A stretch of 64,000 nt of DNA from Salisapilia sapeloensis CBS 127946 (GCA_023334545.1 JAADVB010000001.1:1-64000), one strand, 5' to 3'. Shown: positions 1 through 64,000, counted from the stretch's first letter. The notes: generated by a model not told the origin, from the sequence alone. Made by a program: numbers and translations.

Positions 1-411
1 CAGACCGATCAACGTTGCCATGCTGTACTCAGACGTTAGCAAAAAGCATTTTTATCGTACATGAAGTAGTAGACATACCTGCAGTGAGGAATGGTAGGCG
101 TGAAGAAGATGGTGACTTCATTGGTCGCGTCGTCCACGTGAATGTTCTCTAGTTCAATGACCTTGAGCTGCTCCAACGTCAACGGATGCTCCGGATCGTT
201 CACATGACGCAGCATTTCTATTCCAATTCACCGTCAGGATCATACAACCTCTCGCCATCCAGGACGATAGGAACGTACCAAAGACTTCATCCGCTTCGAA
301 TGGCTCAGGCGTGTTTTCATCCGAGTCATCATGCACGTCAAACTTCCTGTCCTGTGTCGTTGCGACAGCATACACTGTCGGATTCGCATTAATCTTTTCC
401 TGAAGTCCCAT
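1..411 (-). CDS. MIP18: MIP18/FAM96 (CIAO2) cytosolic Fe-S assembly protein, 3' end truncated by the window edge
   Basis: ATG at 411. Introns 218-278 and 23-78 (GT-AG, in frame) give ...EADEVFEMLRHVNDPEHPLTLEQLKV...FTPTIPHCSMATLIGL, the hallmark FAM96 motifs. Confidence 0.95.
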
Positions 412-866
412 GCTCAAGTCTCGCTCTTGGACGCTCAAGTGCTTGTGTCGAAGTGTCTGAGTATTATGGCTCAAGGGTTCTTTTCTTTTTTATTAAATCT
501 CACAGGATACTGACAATAATCCCATGACCTGTTTATACGAATCGTCCGTAGATTAGGCAACATGCTAAACGGCGCATCGATATACCGCTTTGATAGGTTT
601 GTCGAATAAAGCATCGAGTAAGAACCTGGAGCACAGTAGATACTAGCTGTCCATCCTTCTTTTATCACTCGAATCGAGTCTGTTTGCTACGTCCTCCTAT
701 CAAAGTGGCAGGCGACAGGTCTTGGTATAGGTCGGTGCTGTCGGCCTTCGGGGTCGGCCGGAAGGACTCATATAATGGGATTGTTCCAGGTCGACGGTCC
801 CACTGGTGGCGTAGTGGACTCAGAGCACACCATAGACATTATGGACTGCCGAATGCCAACCAGATA

Positions 867-1710
867 ATGTGCATCGTAATCATCTGTACGCTGCTATTTT
901 TTGCCGTCCTCCGGTCGCACTGGCTGAATGTAACGAGCGATGGAGTCGTCACTGCCGGACTGTGGTCTTTTGACTTTGATGACGGCAAGGGTGATCCAAT
1001 TTCTTGGGGAGACTATTGTAAAGTCCATCGGTTCACAGAGTAAGTTTATCGCTACAGCAGAGATTAAAAATAAAAATTAATCATCTTCTGACAGGTATGA
1101 CGATCAACCGGTGAGTAAAGAAGACTCTGAAAAATTTTGTCAGAAGATCGGACCGTTCAAATGGCATCTGGTGCAGATTGAGAGGGCTCTGTTGATATGT
1201 AGCATCACATTGACTATCTTTGCCATTTTCACGGCACTCTATTTGCATCTTGGAAACCCATCCCAACGTATCGTCGTCTTGATCGGGTTTTTACCTTTTT
1301 TCTCCATCTTTTCCACCGGCGTGCTTTGTATGGTTGTGCTCATCTTGTGGCAGTCGTACTTTGGTCCATTCGACAATGGCGACTGCTTTAGCATTACCGT
1401 TGCCGCCACAACCTTGGCGTACGCAGTCGCTCTATCGATGATCATTCGATGGCGATGGGTATGACATTTTATGGTATATATTATAAAAATCTATCTTTAC
1501 GAAATGATATGATAGCCTGGTTTGTGTGCTGTACCGAGCGAACAACAAGAGCTGCGAGCGAGAGGGTACATTGTAGATCAGGAAGTCCAGCCTTCCGCCG
1601 TTCCAACCACTGTCGGCAATTCCAACGATCGTGTCGATCCTGTCGGACTCGACTCGACTCATGCTAGTACCAATTTCCAACCGCTAAACACCTATCGTAC
1701 TACACAGTGA
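867..1710 (+). CDS. Claudin/PMP22-like four-TM membrane protein
   Basis: Introns 1040-1094 and 1459-1515 join three ORF fragments in frame. It has four hydrophobic segments and a W...GLW...C...C first loop. The start is uncertain, and upstream exons from about 572 are possible. Confidence 0.7.
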
Positions 1711-1832
1711 TACGAGAACGATCTCGATCTCTTCCTGCATTCCATATATTTTGATCATATAGATACTTTTGCCCATCGAGTGTATTGAAAAATGAGAGTC
1801 GCCTTGTATTTGCTTTTTATCTGAAAACACAA

Positions 1833-4800
1833 CTACTCCTCGTCATCGCTGTCCGTCTTCAATTTCGTCAACACTCGTCGAGCGTACTCCGAAATGATCT
1901 TACCATCTTGTGGCGACGTCGACTTGACATACTCGTTCAACGTTTCCGATCGAGTATGAATCTCCAACAGATACAACAGTGCTCGTTCAGCCGTTAGCTT
2001 CACGCCGACGTTTCCACCCTTGATCAACTGGAAGGTGACGGGCACAAGTGCTGGCAAGTATTGCCGCATGCTTTCCGGATCACGTTTTGCGAGCTGCTTC
2101 GTGATCTTAAGCGATCCACGAGCCACTTCCTTGTTCGAGCTAGCAATGTTCGTCGCTAGCACAGGTACGAACGTAGTTACAAAGGTACCCTGGTGCTTGA
2201 CGAATGCGCCAACCGCTTGCATCGCACTCGATCGCACATCCATCTTGTCATCTTCCGCCAATTGGAACAAGCCCTTGCTCAAGTCGGCGCTGATATCACT
2301 CAACCACGACGGTTCCTTCTTCAGCACAAGCTCTAGGAACGTACAAGCGCTCTGTCGACGTGTCCACGGCAGGGATGCCAAGTCGCTGTGGTTGACCAGT
2401 CCGTACTTGAGCGTCTTGGAAGCGCCCTCTTCAGCATCGGACACGACAAGAAGAGCCAACGATCGGCTCGATGGGTACCGCACCTTGTCTTCCGTAGCTT
2501 CCAGTAGAGCTTCCAAAGCTTCCTCCAGATTGTTCTTCACCGTCGACGACAACTTGTCGCCCACAGCCTCCACAACAGACCCAATAGCTTCCAAGTTCGC
2601 GTCGCGAATACCTCCCGTCGTCGTCTTCAGCTTCTCCGTCAACTCCGCCACGAGTGGATCGATACGCGGACTCAACGTCACGAGCTTACTCAACGCAGAC
2701 GCGCCATGTGCACGCACTTCTGTCGCATTGTCATTCAAAGCCTTCACAAACGTCGTTTGCAATTGAGGAAGGAACGGTTTAAGCGCGACACCACCCTTGG
2801 ACAGTAAGATCTCTAGCGTGCTCAAGATCGCAGACTTGACATGTCCAGGGAATCGGTCACCAGCGATACGAATGAGTGGACCTGTGAGTTTAATCAAGTA
2901 CGGTCGCAACATCGTTGGACTCGACACCAGCACGAGTTCACCGAGTCCAGCAGCCGCATCTTCACGCTGATCTGTTGAACCGTGCATGAGCGCATGCTGG
3001 TAGACCGGTAGGAACGGCTCGAGACCCTTGGGAATACACAACGCCGGCAACTGGAAGTCTGTACTGCCTGCTGCACCACCCTTTCGATGTTTCGCATCAC
3101 TGACGACGGAATTGATCGTCTGTCGGATGAACGAAAGATGCTGCACGAACAGTTCCGGACGAATGGACACGTTCATCGCACTCAGAGCATCCGAAGAAGC
3201 CTTGACCACACTTTCGTCACTGTCGTTCATGTGACGCAAGATCTGCTTGAGCAACATGGCCACCTGGTCCTTGTATGAAGCCTGTGTCTTGCGGCAGAAC
3301 TCGGCCACGAGACTCAGTGCCAACGCGCGTTCCTGACTCGACTCACTCTCGCAGTATTTGCACAGCTCAAACACGAGCCAGTGGATACCAGGATCTTCGA
3401 CACTAAGCACAATGTCTTGAAGCGTCGATTTTATCTCATCTGCAGTCTCTTCATCTCCAGCATCATGCATCTTGATTTGCTCTGCAACGAGCGTTCCGAA
3501 GATCTTTTCGATCTGGAAGTGGATGGTGGCACCAGTAGCTTGAGCCACCTTACCCAGAGCTCGCACAGACGTCTTGGACAATGGAGTCACTAGCAGACGC
3601 GGGACGATGTACGGTAGCACTTCTCTTGACTTGACGCGTAGGATCTCATGGACACCATTGAGCGCACGACTCTGTTGTTCGACATTACTGGCATCGTTAA
3701 CACGCTGCAGGAGAGACGGGATGGTCTCGTCGATGGCGCGATAGCCGACACCCTTGTGCAGACTGTCAAATGCTTGGGCAGCAGACGATCGGACTTCTGG
3801 AAGGTCGTCGCAGAGTCCATCGAGCATGGCTTCAACGAGCGTCTCGATAAAGTCCTCCAGCTGCTTCTTGGTAGAGCACTCGATGACTTCTGCCAAGCCC
3901 AGGCACACACCCTGCCTCGTTCCACTCGGATTATGTTCGCTCAATCCAGCGCGTAAGATCGGAACAATTTCCAGTAGAACCTGTTCTCCAAGCTTACGAA
4001 CGATTTCACCAAGCGTTCGACTAGCCATCGTCTGTTTCTCAACGCTGTCTCCTGACAATGCGCCGATAATAGCATCCATGAGTGTGCGCAAGATCTGGCG
4101 GAGTGTCTTGGGTGTATTCACCACGACACTCTTCCACACTTGCAAAGCACTTTGACGAACGACAGCAGAAGTGTCGCTTCGGATCATGTACAGAGCCGAG
4201 AGAATGGTGTTACGACGCTGCATACCCAGGATCTTGATGATCGCACGATCACCGGCAGCACTGCCTGCTGCATCGTCTTCATCGCCTTCGCCAGTACCAG
4301 TGGAGCGAGTGCCGCTGATACGGTACATGAGGTCACCAAGCAACGTGACGCTGCTTTGACGAATGCGCCAGCTATCGTCAAAGAGTCCTTGTTCGAGCGA
4401 CGGGAGGATGTCGCGCGTGTGGCTGACCGCATGCGCATTGACGACGACGTGTCCTGCGTGCATCGCGACATCACGTACGCTTTCCACTTCATCTGACAGA
4501 CCAGACACGATGATCGGTAGTGCTTCCTTAAGGAAGATGGAAAAGCTCTTGCCAAGTGCAGGAGGCAAGAACGCAATGACCCATAGCACACCTTCTCGGA
4601 CAGGATAGTCTGGGTGTCTCGCAAGAGGAAGCACGTCGTTGGCAACGGTGCTTTCCACGCGGTCGCCACCAAGTGCCACGAGCACTTCGCACAGACCTTG
4701 AGCAGCACCAGATCGCTCAACACTGCCTGTATCATCCTTGATGGCATCCAATAGCCACGACAGGATGTCGGAGAAGTGCTTTTCGCCCAAACCTTTAACG

Positions 4801-7800
4801 AGGTTGCCCATAGCTTTAGCAGCCACGGCACGCACCTCTGGAATCGGATCCATGAGCTGTCCTTGGAGACTCGGGAGAACCATGTCCATGTATGGCACTA
4901 GATCCTTCGGGTCGTTGATCATGGAGCACATGCTACCGACGATAAGAGCCGACTTTTTCTTCGCATCGCCCGTACGGTCCTTAAGTCCACGCGTGATGGT
5001 CGGCATCACGAGCGCCAACGACGGAGCGTCAATCGCGTGGACGAAAGACGTAGACTGGAGATGGTGCAAAGCATCGGCGTTGTGCTTGTTCGGATCTTCC
5101 AAAGCGTTCAAGAGTACGTGGGAAATGGATGCAACTTCTGGATTGCGAATGACAGAGCCAATGTCTCGAAGCGACTTCTTCGCAGCTTCACGGACCTTTG
5201 GATGCGAGTCCGCTAGTGACTCTGTAAGCGTCGGTACGACCTGTGGCAGACTCGTACCCAACTGCTTGGGTGCACAGTAGGCCATGGATCCGAGCAGACG
5301 AATACCGGCCTGCTTCGTACGCCAGGCACTGTCGTCTAGCGACTTGAGTAGAGATGGGAGCACTAACTTGACACCATGTCCGGATAAATTAGCCATGATC
5401 CCCTGTGCCGTGTGGTTAGCAGCTTCACGCACTTGGGAGCTGCTGTCAGCAACGCACTTAAGCATGATTGGCAGGATGACGATGATGTATGGCTCGAACA
5501 AGATACCAAGTCGTTTGCTAAGACACTCAAACACGAGCATACCACCTTGACGTCCATTGGCACCACTCTTCATGCCTTCTTCCAGTCGCGGAATGACGCT
5601 CTGCTGCTTGAGTGCAGAGATACCAAGTCCCTTCACAACAGCAGATACACCATACGCGCCACCCATACGCTCTCCGAATGTCTCTCCGGTCGTAGCACGT
5701 TTCAGCAAGTCCTCCAGAATGTCTGGACTACGCTCCTTCACGGCTGGCATGAGAGGAGATAAACAGTTCGCGACGGATCGTTGGACCGACTCGGATGGAA
5801 TGTTAAGCGATTCGACCAAGGAATCGACAATGCTCGAGACTTTGGGATCGGTCTTGTCCATGTGCTTAGCGAGAGCTCCGAGGAAGACGACGACACCTTC
5901 TCGCTGGCGATCGTTCTTACTCACATCTTGCGTCGACTTGCCATCCGAAGTCGGCGTCTCATCCAACACTTTCTCCAACATCTGCAGCAATGGCATGGTA
6001 TTGTCTCCACCACCGAACTTGTCAATGATCTGGACGCCACTCTTACGAATTTGACCACGAACTTCCGCATGCGGATCCGGCAGTCCGATATCGACGATGA
6101 AACCAAGCACCTCTTTCACCTTTTCACTCGACAAGGACGCTGTCTTGGCTGCTTTCTCAAGACACAAAGCGACACCACAACGTGGGAGGTAGCTTTCCTT
6201 TGCCTCAACATCTTCTCCATCTCCAGGACGACGGATCTTCGGGATCCCGAATTCATCCAACATATCCGAAGGCTTCGGCACTTTACTTTCAAATTGTTCC
6301 TGCAGCTTACTCAGGACAGAGGATACTGACTCTGGATATTGACGCATGCCGTCTGCAATCGTTAGAGCAGCACACTCGCGAACACTTGCATGCATGTGGT
6401 TAAGAAGTGGAAGCAGTGTCTCTGCGTACGATGCTGGTAGCTGGCAACCAGAAGACTCACAGATCTCCTTGGCCGTCTCGCGATTTCCTTCGTCACAGTC
6501 AAAGCAGCAGTAGTAGAGGCGAGCAGCAAGTGTTTCGTCCGTCTTGTGCGTCTCAAACGATGACTCTGGGTCTTCCACGACCTCGTACAACGCACTAAGA
6601 CACGCCATACGAGTGTCCTCGGACTCGGAGAGTAGTCCATCGTCACTTAGCAAAAGTTTCCACTGCTCTGATGACAGCTCTGCTCCCTTACACGTCTGTG
6701 CGAGGATTTGACTCGGGAATAGTCCAGGATTCGCAATAGGAACAGTTTCGTCATTCTCTAGTTGCTGCAGCACTTGCAGCGAGAGCTCAATGATCGGCTT
6801 GCGGAGAAGGAATTGAGCATCAACGTCGCCCACTTCTTCTTCCTCTTCCTGTGGGATCATGGCGGCGTGGGCAGCAATAAGTGGCAACGCCCACTTTCTC
6901 AATGACGGCTCATACAGCGCAATGATGCGCAACATAGGGAAGACCAGGTGAAACGTTGGTGGATGCAGGCGGTTGCACGGCGCTTCGACGTCGTAGTCTC
7001 CTTCACTGGCGAATTGGAAACCAAAGACATGGTCCATGAGACTCGCCAACGTACGTGAGAACAAGTTGTTCATACTTTCCAACACGTCCTTCTTGGAATC
7101 CATTTGTTCCAGCTCAAGAGCAACACGAAGAGAGCTCGAGATGTCTTCATAATCATCACGGAGTAAGGCTGGAGACACAGCCTTGCTCATGGAACGTAGC
7201 ATATCGGCAGATGTCTGAGGGAATAGACGACACTCAAATAGAGGACGAACGGATTGCAATAGGTACGGGAGTGTTGGATGCAGCTCTTCCGGACTAGTTG
7301 TAGCCAACATCTCTACCATTTCACGCACAGACGATACGATGTGGACGGTCTCTCGCAGCTCCACACGACGCTGCTGTTGCTGAGCAAGCAACGCCTTTTC
7401 TTCTTTCGAGTATGTCGTCGTCTTGCTTCCCTTTTGCGCCTTCTTACGTTCCAACTCTTCACGCACTTCTTGCTCCCACTGCTCTTCTTTCGTACCACGG
7501 CGACTGCTCTTGCTGCTGCCATTCGCAGCTCCGTTATTCTTTTCAACAGCACGCAAAACGTCATCTGGTGTATAGAAGACATCGACGTCGTCATCCGAGA
7601 TAGAAGAAATGTTCTCATTCGACAAGCGCTCGATCACACGCTTCTCAATCACGTCGTTGAGTGCCAAACGCTCTCCTTCGCCAAGTCCGGCAAACTGGAG
7701 CATCGTTGCCACGACTCTTTGCGCAGCAATACGATCCACCTGCACCTTGGAAAACAATTTACCTGTCTGTCCATCAGCAAGAAGGTCCAAGACACTCGCA

Positions 7801-10072
7801 TAAAGCGTTTCACTCGACTCGAACAAGTGATCCACACGATCTTCATTCGTCTCCACTATATCGTCTTCTTCCTTCATCTTCTTCACTTCATCCGATGTGA
7901 CGGGCGTAATGAATTGCAATTGAGTACGCTTCCATTCACGAGCATAGCCATCCGAACGCTTATTGTCCACCAAGAAAGGATGGTGGGCGATGAAAAGAGC
8001 TAGTGGGAGGACTAGGTCACGGACACTCTCCTCCTCCCGGAGACTACTGGGTACTAGTACACGAAGCGCACGTCGAAGGGTGCCAGGCTGTGGTACAAGC
8101 GACGCAGGCGGGTCATCACTTGGATTCGCATTAGCGGTCTGTTTTTCCTGTGCAATTGCAACGTTCACGAGCTTGCGTTCAAAGGCAGTTACGAGACCAG
8201 GACAGTGCACGAGCGTAGACGCGTACATACTCGAGATGGCGTTCGCAGAGCTTTCACGAGCACTTGCCACGGACGACACCAGCAACTCAATAAGCAGCTT
8301 ATGAGCAGCCGTGGCATCCGTCTGGTCGGACGATAGCACCCACGTAAGGGCACTCGGTAGCGCAGCGACTGCTGTCATCTCCGTCGTCTCGACGCCAAAG
8401 ATTGAATTGTTTTGCTTCGACTGCGTCGCAGCAGTTTGCAGCACAGTCGACACGGAGTTATCCACAAACGAAGATGAATCGAGGATGATGTCAGCGACCT
8501 TGTCCTGCGTCATCTGAGCGCCAATCGCACTGCTGGACAACGACAGCATGCCTGCAAGCGCGATGGCCAATACACCATCCAAATGGGCGATGTTAACCTT
8601 CTTATTACTGTCCTGAATCACTTTAACGATTTCAGTCGTGAAGACACCAGCTTTATCCGCATACGCCACGCCAATAGACTCGGAGACTTGGCAGTACACG
8701 ACTAAAGTTCGCAAGTATCCTGCGACAACTGGCTCGGAGCTGTTGCCTAGACCCGATTTGATCGCACTAGCACACTCGTCACTCACGACCTGCCCGACTG
8801 CCATCCACGTACCCAATGCCATTTGACCCAAATGACGCGTTTGGTCATGCGCCTCCTTCTTAACTGCTTTCAGTAACGCAGCTACTGCATCCTTAGCTAC
8901 ATTTTCTGCATCTGAGACTGACAAGAACGACTTTGCTTTTTCCGCCGAGAATAAGAGGACAGCAAACGCAGCTTCACGCTGGTAAAACTGTGCTAGAATA
9001 CCATGCTTTCCCTCGAGTAACTGCGCCATGCTGCTCACGAGCTTGGACAACGGCTCTACGTCCGTGAAAGACTGCACGAGCTCCTTTGCTAAGAAAAGGC
9101 AAGCATGACGAACGTCATCTTTTTGAGCACGAAGCTTACTGGTGAGCAACGACAAGAAGATTTCGTCCAAGTACTGTCCGAAATCGATTGATGACCCCTT
9201 GACAAAAGCACGAGTGGCGTCTAAAATGCTGTCAGGAGACTTTTTCAACGCCTTGGACATCGTCGGCTTAATCGCCGTATCGAATGTAGCTGCATCCAAA
9301 CCACGGAAACGAACGTCGTGACGATCAAACGCAGCTACAACTGTCGCTTTGCTCTTGCTTTCAAAGGCCCAGAACGCATATTTACTCCAGATACTCTCCA
9401 TGGTAGCAGCATCGACCTTGGATAAGGCACTTAGCACAGTCCATAACTGATAGTGAGTCTGCTCCTTGTCGTCGCATTGGATGATTACGTTGGAGTAGAT
9501 GGGAATGAGGTCTGGGTGCGCTTGCAATAGCTGTAGTAGACTCTTTCGCGCTCCTGTCTGCATCCTCTCCACATCGTACAATGCAGCTTCCATTATCTTG
9601 GACTGAAGATTTGCTAGTGTGGGTACCCACGCTGCGTTCATTTGACTCGCGTCCTGCGCGATGGCAGTTTTGACAAGCGTGCACGTCAGCTGCATAACAA
9701 CGAGACGCACTGAAGCGAAGGCATGCGTAGTCTGCTTGTACCTGTTCGCTAAGATCGTGGTAAAAACAGTGGCGAATTCAATCGATTGCTTCGTAAGCGC
9801 TTCTACGAGGCCACGTAGCGCCAAATCGGATGCGCGATGACGACTTTGAAATGCTGCCGTAAGTAGCTTGTTAGCTGTGCGTTTAAGCGGAAGCGATCCG
9901 TTTTCAATTTCACCAAGCACATTGCTCTATTGTCATGATACGGTTGATTAGCAAGGAGGAATTGGATATCTAGGAGCCACAAAGATACCTGGAGCGCTTC
10001 CATGTCACTCGCACGAGTCGGGTGGAAGACTGCCGTCTCGAGACACTCTGTGAGGGCATCCGTATCACTCAT
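1833..10072 (-). CDS. GCN1: Translational activator GCN1 (HEAT repeats, eIF2-alpha kinase GCN2 activator)
   Basis: 2695-aa ORF plus a short first exon (ATG 10072, intron 9927-9988). Conserved GCN1 blocks include WRTKQAGIRLLGSMAYCAPKQL, FVHAIDAPSLALVMP, SWRIRQSSVTLLGDLMYRISG and LIKLTGPLIRIAGDRF. Confidence 0.97.
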
Positions 10073-10249
10073 CCTTGGAAGTCAGGTACACTCCTTGGAA
10101 TGAACTGTGGATCGGTGATACCCGTTGGCTGGTTGGTGCGATTCTGACCGATCGGTTATGTTGTATACGACATGGAAGGTTGTCAGAACGTTGTTGGATC
10201 TGCTAAAGGCGTATGCATGATAGTTGAAGCAAGATGGAAGTTTGGATAT

Positions 10250-12350
10250 AAAGCGGTTTGGAGCTAGCTTTACAGAGTATGCTGCCAGCGGGGTAGAAGA
10301 AGGTCGAAACAGGAGGAGTGGCTACGTCTGTTATGTGTGCGATGGGATTTAGGAGTTTTTAGACTGGTAGATGTAGGTAAAGAATTATCTGGAGTACCAA
10401 CAAAAGGAATTGAAACTCACCCAAATGAACGTCTGTACCACCCTTTATATGTGGTAATGAATGAACGTAGCGTATCGGCAATTATGCTGGTGTTCTCTCG
10501 ATGAATGAGCTTGACGATTTATTGTTTGTTCAGTTGAGGATAATGTCGATTGCCGAGAGAGGCAAGACAAATCTGAATCTTGTTCATGCAAAAGCTTTAG
10601 CAGGTTACGTGGATCATGCATCTATATCGCTAGAATAGACGCTCAAAGTGCATACAACTTTGCAAGTTTATATTGAAGTTTACCAGTTGTCTGCTGTGTA
10701 AACAGGGCACTCTTGCATTCCAATGCGACGAAGAGTCAGCAATTAAGAGTGGATCTTCACTTCATAGATACTGTAAGGTGTCGTAATTGTCGTATACTTA
10801 GAAGTGCGTTTAATCCTATTACCAAGTGCAGAAGCGGGAGTTCAAATAAACTCTTACAGCAAGCATAACACTTTGGTAATTTGGGCATACGAACCTCCAC
10901 GAGAGCATTTCAGCGGGTGTAGCGACGAATACAGTAAAGTCGAAGAATGCCTTGAGTCAGTGTTTCATTTTAAAGCTACTCAGCTGCCAATTAGGCCCAG
11001 CAGTTGCATATAACTCGATTTGCGCCATCCCAATCTTCCTATCTCTTCTCGCGCTTCCGTGTTGTAGTACATTCATATGTATTAAATAATACTCTAGTTC
11101 TGTGGTGGACTCCATTTGATATCCTGCATCAGCTAAATGATGTGACTGCACCCCTCAATTGCTCAATCGACCAAATTTGATAAGAATGACCTCATCGAAA
11201 GGCAATGGTTGATTTCACAAACAAAGCACGAAGCGATGTAAGGTCGGTCCTAAGCGCATGCGTGCCAGCTGCATTGACTCCACCATAGATGAACTCAGTC
11301 GGCAGAAGGATTGCTTTCTACGCTTATTGTCGAACGGATTGCAACTTCTACTGCAACTGATTAAAGTCATTTCGATCACTTGACCGGTTCTTCAACGCAA
11401 CTTTAGTCCTTGTCTTCACATCTTTCACCTCTCTTCAACTTTATGCTTTTTAATCAAGCACTACAGATCCTTTATGCATCCGAAAGAGCTTGAAGTGTAG
11501 ATCATGATCTAAAATTGAATGCTTTCCAACCAAACGTATCTTCTTTCCGACCACTTTGCATGCTTTCGTGCATACTGATAGCCCGCTGGTGAGTTGAAAA
11601 GTATACGGATATATGCCGCTTGCTGTTCCATAGAACCAAGTAACCTGGGTAGCTGACTGCTGCAGCATGTACCAGACGAGCTGGAACTATCGTAGACGAG
11701 CGGTCTACTTCAATGCTTGATGGATACACCACAGATAGTTTGTATGAAGCTTGCAAGCGCGAATCTGCCACGTATGCTTAAAGGTCGCAAGTGCATCCTT
11801 TCGAGGGACAGTAGTTGGGTCACCGTATCTTTCCGTCAAGTAACGATGCATCAGCTCTATTTGCATGCGTGTGGTGTATAGAAGCGCCTTCGGCTTCACC
11901 TGCGTAGTCAGTAGCCGATAGGTCATCTAGATGATACTTGACAAGAGGAGGCATGACTTCATCAAATGGTGTCAAAGAGACGCAGCTTTATACTGCGTGC
12001 AATAGACTGCATTCGAGTAGTGTGGTAAAGCACCAGTATCACCAGTATTGCGCAGAAGTCATAGGCGGACGACGCAATGTGACGTTGGCAGGAGGCACCT
12101 GTGATTGCTGGCTTCAAGGCCAGTCACGTTTATTCCACCCCACGGGCCTCGCTCCAATAAGCTTTCTCCTTTTGGGCATACTGTTCAAGTGTCTCCTCGT
12201 CCATGCAAAAATAGAATCTATAGTAAGGTTTCCGTTGAATTCATGTACTAGAGATGCCTTCAGATTGATATCTTTAAATGCACGATTTTAGATTTTGTTC
12301 GGATAGAGAAGGTATCCTTAGCTCGTCTACATCAGATCCCCTGTCCATCG
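10250..12350 (-). other. Unresolved ORF-poor region, probably an intron-rich or decayed gene
   Basis: No ORF exceeds about 120 aa. Intron-like segments and protein-like fragments occur on the minus strand: GTGAGT...CTACCAG near 10345-10400, LIHRENTSIIADTLRSFITTYKGWYRRSFG, MPPLVKYHLDDLSATDYAG and MDEETLEQYAQKEKAYW. I could not assemble a full model. Confidence 0.3.
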
Positions 12351-12438
12351 AGCAGGATGCTGAAGTTGTGTCTGCGTCATGAAGTGTTCGCTCCAAAACA
12401 GATGCATAGCTTCCTTTTCATTGGCTAGGACCACGCCT

Positions 12439-12468
12439 CTTATGTGCGATATGTGTTTCGCACATAAG
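12439..12468. repeat. Perfect 11-bp inverted repeat with an 8-nt spacer
   Basis: CTTATGTGCGA-tatgtgtt-TCGCACATAAG, read directly from the sequence. Confidence 0.8.
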
Positions 12469-12491
12469 GCTACGAGCAATCAGCCACGAGC

Positions 12492-12507
12492 CCATTCGGC
12501 CTTTTGC
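12492..12507 (+). promoter_or_regulatory. Oomycete INR/FPR core promoter of the MFS gene
   Basis: CCATTCG-GC-CTTTTGC resembles YCAYTYY-NN-MWTTTNC and lies 50 nt upstream of ATG 12558. Confidence 0.65.
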
Positions 12508-12557
12508 TGTAGGTCCAGCAGACACCCGTGCAGATAGAGTGCAATTCAAGCGCAAAT

Positions 12558-14245
12558 ATGGCATCCAAGTCCAATGGCAATTATAATTCCAACTACGATG
12601 AGGAATCCATCGACAGTAACTTCGTCGAACCGTCCTACGTCTCGGCACCACCGTCGTCGAATGCCAAGGAGGACACGCCACTGATGCTGTCATCACCTGA
12701 TGTCGACTCTCCCACACGTCCAAAGTCGCCATTGCAGCATGCATCGGCATGGAAGTTCTGGATGACGACATCCGTTAGCCACCGATTCTACCTTCTCGTC
12801 CTCATGAGTATTATTCCGTTCGGCGGACACTTTGTCAAGGTAACAGAGTTTGCTTATTCCCACAAGGCACAAGTGTATTTAACAATTGGATCTTGTAGAA
12901 CGGTATGTCATCGATTGAGCAGCTCATGCTGGACGATCCAGACTTCCCTATCACGAACACCATGTACGGTGCACTCATCTCGGTTGTGTCCGTCCCGAAC
13001 ATGCTCATCCCACTCTTCGGTGGTCGTATTCTGGATAAGCGTGGCCACGACAGCATTGTCTTCTTCCTCGCCTGGATTTGCGTCGGTCAAGCCATCTTTG
13101 CCATTGGCATGCAGCTTGAACTCTTCTGGCTCGCACTCTTTGGTCGACTCTTCTTTGGTGCTGGAGAAGGCAGCGTCGTGGTCGGCTCTCGTGTCTTCGT
13201 AGCCTTCTGGTTCCGCAATCGAGAACTGACGTTCGCCATGGGCGTCATGGTAGCAGTCACCAACATCTCCAAGATGCTAGCCAAGTCAACTACAGCGCCG
13301 ATTGCTCTCTTCTTTGGCGGATACGAGTATGCGCTCTGGTACGGCGCGATCATCTGCGTTATTTGTGTCTTTGTCGGTATCCTCGTCGTGAACTACACGA
13401 CGCAATTGAAAAACATTGTACGCAACCGCGTGGCGAACAATGAACTTCTCGATCCGCAGCTGCATTGGCTGCAGGGGTATGCAGATAAGAAGCGGAGGCA
13501 GCACCAGCTCAAGCTGAGCAGCAGCAGAGGCGCAAAGCAAGTGTCCTGTAAGACTTTGAAGGAGTTCCCTCGCATGTTCTGGGTCGTCAACATCCTCCAC
13601 GTCACCTTTATCAACGTCTTCCATCTCTTCCAGAACGTCGCTAGCAGCTACTTGTATCAGAACTACGGCTACTCGCTTGTCAAGGCCGGGTACATCAGCT
13701 CTTTGTCCCACACTTTTGTCATCTTCGCGCCTGCGATCGGTTTTGCCATCGACCACTTTGGTGGGAGGCTGTACATGATTATCCTATCTTCCATCATGGC
13801 TGTCGTGGCGTATGCGATGATGATTTTCACGTCGATCGACCCGATGGTCTCCATGGTCCTCATCTCCATCTGTCTGTCGTTCACACCAACGATCCTTATG
13901 GCCGCCATCCCAGGCACCGTCGACAAGAAGAGTCTCGGAGGCGCCTTTGGTATCGTAGAAGTCACGGATGCCATTGGTGCCACGTTCGGGAACATCCTCA
14001 TCGGCTACTTGCGTGACGAGACAGGATCGTTCGATGCCGACATGTACTTGCTGCTGAGCATGGCTGTGCTCGCACTGGTGCTAAGTGTCTGGTTGTTGGT
14101 GGAAGACAGGAGTAGTGGAAGCACTGTGAGTGCACCTATTTCTCGATCGAGAGCGTACTCTGTGGATGATGAATATCCTGTCGCTCAGCCTGTGGTCGCC
14201 GGTGGAGGCAGCAGCGACAGCACTGGTTCCAACGGATCTGGATGA
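12558..14245 (+). CDS. Major facilitator superfamily transporter, MFSD1-like (lysosomal type)
   Basis: Intron 12840-12898 joins ...GGHFVK to NGMSSIEQ.... It has about 12 TM segments and the motifs GGRILDKRG, GRLFFGAGEG and WFRNRELTFAMG. Confidence 0.88.
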
Positions 14246-14641
14246 GTGTACAGAGGTTGGTGTATCAGTTTTGAAATGCAAGTCAAATAGGAGCAATCGA
14301 ATACTAGATTTCGATGCAATAGTCAAGTGCGTGTAGATGGCGATAGGTCTCGAGGAGACTACACCAGCACCCGTCCGACAGGACGAGACGTACGATAGAA
14401 CCGAAAGTTAGCACAAATCGTTTAACTTTTTTCATAAACCATATAGGAAAGCCAAGTATGAATACATACCATTTTAAATAGCTACCTTTTTGGTCGTGGT
14501 TTGCATGCATACCGGTATGAAGGAAGCGGTCGATCGGATCTACTAGACGGTTGTACCACTACAGTTCATACTGTTCCGGATACGTACCACTTCTGGAATG
14601 ACTTGCGTAGAGTATAGGCCGAACCCACAATCGAACACAAG

Positions 14642-17600
14642 ATGCCGGACACTAGCGACGATGTGGTATTTGCTGGTTGTTTGCTCACATTTGACGGCGC
14701 TAGTGTGGATGTGAATGTCGACCAAGAATCTTTCCAATTCCTCCAGAGCATCACTGGCTCCATGAACGTCATTTCAGTGCATGGACCGAGGGTAGCTTGT
14801 CATTCCTTCAGTTCGAAGCACTTCAATGTATGCTTATCGATTGTTGGCATGTGTAGGATACTGGTAAAACGGAGATTATACGAAAGATTGTGAACCATGG
14901 TCAGGAGATTCAAGGGGAGGTACCTGCGGATGATGAAGAGTGTGTAGATCACTACTTATCAATGCCGTTATGATTGTCAAGCTGACTGGCGTTATGATAG
15001 AGCTGTGTGGTTGTATGTCAGGCGTAATAATTACGCTGGTGCCCACTACATTGCTGTTCTCGATCGCCCTGGCTTTGGAGAAAATGAGGTGTGCTGTCAT
15101 TTTCATACTACTCTTACCAGAAGGGAGAAGCTGTAGGCTTTTCGTCATCTTACTTTCCCATCATGTAGGAATTCAATACACTCCTGTATAAAATATTGTC
15201 AGCCGTCAGCAGGTATGTTCACCATAAGATTGGAAAGCTTAATGATAGTCTCATTCGATACGATTAACAGTGTTGTCCTCCACGTCGTCGATGGCGAGTT
15301 GACATCTGAGGCACTCGACACATTTGCATTCTTACACCAAGAACCGAACGATGATGGCAAGCCTCCTTACGGTACGTAGATCGCCTTATACACCTGTAAC
15401 AACTGACTCATTCTGCATAGTCCTGCCGCAAAAACCAAAGCTGATATGGCTACTCCAGAACTCATCGACATCTCAAATCAAGGAACTAGCTGGCGGATCC
15501 AATCTCTCCATTCAACAGGCTGAGCAAGCTTACTTGGAGACTGTCCTATCATCTCAAGCGCCTGATTCACCAAGTGCACTCTTTTGCGACCAATTTGTAT
15601 CTGTCTTTCCCGATCAAATTTGCTTTTCGCTCCCTCCTTCCGATTCCGACGCAATGGATAAGCGTGTGGAAAAGTTGGAAAAGATCATATCCGAGAACGA
15701 TCGAAACCAGTATGCAAAACAGGCTACGATGAACGGACCGTTATTAACGTCGTTACTCGTCACGATGCTAGCCCACACGGATGACGTCTTTAGTGTACAT
15801 ATTGCATAGCTATAAGACAAGAGCTTGTATCTCATGTACGACCCTGTAGGTCTTTCGTCGTCGGTTGTGGAAGGAAATGGTGCGCAATTGCTGTATGAAT
15901 ATCGTCGAGACTGGCGTGAAACTGTACAAGACATTGATGGTCGAACGTCTGGGGGACGCTATATCCAATCGACTGGATCTGGCCGACAACAAGTACGTTC
16001 TCCACGAAGTCTCTATGGCCAACATAGACACGACGCCTATCGAGGTACACTTAAAGTTATCAATCGATACAATGCACAGCATAGCTAAATGAATATGTAG
16101 CTACCGACGGATATGGAAGAGCTGGACGATGCCCATGACGAAGCGAGACGTGTGGCGAAAAAGTGTCTTAAAACGCTCCCTGTGTGTGCTGGAAAGCTAA
16201 ACAAACTACTTCGTGTAAGTTACAGCTACTTTGTACTAGTGGAAATCTAGACTTATGCTCCTTTTGTGCTGTAGCAACTATTTCAAGACTTAGTCCAGTC
16301 GGCGTATAAGCAGATTGAGGATGAGAACAATGCGCAATCGTCGGAAGTGTGTCGAAATGTACTAACTGAGCTGCATCAAACGATGCGAGAGAAAGTGGAA
16401 GCCTATCTAGTGCTCCCAGATGATGCAAAGGACACTTACTCATGCGAATCATCTACTTTCAAGGTACATGTGTCTACATCTTGTCGGACGAAAGAGAATT
16501 ATATTCATACACGTCTTGATAGCGCTTTTACATTTCGTACCAAATGCACTTGTACGAACTCATGGCAGATTACACGGAGAATGCCAAAGGTCCCATGGCA
16601 GTACGTAGCTTACTTCTATACTTTCGCATTTGACTAGGATTGACAAACTCCTTTTGCTTGTAGAAAACGGAATTAGCTCAATTCACGCAAAACACAATCG
16701 TTCCAGAACTATCAGAAATGAATGAAATGCTCGAACGAGTGCGTGAAAACGATATGGAGTCCATTCAGGTAAAGCGATATGATTGATTACCCATGCGCAT
16801 AGTGTACTGATCCTACGACAGGATACTGTTCGAGAGTACGAGGACTCGTATGAAGATCTCATAAACCAGCAACGCCAGCATCATCGAGTACAGCCTATAT
16901 TCTCTAATCACCTCTCTGTGGTATTCATCGTCTATCTGTCCACTAGTTGTCCATCGGGTCCAAGTCGGAGAAAAAGAAGCAACTCGTGCATGCTGCCAAG
17001 CTACATCAAGTACATGCTTTCTACCATCCCATCTTCTACCAAGCCTTCACACTCTTCACTTCTAGATACGAAAGGAGATGTTAACGGAAGCTTTGAAAGA
17101 CTTGGACTACCTCCATCAATCTGCTACAGAACAAGGGAGATACCTGGAAGAAAACGCGTTCAATTCTGTATAAACTTTGTCTAATAACAAATATCCTTCA
17201 TATCAATGCTAACTACTCTTGTAGGTACAAGCGTCGTATGAACAAGTGGTCGAAGCGCAGCAGGAACAGGGTACGACACAACTGCAAGGGTATCTTGTGA
17301 AACAAGGCGGAGGCGGCTCTAGCTTCAATCCATTCTCGCGAAACAATTGGAAAGAAAGATACTTTATTCTCATCGGATCCAATCTCTTCTATGCGAAAAG
17401 CAAGGATGAGTATGAGCGTGGTCGGATCATTAAAGAAATAAGTCTTAGAGGGTATATTCCTACAATATCTAGCGAAATGATCGTGCTATTCACATGCGTA
17501 CTAGATGCCACATTGAACAAGCACGCGATGCTGGAGAAGGCATCAACATTATTCCTCCAGAAATGGCTAGTTCAGGCTATGTCTTCCAACAGCAGCGTGG

Positions 17601-17736
17601 ATTTTTCGAGAAAAATAGCAAGAAGCGTGCTTCGGCAGGTGACGCTGGTCGAGTCTTCCATCTTCGAGCGAAGAGTGTTGAAGAACGAGATATGTGGATG
17701 GATAAACTGCGCCAAAGTACAGGCAGATATGCATAA
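14642..17736 (+). CDS. Guanylate-binding-protein (GBP/atlastin)-like GTPase with a helical region and a C-terminal PH domain, about 13 introns
   Basis: Splicing 14792-14856 creates the P-loop VISVHGPR|DTGKT. Splicing 14940-15000 gives AVWLYV...IAVLDRPGFG. Later exons give PKLIWLLQN, ICFSLPP, MNGPLLTSLL, LWKEM and LDDAHDEA, all GBP-like. The last exons encode GYLVKQG...WKERYFIL...FHLRAKSVEERDMWMDKL (PH domain). Some internal junctions are uncertain. Confidence 0.75.
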
Positions 17737-17957
17737 ACTTCTTCGTCTTTGCTCCTTTTCATGTATACATGCTTTAGCTACTTGCCATTTGACCGATATA
17801 CTACTTGAAACGCATCTATCGTACGAATTTGGTCTGTAAGTACCGTCGGAGTTGGTGAGGGATACTTTGCTTTGAGTACAAACCTTCGGAATTGGTCCGA
17901 ATCGTTGATGAAACTACCTGATGTCGCTGTCGTTTCACTTACGTTTATGTTACGTAA

Positions 17958-20102
17958 ATGGACGTGAATACAGAGCAAGATGGGCCGAGTACTGCTCGCG
18001 AAGCTCTACAGAAGCTAACAAGCGAAATCCAGTCAGTTTGGCACCCACAAGATGCTCCGAATCGACCCAAAGAGATCCCTCGAGAGTTTTTAGCTCGAGA
18101 TCTTCGGGAAAAGCGAAAGTTTCGACAGCTTTCACGCAAATTGGCAATTTTTGTCTCCTTTTCCTGCGTCTACGTTGCCATTCTCATTTTGGATCGAAAC
18201 ATTTCTGGCCGTAAATGTCCTTCAATAACTATCCAGATCATTGTCTAAGTTCTACATTCTTTCGCTGTAGGATCCATCATACGACACGTTCTGTACAAGG
18301 ATGTATTAGAAGACTCATCGACACCGAACTCACTTGACTTTCACGATATTTACAGTATCGGTAGCTTCTGGCGTTGGTTCCAAGATTCGTTTCTGCATGT
18401 CATTTATGACCAAGTCAATAGCGATGGAAGTGTTCGACTTCCACATGAGCTCTACACGATAGCGTCACATACCACGATTGTTGGCGGATTCCATCTCCTC
18501 CAAACGCGATACCAGGCCCTCAATACTTCTGCAAACAGCACCATTGGTGCTGTATGCTATAGCGACTATGTACCGACACTAGACTATACCTGCTTCTCTA
18601 GTTATCGAGACTCGACCGCAAGCTTCGGATGGACAAATGGAACTGTGAATGGCTCCTACGAACTTGATCAGCTCGAAGCTTTTAACTACACTGTCACGAA
18701 CTACACTGCTGGCTTTCAAACATACTTTTTACGTAGTGAGACAGAAGGTAGAGAGGAGTTTGAGCGTGCAGAGCGCATGAAGCAACACAAGTGGTTAGAC
18801 CAACAGACAAAGCAAGTGGATATTACGATGCCCTTGTACAACCACAACTTAAAGATATGGACTATCATGGAGCTTAAAATTCAATTCGACCTTGCTGGAG
18901 GTGTACTGCCAAAGAGTCATCTTCACATCACCAGTATCGAGCCGTACGACTGGTATAACCGTGTCAATGTCGTTCGAAGTATTTTGGAGATCATTTACAC
19001 CGCCCACGTTTCCTACTTCTTTCTGCTTGAGCTATGGAATTTAATTGTACTAAGCAACTTTAGCTTCCAGGAGTATCTACAACGTTACGGCAGACTCAAC
19101 GCGCTGAGTGAATGGTCGAATATCTTGATTAATACCCTGATTATCTTGTGGCGGTATATCGTTCAGACAAGCGATGCACGTCAGCGCATGAAAGCATTGG
19201 AATCATTTGACGAGTACGTCCATGCCGAGAGTCTTTCGTTTTGGGATGAAGTCCTGCTCACCGCGAATATCTGCAACTTGCTCCAGGTTACCGGTCGCGC
19301 ACTCAAATACTTCCAGGTTACCAATGGTGGGCACCGTCTCATGCACAGCGTCTACGGCTCCATGCCAGAGATATTATCTTTCATGCCGATCTATGGGTGT
19401 ATGGTCTTGGGCTACACGTTTGCTGGTCACTTACTCTACGGACTCAACTTCCACGAATGGTCAACTTTCTCTCGCTCGCTCTTTCGAGTCTTTGAACTCA
19501 ACTTTGGCTTATACGACCCCGCTCCAATCTACGCTGCAGGTGGCGTGCTTGGTGCGATTTTCATCTACTCTTCCAACATTGTATTCTGCATCCTAATGTT
19601 GAACGTTTTCATGGCCATTGTCATGTCCACATGGGATTTTTACAGTGCAAAAGAGAACGCTGTTGCGGAGGAGCGTCGAAAGTATTCAAGGACGTTGGGA
19701 CTAATGGAGCTATTCCATGTCATCATGCTCGATCAGGACGTCATGGATGCGCTTATTGAAGTCATCGACGAATTAAACTACGCCAATCTAGTCAACAGAG
19801 AGATGTTCGTAAAGCAATGGGAGTACTTTGCCACGACAACGACAGACGCAACGTGGAAATTCATCGTGTCATGGTACTGGACTGTGAACGAGACCAGTCA
19901 AAGCGCAAATTTAAAGATCAAACCGCTAGACTTGAAGTCACAGGAACGTTTGGATCAAAATCCTCTTGCAAGCAACGAACGTTTGACGGAAGATGTTCTG
20001 ACAAAGAAAGCAGTAGGCGAAAACAAACCACTGAATCGGAACCGATACGGTGTTGATCGTGTCGCTGTTGAAGACATAGATAAAGATAGCAACGCAGAGT
20101 AG
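17958..20102 (+). CDS. Polycystin-2 (TRPP/PKD2)-like cation channel
   Basis: Intron 18211-18270 joins the first TM to a large extracellular domain (FWRWF, GGFHLLQTR, WLDQQTKQV, YNHNL). Five further TMs follow, with a pore helix STFSRSLFRVFELNFG and S6 ILMLNVFMAIV. Confidence 0.88.
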
Positions 20103-20446
20103 AGTTCACGTATAAACAACATATAGCTAGACGTTTTGGACAATTAGTATGCGTACCGACACAAAAGTCCAACTACGCTACCATCCAACACAAAGTGAAC
20201 TCGACACCAAACCGATCTCATCTTGAGATGCAGTCGTAAACGAAAGATAAGCAGTAGTATATTTATGATATCTAGCTCTCCGCTTTCGACTGCAATTTCC
20301 GTCTCCAGTACGCGTCCGAAAAGTTTTCTTTTGTGTTTTTCCTAATTCAATCACTTGTCTGTCGAGATTGCGACCTCATCGACTATTTCCAAAAAAGAGA
20401 GTAAAGAATGTGCATCATGATATCTTCTGTCCTTCGAAAACATCAT

Positions 20447-21859
20447 TTAGGCCATGGGCTCGACCGTCCCGCTTTCACTTGCCCTCGTCGCAGACAAGTG
20501 ATTCCGAAGGTTGCGCACAAAGCAGTTCATTTCACTCAATGAACCTTTACGAATCGCACTGGATGGCAAGTACATTTTAATGTCACAGTTGAGAACCCAC
20601 ACGAGTCGCGACTTGAAAGGCGAGGCTTCATGCGGGGAGATGACGAATCCCGTCGGGCCGTTCACACCACGCGTCGCGCCTTTCGTTGTTGGCACCAAAT
20701 TCTTACCGGCACAAGTGCTGACGACAACGTATCCGTCACCACCTTGTTTCCGCCACGTACGAGAATTGACAAAGTCACGACTGGTGATCATGCCACCTAA
20801 TGCAGGCGCTGACACGACGTGTACCAAATCCGTGCTGTCATCAAGCTTCTTGAGAATCTTGTTCTGAGCTGTCGTCACGTTCCATGAACTGCTCGTTTCG
20901 AATTGTTCGTACAAGACGTCAAAGAGTTCTTCCGCCGAGACATCAAACTCAGCTTCACATTTAAAGATACGCACAGGCTTCGCGTCTCTAGAGAACAATG
21001 CCATGCTTTCGTGAGCAGCTTCTTCCGCCGTCCAGCCGTCATTCGTAGATGCCAAGGTCGTCAGTGTCTCCAACGCCGTCTCGGCATTGCCCAGAATGTC
21101 AGTTGTCTGCTTCTCGGACAACTCAACTTCCTTCTCAGCTTTAGGTGATGGAGGCTCCTCCCCACTGCTGCTGGAAGTCGTCGACTTGCGACCTTCCTTG
21201 TCCACGATGACTGTGTCTGAAGTCGTTACCTGGATCTGTCGCTGGTGTCGACGCCACACTTGCTTCGCTAGTTCCTGTAGGTTTTTCAAGAAACCGGCAA
21301 TGAGAATCCACATGGCTGGATTGGAAAAGGTGACTTCATCCAGTAGGAACCAAAAGGACGAAGCGAAACATGCCATGGAGATGACCATGAAACTAATTTC
21401 CAACTCCTCCTTTGGACTCTCGAACGGAATATCACAGTTGACAAAGGATGTCAAGGACGAATCAGCTCTCGTGTCGTCATCTGCAGCATCAATCACGCTG
21501 GTACTACTCTGCAAAGCCTCGGCGCACTTGTCGCACACGCGATACCGACGAGGCGGTCCGTTGGTAGCGTCCGACTTGTGCAGCAAGGCACGCTTGCCGC
21601 TGCACTTGCTACAGAAAATATGGCCGCAGCGACGACAGTGGTGTCGACGGTTCATAACCGTGAAAGATCGCTCGCACTGCGAGCAGCTGCGGCACTCAGA
21701 ATCATGCACCCACTCTTGGCTCGCAAGAAAGTTGGGCGAGCTGAGGTTGTTCGCGTTCGGGTCTGCGGTGTCCGGCTTGGCCGTGGCGTCTCCGGAGGAA
21801 AACGAGTGCCGCTTCCGAAGACGAGCCATGCGACTAGTCGGTAGAGGCTTGACGCACAT
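20447..21859 (-). CDS. FYVE zinc finger + TM hairpin + START lipid-transfer domain protein
   Basis: FYVE motifs WVHD, RRHHCRRCG and RVCDKC are present, followed by two hydrophobic helices and START motifs (SRDFVNSRTW, VNGPTGFVI, LVWVLNCDIK). The track start at 21952 is GTG; the first ATG is 21859. Confidence 0.9.
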   Translation of the reverse strand: MCVKPLPTSRMARLRKRHSFSSGDATAKPDTADPNANNLSSPNFLASQEWVHDSECRSCSQCERSFTVMNRRHHCRRCGHIFCSKCSGKRALLHKSDATNGPPRRYRVCDKCAEALQSSTSVIDAADDDTRADSSLTSFVNCDIPFESPKEELEISFMVISMACFASSFWFLLDEVTFSNPAMWILIAGFLKNLQELAKQVWRRHQRQIQVTTSDTVIVDKEGRKSTTSSSSGEEPPSPKAEKEVELSEKQTTDILGNAETALETLTTLASTNDGWTAEEAAHESMALFSRDAKPVRIFKCEAEFDVSAEELFDVLYEQFETSSSWNVTTAQNKILKKLDDSTDLVHVVSAPALGGMITSRDFVNSRTWRKQGGDGYVVVSTCAGKNLVPTTKGATRGVNGPTGFVISPHEASPFKSRLVWVLNCDIKMYLPSSAIRKGSLSEMNCFVRNLRNHLSATRASESGTVEPMA

Positions 21860-22035
21860 GGAAACAAGGCGCTTGCGAGTCGACTTGCGAGGCTCGACCG
21901 AGGGGGCTGCGCGAGGGACTTCTGATCCTCTCGACCCACTAGGCCGCGCCACCTTGACTCGTCGAATACGAGGTCTGTGAAGCGACCGAATGATGCTAAG
22001 TGTCCGGTGTCCTCAGAGATGAAGACGAAGAGAAA

Positions 22036-22620
22036 ATGAGCTCTGTGATGTCGCTCTTTCGCTCCTTTCGCTCTTCGAGACAAACTGGCGAGTGTACTCA
22101 GGTTCATAGTGAAACCAAGTCAACTCCCACTCCTGTCACGCTTCGTGACACATTTTTCGGCGTTACATTCGCGTATGTTGCGATGCATGCAAAGCCACTG
22201 TTAAAGGCGGATTTTTCGTTCGTGCAAGGATAAACGTATACATTTCGAGATGGATTTGGATTCCAGTCCCAGGAAGAGGTTTCATGGAGAGAGATGAGAA
22301 AAGATCGCGTGCGCTTGATGGCAGCAGAATCTTGAACGGTCGTTGCACGATTGTATCCGATCGACCGAAATGCCATCCGATCGCGTTGGAGTAATGCGTA
22401 GAAATGTATATGCGACTAGTTTAGGCAATTCCTTGAAAACGCGCTGCTGGATTATAATTCCATCCCGTCGATGCCGCCTGGATCTCTGATTCATATTAAA
22501 GATGGGTAAGCTTCCCTATAGTGGCACTGGATTGTCTGCAAGTCAGAAAACATGAACCCGGATATCACATCTCTACCTCGTGGGTGCAGGTTTCGTCTAG
22601 GGTACAAGATATTTTATGTG
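22036..22620 (+). CDS. Possible small multi-exon hypothetical protein, divergent from the FYVE-START gene
   Basis: ATG 22036. Candidate introns (GTATGT...GCAAG, GTATCC...GACTAG, GTAAGC...) can link in-frame exons such as INVYISRWIWIPVPGRGF and FRQFLENALLDYNSIP. I recognise no family, and the end coordinate is approximate. Confidence 0.3.
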
Positions 22621-22890
22621 GAGGCTGTGGTCTCTAGGTTACCAGGGCGTTCGTGCGCACCTTGTGGTGGCGCGGAATGCGAACGCTCACCCATTTCGAA
22701 CCTGACAATAACGCAATATCCAATACTATTATTTAATTCAACTTTTTAAGTTACCTCTACTTAATGACTTGAAGTGAAAACAACTGCGACCAAGTTTATC
22801 TGGGCTCGTGGGCTGGTACCAAGCAAGTTCGTGACGTAAAATCGAGGGCACAATATACTGGGTAGCACGAACGAAACCAACGAGCCGGTA

Positions 22891-22906
22891 GCATTTTCAC
22901 TTTTGC
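22891..22906 (+). promoter_or_regulatory. INR/FPR core promoter of the PH-domain gene
   Basis: GCATTTT-CA-CTTTTGC, 19 nt before ATG 22926. Confidence 0.6.
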
Positions 22907-22925
22907 GTCCAACACATCCTCGACC

Positions 22926-23501
22926 ATGGCGGAAGGCTATCTACTCTTGCACGGTCTCGGCAATCACGCAGTACGTACTATCTTTTGACGCATTCCAAAC
23001 ATATCTAACATGTATCCAAAGGATCCGCTCTACTTTGAACTTGGAAACGGAATGTTACACTACTATCGCCGAAAAGGCGGCGAACATCTCGGTCACTACA
23101 CGCTCACGCGCCACCGAGTCACGCCTCAGTCATTGCAAGGCGGATTGAGCCCTTTTCGATTCATTGTTGAAATCAAACCAATGCGCTCTCGCCATCGTTC
23201 TTGTGAAGACGACAAGATTCAGAGCAACAATACCACGCTCTTGCTCAGTGCAACGACCTTTAGCGCGCAGCAAGCATGGTTGCAAGCCTTTGTCACCTGG
23301 CGTCGTCATAATTGGCACGAACCAGTCGTCATCTCTGGGTACGATGACGACATGGGTATCCTGGAACGAGTCATGAGTTCCTTCCGCCTGCAGCGAACGA
23401 TCACAACGGCAGGATTGTCGGCGCTCGAGCAAACGCCACAGAACGAGCAATCGTGGCAATATGATCAACGATCATCACATACCCTCACTGCTAGCTACTA
23501 G
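22926..23501 (+). CDS. Small PH-domain protein
   Basis: Intron 22971-23021 gives MAEGYLLLHGLGNHA|DPLYFELGNGMLHYY...FRFIVE...LLLSA...QQAWLQAF, a PH-fold pattern. Confidence 0.8.
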
Positions 23502-23619
23502 TAGCAGCAGTACGAACCAAATCAATGTCTACGTGTAAATCTCATGTATTGTTCCTCTACTCTTCTTTCGTTACATACTTTTCCTCCAAGTCCTGTGCTT
23601 CCACTCGCTAGCATACACT

Positions 23620-25032
23620 TTAGACAAAGTGCAGTGTCAAGCGATAGATGAGCGAATGACGCACGAGATACTCGTGTCGCTTGATACGAATGCTCGTACC
23701 AACGAACGGAATCGATCGCAAGAAGAGCGACAAGCTCGTAATGTTCCGCAAACACACGCGGCAATTGTCCCAGTCCGAAGCGGCCATCGTTGCTGCTTGG
23801 TGCAGACCTCCACAAACGAGCACGAGCAGACCTAACAACGCGCCAAAGACTGCCAATGCAATCAAAAAGAGCATCGTGTCTTTAACTCCAGCTGACATGG
23901 CGGTTACCACAGCCACGCCGAGCACAACGTTCGAAATAACGAGCTTTGCGGCGGCACCAAAGACGGCGGCTTTGCTGCCATAGACAATCGCATGGAGATA
24001 AAGTTCCAAGTACAAGAGTAGGAAGACCATGGGCTTCCAGATGCATACGTACAGGCCGACGAAGAGAGCATCTAGTAGCTGGTTCTCAAAGCTCTTGTAG
24101 CCCATGACACGTCCAATAGTCGTCGTCCACGCGCCATCATAGTCGGCAGCAACGGTCGGGATGTCCAGGTCATGTTTTGCCAGCCCTTGATCGACTATCC
24201 AGTGGAGACCGTCCTCGTATCCTAAATCAAAAAGCCAATTGACGTCCTCTACGGACGGCGGAAACATGGCCCACCATAGTGGAATGTATCTCGATGGTTT
24301 GATGTCTGCTCCCGTGCAGTAGAATGGACTCACCGTGACAGTATGCTTGTCGAGCAACGGTTGAAAGTCCAGGAGCCCGCCGTCCATAACGTACTCGCCA
24401 TTGAGTTCAAACGGCAATCCAGCAATGGGCGTCGCACAGCATGAGGCAAGGAGAGACTGTTGCAAGTGCTCTGACGAGTCAAACTTCGTAACTCTTCGGG
24501 ACTTCCATTTCGATAGAGAGGAGTACACGACCGTGAGTCGAGGAGGACGGTTGTCATTCAGTTCTTGAAATTTGTGCAGCTGACCGACGTTGGACAATGT
24601 GTCTCGGAGGTAGGATCGGACACCGAACTTGCCTCGGAAACTAGCGTGCGCTTTCGGGACGACATCTTCGAGGACATACTGTCGAATGCGATCAAAGTCA
24701 CAGCGAAAAGCCAGCGCGGTCGCAGTCAGTGCACCGGCCGAACACCCGATGAACTGGGCGCCATCCTTGTCCAGTTCATGCTCTTGCATTGCCTTGGCGA
24801 CACCGAACAAGTACATTTTGAGCCAGCCGCCACAAGCGAACGAGAAGCTGCTATGCGCCGCTGCGACTTCTGTCTCGGTCGCCACTCGGCGTTCCGACTC
24901 GGGAGTCATCGTGTCACTTTTATTCGCTAGCGTCAGTGCAGAAGCTGTGGATGACAGCTTGCGCCGATGCAAAGGAGCTTGTGGGCTAGAACTAGCTAGA
25001 GAAGGTGACGACGCACTTGGGGAGAGAGGCAT
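23620..25032 (-). CDS. Patatin-like phospholipase (PNPLA type) with C-terminal hydrophobic helices
   Basis: Oxyanion loop SFACGGW, nucleophile motif GCSAG and catalytic DGG. Intronless, 470 aa. Confidence 0.92.
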   Translation of the reverse strand: MPLSPSASSPSLASSSPQAPLHRRKLSSTASALTLANKSDTMTPESERRVATETEVAAAHSSFSFACGGWLKMYLFGVAKAMQEHELDKDGAQFIGCSAGALTATALAFRCDFDRIRQYVLEDVVPKAHASFRGKFGVRSYLRDTLSNVGQLHKFQELNDNRPPRLTVVYSSLSKWKSRRVTKFDSSEHLQQSLLASCCATPIAGLPFELNGEYVMDGGLLDFQPLLDKHTVTVSPFYCTGADIKPSRYIPLWWAMFPPSVEDVNWLFDLGYEDGLHWIVDQGLAKHDLDIPTVAADYDGAWTTTIGRVMGYKSFENQLLDALFVGLYVCIWKPMVFLLLYLELYLHAIVYGSKAAVFGAAAKLVISNVVLGVAVVTAMSAGVKDTMLFLIALAVFGALLGLLVLVCGGLHQAATMAASDWDNCRVCLRNITSLSLFLRSIPFVGTSIRIKRHEYLVRHSLIYRLTLHFV

Positions 25033-25414
25033 GTCTTCTAAACGGTGATAAGGCGCACTTTTTCCTATCTTTGTGTTGGTTGTCGCGTTGTGGCTTCATG
25101 CTGAGTTTCGTACTTGATCGAGAGCTCCCGATAAGATCAGATTCGTGTCCTTTGAAGATCTGGTCATCAACAGTACTTTCTGAAACGATGACAATGGAAT
25201 TTTACAAGTAAGCCGCGTTTCTCTTGACTCTAGTAGTCATATCACTTTCTCTCTATCTCAATTCAATATCTAAATGATGGAAATATCAATCACTTCGTTA
25301 TGCACGACAAGTAGAATCGTACGAGTATTAAAATCGATATAGCATCCACCAAGAGGCAAATGGACAAAATTGAAAATTTAATACAAATGTTTTGATGAAT
25401 TTCGCACTTCGAGT

Positions 25415-25430
25415 TCATTCCCTCTTTTGC
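25415..25430 (+). promoter_or_regulatory. INR/FPR core promoter of the Ca2+/cation exchanger gene
   Basis: TCATTCC-CT-CTTTTGC, 23 nt before ATG 25454. Confidence 0.7.
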
Positions 25431-25453
25431 GCTCTCCTGCTCGAGTTAGATTC

Positions 25454-27744
25454 ATGCTTGACAAGCATCACGTATCACTCGTTTCCCTCGCCCTGCTCGT
25501 GGCTTGTGCCAGCGCAACGGCCATACTGCGAGCCGATGCGCAACATGGAGACGAGACGAACACGCAGCAAGGTGATGGCTGCCAACCTTCATCGGATCGG
25601 GACACGATCCTAGACTACGAATACATTGTGCATTGCTCTTTCCTACAGCACTCGCCAATCGCAGCGAGAGCATTGCTCGTATTTATTCTCGTACTCTTGC
25701 TCTACATGCTCAGCTCGACGGCCGACTCGTTCTTCTCCCCCGTGCTACAGGTACCTCTTGTTCCATGTCATTCCATAGCCACAGGTGGACTGATCGATAG
25801 CATGCACATGGATATAGAGTATGGTCGCCAAGTATCGCATTCCTCCGGCAGTTGCGGGCGTCACTTTTCTCAGTTTCGGCAATGGATCGCCGGATGTATT
25901 TGCCAATATTGCTGCCTTCGTAGGAGGCACACCAGGCATTGGTATCACAGCTGTCTTTTGCGGTGGTCTACTACTTACTACAGGTTTGATTCGCTTTTTG
26001 TCGTGTAAAATCAGGTTGATGCTCATGAATGTATATGATAGTGGTGGCTGGTTGCGTCGGATTGGCGTCGCAAGGACAAGATCAGCTAGTGCCAAGACAG
26101 TATGTACGAGACGTCCTGTTCTACTTGATTGGTCTAGCCTACGCTAGCTTCATCCTGTTGACTCAGGATTCGATTGGTATCCTAGCAGCCCTAGGCTTCC
26201 TCGGGATTTACATCCTGTTCGTTTGCACCGTCTTTATGGACAACAAAATCGCTATGTTACTTGATCACATCAAGTCCAAAGGCAGAACGGATGATCTAGA
26301 CGCCTTAATGGAGGACCATACTGCCAGCTCTCATGCGTTGCACTCCAGCCGTGATCAGGAAGGTGGAGAGTTGAGCCCTTCGAATAATCTGCATGCGTTC
26401 TCCATGGGGCCTGGCGCCATGTACGACACATTCGATCTAACGCGTGCAGACTCAGAAGACTCCACTGCCTCCTCGACGTACGACATAAACCGACGAAGCT
26501 CCGTTCCAACCCAGCCGAGCAGCCGACGAGCAGCCAATAATAGTGAGACGCAGACATTGCTGCAAGACAATACGCAGGACATTCAACGATCGGCCTCCAT
26601 TACTCTCCCGAGTCTCCACCGCCGACGCCGCCGACGCCGACAGCGCAACTTGGTGGAAAGCGTCCAGCGCAGCTACGATCATCGCCTTGCTTCGGTCAGG
26701 TGGACGCGTAGCTACCATCACTTAAAAGGAATCGATGAGTTCGCGGCGAGTCGAGAGAATAGCGACAGTGAAGACGAGGAAGGCACTGGTACGCCTACAG
26801 GTCAGAACACGACGATCCCGGAAGTCGAGGATGAAGATGACTCTTCCCGAGACAGTGGCGCAGCGATGCACATTGACGAAGTGGATGTCTACAAGCCGTC
26901 GAAGCTGCAGAATCATGAACGCTCTGGTGAGATGGACTCCAAGGGTCACGGCAAACAAGAGACAGACTCTGGCTTTAGCGCCGGAACGATCTTAAAGTGG
27001 TTCGAGGCGTATATCTGGGGTCCATTTGAATTCGTAACGACGTTCATTCGACGCCTGACGATCCCACTCGTGGACGACGAGACGTGGAACAAGAGCTTTT
27101 CCATGCTCTGCCCACCCTTTGCGGTTCTCATGTGCGGTCTCGTCCTCTTCAATGTATCTATCACGAACCTTTGGTTCATCGGTGCAGTCATCATTGGAGG
27201 TGGCAGCGGCAGTGCCTATGTCTGGTACTTTACTGACGACGAAGATCCGCCAGATGATAGCCATTTGATCCCACAGTTGTGTCTCGCGTTCATCATGTCG
27301 GTGGTTTGGATCCGTACTATTGCACAGGAAGTGCTTGGTGTCCTGCAGACACTCGGCGATCTGTTCCACATCCCTAGCGCTGTGCTGGGAGCTTCTGTCC
27401 TGTCGTGGGGAAACACACTAGGTGACCTTGCGTCCGACACTTCGATTGCTCGCGACGGATTCCCGTCCATGGCGTTTGCCGGATGCTTTGCCGGTCCGTT
27501 CTTCAACCTCATGGTTGGTATGGGTGCAGCTCTCTTGCTTGCAAACATTGCCGACGGACCGGTCGTACTTGATCACATCTCTCCGGTGGTCTACGTCAGC
27601 ATCTGCTTCCTCGCCGCGAGTCTCGTGCTCAACCTCGTGGGTGTCATTTTGGGCAGTTTCAAGTACACGAAGACTCTCAGTATCGCTGCATTCACACTCT
27701 ATTCAGGCTTCCTTCTCACGGTCATCGTCGTCGTCGTCTTCTAA
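25454..27744 (+). CDS. Ca2+/cation antiporter (CCX/NCLX/NCKX6 type)
   Basis: Introns 25751-25817 and 25984-26041. Alpha-1 repeat GVTFLSFGNGSPDVF and alpha-2 repeat SVLSWGNTLGDL...AGPFFNL. It has a signal-peptide-like N-terminus and a long acidic/Arg-rich loop. Confidence 0.92.
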
Positions 27745-28079
27745 GACGACAGCAAGTAGTTTGAAATTTTATTAAAGAGGTAGAGACTAGCCCAAGTATC
27801 TCTTCAAATTAATCCTTTTGCCATTCCTCCTCGTCTTCATTCTCTATTGAATATGTGAAAGGTATATTGCCAACCAGATATTTATCCAAAGCCTTATTTC
27901 TATTATGTGGAACTGCCAATTAGTTGATCATGTGGAGGAATAAGCACTGCTATAGCATGGAAGAGATCACTTCCAAAGTATCTTGTCATCTTTAGACTTG
28001 ATTTGTCTAAAACTGACGGATTAGTGCACTCTGAGCTTCAACTACCGGACAATTAAGAATTGCATCGAAGATACGCATC

Positions 28080-29171
28080 ATGACGATTGTCAATTTCGGT
28101 ATTGCTGGATGTGGACGCATCTCTGGTGACTTCGTCAATGCCCTCAAGGGCCTTAAGGAGGAAGAAGGCAGTGTTGTCGCTTGTGCTGCTCGGTCTCTCG
28201 ATTCGGCCAAGAGCTTTGCCCAAACGCACGGTACATATCCTTTCATAGCTTTTATTCGATAGCAATCCTAATTATATGCATCAGGCATTCCAAATGCCTA
28301 CGGTTCCTACAGTGAGCTCTGCGCCGACACCAACGTCCATGTGATCTACGTCGGTACGGTCAACTCGACGCATCATGACATCGCTCTAGAAGCTCTTCGA
28401 GCCGGAAAACACGTTTTGCTTGAAAAGCCAATGGCGATGAACGCCAAGCAGGTTGAAGAAATGTTCCGTGTAGCACGTGAAAACAATCGCTTCATCATGG
28501 AAGGTATGTGGACGCGCTTTTTCCCAGCAACGCGAAAGATCCGGGAACTCCTTGAGAACGGGACGATCGGTGACATCCACCACATGAACGCGAGCTTTGG
28601 CGTTAACATGTCACCGGACAACGTTCGTATCTGGGACCCCAAGCTCGGTGGTGGCGGATGCCTCGACCTTGGCGTCTACACCCTTGCGGCCGTGACAATG
28701 GTCTTTGGCTATAATCCAGACCAGGTCCACGCCGTCGGTAAAAAGTCCGACAGCGGTGTCGACGCCTTTGGATCCATCACTCTCCAGTATGGCGACAAGC
28801 AGTTCGCGACCGTCCAATATTCTTGTGTGGATGCGCTACCCACAGCTCTCACGATCACTGGTAGCAAAGGTCGTATCCAAGTGCATGAACCGTTCTACTG
28901 TCCATCATCGTTCACTCTACGTACGAAAGCAGAAGACGGAACGTTCAAGGAGGAGACACTTACATTCGATCACGTCCAGCCAGCTGCGAATGCCTTCCCA
29001 TTCACGAAACCTCATAAAGGAGGTTTTTTGTATGAGGCACAAGCAGTCCGCGAAGCGATTGTGAATAACAAATTGGAGTGTGAAGAGCATTCGCATGCCG
29101 AATCCATCGCTCTAGCCAAGATCATGGACTCTGTCCGTCAGCAAATTGGTGTAATTTACGACTGCGACTAG
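28080..29171 (+). CDS. Gfo/Idh/MocA oxidoreductase (dihydrodiol/D-xylose dehydrogenase-like)
   Basis: Intron 28231-28284. Motifs GIAGCGRIS, HVLLEKPMA, MEGMWTRFFP and LGGGGCLDLGVY. Confidence 0.92.
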
Positions 29172-29378
29172 CTACTGACACTGAGCTGGGAACAGCATGC
29201 TCTTTTGCTTCTCGGATGTGTCACTTAAATGCAAACTGGAAGCCAATTATCCATCGACTCTTGTTAGTACTTCTCCTGTCTTTGATGTCGTAGGAGGCGT
29301 TTAAATTCCAAATTGTAGTCAATGTTTCCTTATGAACAGCAAGCGTAAAATATGCAAAGCAAGAACTAGTTGCGCTTC

Positions 29379-31003
29379 TTACATGTCCTCCTCCTCGTCT
29401 TCCCCATCAGCTACCATGTACTGTTGGAGCGCATGCTCTTCCTTGACGTAGTGCCATACACTCGGTGAAGTTAAAAAGAGGTTGGACGAAGTCTCGAGAC
29501 GTAAAACCTTTCGGTCAATACCATCCACAAACGACCACACGCTCTCCTACAAGCATCTCATCAGTCTTCCGTCATGTCTATAAAGGTACAAGACAATGTA
29601 CAAAGATAGGTGTTTCTAGCTCAATTGCATCTTGACAAAACTCTTTCGCTTGCTATGTACAGGATAAGCCATATATCCAGTCGTAGAATACAAACATAGC
29701 ATACCTGAAGGTTGATCTCAATATCCTCACATGCTGCAAATGCTTCTGCCATCTCCCCACGCTTTTGATTTAAAATCTCGAGATGGCACTTGAGTTGATC
29801 CAGCAGCCTCGAAAGTCCCATCAGTTGTAAGCTTTGGCCTACACCAAGTGCCTTTAGCTCTTATCTTGTGCACAGTCAAGAGAAAATGTACGATTTAAGA
29901 AGATGGTCGATGGTGTGAGAGCTGCAAGTCCAGTGAAGAAGAGACTTTTGCCAGCAACAGAAATCGGAAGACTTAGTCCACCTGTTGCTGGCGCGGCAAT
30001 CGCACCTGCTGTGCCAACCTAGATATATCAATGTTAGCGTATAGAATGCTGCAGCACGGTAACAAAAACGTACGAGAGCGCCTGCGACGATGCCAGCGGC
30101 ACCGGCAGCTACGCCCGTGCCACTAAAGTCGGCCGACTTAGCACGCATGTGGAGTAGCGTGAACGCACGCATCATGAGTTTCGTGCACTCAGCTGTGAGG
30201 TAGTCGAGTTCCTCGAGACTGTTCTTCATCTCCTCTACCATTGGACTCACACTCTGCTTCATGCGTTTCATCGCCCATTCCACGCGTCTCGCATTCCGTT
30301 TCTCCTCCGCTTCATCCCTAGCTTCCATCGGTGGTACAACCGCTTCTCGTAATTTACCCAAGTAGTTGTTCAACGTCGACTGTTCGTTGGCGCATTGGGA
30401 GAACATCATGTGGCACTGCTCCGAGTGGGTGATACTACGCTCAACCATGTCCCTAGTGGTCTCTAGTAGACTCGTCGCTAGATTCGACAGTTTGCCAGGC
30501 TTGGAGAACTGAAAGGCGCTATTTAAGTTTTCTAAAACGTCCTGCAATTCACGCAGAGTCTGGTCTTCCGTCGCGAGGACCCACCACTCGCTTCGAATTG
30601 CTCGCACGGACTCGTCTTCGCTAAACTGTTTCCTCACACTTTCTACGACGGAGGAACTGAGTTTCACCATGCTCTCGGCATTAAAGCTACTAAATCCCTT
30701 CATTAAAGATCGTCGTTGACGCTGTGAATCATTCGAAACGACGGACGAAGTCGAGGACGCAGCCGTGATGCGAGGATTTGTACGAGGCATGAGTGGTGTC
30801 GAAGATGTAGGCAAGTCTTCGGTGGTAAAGCTGCGAATATTGTGATCATCATTCGCGTAATTGGATGAATCAACACCGCTGCTGCTATGCGGGGGTCGTG
30901 CCACCGCCGAGGTATCGTAGAATCGATCGGATACGGCATGCATATCATCTCGAGCTTCACCCTCATGACTCAACTTGACATGCTTTGGGACTGTAGATGC
31001 CAT
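29379..31003 (-). CDS. Hypothetical 469-aa coiled-coil protein with a Gly/Ala-rich hydrophobic hairpin
   Basis: Four in-frame introns (30019-30073, 29839-29891, 29653-29704, 29547-29601) extend the track ORF to a TAA at 29379. ATG at 31003. Confidence 0.8.
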
Positions 31004-31205
31004 CTCGTATATCTTTATCGACGATTGTCTGTCCAAAGTAGCGAAGTGACTATGAGAAGACACGCTTCGGACGATTATTGCGAGCAGGATTTGATTCTTC
31101 TACCGCAGAGACGCCATTGGTGTAAATAGAAATAAAACAACAGTTTTAGTAATTAATTCATGGACGATTATCTCGATTTGGCTGGTCATCACTTCGTCAC
31201 CTACC

Positions 31206-32385
31206 ATGGCCAAGACTGGACGTAAGAGGCAGCGGCAGCAGCGTATTAAGGAGGTTGGACGTGATGTGGAAGAGAATATCGTCCAGACGAATGAAGAAGG
31301 CAAGCTCCAGCACGTTGCGAGCAAAGAGCTGTTTCAAATCGATAGTAAGGGTGGTGACGACGTCCAACTGACCAAGAAGCAGAAGATCGAACGCAAGGAC
31401 CCGTTGCACAAGTCCAAGAAGTTTGACCTTACCAAGGCCAATCGATATGAAGTGGACAAGATTAAGAAGCTGCAGAAGAACCTTGGAAAGCAACCTACCG
31501 TGTCCACGAAAGTCGAGGAGCAGGTGACGCCGCTGTGGGGTGACGATGGTGCTGTCGAGAAGACTACTTCCGACAACAAGTACGAATCGAACCCTCCTAT
31601 GCCCGTTGCGACGAAGCCCAAGGCAGTCAAGTCGACGAAGCATCAAGTGCAGCACGTCGAGGTACCGAATGCCGGACAGTCGTACAACCCAGAGTACAGT
31701 GCTCACAAGGAACTACTGACGGAGGCGATGCAGCAAGAGTTGGATCGTCAAGCGGCTGAAAAGGCAGAGGCTGAGCCCATCTCCAAGGGCATCTCGCAGG
31801 AAGTGATGCAATACCTTAATAACGACAGCTCTGACGAAGAGAGCGAGTCGGAGGATGAAAAGCCGGAGGATGAGTCTGCTGAAACGAAGGAGAAGAAGGA
31901 GGTGGAGCGAATGACGCGTAGTCAGCGTCACAAACAAGCTCGACGGAAGGTGGCTGAGCGTAAGCAGCGTGCCCAACGTCGTCGCAAAGACCTCGTCAAG
32001 CAGATCAATACGTACGTTGGATATATTACTCGCCATAAACGCAGTGCTAATGATTATGAACAGGTCGCACTACATTCTACAGGATATTGTCAAGGCAGAG
32101 AAGACTGCTGCGAAGAAACAGGAGCTGAAAAAGCAGAGAGAGGAAGGCAAGCTAGAGTCGGAACCAATGGTGCGTGTGGGTGGCAAGCTACAGAAACTAG
32201 ACCGAACGACCATAGTTGGGCTGTCGGATGAAGTGGAAGGCAGCCTTCGATCGGCAAAACAGATTTCCAACCCACTCCTTGATCGCTTCGATAGTCTTCA
32301 CAAGCGAAATATGGTGGACGTGAAGGGAGACGTAAAGCCTCGTCGTATGAAGAAAAAGTACAAGATCATCGACGTGAAGAAGTAG
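31206..32385 (+). CDS. NOP53: Ribosome biogenesis protein NOP53 (GLTSCR2/PICT1)
   Basis: ELFQIDSKG, VEVPNAGQSYNP and C-terminal NPLLDRFDSLHKRNMVD motifs. Intron 32012-32063. Confidence 0.9.
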
Positions 32386-32617
32386 ATAGCTTGTAATTCA
32401 TTGACAACAAGAATCCATTTTGTGCATCTTCCTCTACTTGTGAAACCGATATGAGTCTATTATTGCGATAAGGCACATACCAGGAAGAGATGTCTGGGTC
32501 TGCCATGCGTCCGCGTGTAGGACTGTAGTCTAGCCAACTTAGTCCTGATAAACTAACTCTCCTAATGGTGAATAGAGCTTTCGCCACACCATACGGGGGC
32601 CTGTGGTGGAGATTAAT

Positions 32618-34230
32618 ATGGCAGAGTATACGCGTACCAAGCAAAGGACACTTAAAATCATCCGTCGGCGTGTCCTCTTCCTCTCGTCATTCACACTCCC
32701 TTTGGCAATCATCTCCTTTGGAACCATGCTTGTTCGTATATATCCCCTTTAACCTTTAGACCCTAGGTATTGACACTGCTCGTAGGTGATCTGGAACATC
32801 CAAGAGAATAATGCCAAGTTCCAGCGAATTGTTTGGGGTGTAGCGAATCGAGATATCTACTTACTTCATGGCATCGCCTCTCTTCTCTTTAGCTTCCATG
32901 GCTTCTATCTTGATGGAAATCGGAAAGAGCTGGAGAAAGATGGTATGCGCTTCATTCTCCACATTCGCGTGTACTCTTTCCTCGGTGCTGTCGCCTGGTT
33001 CTTCGGTACGCTCATGTCTTTACTCTTATTGTTCTTTCTTATCTGATCATACTATCTATTCTGTGTAGCACTGTGGCTTATCGTGGGTATGATCTCTGCG
33101 TTTGGTCTCTTGTCCATGTCGATTATCACCAAATCAATTGCCAACGTAATCTACCTGACAACGCTTTCTTCAGCATTTGTACGTCGTACTGTAATTCTGG
33201 TCCCCAAGCGTGAAATTTATATTGGTGACTTCGATACGGAATAGCTTCACCTGATTGTGACACCTTGGATACTTCGGACTATCCATCGAAAAGGATCGCA
33301 GGCGGACGAGTATTTCGGGTACGTAGATATTGCAATCAACAGGATATTATTCCCATCGACCGTCCTAGTGCCGAGTTCATTAATGCTATGAACGAGGAAG
33401 AAAGACGAGTCGAAGTCGATCGACACTTTGACGAAGATGCCTCCAACTATGCGCATGCGAAGCATCGATCATCTGAGCATTATGAAGTGAATTCTGCACG
33501 CCCCCAAAGCTACCATAAGTCTCAGCGAGACACATCTCCCTCTCGGAAAGCTGTCTTTAATGCAGAAGGCTCGGCTGTCGTGGTACCAGGGATAGCTCTG
33601 TCCAGGCCACAAATTCCGAATGCAGGTGTGGGCTATAAGTGGAATGCTCCGGAGCCAGATCACCAAATGCAAGAATCCGGTGACTTGCAACTTTTGCACT
33701 TAGACTCGAACCCGAGGTGGACGGACGCTAGTGGCTATTGGGCGCTTTGGCAACAACTTCGAACGACGTAAGTCCCAACATGACCTTCATAACTTATCCA
33801 TTCAGCCGAAGTTCGAGGCTATGTTGATGTCTGCGCTAACAACTGTCATCCATGCTGTTCGCATGCATAGTGGTTCCTTCTCGTGCAAAATGAAAAACCG
33901 GCCATCGCAATTTGATGTCGAAGCACACTTGCGTGCTCACGGTTTTCATGTCATGTCATCTGAGGCGAATACCAGTCTGCTTCAAGTACACTTCTACGGC
34001 GCATTTGAATACGATAACAACGTGTTCTTATGCGAGTTCATCATTATACACGCTCGGAACTTTTTCCAAGCGACGTTCAAATGCCAGGTGCGTCACTACT
34101 GGATACAGAATCGCTCCAGTAATGATTCGGCGAACTAATGAATTACTGATAGGATGAGTGGCTCGCGTCCTCTTTCGTGACCCGCTTTCAGCTGCAGGAA
34201 CTGTTCGTAGTGGATGAAGAGGGAGAGAAT
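32618..34230 (+). CDS. 403-aa multipass membrane protein with a C-terminal beta-adaptin-appendage-like domain
   Basis: Six GT-AG introns (32732-32785, 33006-33068, 33179-33244, 33319-33368, 33768-33870, 34088-34152) give one uninterrupted frame. There are 4-5 TMs in the N-terminal part. Confidence 0.75.
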
Positions 34231-35091
34231 AGATAATCAGAGCTTTTCAGTAGCAGTCGTAATGGTAGCGCTGTGCTACTGTGTAAAATACAAACATGCA
34301 ATCTCGGTGGTACTAGAATGATACTGAAATTATGAAGTGGAAACCCGGGAAACAAACGTACGCCAAGATACACTGAAGACCTACGAGCAGTGCCATGACT
34401 TCAAGTACCTTGCATCCCGTTAACAAATTTCTATTGCGCACGGAATCAGTTCGATAGCACGACTTTGCTCCACTGACGTACTTGATCAGTGATAGGATCA
34501 CTTCGTACATCTATCTCGCACAAGAGCACCGGTCTCTTGGCAAGTTGAGAATTCAACGGATCTGGGTACGACCCAGCACGTCATCACCAGCCGCGTCACG
34601 AACAATCCCAGAGTAGTTTCACATTCGATCTTTCCGTCTTGTCTCTTTTTGACACCGCTTGCTCGATCTTCCCTTTCATCGCGCGGTCGCTCTCGTGCCG
34701 ATCAACGACACGAGCGAAGTCCCTTCTCCACGAGCTATGCCGCATCATACTCTTTAATATTACCTATCTACAAAGCCGAAGGGACCACAGCCGCTTGCAG
34801 TCTATGCACGACCGCATGGAGCAAAACTGTCAAGAGCCGTCGCGAGCTATATCCGGCAGAGCTACCACTGTACATGGCTATTGACCTTTTCCAGTGAATA
34901 CAGTTGGACTTGCGCACGTACCCGACGCACCTGCAAGCGGAAATAGCCATGCATTGTAGCATCGCCAGGCTCAAAAAGCGACAAGCCTGAGTGTCCAGAA
35001 GTCTTTGAGGGGCCAGACGAGGGCTCCGGACATCCCCCAGTAGACGAATAGCTCTTGATATTACACAACTGTGCTTCTCCAGATACCCGTA

Positions 35092-35637
35092 ATGGCGAAC
35101 GAGCTGACTGTGGAGCAGCTCCAACAGCTCTACCATCTTCGCTTGGAAGACGCAGCCAAGCGTCTGGGCATGGGCGCTGCGAAGCTCAAGAAGCAATGTC
35201 GTCTACTAGGGATCCAAAGGTGGAAGTACCGTCAAGTTTCGTCGAAATTGCTACGCATTCAGCACCTGTGCAAGTTCATGGCGCACACGGAAGATCAGAA
35301 TGAAAAGCAGCGCATTCAGGCAAAGATACATGACCTATCGCAAGAGTACTTGGACATTGTCGGTGGTCATGTTCCGAATGAGCTGCAATTGAGTGCGGAG
35401 GAAGCAGCAGTGCTGGCTTCTGAACGCCAGACGATGATGTCTACAAAGCCATCTAACGTTCCCATCAACGAGGACTTGGATTTGATTAGTGAAGATGAAG
35501 AGTTCAGCGATGAGCCGGAAGCTGAGACAGCCACGGAAGACAACAACACGGACGAACTCTCCGCGTACTCTCTACGCTTCATCCTCGATGACTGTTCCAT
35601 CCTGGACACGGACTCGGGCGTGCAACTATCACGCTAA
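35092..35637 (+). CDS. RWP-RK domain transcription factor (variant RWKYRQ)
   Basis: LTVEQLQQLYHLRLEDAAKRLGMGAAKLKKQCRLLGIQRWKYRQV, followed by an acidic tail. Confidence 0.88.
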   Translation: MANELTVEQLQQLYHLRLEDAAKRLGMGAAKLKKQCRLLGIQRWKYRQVSSKLLRIQHLCKFMAHTEDQNEKQRIQAKIHDLSQEYLDIVGGHVPNELQLSAEEAAVLASERQTMMSTKPSNVPINEDLDLISEDEEFSDEPEAETATEDNNTDELSAYSLRFILDDCSILDTDSGVQLSR

Positions 35638-35796
35638 GCGCCCATCGAGCGATGACAAGAAGAAAAAAATACTACTACGAGCTCTGGTACGATCGAAGTA
35701 CCTGGGCCATGGAAAAGAGTAGACACTGCATAGAACATTTTGATTTTATCAAACCAAACGAGCAACTTTTTCTCGTGCTCCTTGTCTCCATTTTCC

Positions 35797-38142
35797 TTAG
35801 ATCTGGTCCAGAGGCTCAATCCCGAGCAATGAAAAGCATGTCTCCATCACTCGCAGCGTCGCGTCACACAAAAGCAGTCGACTCTTCTCCTCTTCGCTCT
35901 TCAGCACTCGACAAGCCGTCACGAACGTCTGTACTTTATCCGCGACCGTGTACAAGTATGCACACAAGCGGTTCGATGCCAGGTCCTTATTAATGAACGA
36001 AATCACGTCCTGCAACTGAAGCAGCTCCACCGCCAGCGCCAATTCACTCGCGTGTGCTGGCTTGAGTTCACTTCCGCTCTGCTTCCTCAACTCATTCATG
36101 TCGACACCAGACTTGCGCAGGATCGATGACAGACGAGCGTAGGCAAACATGAGGTAGACGGCCGTATCACCGTTCGTCGACAGCATACGATCGAAGCTGA
36201 AGACGTAGTTGGACGTCGGGCTCTGTCGCAAGTCAAAGTACTTGACGGCACCGTATCCGAGCTTCTCAGCGGCGCTTTCCACCTGGTCGGACGGCAGCGT
36301 TGTTTGCCCATTAGCAATCCGCTCCTCCAACTGCGCCTTCATCCGACTCTTGGCTTCATCCAAGAGGTCCACGAGACGCACGGTGTCTCCCGAACGCGTC
36401 TTAAACCGCTTGCCGCTCTCGTCGTTGACGGTACCAAAGCCGACGTGGTCGACGCGATGGACCTTTGGATCCAAGATATCGGCCATACGAGCAACTTCGA
36501 ACAGCAGTTGGAAGTGATCCTTCTGCGTGTAGTCCGTGTAGTAGATCACACGGTCGGCGTGTAGTTGGTGCAGACGGTACCAGATCGCAGCCATATCTGT
36601 CGTCGCATACAGGTACGATCCGTCCCTTTTGACGAGCAAGAAGGGCTGCTTGAAGCTCTTGGTGAACACGACTTCTGCGCCGTCACTGTCCTCCATAAGT
36701 CCCTTCGCACGCACTTTGTTAAGCACGTCCGGGATGATAGGGTTGTAAAATGACTCGCCGCATTCTTCCAACTTGACGTCTAACCTGTCGTACACCTTCT
36801 GATACTCATTCCGACTGAGCTCACAGATCGTCGTCCAGACCTTGTGCGAGATCTCGTCTCCAGACTGGAGCTTCACGACCTGGTCTTTCGAGCGCTGTTG
36901 GAACGCAGCGTCTTCATCGAAACGCTTCTTGGCGTCCTGATATAACTTGGTGAGGTCCTGAACGTCCGGCATCTTGGTCTCCCAGTCCGGATACGACTCA
37001 GTCAAGTGGCAGATGAGCATACCGAACTGAGTTCCCCAGTCACCGACGTGGTTCACGCGCTTCACATCATGTCCTTGGAACTCGAGGACACGGCAGATCG
37101 TGTCACCAATGATCGTCGACCGCAAGTGACCAACGTGCATGTCCTTGGCAATGTTCGGGGACGAAAAGTCGACGACGATCTTTTGTTGAGCTTGCGGGCT
37201 TGACTTGACGCCGTTCGTCAAGATCTTTTCGAGTCGACCAGCGAGGAACTGAGGCGTAAGGAACGCGTTGATGAAACCAGGACCAGCGATGGAGAGACGG
37301 TCGAGCACCGGGTTGGAAGGGACGGCATCGATGATCTTCTGCGCTACATCACGAGGACTCTTCTCAGCATCAGGAGTGCCTTTCAGTTTGTTGAAAATAG
37401 CCATAGCGCAGTTGCACTGGTAGTCACCGAGCTTGGCATTCTTGGTGTTCGTTCGACTGATGCTGCCAGGTGGAATGTCCATGTCCGGATACACGCTCTG
37501 GACGGCGGCAGAGAAGAGAGACTCAACCACGTACAAGACACCGTCGTACGTCTTCCCTTGCATGACGTCGGTATCCAAAGCCTTGGCCGGTGCAGCAGAC
37601 TTCTTTGTACCTTTGACCTTGCTAAACAAGTCCGAAGCCATTTGGTTGCTCACATATGTCTGGAAACGTTCCAAAATCGGAGAAGATGTGTCCTCCTTTT
37701 GGACGACTTGGAAAGCTTCATGCAGCGATAGAGTCACGATGATATCTGCTAACGAGAGCTGGCCACCTACCAAGAAGTCAATTTCAGCAGTACCCTTCGG
37801 GTTCACTGCACTGAGGAGATCGATAAGCTCCTGTTTGCCTGCTTCCTTCTTGGATGCCTTTTGGAACCAAGCTTGGAGCGTATGTGCCTCCCAATCGATC
37901 CATTCGTGAACAGCCAAGTCATCATGCTGCAATGCAGACTGGCTAGCAGCAATGTATCGGCAGATAGCATTGGCAGATTCAATCGTCTCTTCCTGCTTCG
38001 AGGAAGTTGGCACCGACAGCGTCGGCTGTCCTTTAGGTGTCTTGCTCGAACCTTCTAGCTTGCATTCGGCTGCCGTGGCGGTGACAGTCAGTAGGCACTT
38101 GGCCTCTTCAACGCCCTGGGCGTTGTTGTAAGACAGCTTCAT
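35797..38142 (-). CDS. RARS: Arginine--tRNA ligase with an N-terminal GST-like extension
   Basis: VDFSSPNIAKDMHVGHLRSTIIG, NHVGDWGTQFG, RFKTRSG and GDTAVYLMFAYARL motifs. Intronless, 781 aa. Confidence 0.97.
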   Translation of the reverse strand: MKLSYNNAQGVEEAKCLLTVTATAAECKLEGSSKTPKGQPTLSVPTSSKQEETIESANAICRYIAASQSALQHDDLAVHEWIDWEAHTLQAWFQKASKKEAGKQELIDLLSAVNPKGTAEIDFLVGGQLSLADIIVTLSLHEAFQVVQKEDTSSPILERFQTYVSNQMASDLFSKVKGTKKSAAPAKALDTDVMQGKTYDGVLYVVESLFSAAVQSVYPDMDIPPGSISRTNTKNAKLGDYQCNCAMAIFNKLKGTPDAEKSPRDVAQKIIDAVPSNPVLDRLSIAGPGFINAFLTPQFLAGRLEKILTNGVKSSPQAQQKIVVDFSSPNIAKDMHVGHLRSTIIGDTICRVLEFQGHDVKRVNHVGDWGTQFGMLICHLTESYPDWETKMPDVQDLTKLYQDAKKRFDEDAAFQQRSKDQVVKLQSGDEISHKVWTTICELSRNEYQKVYDRLDVKLEECGESFYNPIIPDVLNKVRAKGLMEDSDGAEVVFTKSFKQPFLLVKRDGSYLYATTDMAAIWYRLHQLHADRVIYYTDYTQKDHFQLLFEVARMADILDPKVHRVDHVGFGTVNDESGKRFKTRSGDTVRLVDLLDEAKSRMKAQLEERIANGQTTLPSDQVESAAEKLGYGAVKYFDLRQSPTSNYVFSFDRMLSTNGDTAVYLMFAYARLSSILRKSGVDMNELRKQSGSELKPAHASELALAVELLQLQDVISFINKDLASNRLCAYLYTVADKVQTFVTACRVLKSEEEKSRLLLCDATLRVMETCFSLLGIEPLDQI

Positions 38143-38274
38143 GAACGTACGAGAGATAGGAGGGAGATGGCTGGGTGCCAGTCAATGGATCCGAGTGCGA
38201 ATGCGATTGTGTTTGAACGACCTTCGTGCAACCTGAGGACACCATAACGGACACGACGGATAGCAATTATAGCA

Positions 38275-38900
38275 ATGGAGAGCAAAGAGGCTGCTGGAGA
38301 ATTCGATGAAGAGTACCTTCGCTCACTACCGCAAGTAGAAGTAGAGAATGTGGACATTTCTCCGAATCCAGCAGGATTGACCGAGGAGTTGAACCTGGAG
38401 GTTGATTTTCGACTGGATAAAGCTGTTCGGCAAGGACGCTGGGAAGTCGAGGTGTGCATTTTGACATCTAGTTATACAACATGAGCCGCAGCCTAGAGGA
38501 ATTGATGCTGGTGTAGTATCTTGTAGACTCCGTGACTAAACGACACATTATCAAGGTAAAATAGCGAAATCTTGGAGTATTTCGACCTTCTATTAAGCGA
38601 CTATGATTCAGCTTGGAGAAGTCAAAGCGAAAGATTATGACCGTGGTGATAACCATTTCCAGTTTTCGGTAGCTTTTACCTTGGATCTTGTTCGATAGCA
38701 TTTATTCTGAATTGGATCATTTCTACTAGGTCTCGGAAATCGACGTGTCTGGCATCCAACCGAGTCAACTGACGAACTGTGGACTTTTGATCGCTTCATT
38801 TAAAAATGACGACGGAGACATTATGGACTTAAAGATGGTGGTGCAAGTTTCCGAACAAAAAGGAGGACTGCAGAGGATTATCTTTAATCCTCTAGAATAG
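38275..38900 (+). CDS. Divergent ASF1-fold protein (147 aa)
   Basis: Introns 38452-38516, 38556-38611 and 38669-38729 give PQVEVENVDISPNPA...LNLEVDF...WEVEYLVDS...GDNHFQFSV...NCGLLIASF, which parallels the ASF1 beta-sandwich pattern. Confidence 0.72.
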
Positions 38901-39028
38901 ACGAGCGTAGGTGCGATATCATGTCAATGAAAATATCACTTCAAGTTAGACGCGGGGTGTTGACGTCCGTTTCACTTTTGGTTCATGAGTACTAGCATGC
39001 ATTTTATTATTCATAGCGGTTTTTAGCC

Positions 39029-39739
39029 ATGACAGAGGCAGTCCCACAGACTTTTGACTTTAGCGACGACACACTCGAAAAGTATGCGACGTACGAAGAC
39101 TACCTTGATGCACAGTGGACGGAAACCGATCTTTTCTACCTAGAGGACGAAGAGCTCGCTCGACAACTTGTAGAGCTCGGATATCGTGGCTCGGGAGAAA
39201 CACTTCGTCGAGATGACTTTGAAGCGAGAAAGCGGGCTGAACTGGAGCGCAATGCGAAGAAAACTCAAGTTGCTAAACCGTTGGCAAGTGCTGGGAAAGA
39301 CTTGTCACCATACCCGTTTTTAGCAGCTCTTGGTAATCGAGAGGAGATGATACGTTCGGGGAAATTGACTTGTATTCTGTTTATTCGCGATCGAAATAGC
39401 AAAGGCCAGGAGATAAGCGGCTACATCGATTTCGCAATACGCCTCAAGACTGAGGCCTTTGAGCCGTACTTTGAAAGGAAGAAGAAGCTGCTACCAAAAG
39501 CTTCTGATCTGAGTTACTACAACTGGGAAACGCAAATGTCTACGTCAAACTCCACGCCCAACTTTCAAGTTATCGCTGATAGCGAATCTGGGTTACTGTT
39601 CAAGAATAAGCGTGATCGGAAAGTGATTAACGTCGATCCAAAATCAAACCCTGGAGACAACTCGACACGGATCGAGATCAACACAACAGAGTACCTGCAA
39701 GTCGTCATATTTGATCATACGATGAGAAGGAAAGCATAA
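39029..39739 (+). CDS. CFAP299: Cilia- and flagella-associated protein 299 (DUF4464)
   Basis: YEDYLD...DLFYLEDEELARQLVELGYRG, EISGYIDF and YYNWETQ motifs. Intronless, 236 aa. Confidence 0.92.
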   Translation: MTEAVPQTFDFSDDTLEKYATYEDYLDAQWTETDLFYLEDEELARQLVELGYRGSGETLRRDDFEARKRAELERNAKKTQVAKPLASAGKDLSPYPFLAALGNREEMIRSGKLTCILFIRDRNSKGQEISGYIDFAIRLKTEAFEPYFERKKKLLPKASDLSYYNWETQMSTSNSTPNFQVIADSESGLLFKNKRDRKVINVDPKSNPGDNSTRIEINTTEYLQVVIFDHTMRRKA

Positions 39740-39937
39740 GCAAAGAGTTAAATGACAAACTAGTTTATATCCTTGTATTTTAGAACTTGATCCGTTGATT
39801 CGTTCTCTATAAATCAAAAGTTCTAGCAAACCTTGCGTTTGCGATCGTGTTCTTGAAACACCTACGGAATAACGGACACAAAGGCCCGGATCTAACGATC
39901 TGCGACCCTTTTCAGACGATCAAGCTTTATAAGCTCG

Positions 39938-40874
39938 ATGGAATCGAATCTGGATGACGAGACCTTGCAGCGACTGTATGCATGGATAGATGAAATTCCG
40001 CTTTCCAGGCCAAAGCGAAACATTGCAAGAGATTTCAGTGATGGCATTTTAACAGCCGAAGTGGTCGCGTACTATTTTCCAAAGCTCGTGGATATGCACA
40101 ATTACAGCGCTGCGAATTCTGTCAAGCAGAAGCAATACAATTGGAATACTTTAAACCGTGCGTGCTTGGCTCTCACTACGATAGCTGTTAAAGGGTATGC
40201 ACTAATACTATTTGTCTTTCATAGGAAAAGTACTGCGAAAGCTTCATGTCAACCTGTCGAAAGAGGACATGGACGACTTGGTACAATGTCGCTCTGGTGC
40301 AGTAGAGAAACTTCTCGTGAAGCTCCAAGTAAAAGTATGTGATCTTGAATGCCCATCTTTCCCTGCGTTACCAAACAGATATGGGCTCGGATGGATAGAT
40401 TGCAAACTACAAAGAACGAGTATCCAACAATGCGCCTCAAGACACAGCGCCAGCGCCTGCTGCATCTCAGTACGAACAATCTAAATCGATGGACCAAGGG
40501 ATACCACAAAAGATGTCGGAAGTCCGAGACATGCATGAACAATTCCCGCAGTCATCGTCAAAGGATAGTGACGCAGAAAATGGGGTTGAAAGAAGTGTTG
40601 CAAGCTCGGAGGTGTCTTCCATGTCGGCGCATGAACAATTTAGGCGAGAGGCGGCACTTGTCCATGAGTTTGAGACTCGACTTCAAGATAAAGACGAAAC
40701 CATAGCAGAGCTTCAGGAAACTATCAAGGTAAGCTTTACACAACCATCTCCAAGTAGACTAGATTCATGCCCTGTTCGGTGTAGATCTTGGAGCAAAAGA
40801 CGCAGAAGTTGGAACAACTCGTTCGATTAAAGGATGGCAAGATTCAGTCCCTCACCTCAAAGATGAGGACATAG
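39938..40874 (+). CDS. SPEF1: Sperm flagellar protein 1 (CH domain + coiled coil)
   Basis: LYAWIDEIPLSRPKRNIARDFSDG...VDMHNYSAANS...NWNTLNRKVL. Introns 40158-40224, 40335-40398 and 40729-40784. Confidence 0.93.
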
Positions 40875-41081
40875 TCGTAGACAGAGATTTAAGATAGAAA
40901 TGAATTTGACATGCACTAGGATGAATAGGCTAGGCTTCCGTTGCTATTAAGGATCAACGCGAACAATCCAGTAGATATAAACTATACATGTGGAAATGCC
41001 CGATTAAAAAGAATGCATTCAAGTTAACAAGTAGCACCAGCATCAACATTCGTCAACACTGTAGAGGTTATTAGCAAATTT

Positions 41082-44000
41082 TTAACCCCAGAAGCGCATC
41101 ACTTCCTCCGAAGTCTCAGCGGGTTTCAAGAGCTGCACCACAACGTCGTCTCCTTGATGCCGGTATCCGTAGATCGCCGGCAACGGACGACTGCAGTGGC
41201 GACTGAAGAGCGCCACGGTATTTGCGCCCGTGTCATGGATGACGATAAAATCACCACGGTTCGCCGTAGGCAGGCGCACTTTGCGTCCGACGAGGTCGCC
41301 TCCGAAGCACAATGGTCCGGCCACGTTATGGAACACCTCGGGCGCTGTGGATGGAGTGCCGTCCGAGCTATTCACATCAAAAGTTAGTGCACAAAGGACA
41401 TCATTACATATAGATCCATGAAAACATACCTGTAGACAGACATGCGGTGTGGGAAGAGTTCCGGCTTGTAGCAGGTGCGAAGGAAAAGGTCGGATCCGGC
41501 ATGGATGATAGCCGTTTGTCTTAGCGCATCATCATCCGTCGAAGTGAAGCCAGGGACGTCGTCATGAGTCTTTACGTACTCAATCTCGCTGACTGTCCAG
41601 CAAGTTTTACAGCAGAGACTGCGGCCGTACTCTGTCAGAACGGTACGGTGCGTGTTCTCGAACAGCTTCGGAGCACATCGACGAAGCACCTCCACATACT
41701 CGGCATACGTTGGCGTGACATCATCCGAATCGTAGTTGGCTGGGAGACCGCCTCCAATATTCACGGTTTGGATCCTGGCCTCACCCACATGAGCGTCAAT
41801 CTCATCCGCAAGTTCGCTGATGATACGCGCACCACTCGCAAGTGTTTCAAGCGTGTAGCCTTGCGATCCAACGTGGCAGTGGATGCCCGTGAGCCACTTG
41901 TGCTGCTGGAACAAGTCCTTGATCTTCGCACGATTGACATCCGTTAGAGGAACGCCGAACTTGGAGTAGACGGTGGACACACTCAAGTACTCGTTGCTAC
42001 CTGAACCGAGCAGTGGGTTGATACGCAGGCCAATGCGTGGCGGCTGCTTGTCCATTTGAGAGACAAGCTGCACAACCGTTTCGAGTTCTTCCAAGTTGTC
42101 AATGTTAATCTCGACGCCAGCGTTGAGACCGAACGCTAGCTCCGCACGCGTCTTGGCTGGACTGTCGAAGACCACCTTCTCCGGTGCACAGCCTTGGCGC
42201 AGTGCCTGCTGCACTTCAATCAACGAAGCACCTTCGAAGCCAGCACCGGCAGCGATCGCCTGCTTCACAAAGAACGAGAGCGGACACGCTTTCATGGCAA
42301 ATCGGTGTTGAAAGTGCGACGGGAATGCCGTGTGGAGGGACTTGAAGCCGTTGTCAATAGCGTCCTGGTCGAAGACGACAGCAATCTTTACGGGGTCGTC
42401 ACGTGAGAGTGCATTGGCACCGGTCGTTTCATCCTGTGCTCCTGAGCCAATGACTCCACTCTCTTTCATACGTCGCACGGCCTTGCTAATGCCATCTTTC
42501 TTGACACTAAAGTTGTGCACATTGTTTGCATCGGTATTTGTGGGAACGGATGGACTAGATGACATTGTATCTTGCGTCAGTTCGGTCCAGTGCTGTGTCA
42601 ACAAAGAGATCTTTTGCAAAATGAGACCGTCGTCGTGCGCGAATTTTTCGAACATGGCGTCCGTCTCATGTCCGCCAGCGACGCCATTAACCATTTCCGC
42701 GCTAAGTGCGATTCGTAAGACCCCGTCGTGTAACCCACCAAGTGCCACCGGTTGGCCGATCAAACACCGTCTGGAACTGATAGAGTGGGATGGAAACGTC
42801 GCGGATAGATCTTGCGAAAGGAGTTTGTGCAGCTTACGAAGCTCTGGGACGGTGAAGAACGTCGACTCATTCTTGCGGACTTTGAAAGACACGATCGTGT
42901 CCTTGGGACGTAGCCATTCGTCACTGGAAGGCTTGGGGTTCTCGAGCACTTGGACGAGGTTACCATATCTTGATTGCATCATGGACTTGCACTGCGTCAT
43001 GTAGCGATCGATAATGGCATCGACGGTGGTAGGAGCAATACGGAAGTACGGCTCCATGTTAATAAGCGCACTCTCCCATCGAAGCAACAGACCGACATTC
43101 ATGTTGGTAGATAAGCATGCACGTGTGCTGTTCATGGTCGTCGGTAGTTCGTACTTGGAAAAGAAGTCGTGGAGACCGGATGGGAAGCACACATTGCGGT
43201 TCACACCACTCGCTTGCTGCTCCATGTCCTCGATGCATTTGGACGGAAGAATGACGGAGCCGCAGAACGGAGCGCCACCAAAGTACTTGGAGCCCGTGAC
43301 CATCGTGATGAATCCACGATTGACAAACTCGGCAAAGACATATTGGTCTAAGCGTACTTGACAAGCATCCACAACTATCAAAAGACGATCACCAAATTCA
43401 CTTGCCAAAGACTCTACGGTCGACACTTTTGGAGAGCTAAAGCCAGTCTTAGTACCGACGACGAGGTGGAGCAAGACGACGTTGGAAGTGTTGTCTAACT
43501 TTTCACGAACTGTCGCTGCTACTTGTTCATCCGTACAAGCGATTTCGCCATTCTCGTCTCGACTGCCAAAGTTAATGACTTCTACCAAGTCCGTAGGGTA
43601 TCCTTGCAGTGGTTCACCTGGGGTCACTTGCTGCCCAGAAGGCGTCAGCTTGTTAAATGACTTGCCGCCAGCAGCATCGGATGAGCCGCTCCCGATCTCA
43701 CCATGCGCCATGACGAGGTTCACCACCTTGCCATGGTCAGACTGCTTCAACGCATGCAGACGGCATAAAGCAGAGGATGTAGCGATGAGCTCTGCATCGG
43801 AACCAGATGGAGTTAGCACGACACGTGCCTTGTCTTGTTGTGTGGCGGATGTAAGACCTAAGCAAGTGCTTAGACGAGTACGCACATCGTCCATCTTGCG
43901 GTCAAAGATAGCAGTTGGAGACGCTGCGTTCGGATGTGTGGATAAAGCACTTAGAAGCAGTTCCTGTCGAAGTGCCTCACATCTTTCAAACGCTTCCATA

Positions 44001-44734
44001 TTCACACCAGAGCACGTACAGCTAGCACGTCGAATATCTTGTGGCTCGTCAGTTGATTCAAGATCCTCTGGCTTGACGGATGGGACACCAGAGCAACGAG
44101 GGATGGTGGACGTATGATATTTGTTCGTTTTGCAAGTAGGACACAATATGGATCGATCATCGGAACCGCGGACCAAGAGCGACTCTGTCTGCTCCGCAAA
44201 CGGTAATGCATCACGAACAAAGGTGGCAATCTCTTCCCATTCATTACTGGACGTCGACACTTTCATGCCGTCTGCGAGCAACTGGATGACATCGTCTTCC
44301 GTCGCGGCGTTCTGTACTAGTCGCATGTATCGCACTTCCTCTGCAGCACTCGGTCCTTCCGCAGCATACGCATCGACATGTTTTTTAGCGAACGTCGCCA
44401 AGTACTTTAGTTTCGTGTATAAAAGCACCATGCTACGAGCACTACAACACGGTGAGACAAGGTGCTGGGCGGGCATCTCCAACAGACGTTCTTGCAGGAT
44501 CGAACTCAAGTGAATGGCATTCGATTCCTTTTGCGTCAGCTCAAAGCTCCCATCCATCGTAAGCTGTTGAACGCTGTCTGTATTACCATCAAGCAGTGGC
44601 AAAAGTTCAGGATGGTGCTGTCGGCACTGCGATCTTAACGTCGCTAGGTCTGTGGATTCATGACCGTGTAAAGGCACGGTTGCGTCCTTGTGACCCAAGT
44701 CGATCGTGGGCGCTTCTTCCGTCAACACTGGCAT
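41082..44734 (-). CDS. Fusion enzyme: uncharacterised fold-type-I PLP domain + DAP/Orn/Arg-decarboxylase-2 (fold-type-III PLP) domain, about 1196 aa
   Basis: One intron (41368-41429). The N-terminal domain has TPSGSDAE, VDACQVR and VTGSKYFGGAPFCG. The C-terminal domain has FAMKACPL, FDSPAKT, HCHVGSQ, NIGGGL, EYGRSL and GPLCFGGD. The track start at 44836 is TTG; the first ATG is 44734. Confidence 0.88.
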
Positions 44735-45520
44735 GGCTGGGAAGGATACAAAGGTCGAGACTTGTCGGCTTGGCGGTTGAATCTGATTGTGAAGCGAAGT
44801 GTCGCCTAGGGTGTCGCCCTGGAACAATTGGTTCAAGATGAACCCTCAAATTTTTCCAAAGTAGGCGTAACTTGTCAAAAGTGGAGGCTTCTTACAGAAA
44901 GTTGCCAGTCGTCCAACAGACTTTTATGCTTGTAGGGCTCGGACCATTACTATCGACCCCCACTTTTGGAAAAGAGGTATATCTTGGGAAAGTATTCGGG
45001 CGACACCCGGATCTGTCGCCTGTCACGCCGTGCGAAACAGACCATTGAAGCAATCTCTCTTGAAACCGTCGGATAGACTGCACGCATTTTCATGTCGGAA
45101 TGACTGGATAGGCATGATAGGAGAGACTCCTTTCGGATAGGTTTGGATGAGTTTCGTGATTACGAGAGCACCGGAAGACAGAGACCATGCATGTGGGCTC
45201 AGCTGACATGGCGGCAGTTAACAAGGAATTCCACTTTGAGATCGCTAAAATTCTTTCTATTCTATCTTTCTGAAAACACGTAGCCGCCGACTTGTATTGT
45301 ATCAGAAGCTGAACGTGAATAAGCTTTCTCGCAAGGACTAAATGATAAGAGCCTCGAGACAGGTAAAAGCTTCTGTTGGAAACATGGCAGCTTTCTGACA
45401 TCATGAGACGAGGCTTGATCGTCTACCAAAGTACATGATTCGTCAAAAACGCCAAATTTTCTACCAATGAAAAGGTAGGCGATGGACACCAACCGCACTC
45501 AACTACAGCCTAGACGGACC

Positions 45521-46984
45521 ATGGCCAAGGGGAACGATGGCAAGAAGCACAGTGCTATGCTGCGACTGCATGGATGTACACATTTCCGACAGCGTCTAGT
45601 CTGCTCCACGCTTACTGGTCGTCCTGTTTGTATCGATGAAATCCGATCGGAAGAGGAGGAACCTGGACTGACCGAGTTCGAAGCCAACTTCCTACGTCTA
45701 CTCGATAAAATGACGAATGGAAGTCAAATTGAGATCAATGAGACCGGTACCAAGCTACGGTACTCTCCTGGCTTTATCATTGGTGGCAGGATCGAGCATG
45801 ACTGTGGACTCAAGAGGTAAGTCCATCGCTACCGTGCAATACGTCTCAATCGTGGTGATCGACAATTGCACAATTAGGTCTATTGGGTGGTTCCTCGAGG
45901 GAATTGCGGCACTCGCTCCTTTCGGCAAGGTATGTTTTAGTCATAGTTTAAAGCCTCTATATTGTGTCTGATTATTTCTTGCTAGAACCCATTGAGGATG
46001 GTCATGACAGGAATCACAAACGACAATATCGACATGTCCGTTGACTTTTTCAAAGCCACTACACTGCCATTGATGAAAGTATGCCATCTATTCTCTCTCG
46101 ATTAAAGTTAAATCTATGCTCACTAACCGTCAATCTACTCAGCACTTTGGCATCGATGAAGGGCTAGAATTTAAAATCAAGAAGCGTGGTGCACCTCCAA
46201 ATGGCGGTGGCGAGGTATGCCTTCTTGCTGTGCATCTACGTGCGTTCTACAATAATAACTAAAATATCTGAACTAGATCCTCTTTAACTGTCCGCTCGTG
46301 CGCCAACTTCGATCCATTCATCTCGTGGAAGAAGGCTTTATCAAGCGAATTCGGTAAATACTTCCGACTAATGTATTAGCACCAGCACCTCATCATTCTT
46401 TTATCACAGAGGAGTGGCCTACTCAACGCGTGTGTCTCCGCAAACATCAAATCGTATCGTCGAGACGAGTCGTGGGCTGTTCAACAACCTCTTACCCGAC
46501 GTCTACATCTTTTCCGACCATTACAAGGGAGCCGAGTCTGGCCAATCTCCAGGGTTTGCTCTGTCTGTAGTAGCGGAGACAACTACAGGCGTTTTCCTCG
46601 GAGCAGAGGCAGCTGCAACTGGTGGTGAGCGCCCCGAGGATGTTGCTTCACTCGCGTCACACTTGCTCTGTGAAGAAATTAGTCGAGGTGGCTGCATTGA
46701 CAGCACGAACCAATCCTTGGCGCTGCTGTACATGGCGCTAACCCCCGAAGATGTGTCAAAGGTCCGTTTCGGCAAACTCACCCCGTTCACGTAAGTTGCA
46801 TCACATGCTCATTTACATTGTAAAGACGAATGCTGACATGTATATAAACAGCATCCAGTCCCTGCGTCATATTCGCGACTTCTTCGGCGTCACGTTTAAA
46901 ATCAAAGCAGACCCGGACACCAAGACAGTCTTCTTGTCGTGCCTTGGAACAGGATTCAAGAATCTGTCCAAGAAGGTTACATAG
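45521..46984 (+). CDS. RCL1: RNA 3'-terminal phosphate cyclase-like protein (pre-18S processing)
   Basis: FRQRLVCSTLTGRPV, EPGLTEFEANFLRLL, KKRGAPPNGGGE, GVAYSTRVSP and LRHIRDFFGVTF motifs, assembled across about 6 short introns. Confidence 0.93.
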
Positions 46985-47047
46985 AATACTAGAAACAGAG
47001 GTAGCGCGTATAGTAATAGCATATCATGTTTCTATCCCAATCTTACG

Positions 47048-50000
47048 CTACTTTCGTCGAAGCCGTGTCGCAGCAGCAGCGCCTTGTGGTCGAGTTGGAG
47101 ACGTAACCCCTTGTGCTCCTGTACCTATACGTCCAGATTCACGGAGGGATTGCTTCGCGGCAAGAAGCCATTTTCGCGCAAGAGCGATTGAAGCGGCGTT
47201 CAATTGCAACTGCTGCTTCGTCCATGCGTAGTGGCTGAGTTCTTCTTCTTCCTCATCGTCACTCACATCCACAGCCTGTCTTCTCCTACCACCCTGCCGG
47301 CCCGAAATACGATCTTGAGCTTTGCGATACCACTTTTGCAAGATCGCACGTGAAGCTGCACTAAGTCGCTCACCCTCTTCAAATGCATCATCTGCTGGCG
47401 GTGGAGCTTCTGAAACAGGAGCAAAAATGCCCTTGCTATTTTCACCTGTATTCTTTAGATGGATAATACAATTTAAGCAAAGCGTTTTGAATCGCTGGTG
47501 CTTCTGGAAGTATTCTTTCCATCCAACGACATCGAACTCTTCCGCCAAAGACTGTGCCTCGAATCTATCACCAAGGACTTCCAATGGCGTTTCCATCTCT
47601 ACCTGTAGTTGGCGACGGCTTAGACACATCTCGCATTCAGCTTTTCGTGCTTGCTGGATAATCGGCTGAACGGCTGAACGTAGACGTAACCTTCGTCGTG
47701 CTCTTGCTAGCCACATTCGAGCAATCATCCGAGATGACGAAGAAAGCGTGACAGGTCCAAAGACAGGCTTGCCATCGTCCTCTTCTTCATCGTCAGATAT
47801 TTGAGGATTTAGACTATCAAGGATTTTGGCAAACTGAGTTAGTAGATACGGCCGAGCTCGCCTTAGCGTCCGTGGTGTTAGGATGGACGGCAGCTGATCC
47901 ACAATCCAAGAGCGGTTGTACTCCAAGAACTTGTGACGGAACGTTTCGGACGTAATGCGTTGATTCATCAAGTATTCATCTTGAGATGCACCCTTTATCT
48001 TTTCCAGTTCGTCCCATCCAGGTACTCCGAATGGGTCATCATCTTCCTCTGGCGGAGAAAGCCATGCGGTATTCTCGTGCTTAATTTTCCACAAGTCGAA
48101 CCTACCTGCAAGGAAGATTGATAGCCAACGTACGAATAGAGCACAACAGACTACGTATAGGAAAAGCAATGGTGTTGCCCGGTCGCCAAACATATTATGC
48201 TCTGCGCGCGCCATAATCTCGATTGCCACAACGACGAAAAAGACACCGGTAATGTGAATGGTGCACATCATGAAGAATTGAGAAGAGAAACACATTTGGT
48301 CCAAGGTACGAAGACTCTCGTCAATACACTCATCCAGATGGACTTCAAAGCCTTTCCATCGATGCTCTCGCTGTAAGAAACGGTATCGGCAGTAAACCAG
48401 ATAATCATATATCTTCCAACCTTGGAAAAGCTCTACGACATTGAGCACGAAGATCTCTGTTACGAGATTGAACAGAAGGATGATGATAGCGTACCACAAG
48501 TAGATGTCCAAATCCTTTTCGCGGATACCATAAAAGTCTGGGAGTTTGAGCTCTTCCCGAAAGTATCGCATTAACAGAATCGGTACGACTTGGTAGAACA
48601 TTGCCAGACGATTCATGCTCATGCCTGAGTAAAAGCCAATGATCGGTTCAACAGTCTCGGCACTTTCTTCCTCTTTTTCCTCTTCCTTCTTCTCTGCCTC
48701 TACTTTCTGAGATTCCTCTTTCGCCTTTGACCTCATCACCACCTTGAACAGTTTGACGAAAGACTTCCATCCAGCTATAAATTTGTCTTTAAAGTAGCTG
48801 AAGATGGATTCAACAAAGTCTGCTATCGCTTCAAATGCTGTGTCTTGGTAGACGTTGGTAAGTAGTATAAGACCAAAATCAAGTGTGTTTCCCATCACAA
48901 AGTCCAGAAAGTCAGATGCACCAAATGTCATCAGACCACTGACTAAGCTCAGAGCTGAAACAAGAGGCGCGACCAATAATACTTCCTTAAGTTGACCTTC
49001 AATCCACCCTTCCATGTAGTTATTGAAGAACTCCAAACTAACGATAACGTAGAACATGTAGCTCGAGAATTCACTCCAGAACGAAAACTCTAGCAAAAAG
49101 GCGAGGAAGATGCCAAGGAGGATCGACATCAGTATGAACTTGGCGCGTTTCCACTGCGTTGGCCACCACGTGCTTCGATGATAGCCTTCTCGATCAGCAG
49201 TCTCGTAAATGAGCTTCTCTGAGAAAGAAATCGATTTCGGTATGAAGATCCATGCTCCTTGAAATATCAGAAACAGTCCGAGAACAAAGAAACAAAAGCC
49301 AATGCGACCTTTTCTTGTGCCCTGAACTTCGTCAGGATCTAGCTTGTCGTCAATGTAGTGCCTCTTCAGTGTGTCCAATAGCCAGTACCCTGTTTCTGGC
49401 TTCAGCTGCTCGTATTTATCACCATCGAGCAAAACGTAAAAGCACATGATGACGGCGAAAATTGGTCCGCATGCTAATACGACACCTAGTGCAGGCTGTG
49501 GTGCTATAAGAGCTAGCAAGGACCAAAATCGGAATCTCGGAGGCGATTCAAGCAGTGTGGTGATGCGCACTAAAGCCCAAAAGATAAATGCAGTCACTGC
49601 CATGCCACTTCCAAGTACAAAGAAGAGCATCACATAGACATGCTTTTTAAAGGCAAACTGGACAATTAGGTCGCGGTAACCTAGCGCATGGTAGTTGACT
49701 TTAAACTCGTAGGCTGTGTTGGTTGAGTCACGGTCATAGTCTTTATACACTAGTTGTGCCGAAATAATCCTTTTCAAGTTCTTATCTAGCTGATAGTACG
49801 ATATATCGAGCGTGATCGTTCGTGGGAAACAGAGAATGGAGCAGCCTCCGATTATTTCTTGCGCTGCGTCGTTATTTACGACCACTGGTATGAAATAGTC
49901 AACACCCATTTCATCAATCATGTCTGCATAATACGCTCCACCACGCAAGTAGTCGGCTAACGTACCAGGCTCACGAAAGAGTGAAAAGAGAACAGTGCCT

Positions 50001-53000
50001 TTCGACTGCTCAAACCATCGAGGGGCGACATCTGCAAAAGGTAGATTCTCTTCGTAATGACACTGGAGGGTTCGCAAGCACATATCTGCAATGGGATATT
50101 TACCAATATCTAACGGACCAACAGGTTGAATATCATCCTGATTTGGTAGAGGCGGATACTTGCGTCGCTCCCAATTACGCCCATACTCTCCAGTTTCCGA
50201 CGTCATAGACGGAAGCTCGCACTGATCACTCTCCAACAAGTCAAAGAGCGGGACGTACGAGTCGTACTGCATACAGTTCGACAGGAAAGGCAAGTAGGCA
50301 AGAAGCATTCGGTCGAACTCGAACTCGTACTGACCTGTCGAAGCGTCACTTGAGTGCATCTCGTGAAAGGTTTCGCGGTACTTTTGAACCATTGCATATG
50401 TTATCTCGGCCGATCCGTACGGCATGACCCAGTACGTTGCATCTGTCTTGACTTTATCACGAGCATCTTTCACAAGCGGAATGTCGTCACGTTCTTCGCT
50501 CACGTTGTGACTAAGCAGCACTCGCCCGCGCTCGAAATCTTTGTACTTTGGTGGCATGTTGAGTGGAGGCGAAGTATAGTCTTCATCTTCACGCTTATAC
50601 ACGAGCAAGTAAGAGTACTCTCGTGGTACCAGAGTTCCTTCAAATGAGACAGACCTAGAAAGCGGGCGACGATCAGCATCAATGCCTTGCGTGACATTCG
50701 TCCGTACAGGGGTCTTCGTTCGAACAACCGTACTGTTGACGAACAGCGGAGCAGAGGCTGTGTATATTCCATATAGGAGATGTACTTCGACTTTAAAAAT
50801 GACGTCTTCCAAGGCGAAGAGCGTGACGTTGAGTAAATCGTGCTTGTCAACTTTCTCCGATGCGAACCATGGTGGCATTTCGACTGGAAGTTTACACGGA
50901 GATGTTTCAATGTTTTCTCCACTTGGCTGAATCACACCTTGTGCATCACATTGCTGATATTCGCATGTACTGTTTTTCACAAAGATAGCTACTTTAAAAT
51001 GCTCGTTATACACCATTTCTGGTGGCACGTGCCGAAAGTCGAAGGATAGTGTCGCCTTCGATAGACCATTTAATGCGAACCAAGCCTTGTCATTTGGTCG
51101 AAAGCCTTCTTCTTCCGCTTTCACGGGAAGACATGTCTTTATCAAGGACCTTTCATCGTACTTTTGGTATACACTTGCTGCTACATAGCTGAAGTGTGCA
51201 AAGGTAGTTGAATAGTAGACACCGTAGTTCGATACACGGACGTGGATAACTTTCTTGAACAGAGCAGGGTTCTTACTCAAGTTTCCTACATAAGGCGGTA
51301 CTCGGCACATCACGCGAGTTGTGCTCACGTAGACACCAGGCGCTTTTTCATGGTGAGATGAAAAAGGTAACCCAAAGCTACAGACTAAGCGACCCGTGTT
51401 TTGAAAGTTCCTTCCAATTACTGTAATAAGCATGCCGCCTTCCACACTTCCGATGCTTGGACATGCACGAATAGTGTCAAGCGTGTCATTCGTCCAAAAC
51501 CCAACCGACGCTGACTGGTTGACCGGGTTAATGACGTCCACTACCTGCAGCTCTCCAGTCCGATCGGCTTCCGCCGTAGAATCTAGAACAATTTTTTCCT
51601 CTTGGAAAAAGTAGCTGAACTGTGGATAATACTGCTTTGTCGGCTGCTTGTCACAAATGGCTACAGGACGAATGCTACAGTCCACTACCTCGTCGTTTCC
51701 CGCCATAGACCATGTATTGCGAGGGCATTCAGTGTACGTGCTGCGAACACTAGCTGTCCCAAATGGACAGTATTTGCCTTCTGGACACTTGTTTCGATTC
51801 TTTTCTTGAAAAGTCGTACCTCTAGAGCATATACTGCCAGGCTCGCAGTCATTATCATACTGATCAGACATCTTTGTAGATTCACCACAGTAGTGGCCTG
51901 CAGGACAGAGGTGTTGAAATTGACTCATGCGATTCGTTCCTTCGCCACAGACGTATCCTGTTGCACACGGCACGCTCGAAGATATGGTTGCCATGGCGGA
52001 GCTGCCGCATACCCGACCTTCTGGGCAGGGTTCACATTGAGATATGTCCGTGAGACTAGTTCCCGAAGACCATGTACCCTCTGGGCAACGACGGCATGTG
52101 GTACTGTCAGCGAGTGAGCGATAGTGACCTATAGGACATATCGACGGGATGTATGTACCATAGCTAGGACATGTATGACCTGCAGGACACAGAAGGCATT
52201 TCACGGTCCCTTTCAATGGCGTATACGTTCCTGGGAAGCACATTGTAGATGCAACTAAACCAGTGGATCCAGCGAAATTGCCAACAGGAGCTTGGGTGGG
52301 AACACTAGAGCCTGGAGGACAGTAATGGCCTGGGAAACACTCGCCGGTGCCTACGACACTGCGACTTGCTTCATCACAATAGGTCCCCTCAGTGCATATT
52401 TGTGGAGATACCGCACCGTACTGATTACTTGGTATCCATTCCATGGTCGTATTCTTAGCTACACCCCCAAGGCAGAACGTTCCTTTCGGACACGGTCGAG
52501 GTCGGTATGGATCGACACTAGAGGGATCAAGCGTGCGAGTCCCTTCGGAGCATATATACCCCGCTGGACACAGCAAAACGGGAGCGGACAGACCAGTTGA
52601 TATGCAAACGAAGCCAGCAGGACATTGAATTGGCGATAGCATTGCTTTGTCTGGACAAATGTGCCCTGTTGGGCATAGTGTGCAGTTGGACGCTTGCTGG
52701 GAGGGATTAAATGTACCTGGTAAGCACTCTCTCGGACGAATATTGCCGACACCAGGACAAAATGAGCCTGCAGGACAGACAACAGCATCCGTGTCAGTTG
52801 GACAGTAATGTCCAGTTGGACACGGGCCCTCTCCTTCTGGAGATGTCGATCCTCGTGAGCAAAAGAAGCCTTCATAGCATTTCTGTGGTGTGCTAAAATT
52901 GAAAAGCTCTGATTGTTGCTGGATTGAACCGCGTTGGCAGTAATACCCTACTGGGCACGAGTAAGGACGCTCGGCCAACAATAGCGGACTATCTTCCATA

Positions 53001-56000
53001 CAAAGGCGTGAGTCGCAGTCGAATTCACTTGGAGGATGAAGCAGTCGTCGACTTCCCAGCTCTGGAGCAGATCTTTTGATCATACTCCACTCTCGAGAGG
53101 ACTCGATGAAAGAGGCCTTCTGTGTTTCATTGTCTACTGAGTATTCCGTATGAGTAATAAAGTCCGTAATTTCACCGCTCTTTGTTCCTTCCCGACAATA
53201 GTGCCCTGATGGGCATCGTTTAATCGGTTCTGGGAGGCCTTGAGTGTCACAAATCATGCCTGGAGGACACAGGAGAGGTTTATTCATGCCAAACTCTGGA
53301 CACATGTACCCGACTGGACATCTGACACAATCTGTTTGACTTGATCTCGGCTGAAAGGTACCTGGCTCACACATAGAAAAGTTTCCTGATCCATAGCTAT
53401 CACAACGTGTTGCATTCGGACACGGAGCAATATTTCCGTAAGAGCAATAACTACCAAGTGGACATTCCTGGAAGTACGTGTAGGTGAGACCACTGACAGT
53501 ATAGTCGCGATCGTTCCTACTAACTTCAAATGGTACTCTTCCACTCGTACGAGCAAAGCTCTCGAAATGGCGAGGGACTACACAAACAAGCACATTCCTT
53601 GTAAGGACAGTTGCGTGGACTTTGGTTTCTCCGAAGCGACACATCGTAGTAGTTTGGTTCAAAAAGTTACTACCACGAACAATAACTGGATTCCCTCCTG
53701 ACGTTAAGCCCATTGTAGGTGTAATAGAGTCTAAGCCGATGTCATTTACGTATGTGTATACGGCAAAGTCCTTGGATTTGTCGACGCGGTTATTTGACAC
53801 TCGCAGGTAGACTTGTCCAAGAGCTTGAGGTGGAGCAACGCAAGAAATGGTAGTGAGATCTTCCCACGTTGCTTGTGCCCATAAATCTCCAAAGTAGCAT
53901 GATAGGTCTCTTCCGTCAACAAACCCATGGCCGTGTATTGTCACGAGCGTGTCTGCATATTGAGCCGGTCCGATGGAAGGTGAAATGCCAGTTATTCGAA
54001 TCGGCGCGTCGTATTCAAAATAGAGTTGCGATCGACTTACGTCTTGTCCATCCTTCGAGATCCGAACTAAGTATTTACCAGACGACGTCATAGCTGGCGT
54101 CTCACAAGTCACCAGTGTCGAATCAATGATTCTCCCTGTACTTGTCTTGTTTCCAAAGTGGCATTCGATTTGGTTGTCTGGAATATCAAAGTCATATCCG
54201 CGGATAAGCACGGTAGTACGACCTGACATTGGACCTCGCGTTGGCGTGATCGACGCAATGTCAATTGGTGCAATGTACGTAAAGTAGACTGAATTTATCG
54301 TTGGCTTTTCATCCTCTAATGAAACTGACACCACCACCGTAGTAGTCTCATCACGTTGCTGCGGAGACAAACACAAGATTTCCGTTGAGTTTACATACTT
54401 TAGGAGAGGCATGAAGCCACTCAAACCAAAGTTACACCGAAGTCTCTCATCATTAGGAAAGTACCTACCATGAACAGTTACAATGGTACCGCCATCAGCT
54501 GGACCTAGCGTTGGCGATATACTTTCAACGTAAGCATCTGAATAAATGCGTATCTCCTCTGATGACTCTGAAAACATAGCTCCGTCGTTGGATACCTGAA
54601 CTAAAGCCACACCTGATTGTAAGCGAGGCGCACGACACAATATGCGCGTCGAGTTGATGTAGTCACCCTTCACAGTCACGTCTCCAAATTTGCAAGACAA
54701 GCCCATGAAATCCCTAAAGCCATCACCATTTACTTCGATAAGTGCACCCCCCATGGAAGACATTACGGCAGGATTGATCTCAAGTAACACGGGTAGAGGT
54801 AATCCGGCACCTTCTGCAAGCTCTGGATCGCCCACATTCTCATCCACGTGCACCAAGTTCGAAGTGTAGAGAAAATCGCATTCCGCATCTGGCAATACAT
54901 TCCCATGCGATAGAAACTGGAGTCTCATAGACCTTGCAACCGATTGAGAAGGCGATATACAATGGACAAATTCTGCGTTCTTGAGATGTAAAACCGTCAC
55001 CAACTTGTCACCAAATTTACAATGAGTGATCAGATGAAGTCTTGTTCCTGTCATCGTCACAGAAGTTCCACCTGCAATAGATCCTTGTAGGGCTGATGTC
55101 ACCGTGATGGTTGGTGAAGATTGAATTTTCACTACAGCGAAGCTGCTCGATAAGTTCTCCTCATTGTCAGATAAGAATACCTGAATAGCACCAAGTCGTA
55201 TGTCTGGCACCTCGCACTGAACCTGTTCAGAGGTAATGTAATACCCCTTTGTTGGTGTCTTATCAAACCAACACGTCAGATGACCTTGATCCATTGCATT
55301 TCGAGTAGTCAGCTCTATAATAGCTCCTTTAAATGCTGGTTGATCTTGATGTGACAATCCCACAACTTCTATCGCTGCAGTGTAGCTGTACGCCAGCGCT
55401 GTAGTTGACATGTCCAGGCCATTATTGGATGCCGTCACTTTAGCGACAGAAGGAAATGGCGATGGCGGTGGTTGGCAATTGATAACAGTTTCGCTTATCA
55501 CCTCGGAATGACTTGCTTCTGTCGACCCAAAGTAGCATTTCGTTGTATTTGCTTTGAAGTTCATGCCATGTACTCGCACCACGGTTCCACCTCTGACGCT
55601 ACCGGCTGTTGGCTGCATGCTTAGTACGTCAGGATGTGGATCAAAGGCAAAGTTTACTGCAGGAGCTGCATTGTTGCAATCTCTTCCGTTGGTAGTGACT
55701 CGTAAATGCACAATTGTAGGAGAGTACGCTGGCGCCGTGCACGTTACAGCTGAAGCGTTAAGTAGCGTTGCCATCGTCTGCTTATTTCCAAAGCAGCATC
55801 CAAGTAAGGGAGTATCGTGGAAGTTCTGCCCAATAACCGTAACTTGTGTACCTCCTAACTGCGTCCCAGAAGAAGGATGAACTGAAAACACCTCCAATGG
55901 ACCGTATACAACAAATTCAATCTTGTCGGTCGTTTGATAAACGCCATCAACCTTCGTTGTCACCTGCACAATACCAATATGCTCGAAGGGTGGTGCTACA

Positions 56001-59000
56001 CACGTGATGATGGTGTCACTAACATAAAGAGCTTTCGTACAGCTTTCAGTGTCTTTGAAAGTTCGAAAGCTAAGGCAACATTCCAATCCATCGGACGGGA
56101 CAAAATGCTCACCTATAAGTTGGAGGTTGCTCCCACCACGGGTATCTACATTCTTTGGAATGATGTCATACAGCTTAGCCGTGCGGTCGTACTCAAAATC
56201 TAATGTTTGAAGGTTTGTCGCTTGTATACCACTTAGCATCAAAGAGACCTTTGCTCTGCCAGGAACGTTGGAAGAAGGAAGGATACAGTCGCCGCCTTCA
56301 AAACTGACATCAGCGAGTGGAATCACATGATCTTCACCGTCTGGAGCCTCCACGACGCAAGACAAATCGGTACCCGGTTCGAAAGCTTTACCAATAATCC
56401 GGGTGCGTGTCCCACCAGTCAAAACACCGTGTGGAGGATTGAGCTTGCACATGGTGGGTATCTCAATGTACGTGAACTTAATACTGTCCAGCGAGAAGTC
56501 AACTCCGTTGAGAGTCACACTTATACTTATCTCTCGATTGAGTGATCGTGGCGCTATGCATTCTATCGCTGTTTCGTTAATGTACGTCGCTGGCACAATT
56601 GTTTCTTCAAAGCGACATTTTAGGCGATCTGTGTCTCTAAAGTAGTTTCCAACGATGTATACGCTTGTGCCTCCGTTCATATCTCCTAATGATGGAATGG
56701 AGCTGATCAATGATAGCTCTGAATGGTAGTCAAACACTACTGGTAGGTGGACGAAGTTTCTGTCATTCAGTGTAATAAAGACTGGCACAGAAGTCGACAC
56801 CGTCGTAACACTCACTTGGCTCAATTGCGGTGCTGACAGGGACATGCAATGAATCTCCGTATCGGAGTGTACTGTCGCAACGGAGCAATAGTCGTATGTG
56901 CCGAAACAGCATTTGGAATACTTGGACTGATAAAAGTTGGATCCATAAATGTAAAGAAGCGTACCACCTCGGACAGGGCTCAAAAGCGGCGATAAGCTTA
57001 TTGCTTCCACTGCATCTGTATAATAAAACTCAAAACCACTTTCCGTAAAGTCTACCCCGTCGTTCATCGACACTTCGAGAGAAACTGTGCCGCTTCGAGA
57101 TGAAAGAGGAGATACACAGCTAAGTGAAGTCTTCGAATGCACTAATGCACGGACAAGCGTAGTACCAAACCGACACCAAGCCATTTCATCGTAAAAGCTG
57201 TTTCCTTCAACGTAGATAGTCGCAGCTTCGTCAATAGGAGCCTTGACAGGGTTTACCAGCGTAATGATGGGATCAGGCACGTACTTAAATACAATACCTG
57301 TGGACAAAAAATCGCGCCCATTTACAGATAATTCAAGATCTGCAAGTTCCTTCGCTACACGCTCTTTGTAGGGAGGAGTCGTACACAACAGCTCAGTGGG
57401 TGATACCATATAAGCAAATATAACGTCACCCTGGGCACCAAACCTGCACCATATCTGACTTACTTGAGCAAATCCCTTCCCTCCTACTCGCACTTCCGTA
57501 TTTCCTCTATATCCACCAGACTTAGGGTGTACGCTGGTGATATCAAATGGAGCTACGACATCAATCTGTTGATCTTCAGGAAAACTAGTAAAATCTACCA
57601 AGTTATTCGAAACATCGACGAGTACGTTGTCGTTGGACGACAAATCCTTCGAAGTATAACACTTTACATGAGTAGTCGATGCCCAAATGGCTTTCGTTGT
57701 TGCCTCCGTATCGCCCGTCAGGGATACAAATCGACACGATAAGATCTCCGATGGCAAAAATCCATCACCATATACATCGAGAAGTGTTGCCATGTGCTCA
57801 AAGGTAGCTCGTGGCCATACTCTTTCAATTTTCATGTTGTTTGTAAACTGAAAACTACCCACTTTGTCACCAAAAATCCTGCGCTCGACAGATTCGACGC
57901 GCACATCCACGGTTCCTGGTGTCATTACCATGGGCGTAACGCAGCTGACTTGGTGCTCAGTATGCACAGTTGCATACTGAAGGCTACGACTCTCTCCAAA
58001 ATAGCAAACGATTGTTTCGCTCATGTCCAACACTTCCGCTTCTACAAGTACGACGGTTCCACCACGAATTGGGCCATTCGATGGAGTTACACTGTGAACA
58101 AGTAAGTTGTCCACGTACGTATAAGGCATAGGAGAAGAAATGAAGTCTTCATCATTAAAACCAATTGACACGGACACATTCCCTGCAATCGGGCTGGAGG
58201 GGATCGGACAATGAACTCGATGACTATGCTCAACTCGACCTTGACTTCTTTGATCACCAAAAGCACAAGACACTGTGTATCCTGTCGTAAAACCCTTTCC
58301 GTGGATAACAGCAATGTCATTCGCAGAGTCAATTAAGTGCTGCCTAGAGCTCCATGAAATCGTTGTAGGACCGATACTGGGCTCAATGCTGTGTATCTCA
58401 GGTAATTCTACCATTCGAATATCGATCGTGTTAGACGATAGACTTTCTCCTTGGTATGATAGTCCGACCGAGATTATTAGTGGCTGTACACCTGCTACTG
58501 TCGGCACAGAGCATTTCACTTCATCTTCAGCAATGTAGCTCGCAACAGATAGACTTTCCAATGTATTAAAGTAGCATTTCAGCCCAGATATGAGCTCAGA
58601 CTCCGCCATTTTAATGGAGATTGCTGTGTTTTTGCCCATAATAACATTTGATGGCCTTATGCTGAGCAAAATCGGAGGCGTAAAAGCTTCAAATGTGAAC
58701 CCTGTCGAATACGGACCATGTCCCTTTGCCCAAACATTTAAAGAATAGAGTCTTCTTGGAGGAGAAATACTGTCCCTGCTTTGAACATGTACGGGGCAAG
58801 ACATGAAGGAAGTTGAAATAATTGAAACCTCTCGTGGTTCCATACCATCTACCAATTGGCAGTACATTGGCAATGACGATGAAAAGTTTCTTCCCTTAAT
58901 GTGGATTAAATGATCCGTATCGTATGCTCCAGCAAGTGGCGCCGCATCTTCGAAAACAGGCAGTTGTACGAACTGGAAGTATGTACCAACATCGTCTTTT

Positions 59001-62000
59001 GCATGAATATGACCCAAACTAACTTTTAGAACTGCCATTCTATCTCTTCTATCCATCATGGTAGGACTGGTGCAAATTACCATTGTTGGATTAACGAAAT
59101 GCGCTTGAGCGGTTTTGTCATCGAACGAACAAGTAAGTGAATGGTGATTGACGAAACCACGGCCTCTCACCTCTACTTGTGTACCTCCTGTTTCATACCC
59201 GGCGGTAGGAGATATACCGTGAAGTTCCAGGCTACCAATGAAAGCAAACGAAAACTTTCCAACTAGACTCGTGGATACAGTAGCATCCGAACTGTCAGCA
59301 AGAACTTTCATATGCGTTTCTGCATCTGGATGACGGGGAGTTGTACAAGTCATTGATTCTCGAGAGGTGACTTTTGCCTTCACAGGCTCACTATTTCCAA
59401 ATGCACAGTAGTACTGGATGGAGCTGGTGAAATCAGAACCTGATATCGTGACAATGTCGCCTCCTTTATACGAAGCAAATGTTGGTGAAATACTTAGTGC
59501 TACATCGTTTAAAGAAAACTGAAGTGTCCTCCCAGTAAAGCGATACTTTTGTCCATTCACAGAGACATATACAGCACAGTCCACACTGCAATCGATGTCT
59601 GGGTTTAGTCCATTAAAAGTAGCACACGTGCCCTCTCGATAGGTCTCTTTTACAGTCACACCGTTCTCCACATCCTTTCGTTGTTCCACAACTTTGGCAT
59701 AAAGAACAGTGTCAGGCAGAGAGCCGCATAGTACAAGCGAGTTTGTTTCATCGTCGCTTCTTCCTACAGTCGCTGAGATGACATCGACAGAATGGACAAA
59801 GGTGAATGGGAAACTGACATTTCCATACTTTGTAGCTGCTTCCATGAGCGAAAGGTTTACCACATATTTATCGGTTTCCACTTCAGTAAGTGGCGGTACG
59901 ATGCAACCTATACTATTATTTTGCAGATATGCATCAGATACGACAGTATCAAACAAACAGTAGATCTCTCCGAGAGGCCGTAAATGGTCACCACTAAAGT
60001 GAATAATGGATCCTCCCGGTATTTCATCTATCAGCGGACTTACATTTCTGATAAGCGGGGGAGCCGCAACGATGATTGGTTTCGGAAGGAGGTAGATGCC
60101 AGTTTCTGAAAAAGTTACAGCAACCTGTACAACTCCAGCACTCAGCATTGGTGTTTTGCATTGTATCAGTGTGGAATTGACATATATAACCTGGCCTTTA
60201 TAAAGCTTTTGGCCAAAGGTACAGTGAACATTTTTCACATTGTAAAAATTGACGCCTATAATCGATAGAACCTGTTCGCGATAACTGTGAACTTCTTTTG
60301 GATGAAAGTCGGTAATAGCTGGGTCTAAGACATACTGAAAGGTTTGCCCGATAGGAATTGTCGTTGACGATGATAGAAGAATATGAACCGGTACGTTGCC
60401 TGCTTGTTTACCTGGCGGAGTTTTGCACGTGCCTTTGTCCTTCGATATCGATAGAAGAGATAGATCTCCATTAAAATCGCAGTACAGTGACACTTTTTGG
60501 TTGAGGAGCTCGCTGAAATCTCCTTTCAGAGTAAGCAACGTACCGCCACTCACAGGACCAATGCTTGGTTCCATCATTGTAATTTTCGGTGGCTCAATAT
60601 ACCGATATTGCAAGCTCTGTGCCGACCGCACTGGTATGCCATCTTCAAGAACTGTAAACGCTTCTTCATGTGGTAGTGTACTAGCAGGTGCTTTGCAGTT
60701 AAGTGCAGTGCTACCCACGCTTTCAGCATGGACAACGTACGTGCCAAACTGACATTTAAACGCCTTTGTCATGTTGGCGCGAAACAATTCAACCTGTACG
60801 TTCGTCTCTCCAATAGTCCAGCCAATGGTTGGATTTACTGACAATGCTTCCGCAACAACAGGCAATACGACGAGATGCTTACCTGATGCTCCGTTAATTT
60901 TGTAGGCTCCAAAATGAAGGCTAATTCCGACTTGAACACGATACCATTCATACGGCATGAAGCAACTGATCAAATTTCTAGACAATCTCTCACCTGCCGC
61001 CTCCTTTTCATCAAATACACATCGAACAATACTATCAGGGAAATTGTCTCCATAAACTGCAATTTGATATCCACCACGAACAGAATCACGCTCTTGCTCT
61101 ACATGCGTAATTCTGTAGGATGGGACATGATCAAAGAGAACAGCGTTCGAACTGTTTTCGCGATCTGGACTCGTCACTTGAATCATTAGTAGTCCTGCTG
61201 ACGCTTCTACGGGTACAAAACAGCTTGCCTCATTTTGGTTACTCTCGAATGTAAGATCAGACACCAATTTATTCTCTGTTTCCACACCTGTAAATTCACA
61301 CTTAAAAGGGCCAGCAGAGCTGGCTATTTCGTCTCTAAATGCAATAAAAGCTCGTGCTAAATTAACTTCTTCATCAAGTTCTTCCCATACCTTGTGAATC
61401 TCCAACAACGGCACATACGTAAAGTACTTCGTCGTTGATAAAAGATGAACCCGATCAAAGGCAATTTTAACTGGCACTGATGTAGCAGGATGAGAAGGTG
61501 TTTGGCACTGCAACAACGTCGAGTTGAGCACAAGTGCTTTGGTAACACTGTTGCCAAAGATGCATTGGACGTCTGACGACTCGAAAAAGCCTTGACCGGA
61601 AACGTAGACCGTGGTATTGCCTGTGACGGTCCCTGTTGTTGGATACACGCTGTGGAAAACTACTTCTCGTTTAAACTCTACTAGTATACTGGAATCACTT
61701 GGTGAAAGTGAAGAGCTTGGTAGCACAGTCAAGTCTACATAACCTGGTGAAAGTGGTTTGATTCTGCACTCAAGCTCTGTAGAAGAGAAATATACGGCAG
61801 GAGTGGTACTGGATGGGTTGTTGTGACTCGACATGAAGGCGCATTTGAGGTCCATCCACGGCTCGAACCCCTCTCCTGTTATGGTAAACTTATTGAGTTG
61901 TGTTGCTATCGCATAAGGTGGATGAACGCTCTTTAAGCGAAGGGGAGTATGGATAGAGAAGCCATTTCCAATGAAAACAAAATCCCGACCATTCGGAGAT

Positions 62001-64000
62001 ATCGACATGCTGTACACCCCAGCTTGCAGAGGAGGTACCGTGAAAGATACAGCCATCGCACTTTCATCCATCAACTCCTGCTCTATCGCGATTGAATCGT
62101 TGCCACGGATAAGTTGCAGCGTGAAGGAATCTTGGGAGCTCACTGCGTTACTACAGTATCGAACCGTGTAGCCTCCAAGCGTAGACCCGACAGTCGGCAA
62201 CATTTCAGAACCGCTTAATAGATCGACCACCCGAACATCGCTTGAGAACAGCGTACGGCGATTTGTCCATGGTGTTGAAATGTACACGTGAAGCATATAC
62301 GACCCATGCTTCTTGACGCAAGGTATGATGCATTCCATTTCTTTGCTAGAGACAACGCGTACTTTACCTTCGTTTGAGAATCCTTGCAAATGACAGCTAA
62401 TTTCCTCATCCACATGGAAGAATGCTCCATAAATACTGACTTTTACTTCCCGTCCAACAGGTAAGACTGTCGGCCATGCAGACCTGATAGAAGGTTCCCT
62501 TGTAAATTCTATAGGAAAGGTATCCATCACATGATCATTTGCCGCACTGCATATAACCGATAGAGTATAATGTCCAGGTGGCATGGATGGCACCAAGCAC
62601 TGCAGAGTATGCTCCGATGTGAGGAAACCAGGGGACCTTTGATTGTGAAGTAAGCAAAAGAGCTGCATGCCTGTACGAAGTCCATAGACTGTAAACTCAA
62701 CATGATGCGAGCTTGATGCTCGAATGCTCAAAGCCGATGTACTTGTAATGTTCGCTGCACATGCGTCTGGTACAACTGCACCTTCGTCGATAAATTCCAC
62801 AAAGGTTTCAAGCTGACTCCAAATGGGCAGGTAGCCACTATGCCAAAGTTCCGAGTGACCAATAGCTGAAGAATCGACGCCTTCGTAGATTGAAAAGTTA
62901 CGATGACTTGTATCGCCTTGGTATGACTGGTAATTGTGCAAGTAACTACCTGTGGCAGATACCTCCACCTCCATTCTTTCCTTGCCCTTTACGCCATGCT
63001 GTGCAATAGGATTAATAAACGTAACTGGAAACGATTCCAAACTCGTTTCTAATCCATTGAGACTAACCCGCAGCTGAGTGGATAGAGGAGCAATTGTCGA
63101 AGGAGCGATGCATTGTACTTTTGTGGCTTCGCTATAGATAGCGCGGACAAACTCCTGCCCAAAAACACAGTGTACATCATCGTCAGCATTTCTCAAGTTG
63201 GTTCCAGTAATAGTCACCAAGGAGCGTTGGTGAGCGTCATCGTATTTCGAGCTTGCCTTGAGAAGAGCTGGAGTAGGATACACAACTATACTTGTAAAGT
63301 AACGCGTCCAACTTTGTCCATCTTGGCTGAAATAGAAAGGATAGGTGTCGGGTGGTAATCGAGGAGCAATGCATAACAAAATATTGTCTCCTGTAGCTAT
63401 TGCTTCCGTGGTGGCAGTATGTCCAAATCGGCACTGCAAAGTCTTCGCAAGTGGGTGCAAATTTTCAACGTGGACTTCTACTTCAGCCCCTCCACGTTCG
63501 TCTATCAATTGTGGCACAACCTGATGTATAATGAGCGACTCAGCAACCTGTATCTGATGATGCATCCTAATTCGGTCAAATGTCATGCCCACGACCTTGA
63601 GCGATACCGAATAGATTCCGACCGATAACGCTGGTAGTTCACAAGATAAAAGTCCATACGTGCGTTCAAGTACTTTGCCCACGATAGAATTTACAATGCA
63701 CCCAGTTATTTGTTCTACGTTAAGGTCTGTTCCTTTGAAGTGAATGATCAATCCCTGCGGTTGGTGCGTAACGATAGAGTTTGCAAATTGTCGGATGACT
63801 GGAGTCGGCACGTAGGTGAACATCGAAGACAATCCAGGCCCAGCATCGATATATGTATCGTAAACTTTTAGCCTGAAGCGCACGGTATCCTCAACAAGTT
63901 GTGCAGGAGCGACACACTGGAGAAGATTCTCGTGCACGACAGATACGGGTACCAGAACGTGCCCAAAAGCACATTCAATTTTAGCATCGTTGTATAGTAC
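47048..64000 (-). CDS. Giant surface protein: IPT/TIG array, Cys-rich GCC2/GCC3 (ephrin-receptor-like) repeats, about 10 TMs and a cytosolic tail; 5' end lies beyond the window
   Basis: One open frame runs from the right edge (VLYNDAKIECAFG...) to the stop at 47048. At least 25 GG-x-V-x-x-x-G / CxFG / CxxP repeats are countable by eye. CPxGxYC repeats lie at about 51650-53470 and the TM cluster at about 48100-49660. Confidence 0.92.
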   Translation of the reverse strand, partial: VLYNDAKIECAFGHVLVPVSVVHENLLQCVAPAQLVEDTVRFRLKVYDTYIDAGPGLSSMFTYVPTPVIRQFANSIVTHQPQGLIIHFKGTDLNVEQITGCIVNSIVGKVLERTYGLLSCELPALSVGIYSVSLKVVGMTFDRIRMHHQIQVAESLIIHQVVPQLIDERGGAEVEVHVENLHPLAKTLQCRFGHTATTEAIATGDNILLCIAPRLPPDTYPFYFSQDGQSWTRYFTSIVVYPTPALLKASSKYDDAHQRSLVTITGTNLRNADDDVHCVFGQEFVRAIYSEATKVQCIAPSTIAPLSTQLRVSLNGLETSLESFPVTFINPIAQHGVKGKERMEVEVSATGSYLHNYQSYQGDTSHRNFSIYEGVDSSAIGHSELWHSGYLPIWSQLETFVEFIDEGAVVPDACAANITSTSALSIRASSSHHVEFTVYGLRTGMQLFCLLHNQRSPGFLTSEHTLQCLVPSMPPGHYTLSVICSAANDHVMDTFPIEFTREPSIRSAWPTVLPVGREVKVSIYGAFFHVDEEISCHLQGFSNEGKVRVVSSKEMECIIPCVKKHGSYMLHVYISTPWTNRRTLFSSDVRVVDLLSGSEMLPTVGSTLGGYTVRYCSNAVSSQDSFTLQLIRGNDSIAIEQELMDESAMAVSFTVPPLQAGVYSMSISPNGRDFVFIGNGFSIHTPLRLKSVHPPYAIATQLNKFTITGEGFEPWMDLKCAFMSSHNNPSSTTPAVYFSSTELECRIKPLSPGYVDLTVLPSSSLSPSDSSILVEFKREVVFHSVYPTTGTVTGNTTVYVSGQGFFESSDVQCIFGNSVTKALVLNSTLLQCQTPSHPATSVPVKIAFDRVHLLSTTKYFTYVPLLEIHKVWEELDEEVNLARAFIAFRDEIASSAGPFKCEFTGVETENKLVSDLTFESNQNEASCFVPVEASAGLLMIQVTSPDRENSSNAVLFDHVPSYRITHVEQERDSVRGGYQIAVYGDNFPDSIVRCVFDEKEAAGERLSRNLISCFMPYEWYRVQVGISLHFGAYKINGASGKHLVVLPVVAEALSVNPTIGWTIGETNVQVELFRANMTKAFKCQFGTYVVHAESVGSTALNCKAPASTLPHEEAFTVLEDGIPVRSAQSLQYRYIEPPKITMMEPSIGPVSGGTLLTLKGDFSELLNQKVSLYCDFNGDLSLLSISKDKGTCKTPPGKQAGNVPVHILLSSSTTIPIGQTFQYVLDPAITDFHPKEVHSYREQVLSIIGVNFYNVKNVHCTFGQKLYKGQVIYVNSTLIQCKTPMLSAGVVQVAVTFSETGIYLLPKPIIVAAPPLIRNVSPLIDEIPGGSIIHFSGDHLRPLGEIYCLFDTVVSDAYLQNNSIGCIVPPLTEVETDKYVVNLSLMEAATKYGNVSFPFTFVHSVDVISATVGRSDDETNSLVLCGSLPDTVLYAKVVEQRKDVENGVTVKETYREGTCATFNGLNPDIDCSVDCAVYVSVNGQKYRFTGRTLQFSLNDVALSISPTFASYKGGDIVTISGSDFTSSIQYYCAFGNSEPVKAKVTSRESMTCTTPRHPDAETHMKVLADSSDATVSTSLVGKFSFAFIGSLELHGISPTAGYETGGTQVEVRGRGFVNHHSLTCSFDDKTAQAHFVNPTMVICTSPTMMDRRDRMAVLKVSLGHIHAKDDVGTYFQFVQLPVFEDAAPLAGAYDTDHLIHIKGRNFSSSLPMYCQLVDGMEPREVSIISTSFMSCPVHVQSRDSISPPRRLYSLNVWAKGHGPYSTGFTFEAFTPPILLSIRPSNVIMGKNTAISIKMAESELISGLKCYFNTLESLSVASYIAEDEVKCSVPTVAGVQPLIISVGLSYQGESLSSNTIDIRMVELPEIHSIEPSIGPTTISWSSRQHLIDSANDIAVIHGKGFTTGYTVSCAFGDQRSQGRVEHSHRVHCPIPSSPIAGNVSVSIGFNDEDFISSPMPYTYVDNLLVHSVTPSNGPIRGGTVVLVEAEVLDMSETIVCYFGESRSLQYATVHTEHQVSCVTPMVMTPGTVDVRVESVERRIFGDKVGSFQFTNNMKIERVWPRATFEHMATLLDVYGDGFLPSEILSCRFVSLTGDTEATTKAIWASTTHVKCYTSKDLSSNDNVLVDVSNNLVDFTSFPEDQQIDVVAPFDITSVHPKSGGYRGNTEVRVGGKGFAQVSQIWCRFGAQGDVIFAYMVSPTELLCTTPPYKERVAKELADLELSVNGRDFLSTGIVFKYVPDPIITLVNPVKAPIDEAATIYVEGNSFYDEMAWCRFGTTLVRALVHSKTSLSCVSPLSSRSGTVSLEVSMNDGVDFTESGFEFYYTDAVEAISLSPLLSPVRGGTLLYIYGSNFYQSKYSKCCFGTYDYCSVATVHSDTEIHCMSLSAPQLSQVSVTTVSTSVPVFITLNDRNFVHLPVVFDYHSELSLISSIPSLGDMNGGTSVYIVGNYFRDTDRLKCRFEETIVPATYINETAIECIAPRSLNREISISVTLNGVDFSLDSIKFTYIEIPTMCKLNPPHGVLTGGTRTRIIGKAFEPGTDLSCVVEAPDGEDHVIPLADVSFEGGDCILPSSNVPGRAKVSLMLSGIQATNLQTLDFEYDRTAKLYDIIPKNVDTRGGSNLQLIGEHFVPSDGLECCLSFRTFKDTESCTKALYVSDTIITCVAPPFEHIGIVQVTTKVDGVYQTTDKIEFVVYGPLEVFSVHPSSGTQLGGTQVTVIGQNFHDTPLLGCCFGNKQTMATLLNASAVTCTAPAYSPTIVHLRVTTNGRDCNNAAPAVNFAFDPHPDVLSMQPTAGSVRGGTVVRVHGMNFKANTTKCYFGSTEASHSEVISETVINCQPPPSPFPSVAKVTASNNGLDMSTTALAYSYTAAIEVVGLSHQDQPAFKGAIIELTTRNAMDQGHLTCWFDKTPTKGYYITSEQVQCEVPDIRLGAIQVFLSDNEENLSSSFAVVKIQSSPTITVTSALQGSIAGGTSVTMTGTRLHLITHCKFGDKLVTVLHLKNAEFVHCISPSQSVARSMRLQFLSHGNVLPDAECDFLYTSNLVHVDENVGDPELAEGAGLPLPVLLEINPAVMSSMGGALIEVNGDGFRDFMGLSCKFGDVTVKGDYINSTRILCRAPRLQSGVALVQVSNDGAMFSESSEEIRIYSDAYVESISPTLGPADGGTIVTVHGRYFPNDERLRCNFGLSGFMPLLKYVNSTEILCLSPQQRDETTTVVVSVSLEDEKPTINSVYFTYIAPIDIASITPTRGPMSGRTTVLIRGYDFDIPDNQIECHFGNKTSTGRIIDSTLVTCETPAMTSSGKYLVRISKDGQDVSRSQLYFEYDAPIRITGISPSIGPAQYADTLVTIHGHGFVDGRDLSCYFGDLWAQATWEDLTTISCVAPPQALGQVYLRVSNNRVDKSKDFAVYTYVNDIGLDSITPTMGLTSGGNPVIVRGSNFLNQTTTMCRFGETKVHATVLTRNVLVCVVPRHFESFARTSGRVPFEVSRNDRDYTVSGLTYTYFQECPLGSYCSYGNIAPCPNATRCDSYGSGNFSMCEPGTFQPRSSQTDCVRCPVGYMCPEFGMNKPLLCPPGMICDTQGLPEPIKRCPSGHYCREGTKSGEITDFITHTEYSVDNETQKASFIESSREWSMIKRSAPELGSRRLLHPPSEFDCDSRLCMEDSPLLLAERPYSCPVGYYCQRGSIQQQSELFNFSTPQKCYEGFFCSRGSTSPEGEGPCPTGHYCPTDTDAVVCPAGSFCPGVGNIRPRECLPGTFNPSQQASNCTLCPTGHICPDKAMLSPIQCPAGFVCISTGLSAPVLLCPAGYICSEGTRTLDPSSVDPYRPRPCPKGTFCLGGVAKNTTMEWIPSNQYGAVSPQICTEGTYCDEASRSVVGTGECFPGHYCPPGSSVPTQAPVGNFAGSTGLVASTMCFPGTYTPLKGTVKCLLCPAGHTCPSYGTYIPSICPIGHYRSLADSTTCRRCPEGTWSSGTSLTDISQCEPCPEGRVCGSSAMATISSSVPCATGYVCGEGTNRMSQFQHLCPAGHYCGESTKMSDQYDNDCEPGSICSRGTTFQEKNRNKCPEGKYCPFGTASVRSTYTECPRNTWSMAGNDEVVDCSIRPVAICDKQPTKQYYPQFSYFFQEEKIVLDSTAEADRTGELQVVDVINPVNQSASVGFWTNDTLDTIRACPSIGSVEGGMLITVIGRNFQNTGRLVCSFGLPFSSHHEKAPGVYVSTTRVMCRVPPYVGNLSKNPALFKKVIHVRVSNYGVYYSTTFAHFSYVAASVYQKYDERSLIKTCLPVKAEEEGFRPNDKAWFALNGLSKATLSFDFRHVPPEMVYNEHFKVAIFVKNSTCEYQQCDAQGVIQPSGENIETSPCKLPVEMPPWFASEKVDKHDLLNVTLFALEDVIFKVEVHLLYGIYTASAPLFVNSTVVRTKTPVRTNVTQGIDADRRPLSRSVSFEGTLVPREYSYLLVYKREDEDYTSPPLNMPPKYKDFERGRVLLSHNVSEERDDIPLVKDARDKVKTDATYWVMPYGSAEITYAMVQKYRETFHEMHSSDASTGQYEFEFDRMLLAYLPFLSNCMQYDSYVPLFDLLESDQCELPSMTSETGEYGRNWERRKYPPLPNQDDIQPVGPLDIGKYPIADMCLRTLQCHYEENLPFADVAPRWFEQSKGTVLFSLFREPGTLADYLRGGAYYADMIDEMGVDYFIPVVVNNDAAQEIIGGCSILCFPRTITLDISYYQLDKNLKRIISAQLVYKDYDRDSTNTAYEFKVNYHALGYRDLIVQFAFKKHVYVMLFFVLGSGMAVTAFIFWALVRITTLLESPPRFRFWSLLALIAPQPALGVVLACGPIFAVIMCFYVLLDGDKYEQLKPETGYWLLDTLKRHYIDDKLDPDEVQGTRKGRIGFCFFVLGLFLIFQGAWIFIPKSISFSEKLIYETADREGYHRSTWWPTQWKRAKFILMSILLGIFLAFLLEFSFWSEFSSYMFYVIVSLEFFNNYMEGWIEGQLKEVLLVAPLVSALSLVSGLMTFGASDFLDFVMGNTLDFGLILLTNVYQDTAFEAIADFVESIFSYFKDKFIAGWKSFVKLFKVVMRSKAKEESQKVEAEKKEEEKEEESAETVEPIIGFYSGMSMNRLAMFYQVVPILLMRYFREELKLPDFYGIREKDLDIYLWYAIIILLFNLVTEIFVLNVVELFQGWKIYDYLVYCRYRFLQREHRWKGFEVHLDECIDESLRTLDQMCFSSQFFMMCTIHITGVFFVVVAIEIMARAEHNMFGDRATPLLFLYVVCCALFVRWLSIFLAGRFDLWKIKHENTAWLSPPEEDDDPFGVPGWDELEKIKGASQDEYLMNQRITSETFRHKFLEYNRSWIVDQLPSILTPRTLRRARPYLLTQFAKILDSLNPQISDDEEEDDGKPVFGPVTLSSSSRMIARMWLARARRRLRLRSAVQPIIQQARKAECEMCLSRRQLQVEMETPLEVLGDRFEAQSLAEEFDVVGWKEYFQKHQRFKTLCLNCIIHLKNTGENSKGIFAPVSEAPPPADDAFEEGERLSAASRAILQKWYRKAQDRISGRQGGRRRQAVDVSDDEEEEELSHYAWTKQQLQLNAASIALARKWLLAAKQSLRESGRIGTGAQGVTSPTRPQGAAAATRLRRK

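What the first reader, a model, noticed from the sequence alone, without database searches (positions are those of the whole stretch)
41082..44734. Two-PLP fusion enzyme: orphan fold-I domain joined to a fold-III decarboxylase
Seen: one reading frame, with no stop or intron between the domains, carries two complete PLP sites. The N-terminal domain (about 42.6-44.2 kb) has GSDDR...NKY...SCTCS, TPSGSDAE, DACQ and TGSKYFGGAPFCG. The C-terminal domain has FAMK, HCHVGSQ, GGG, EYGR and GPLCFGGD. Established: DAxQ plus a downstream Schiff-base Lys is the class-V aminotransferase/NifS-like fold-I pattern. The second motif set defines alanine-racemase-barrel decarboxylases (LysA, ODC, carboxynorspermidine decarboxylase, SbnH), and oomycetes use the DAP route to lysine. 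Inference: a bifunctional enzyme channelling an amino-acid intermediate through transamination or elimination and then decarboxylation, possibly making an unusual diamine, polyamine or siderophore precursor. From memory, the N-terminal domain resembles stand-alone uncharacterised proteobacterial and algal proteins, so horizontal origin is possible. This is the best candidate for an undescribed pathway in the window.
Basis: partly seen in the sequence, partly recalled or inferred. Interest (0 to 1): 0.8.

Follow-up and report, generated by a model that had tools for sequence, protein, structure and literature searches.

The report
Two-PLP-domain enzyme, not lysine decarboxylase
One oomycete gene joins an unannotated vitamin-B6 (PLP) enzyme to a special decarboxylase that databases mislabel as the last enzyme of lysine synthesis; the pair is an old, widespread, uncharacterised two-step pathway to an unknown amine.

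Summary
One minus-strand gene (CDS 44734..41082, one 62-nt intron inside the C-terminal domain) encodes 1196 aa. RNA assemblies carry it as a single spliced transcript.

The N-terminal part (about residues 171-730) matches nothing in Pfam, NCBIfam or PDB sequences. It folds confidently as a fold-type-I, class-V-like PLP enzyme. The C-terminal part is a fold-type-III Orn/DAP/Arg-type decarboxylase.

New here:
- The two parts are a conserved pair. They are adjacent genes in bacteria, separate genes in brown algae, and fused in at least four separate lineages, once in reverse order.
- The decarboxylase belongs to a distinct "GPLCF" subfamily. It scores below the LysA cut-off, lacks LysA's CE(S/T)xD glutamate, and occurs in corals and a chytrid. 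It is very unlikely to be diaminopimelate decarboxylase.
- In all five Saprolegniales orthologues examined the decarboxylase domain has lost its catalytic residues, while the N-domain is intact.

Best reading: the N-domain makes an unusual non-basic amino acid and the C-domain decarboxylates it to an amine. Substrate and product are unknown. Recurrent sulfur-related neighbours make a taurine-like product my favoured guess (about 15%).

The parts
41082..44734 (-). Complete coding region of the 1196-aa two-domain protein (two exons, stop included)
   Evidence: ORF tables, sequence and script translation; spliced RNA contigs
41000..44838 (-). Minimum extent of the mature transcript seen in RNA assemblies (it runs past 41000 at the 3' side)
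   Evidence: Single contigs of 3752-3780 nt in runs X1, X2 and X4
41368..41429 (-). 62-nt GT..AG intron inside the decarboxylase domain
   Evidence: Frame analysis; the joint 41367|41430 is present in all four runs laid
44225..44734 (-). N-terminal extension, residues 1-170; no recognisable domain; conserved among oomycetes from about residue 33
42545..44224 (-). Orphan fold-type-I (class-V-like) PLP domain, residues 171-730
   Evidence: No Pfam, NCBIfam or PDB sequence hit; AF2 model and fold searches; family profile search finds more than 1300 clusters at E<1e-30
43286..43288 (-). Codon of K483, the predicted Schiff-base lysine of the N-domain (TGSK); D456 (43367-43369) is the predicted pyridine-N aspartate
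   Evidence: Both are invariant in alignment A1 and in oomycete orthologues. They sit at a strand end and in a post-strand loop of the model. The best local hhalign match pairs them with D and K of group-II decarboxylases, but not significantly.
42380..42544 (-). Poorly conserved linker, residues 731-785, low pLDDT
41085..42379 (-). Fold-type-III decarboxylase domain of the 'GPLCF' subfamily, residues 786-1196 (interrupted by the intron)
   Evidence: Pfam and NCBIfam; PDB sequence matches; motif comparison; tree
42290..42292 (-). Codon of K815, Schiff-base lysine of the decarboxylase (FAMK)
   Evidence: Aligned with the PLP lysine region of solved LysA chains; conserved except in Saprolegniales
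41304..41309 (-). Codons of C1122-F1123 in GPLCFGGD. The Phe replaces the Glu of LysA's CE(S/T)xD substrate-recognition motif.
   Evidence: HMMER alignments to five solved LysA chains; subfamily motif counts

Best explanation
The gene encodes a bifunctional PLP enzyme built from two partners that work together throughout bacteria and eukaryotes.

- The N-terminal partner belongs to a large, unannotated family of class-V-like fold-type-I PLP enzymes.
- The C-terminal partner belongs to a dedicated 'GPLCF' subfamily of LysA-like fold-type-III decarboxylases.

Most likely order of action (inferred, about 55%): the N-domain makes or remodels a non-proteinogenic alpha-amino acid by class-V chemistry, either transamination of a keto acid or beta-replacement on a serine-derived aminoacrylate. 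The C-domain then removes the alpha-carboxylate to give a primary amine.

The side chain is probably non-basic, anionic or neutral. The LysA glutamate that I recall as binding the distal ammonium is Phe here, while the Arg of the RxxY motif is kept.

The enzyme is not diaminopimelate decarboxylase. My preferred concrete version (about 15%) is a sulfo-amino acid such as cysteate or cysteine sulfinate giving a taurine- or hypotaurine-like amine.

Shown: domain identities, single transcript, pairing, subfamily signature. Inferred: order of steps, chemistry, substrate.
For: Pairing:
- In 18 of 36 bacterial loci a fold-III decarboxylase gene lies immediately downstream of the orphan gene, with a median gap of 12 nt.
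- These decarboxylases are 36-42% identical to the window's C-domain. They share GPLCF[GAS]GD, TEFGR, HxGADxxxRxxY and SRHCSR.
- Other loci place an MfnA-like group-II decarboxylase directly upstream instead.
- Fusions of group-II decarboxylase plus orphan are common.

Independent fusions in the tree:
- Oomycetes.
- A second eukaryotic clade (100/100).
- Reverse domain order in P0124.
- Actinobacterial L015 and L019.

Brown algae encode both parts as separate genes.

Not LysA:
- NCBIfam lysA scores are 154.9 and 42.6 bits for the two exons, against a cut-off of 297.9.
- Phe replaces the CE(S/T)xD Glu.
- 116 of the 120 best stand-alone relatives carry GPLCF and none carries CE. They include corals and Batrachochytrium.
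- All five Saprolegniales orthologues have lost the decarboxylase Lys, His and Cys motifs but keep the N-domain.

Order of steps and amine product:
- Variable partners are ATP-dependent carboxylate-amine ligases: several ATP-grasp families, GCS2, AsnB-like and AMP-binding.
- The orphan occurs alone after a giant NRPS on Sinorhizobium plasmids and alone in Acetobacter.
- Only the decarboxylase decays in Saprolegniales.

Sulfur hints:
- Cysteine dioxygenase in two loci.
- PAPS-reductase domain in three loci.
- Two sulfotransferases in L045/L046.
- A TauE/SafE-family permease (Pfam TauE) in the L039-L040 operon.
- An orphan-sulfotransferase fusion, P0410.
Against: - No enzyme of either subfamily has been assayed, so all chemistry is inferred.
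- Fold comparison does not separate aminotransferase, lyase and desulfurase types.
- There is no significant sequence link to any characterised fold-I family.
- Apart from a decarboxylase, no third gene is consistently linked. Seventy co-directional neighbours gave no family in more than two loci.
- Sulfur-related neighbours occur in only about nine of roughly 55 contexts and could be chance.
- The characterised precedent, BurI/SMMDC then BurD, runs in the opposite order: decarboxylation first, then transamination to an aldehyde (PMC7496086).
- Methyltransferase fusions or neighbours would fit that order.
- The roles of the LysA Glu and Arg residues are taken from my knowledge of LysA structures, not tested here.
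Confidence: 0.6

Rival explanations
1. Decarboxylation comes first, then transamination. The C-domain decarboxylates an amino acid to an amine and the N-domain transaminates that amine to an aldehyde. This is the order in bacterial DMSP synthesis: S-methylmethionine to DMSP-amine by the LysA-like BurI/SMMDC, then to DMSP-aldehyde by the transaminase BurD. The Phe in GPLCF could bind a sulfonium or other onium group by cation-pi contact.
For: - The LysA-like SMM decarboxylases BurI and SMMDC, followed by a transaminase, are characterised (PMC7496086; PMC11464771).
- PhnW, an amine:pyruvate transaminase, is among the best structural matches (Z 19.7, rmsd 3.5).
- Methyltransferase domains are fused or adjacent in some members.
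- A Pfam02784 decarboxylase rose under high salinity in a DMSP-producing diatom, and corals have a homologue (PMC5557254).
- GPLCF enzymes occur in diatoms and corals.
Against: - The ligase partners (ATP-grasp, GCS2, AsnB, AMP-binding) need an amine or an acid, not an aldehyde.
- No recurrent aldehyde dehydrogenase or MmtN/BurB-type methyltransferase lies beside the pair.
- From memory, BurD is a class-III transaminase, a different family.
- Loss of only the decarboxylase in Saprolegniales would leave the N-domain without its substrate.
- Whether BurI, SMMDC or diatom 263016 carry GPLCF was not testable here.
Confidence: 0.15
2. The protein is the oomycete diaminopimelate decarboxylase, as public annotation says. 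The N-terminal domain would be inert, regulatory or merely structural.
For: - LysA is the best-scoring NCBIfam model and the best PDB relative.
- Sources name the orthologues 'diaminopimelate decarboxylase'.
- Oomycetes use the DAP route, and this gene is one of three Orn/DAP/Arg-decarboxylase candidates (PMC2705460).
Against: - It scores below the LysA equivalog cut-off.
- The CE(S/T)xD Glu is Phe and the GAY Tyr is Asn.
- The subfamily is present in corals and a chytrid. From general knowledge, animals do not make lysine.
- The decarboxylase is catalytically dead in all five Saprolegniales orthologues.
- The N-domain keeps about 37 invariant residues across bacteria and eukaryotes, including the D/K pair.
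- In Morris et al. 2009 another Phytophthora candidate (Ps108220) clusters with the bifunctional AK-LysA clade.
Confidence: 0.05
3. The N-domain is a PLP-dependent diaminopimelate epimerase standing in for DapF, which was reported missing from Phytophthora. It would feed meso-DAP to the fused D-centre-specific decarboxylase.
For: - Morris et al. 2009 found no DapF in three Phytophthora genomes by TBLASTN.
- From general knowledge, LysA-like enzymes act on D-centres and can be paired with racemases, as in the DokD operon.
- The fusion is universal in oomycetes.
Against: - All the arguments against LysA identity apply.
- The same orphan domain pairs interchangeably with group-II decarboxylases. 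From general knowledge those are L-specific, which does not fit a racemase role.
- From general knowledge, bacteria carrying the pair need DapF anyway.
- Fold-I class-V racemases are rare.
Confidence: 0.04

Closest known systems
Diaminopimelate decarboxylase LysA (TIGR01048; PDB 2p3e, 4xg1, 1knw, 6n2a/6n2f)
   Same: Fold-type-III barrel plus C-terminal sheet domain. It shares the Schiff-base Lys motif, HxHxGSQ, GGG, ExGR, an Arg in the DLxxRxxY region and GPxC.
   Different: - It scores 155 and 43 bits against a cut-off of 298.
- CE(S/T)xD reads CFGGD, and GAY reads GAN.
- It forms its own subfamily, which includes corals and a chytrid.
- It is always partnered with the orphan PLP enzyme.
- It is catalytically dead in Saprolegniales.
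BurI / SMMDC with BurD: bacterial S-methylmethionine decarboxylase followed by a transaminase (DMSP methylation pathway)
   Same: A LysA-like PLP decarboxylase and a second PLP enzyme act on consecutive steps of one small-molecule pathway (PMC7496086, PMC11464771).
   Different: - The order there is decarboxylase first.
- From memory, the transaminase is class III, not this orphan family.
- That pathway includes a methyltransferase and an aldehyde dehydrogenase, which are not consistently linked here.
- Sequence relationship to the GPLCF subfamily was not tested.
Class-V fold-type-I PLP enzymes: NifS/IscS cysteine desulfurases, alanine:glyoxylate aminotransferase, PhnW 2-aminoethylphosphonate transaminase
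   Same: - Overall fold: Z 19-21.5 with about 350 aligned residues.
- DAxQ after a strand, and SxxK about 27 residues later.
- A glycine-rich PSGSDAE loop at a helix N-terminus.
   Different: - Identity is 10-14%, with no Pfam Aminotran_5 hit and no HMMER hit to any PDB sequence, even with a profile.
- It carries about 200 extra residues, including a conserved GSDDR...NKY...P N-terminal segment.
- It has no invariant desulfurase-type cysteine and an unusual HxVxGxKTG motif.
Campylobacter jejuni capsule amidation genes (Cj1436 decarboxylase, Cj1437 aminotransferase, Cj1438 ATP-grasp amidoligase, Cj1435 phosphatase), recalled from memory
   Same: The gene-set logic matches many bacterial contexts: two PLP enzymes make a small amine, an ATP-grasp ligase attaches it to a glycan carboxylate, and phosphatases and glycosyltransferases lie nearby.
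   Different: The PLP enzymes belong to different families (class I/II). The resemblance is by analogy only and was not tested.

Membership tests
Fold-type-III PLP decarboxylases (Orn/DAP/Arg decarboxylase, PF02784 + PF00278) | Both Pfam domains above the gathering score | tested here: met
   PF02784 scores 129.9 bits (cut-off 23.4) and PF00278 scores 29.7 bits (cut-off 23)
Fold-type-III PLP decarboxylases (Orn/DAP/Arg decarboxylase, PF02784 + PF00278) | Catalytic residues: Schiff-base Lys, HxHxGSQ His, GGG, ExGR, and the GPxC cysteine | tested here: met
   K815, H954, G994-996, E1035/R1038 and C1122 are present. They are conserved in non-Saprolegniales orthologues
Diaminopimelate decarboxylase LysA (TIGR01048 equivalog) | Score at or above the curated equivalog cut-off of 297.9 bits | tested here: not met
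   Exon 1 scores 154.9 bits and exon 2 scores 42.6 bits. A bacterial partner enzyme scores 241 bits
Diaminopimelate decarboxylase LysA (TIGR01048 equivalog) | CE(S/T)xD motif, whose Glu binds the distal amino group of DAP (the role is from general knowledge of LysA structures) | tested here: not met
   The window has GPLCFGGD, while five solved LysA chains have CES/CET at the aligned position. None of 120 subfamily members has CE
Diaminopimelate decarboxylase LysA (TIGR01048 equivalog) | Distribution limited to organisms that make lysine through DAP, and an indispensable catalytic site | tested here: not met
   Subfamily members occur in corals and Batrachochytrium. The catalytic residues are lost in five Saprolegniales orthologues
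Fold-type-I PLP-dependent enzymes (class-V-like) | Three-dimensional fold of the large and small domains | tested here: met
   The AF2 model has pLDDT 83.4 and pTM 0.85. Foldseek gives probability 1.00 against NifS, AGT and group-II decarboxylases. VIA Z is 19-21.5
Fold-type-I PLP-dependent enzymes (class-V-like) | Aspartate at a strand end, and a Schiff-base lysine 20-35 residues later in a post-strand loop | tested here: inconclusive
   D456 and K483 are invariant and lie in the expected secondary-structure positions. The best local hhalign match pairs them with D and K of group-II decarboxylases, but E is 0.43. No residue-level structural superposition was available
Fold-type-I PLP-dependent enzymes (class-V-like) | Actual binding of PLP | not testable with these tools
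   This needs purified protein and absorbance spectra
Pfam Aminotran_5 / NifS-type cysteine desulfurases | Match to the family model, and a catalytic cysteine on a mobile loop | tested here: not met
   No Pfam or NCBIfam hit at E<=1. No invariant cysteine in alignment A1: the Cys of PPFCG is Ser in several members, and the near-invariant Cys of DACQ lies beside the PLP Asp, not on a loop
BurI/SMMDC-type S-methylmethionine decarboxylases | Sequence membership and activity on S-methylmethionine | not tested
   No BurI or SMMDC sequence could be obtained with the tools, so only literature descriptions were used

The most novel reading that the evidence does not exclude
The orphan fold-I family and the GPLCF decarboxylases together form an unrecognised, widespread two-enzyme route from a common serine- or cysteine-derived precursor to a sulfonated or sulfinated amino acid. 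That amino acid, for example cysteate from an aminoacrylate intermediate plus sulfite, would then be decarboxylated to a taurine-like amine. This would supply the genes for taurine-type osmolyte synthesis in algae, oomycetes, corals and marine bacteria, where (from my general knowledge) that route is not established. Its product would be used free or amide-linked to glycans and peptides.
Probability: 0.15. Interest if true: 0.85.

Novelty: new variant of a known kind. Interest (0 to 1): 0.62.

Why it matters
- **Annotation.** Every oomycete examined carries this gene, including major crop and animal pathogens. It is routinely annotated as diaminopimelate decarboxylase, which is almost certainly wrong and distorts metabolic reconstructions of lysine synthesis.
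- **A new enzyme family.** The N-terminal domain represents a large PLP-enzyme family, with more than 1300 clusters at 50% identity. It has no Pfam, NCBIfam or structural representative and no known reaction.
- **A strong guilt-by-association signal.** The partnership with a dedicated decarboxylase holds across bacteria, algae, corals and oomycetes, and the two were fused in at least four separate lineages. This points to an undescribed small-molecule pathway.
- **Tractable experiments.** Compact bacterial operons such as permease, acetyltransferase, ATP-grasp, orphan and decarboxylase could be expressed to identify the product.
- **Possible inhibitor target.** No land-plant or vertebrate homologue appeared among the listed hits, although the lists are truncated. 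If the enzyme proves essential in oomycetes, it would be a candidate target.
- **A natural experiment.** The dead decarboxylase domain in Saprolegniales shows which half of the enzyme can be dispensed with.

Tried and rejected
- **PDB sequence searches.** The N-domain alone, and then a 16-sequence profile, found nothing meaningful: only chance DARPin and Hir3 hits, then zero hits at E<=10.
- **Profile-profile comparison.** The orphan family against its group-II decarboxylase neighbours was not significant (E 0.43), though the local match pairs D with D and K with K.
- **Giant proteins.** Pfam scans of the 4706-aa and 5695-aa proteins holding the domain gave no coherent assembly-line logic. One carries a DUF89 phosphatase, a GT1 and a methyltransferase; the other only HEAT repeats.
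- **Pooled neighbour scan.** A Pfam scan of 70 co-directional neighbours in 36 bacterial loci found no third universally linked family.
- **Phosphonate route** (phosphonopyruvate to phosphonoalanine to 2-aminoethylphosphonate). Considered because PhnW is a top structural match and oomycetes have phosphonolipids (the latter from memory). Set aside because no recurrent PEP-mutase-like cluster appeared beside the pair.
- **Racemase plus D-specific decarboxylase.** Set aside because group-II decarboxylases, which from general knowledge are L-specific, substitute freely for the fold-III partner.
- **Earlier scan notes.** They gave no note of a canonical LysA or DapF in this genome.
- **Literature.** Searches found no biochemical characterisation of the oomycete protein.
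- **Failed look-up.** One context look-up (P0417) was not on record.
- **Not attempted.** I did not try to identify the species.
Full report
**The gene**

On the minus strand a long open frame runs from 44836 to 41384. Its first ATG is at 44734.

The frame ends in an odd tail directly after a GTATGT. Sixty-two bases downstream, after CTAAC...TAG, a second frame continues to the stop at 41082. Removing 41429..41368 joins the two in frame and gives a 1196-aa protein.

RNA-derived contigs from three runs of the same organism are single pieces of 3752-3780 nt. They cover 41000..44838 with exactly that intron removed. A roughly 95%-identical relative shows the same joint.

One spliced mRNA therefore spans both domains. 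The intron lies inside the C-terminal domain, not between the domains.

**The C-terminal domain**

Pfam finds Orn_Arg_deC_N (residues 792-1040, 1.4e-37) and the C-terminal sheet domain in exon 2. The nearest solved relatives by sequence are diaminopimelate decarboxylases, D-ornithine/D-lysine decarboxylase and BtrK.

It is nevertheless not a LysA by the curated test. The lysA equivalog model gives 154.9 and 42.6 bits for the two exons, against a cut-off of 297.9.

In residue-level alignments to five solved LysA chains, their CES/CET motif aligns with CFG in the window. Their GAY aligns with GAN.

**The N-terminal domain**

Residues 1-760 match nothing in Pfam or NCBIfam at E<=1. They match nothing credible among PDB sequences, even when searched as a 16-sequence profile.

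An AlphaFold2 model built on that alignment is confident (pLDDT 83.4, pTM 0.85). Foldseek and VIA-align place it firmly in fold-type I.

- The best matches are NifS/IscS, 2-aminoethylphosphonate transaminase PhnW and alanine:glyoxylate aminotransferase.
- Z is 19-21.5 over about 350 aligned residues at 10-14% identity.
- Group-II decarboxylases match when the N-terminal helices are included.

In AlphaFold DB the nearest fold clusters are the family's own 'uncharacterized protein' clusters.

Invariant residues sit where a fold-I enzyme needs them:
- PSGSDAE at the N-terminus of a helix.
- D456 at the end of a strand, within VVDACQ.
- K483 in the loop after the next strand, within TGSK.

There is also a conserved GSDDR...NKY...P segment, an HxVxGxKTG motif and several invariant arginines. 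No cysteine is invariant, so a NifS-type persulfide mechanism is unlikely.

A profile search of 1.84 billion representatives finds 1316 clusters at E<1e-30. This is a large, unannotated enzyme family.

**The two parts are a conserved pair**

This is the main new result.

In 36 bacterial loci holding the orphan gene, 18 have a fold-III decarboxylase gene immediately downstream, with a median gap of 12 nt. Those decarboxylases are 36-42% identical to the window's C-domain, well above the similarity to LysA chains in the HMMER alignments. They share its signature: GPLCF[GAS]GD, TEFGR, HxGADxxxRxxY and SRHCSR.

Elsewhere an MfnA-like group-II decarboxylase sits directly upstream, often overlapping the orphan gene. 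Fusions of group-II decarboxylase plus orphan, about 1040 aa long, are common.

Other fusion partners are asparagine-synthetase-like domains, a sulfotransferase domain and a methyltransferase domain.

Brown algae encode the orphan and a GPLCF decarboxylase as separate genes.

A maximum-likelihood tree of the decarboxylase parts shows the following:
- The bacterial partners form one clade (100/99), with the actinobacterial fusions L015 and L019 nested inside it.
- The oomycete fusions form a clade (98/92) in which the window's protein branches before Albugo, Phytophthora, Pythium and Lagenidium.
- That clade nests with stand-alone stramenopile enzymes such as Skeletonema (100/99).
- A second set of fusions forms a separate clade (100/100).
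- The reverse-order fusion P0124 groups with coral and Aplanochytrium enzymes.

By this tree the two parts became one polypeptide in at least four separate lineages. That is strong evidence that they act in one pathway. It also argues against a recent bacterial origin for the oomycete gene.

**Why it is not lysine synthesis**

Beyond the LysA tests above, three points apply.

- Of the 120 best stand-alone relatives of the oomycete C-domain, 116 carry GPLCF and none carries CE. They include the corals Stylophora and Porites and the chytrid Batrachochytrium salamandrivorans. From general knowledge, animals do not make lysine.
- In all five Saprolegniales orthologues examined (Achlya, Saprolegnia and three Aphanomyces species) the decarboxylase domain has lost the Schiff-base lysine, the HVGSQ histidine, the RxxY arginine and the GPLC cysteine. 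Every conserved motif of the N-domain checked in these orthologues is kept.
- Morris et al. 2009 listed three Orn/DAP/Arg-decarboxylase candidates per Phytophthora genome. They placed a different one (Ps108220) with the bacterial aspartate kinase-LysA clade. [quoted passage not shown]

The same paper reported no DapF in Phytophthora. That makes 'PLP epimerase plus DAP decarboxylase' a tempting idea. The points above count against it. So does the free exchange of the fold-III partner for group-II decarboxylases, which from general knowledge are L-specific.

**What it probably does**

Apart from a decarboxylase, no third gene is constant. Seventy co-directional neighbours gave no Pfam family in more than two loci. 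The pair must therefore start from a common metabolite.

The variable partners are mostly ATP-dependent carboxylate-amine ligases:
- ATP-grasp enzymes of several families.
- GCS2.
- AsnB-like enzymes.
- An AMP-binding enzyme.

These often lie among glycosyltransferases. On Sinorhizobium plasmids a short orphan homologue directly follows a giant NRPS. In Acetobacter it stands alone beside a histidine-phosphatase-family gene.

Three observations favour the N-domain acting first and the decarboxylase second, yielding an amine for ligation:
- The ligases need an amine or an acid as substrate.
- The orphan occurs without any decarboxylase.
- Only the decarboxylase decays in Saprolegniales.

I put about 55% on this order. 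The reverse order has a characterised precedent in BurI/SMMDC plus BurD of bacterial DMSP synthesis (PMC7496086, PMC11464771). It remains a serious rival.

The side chain is probably not basic. The LysA glutamate is Phe here, while the Arg of the RxxY motif is kept. The roles of these residues come from my knowledge of LysA structures and were not tested.

Sulfur-related genes recur near the orphan:
- Cysteine dioxygenase, twice, once next to a group-II decarboxylase.
- A PAPS-reductase domain, three times.
- Two sulfotransferases in one cluster.
- A TauE/SafE-family permease (Pfam TauE) in a five-gene operon.
- One orphan-sulfotransferase fusion.

This is suggestive, not conclusive. It leads to my favoured concrete guess, a cysteate- or sulfinate-type amino acid decarboxylated to a taurine-like amine, at about 15%.

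One literature lead fits an osmolyte role. A Pfam02784 decarboxylase rose under high salinity in the diatom Fragilariopsis, and corals have a homologue (PMC5557254). I could not check whether those proteins belong to the GPLCF subfamily.

**Novelty and verdict**

The gene is an orthologue of a known but uncharacterised oomycete gene, so its existence is not new.

New here are:
- The fold assignment of the N-domain.
- The size of its unannotated family.
- The conserved pairing and repeated fusion with a dedicated decarboxylase subfamily.
- The case against the LysA annotation.
- The dead decarboxylase in Saprolegniales.

I class it as a new variant of a known kind, namely tandem PLP enzymes in one pathway, with moderately high interest. 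The function remains to be found by experiment.

Noticed in passing
Orthologues P0029, P0030, P0032, P0033, P0035 (Achlya, Aphanomyces astaci, Saprolegnia parasitica, A. invadans, A. euteiches): The C-terminal decarboxylase domain is retained at full length but has lost its catalytic residues. The Lys is replaced by S, A or G, and the HVGSQ, RxxY and GPLC motifs are gone. The N-domain is intact, so this is a lineage-wide pseudo-enzyme domain.
   Followed up: partly
P0272 (Stylophora), P0316 (Porites), P0259 (Batrachochytrium salamandrivorans): Corals and a chytrid carry stand-alone GPLCF-type decarboxylases. In databases these are unnamed or called Orn/DAP/Arg decarboxylase. Whether these organisms also have the orphan PLP enzyme was not determined.
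   Followed up: partly
P0310 (Peronospora farinosa, 529 aa): Oomycetes have a second, stand-alone GPLCF-type paralogue. It groups weakly (74/57) with the bacterial clade, not with the fused copy. It is probably the second 'bacterial-like' candidate of Morris et al. 2009.
   Followed up: no
P0280 (Triparma strigata, 699 aa); P0410 (eukaryotic transcript, 813 aa): Two further fusions were seen: a GPLCF decarboxylase with an isochorismatase-family hydrolase, and the orphan PLP domain with a Sulfotransfer_4 domain.
   Followed up: partly
P0388, P0391, P0399 (Acetobacter species); locus L047 8001-10148: Acetic acid bacteria carry a 715-740 aa orphan-family protein that UniRef and NCBI label 'GMP reductase', which looks like a mis-annotation. 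In A. ascendens it lies between dTDP-rhamnose genes and a His_Phos_1 phosphatase, with no decarboxylase nearby.
   Followed up: partly
L048 8950-10485 and L049 9034-10569 (Sinorhizobium plasmids): A 511-aa orphan-family gene overlaps the stop of a giant NRPS gene. It is followed by SagB-like dehydrogenase and phosphopantetheinyl transferase genes. This looks like a cryptic peptide cluster that uses this PLP enzyme.
   Followed up: no
Runs X5-X8 (organism B) laid on window 41123-44769: A second organism holds the same spliced transcript at about 95% identity (178 differences over 3585 bases). It is a close sister species or a divergent strain.
   Followed up: no
window 39938-40342 (+) and 45482-45820 (+): The flanking ORFs look, from reading alone, like a calponin-homology (SPEF1/CLAMP-like) N-terminus and an RNA 3'-phosphate cyclase-like (RCL1) N-terminus. 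Both appear interrupted by introns. Neither suggests a metabolic gene cluster around the finding.
   Followed up: no
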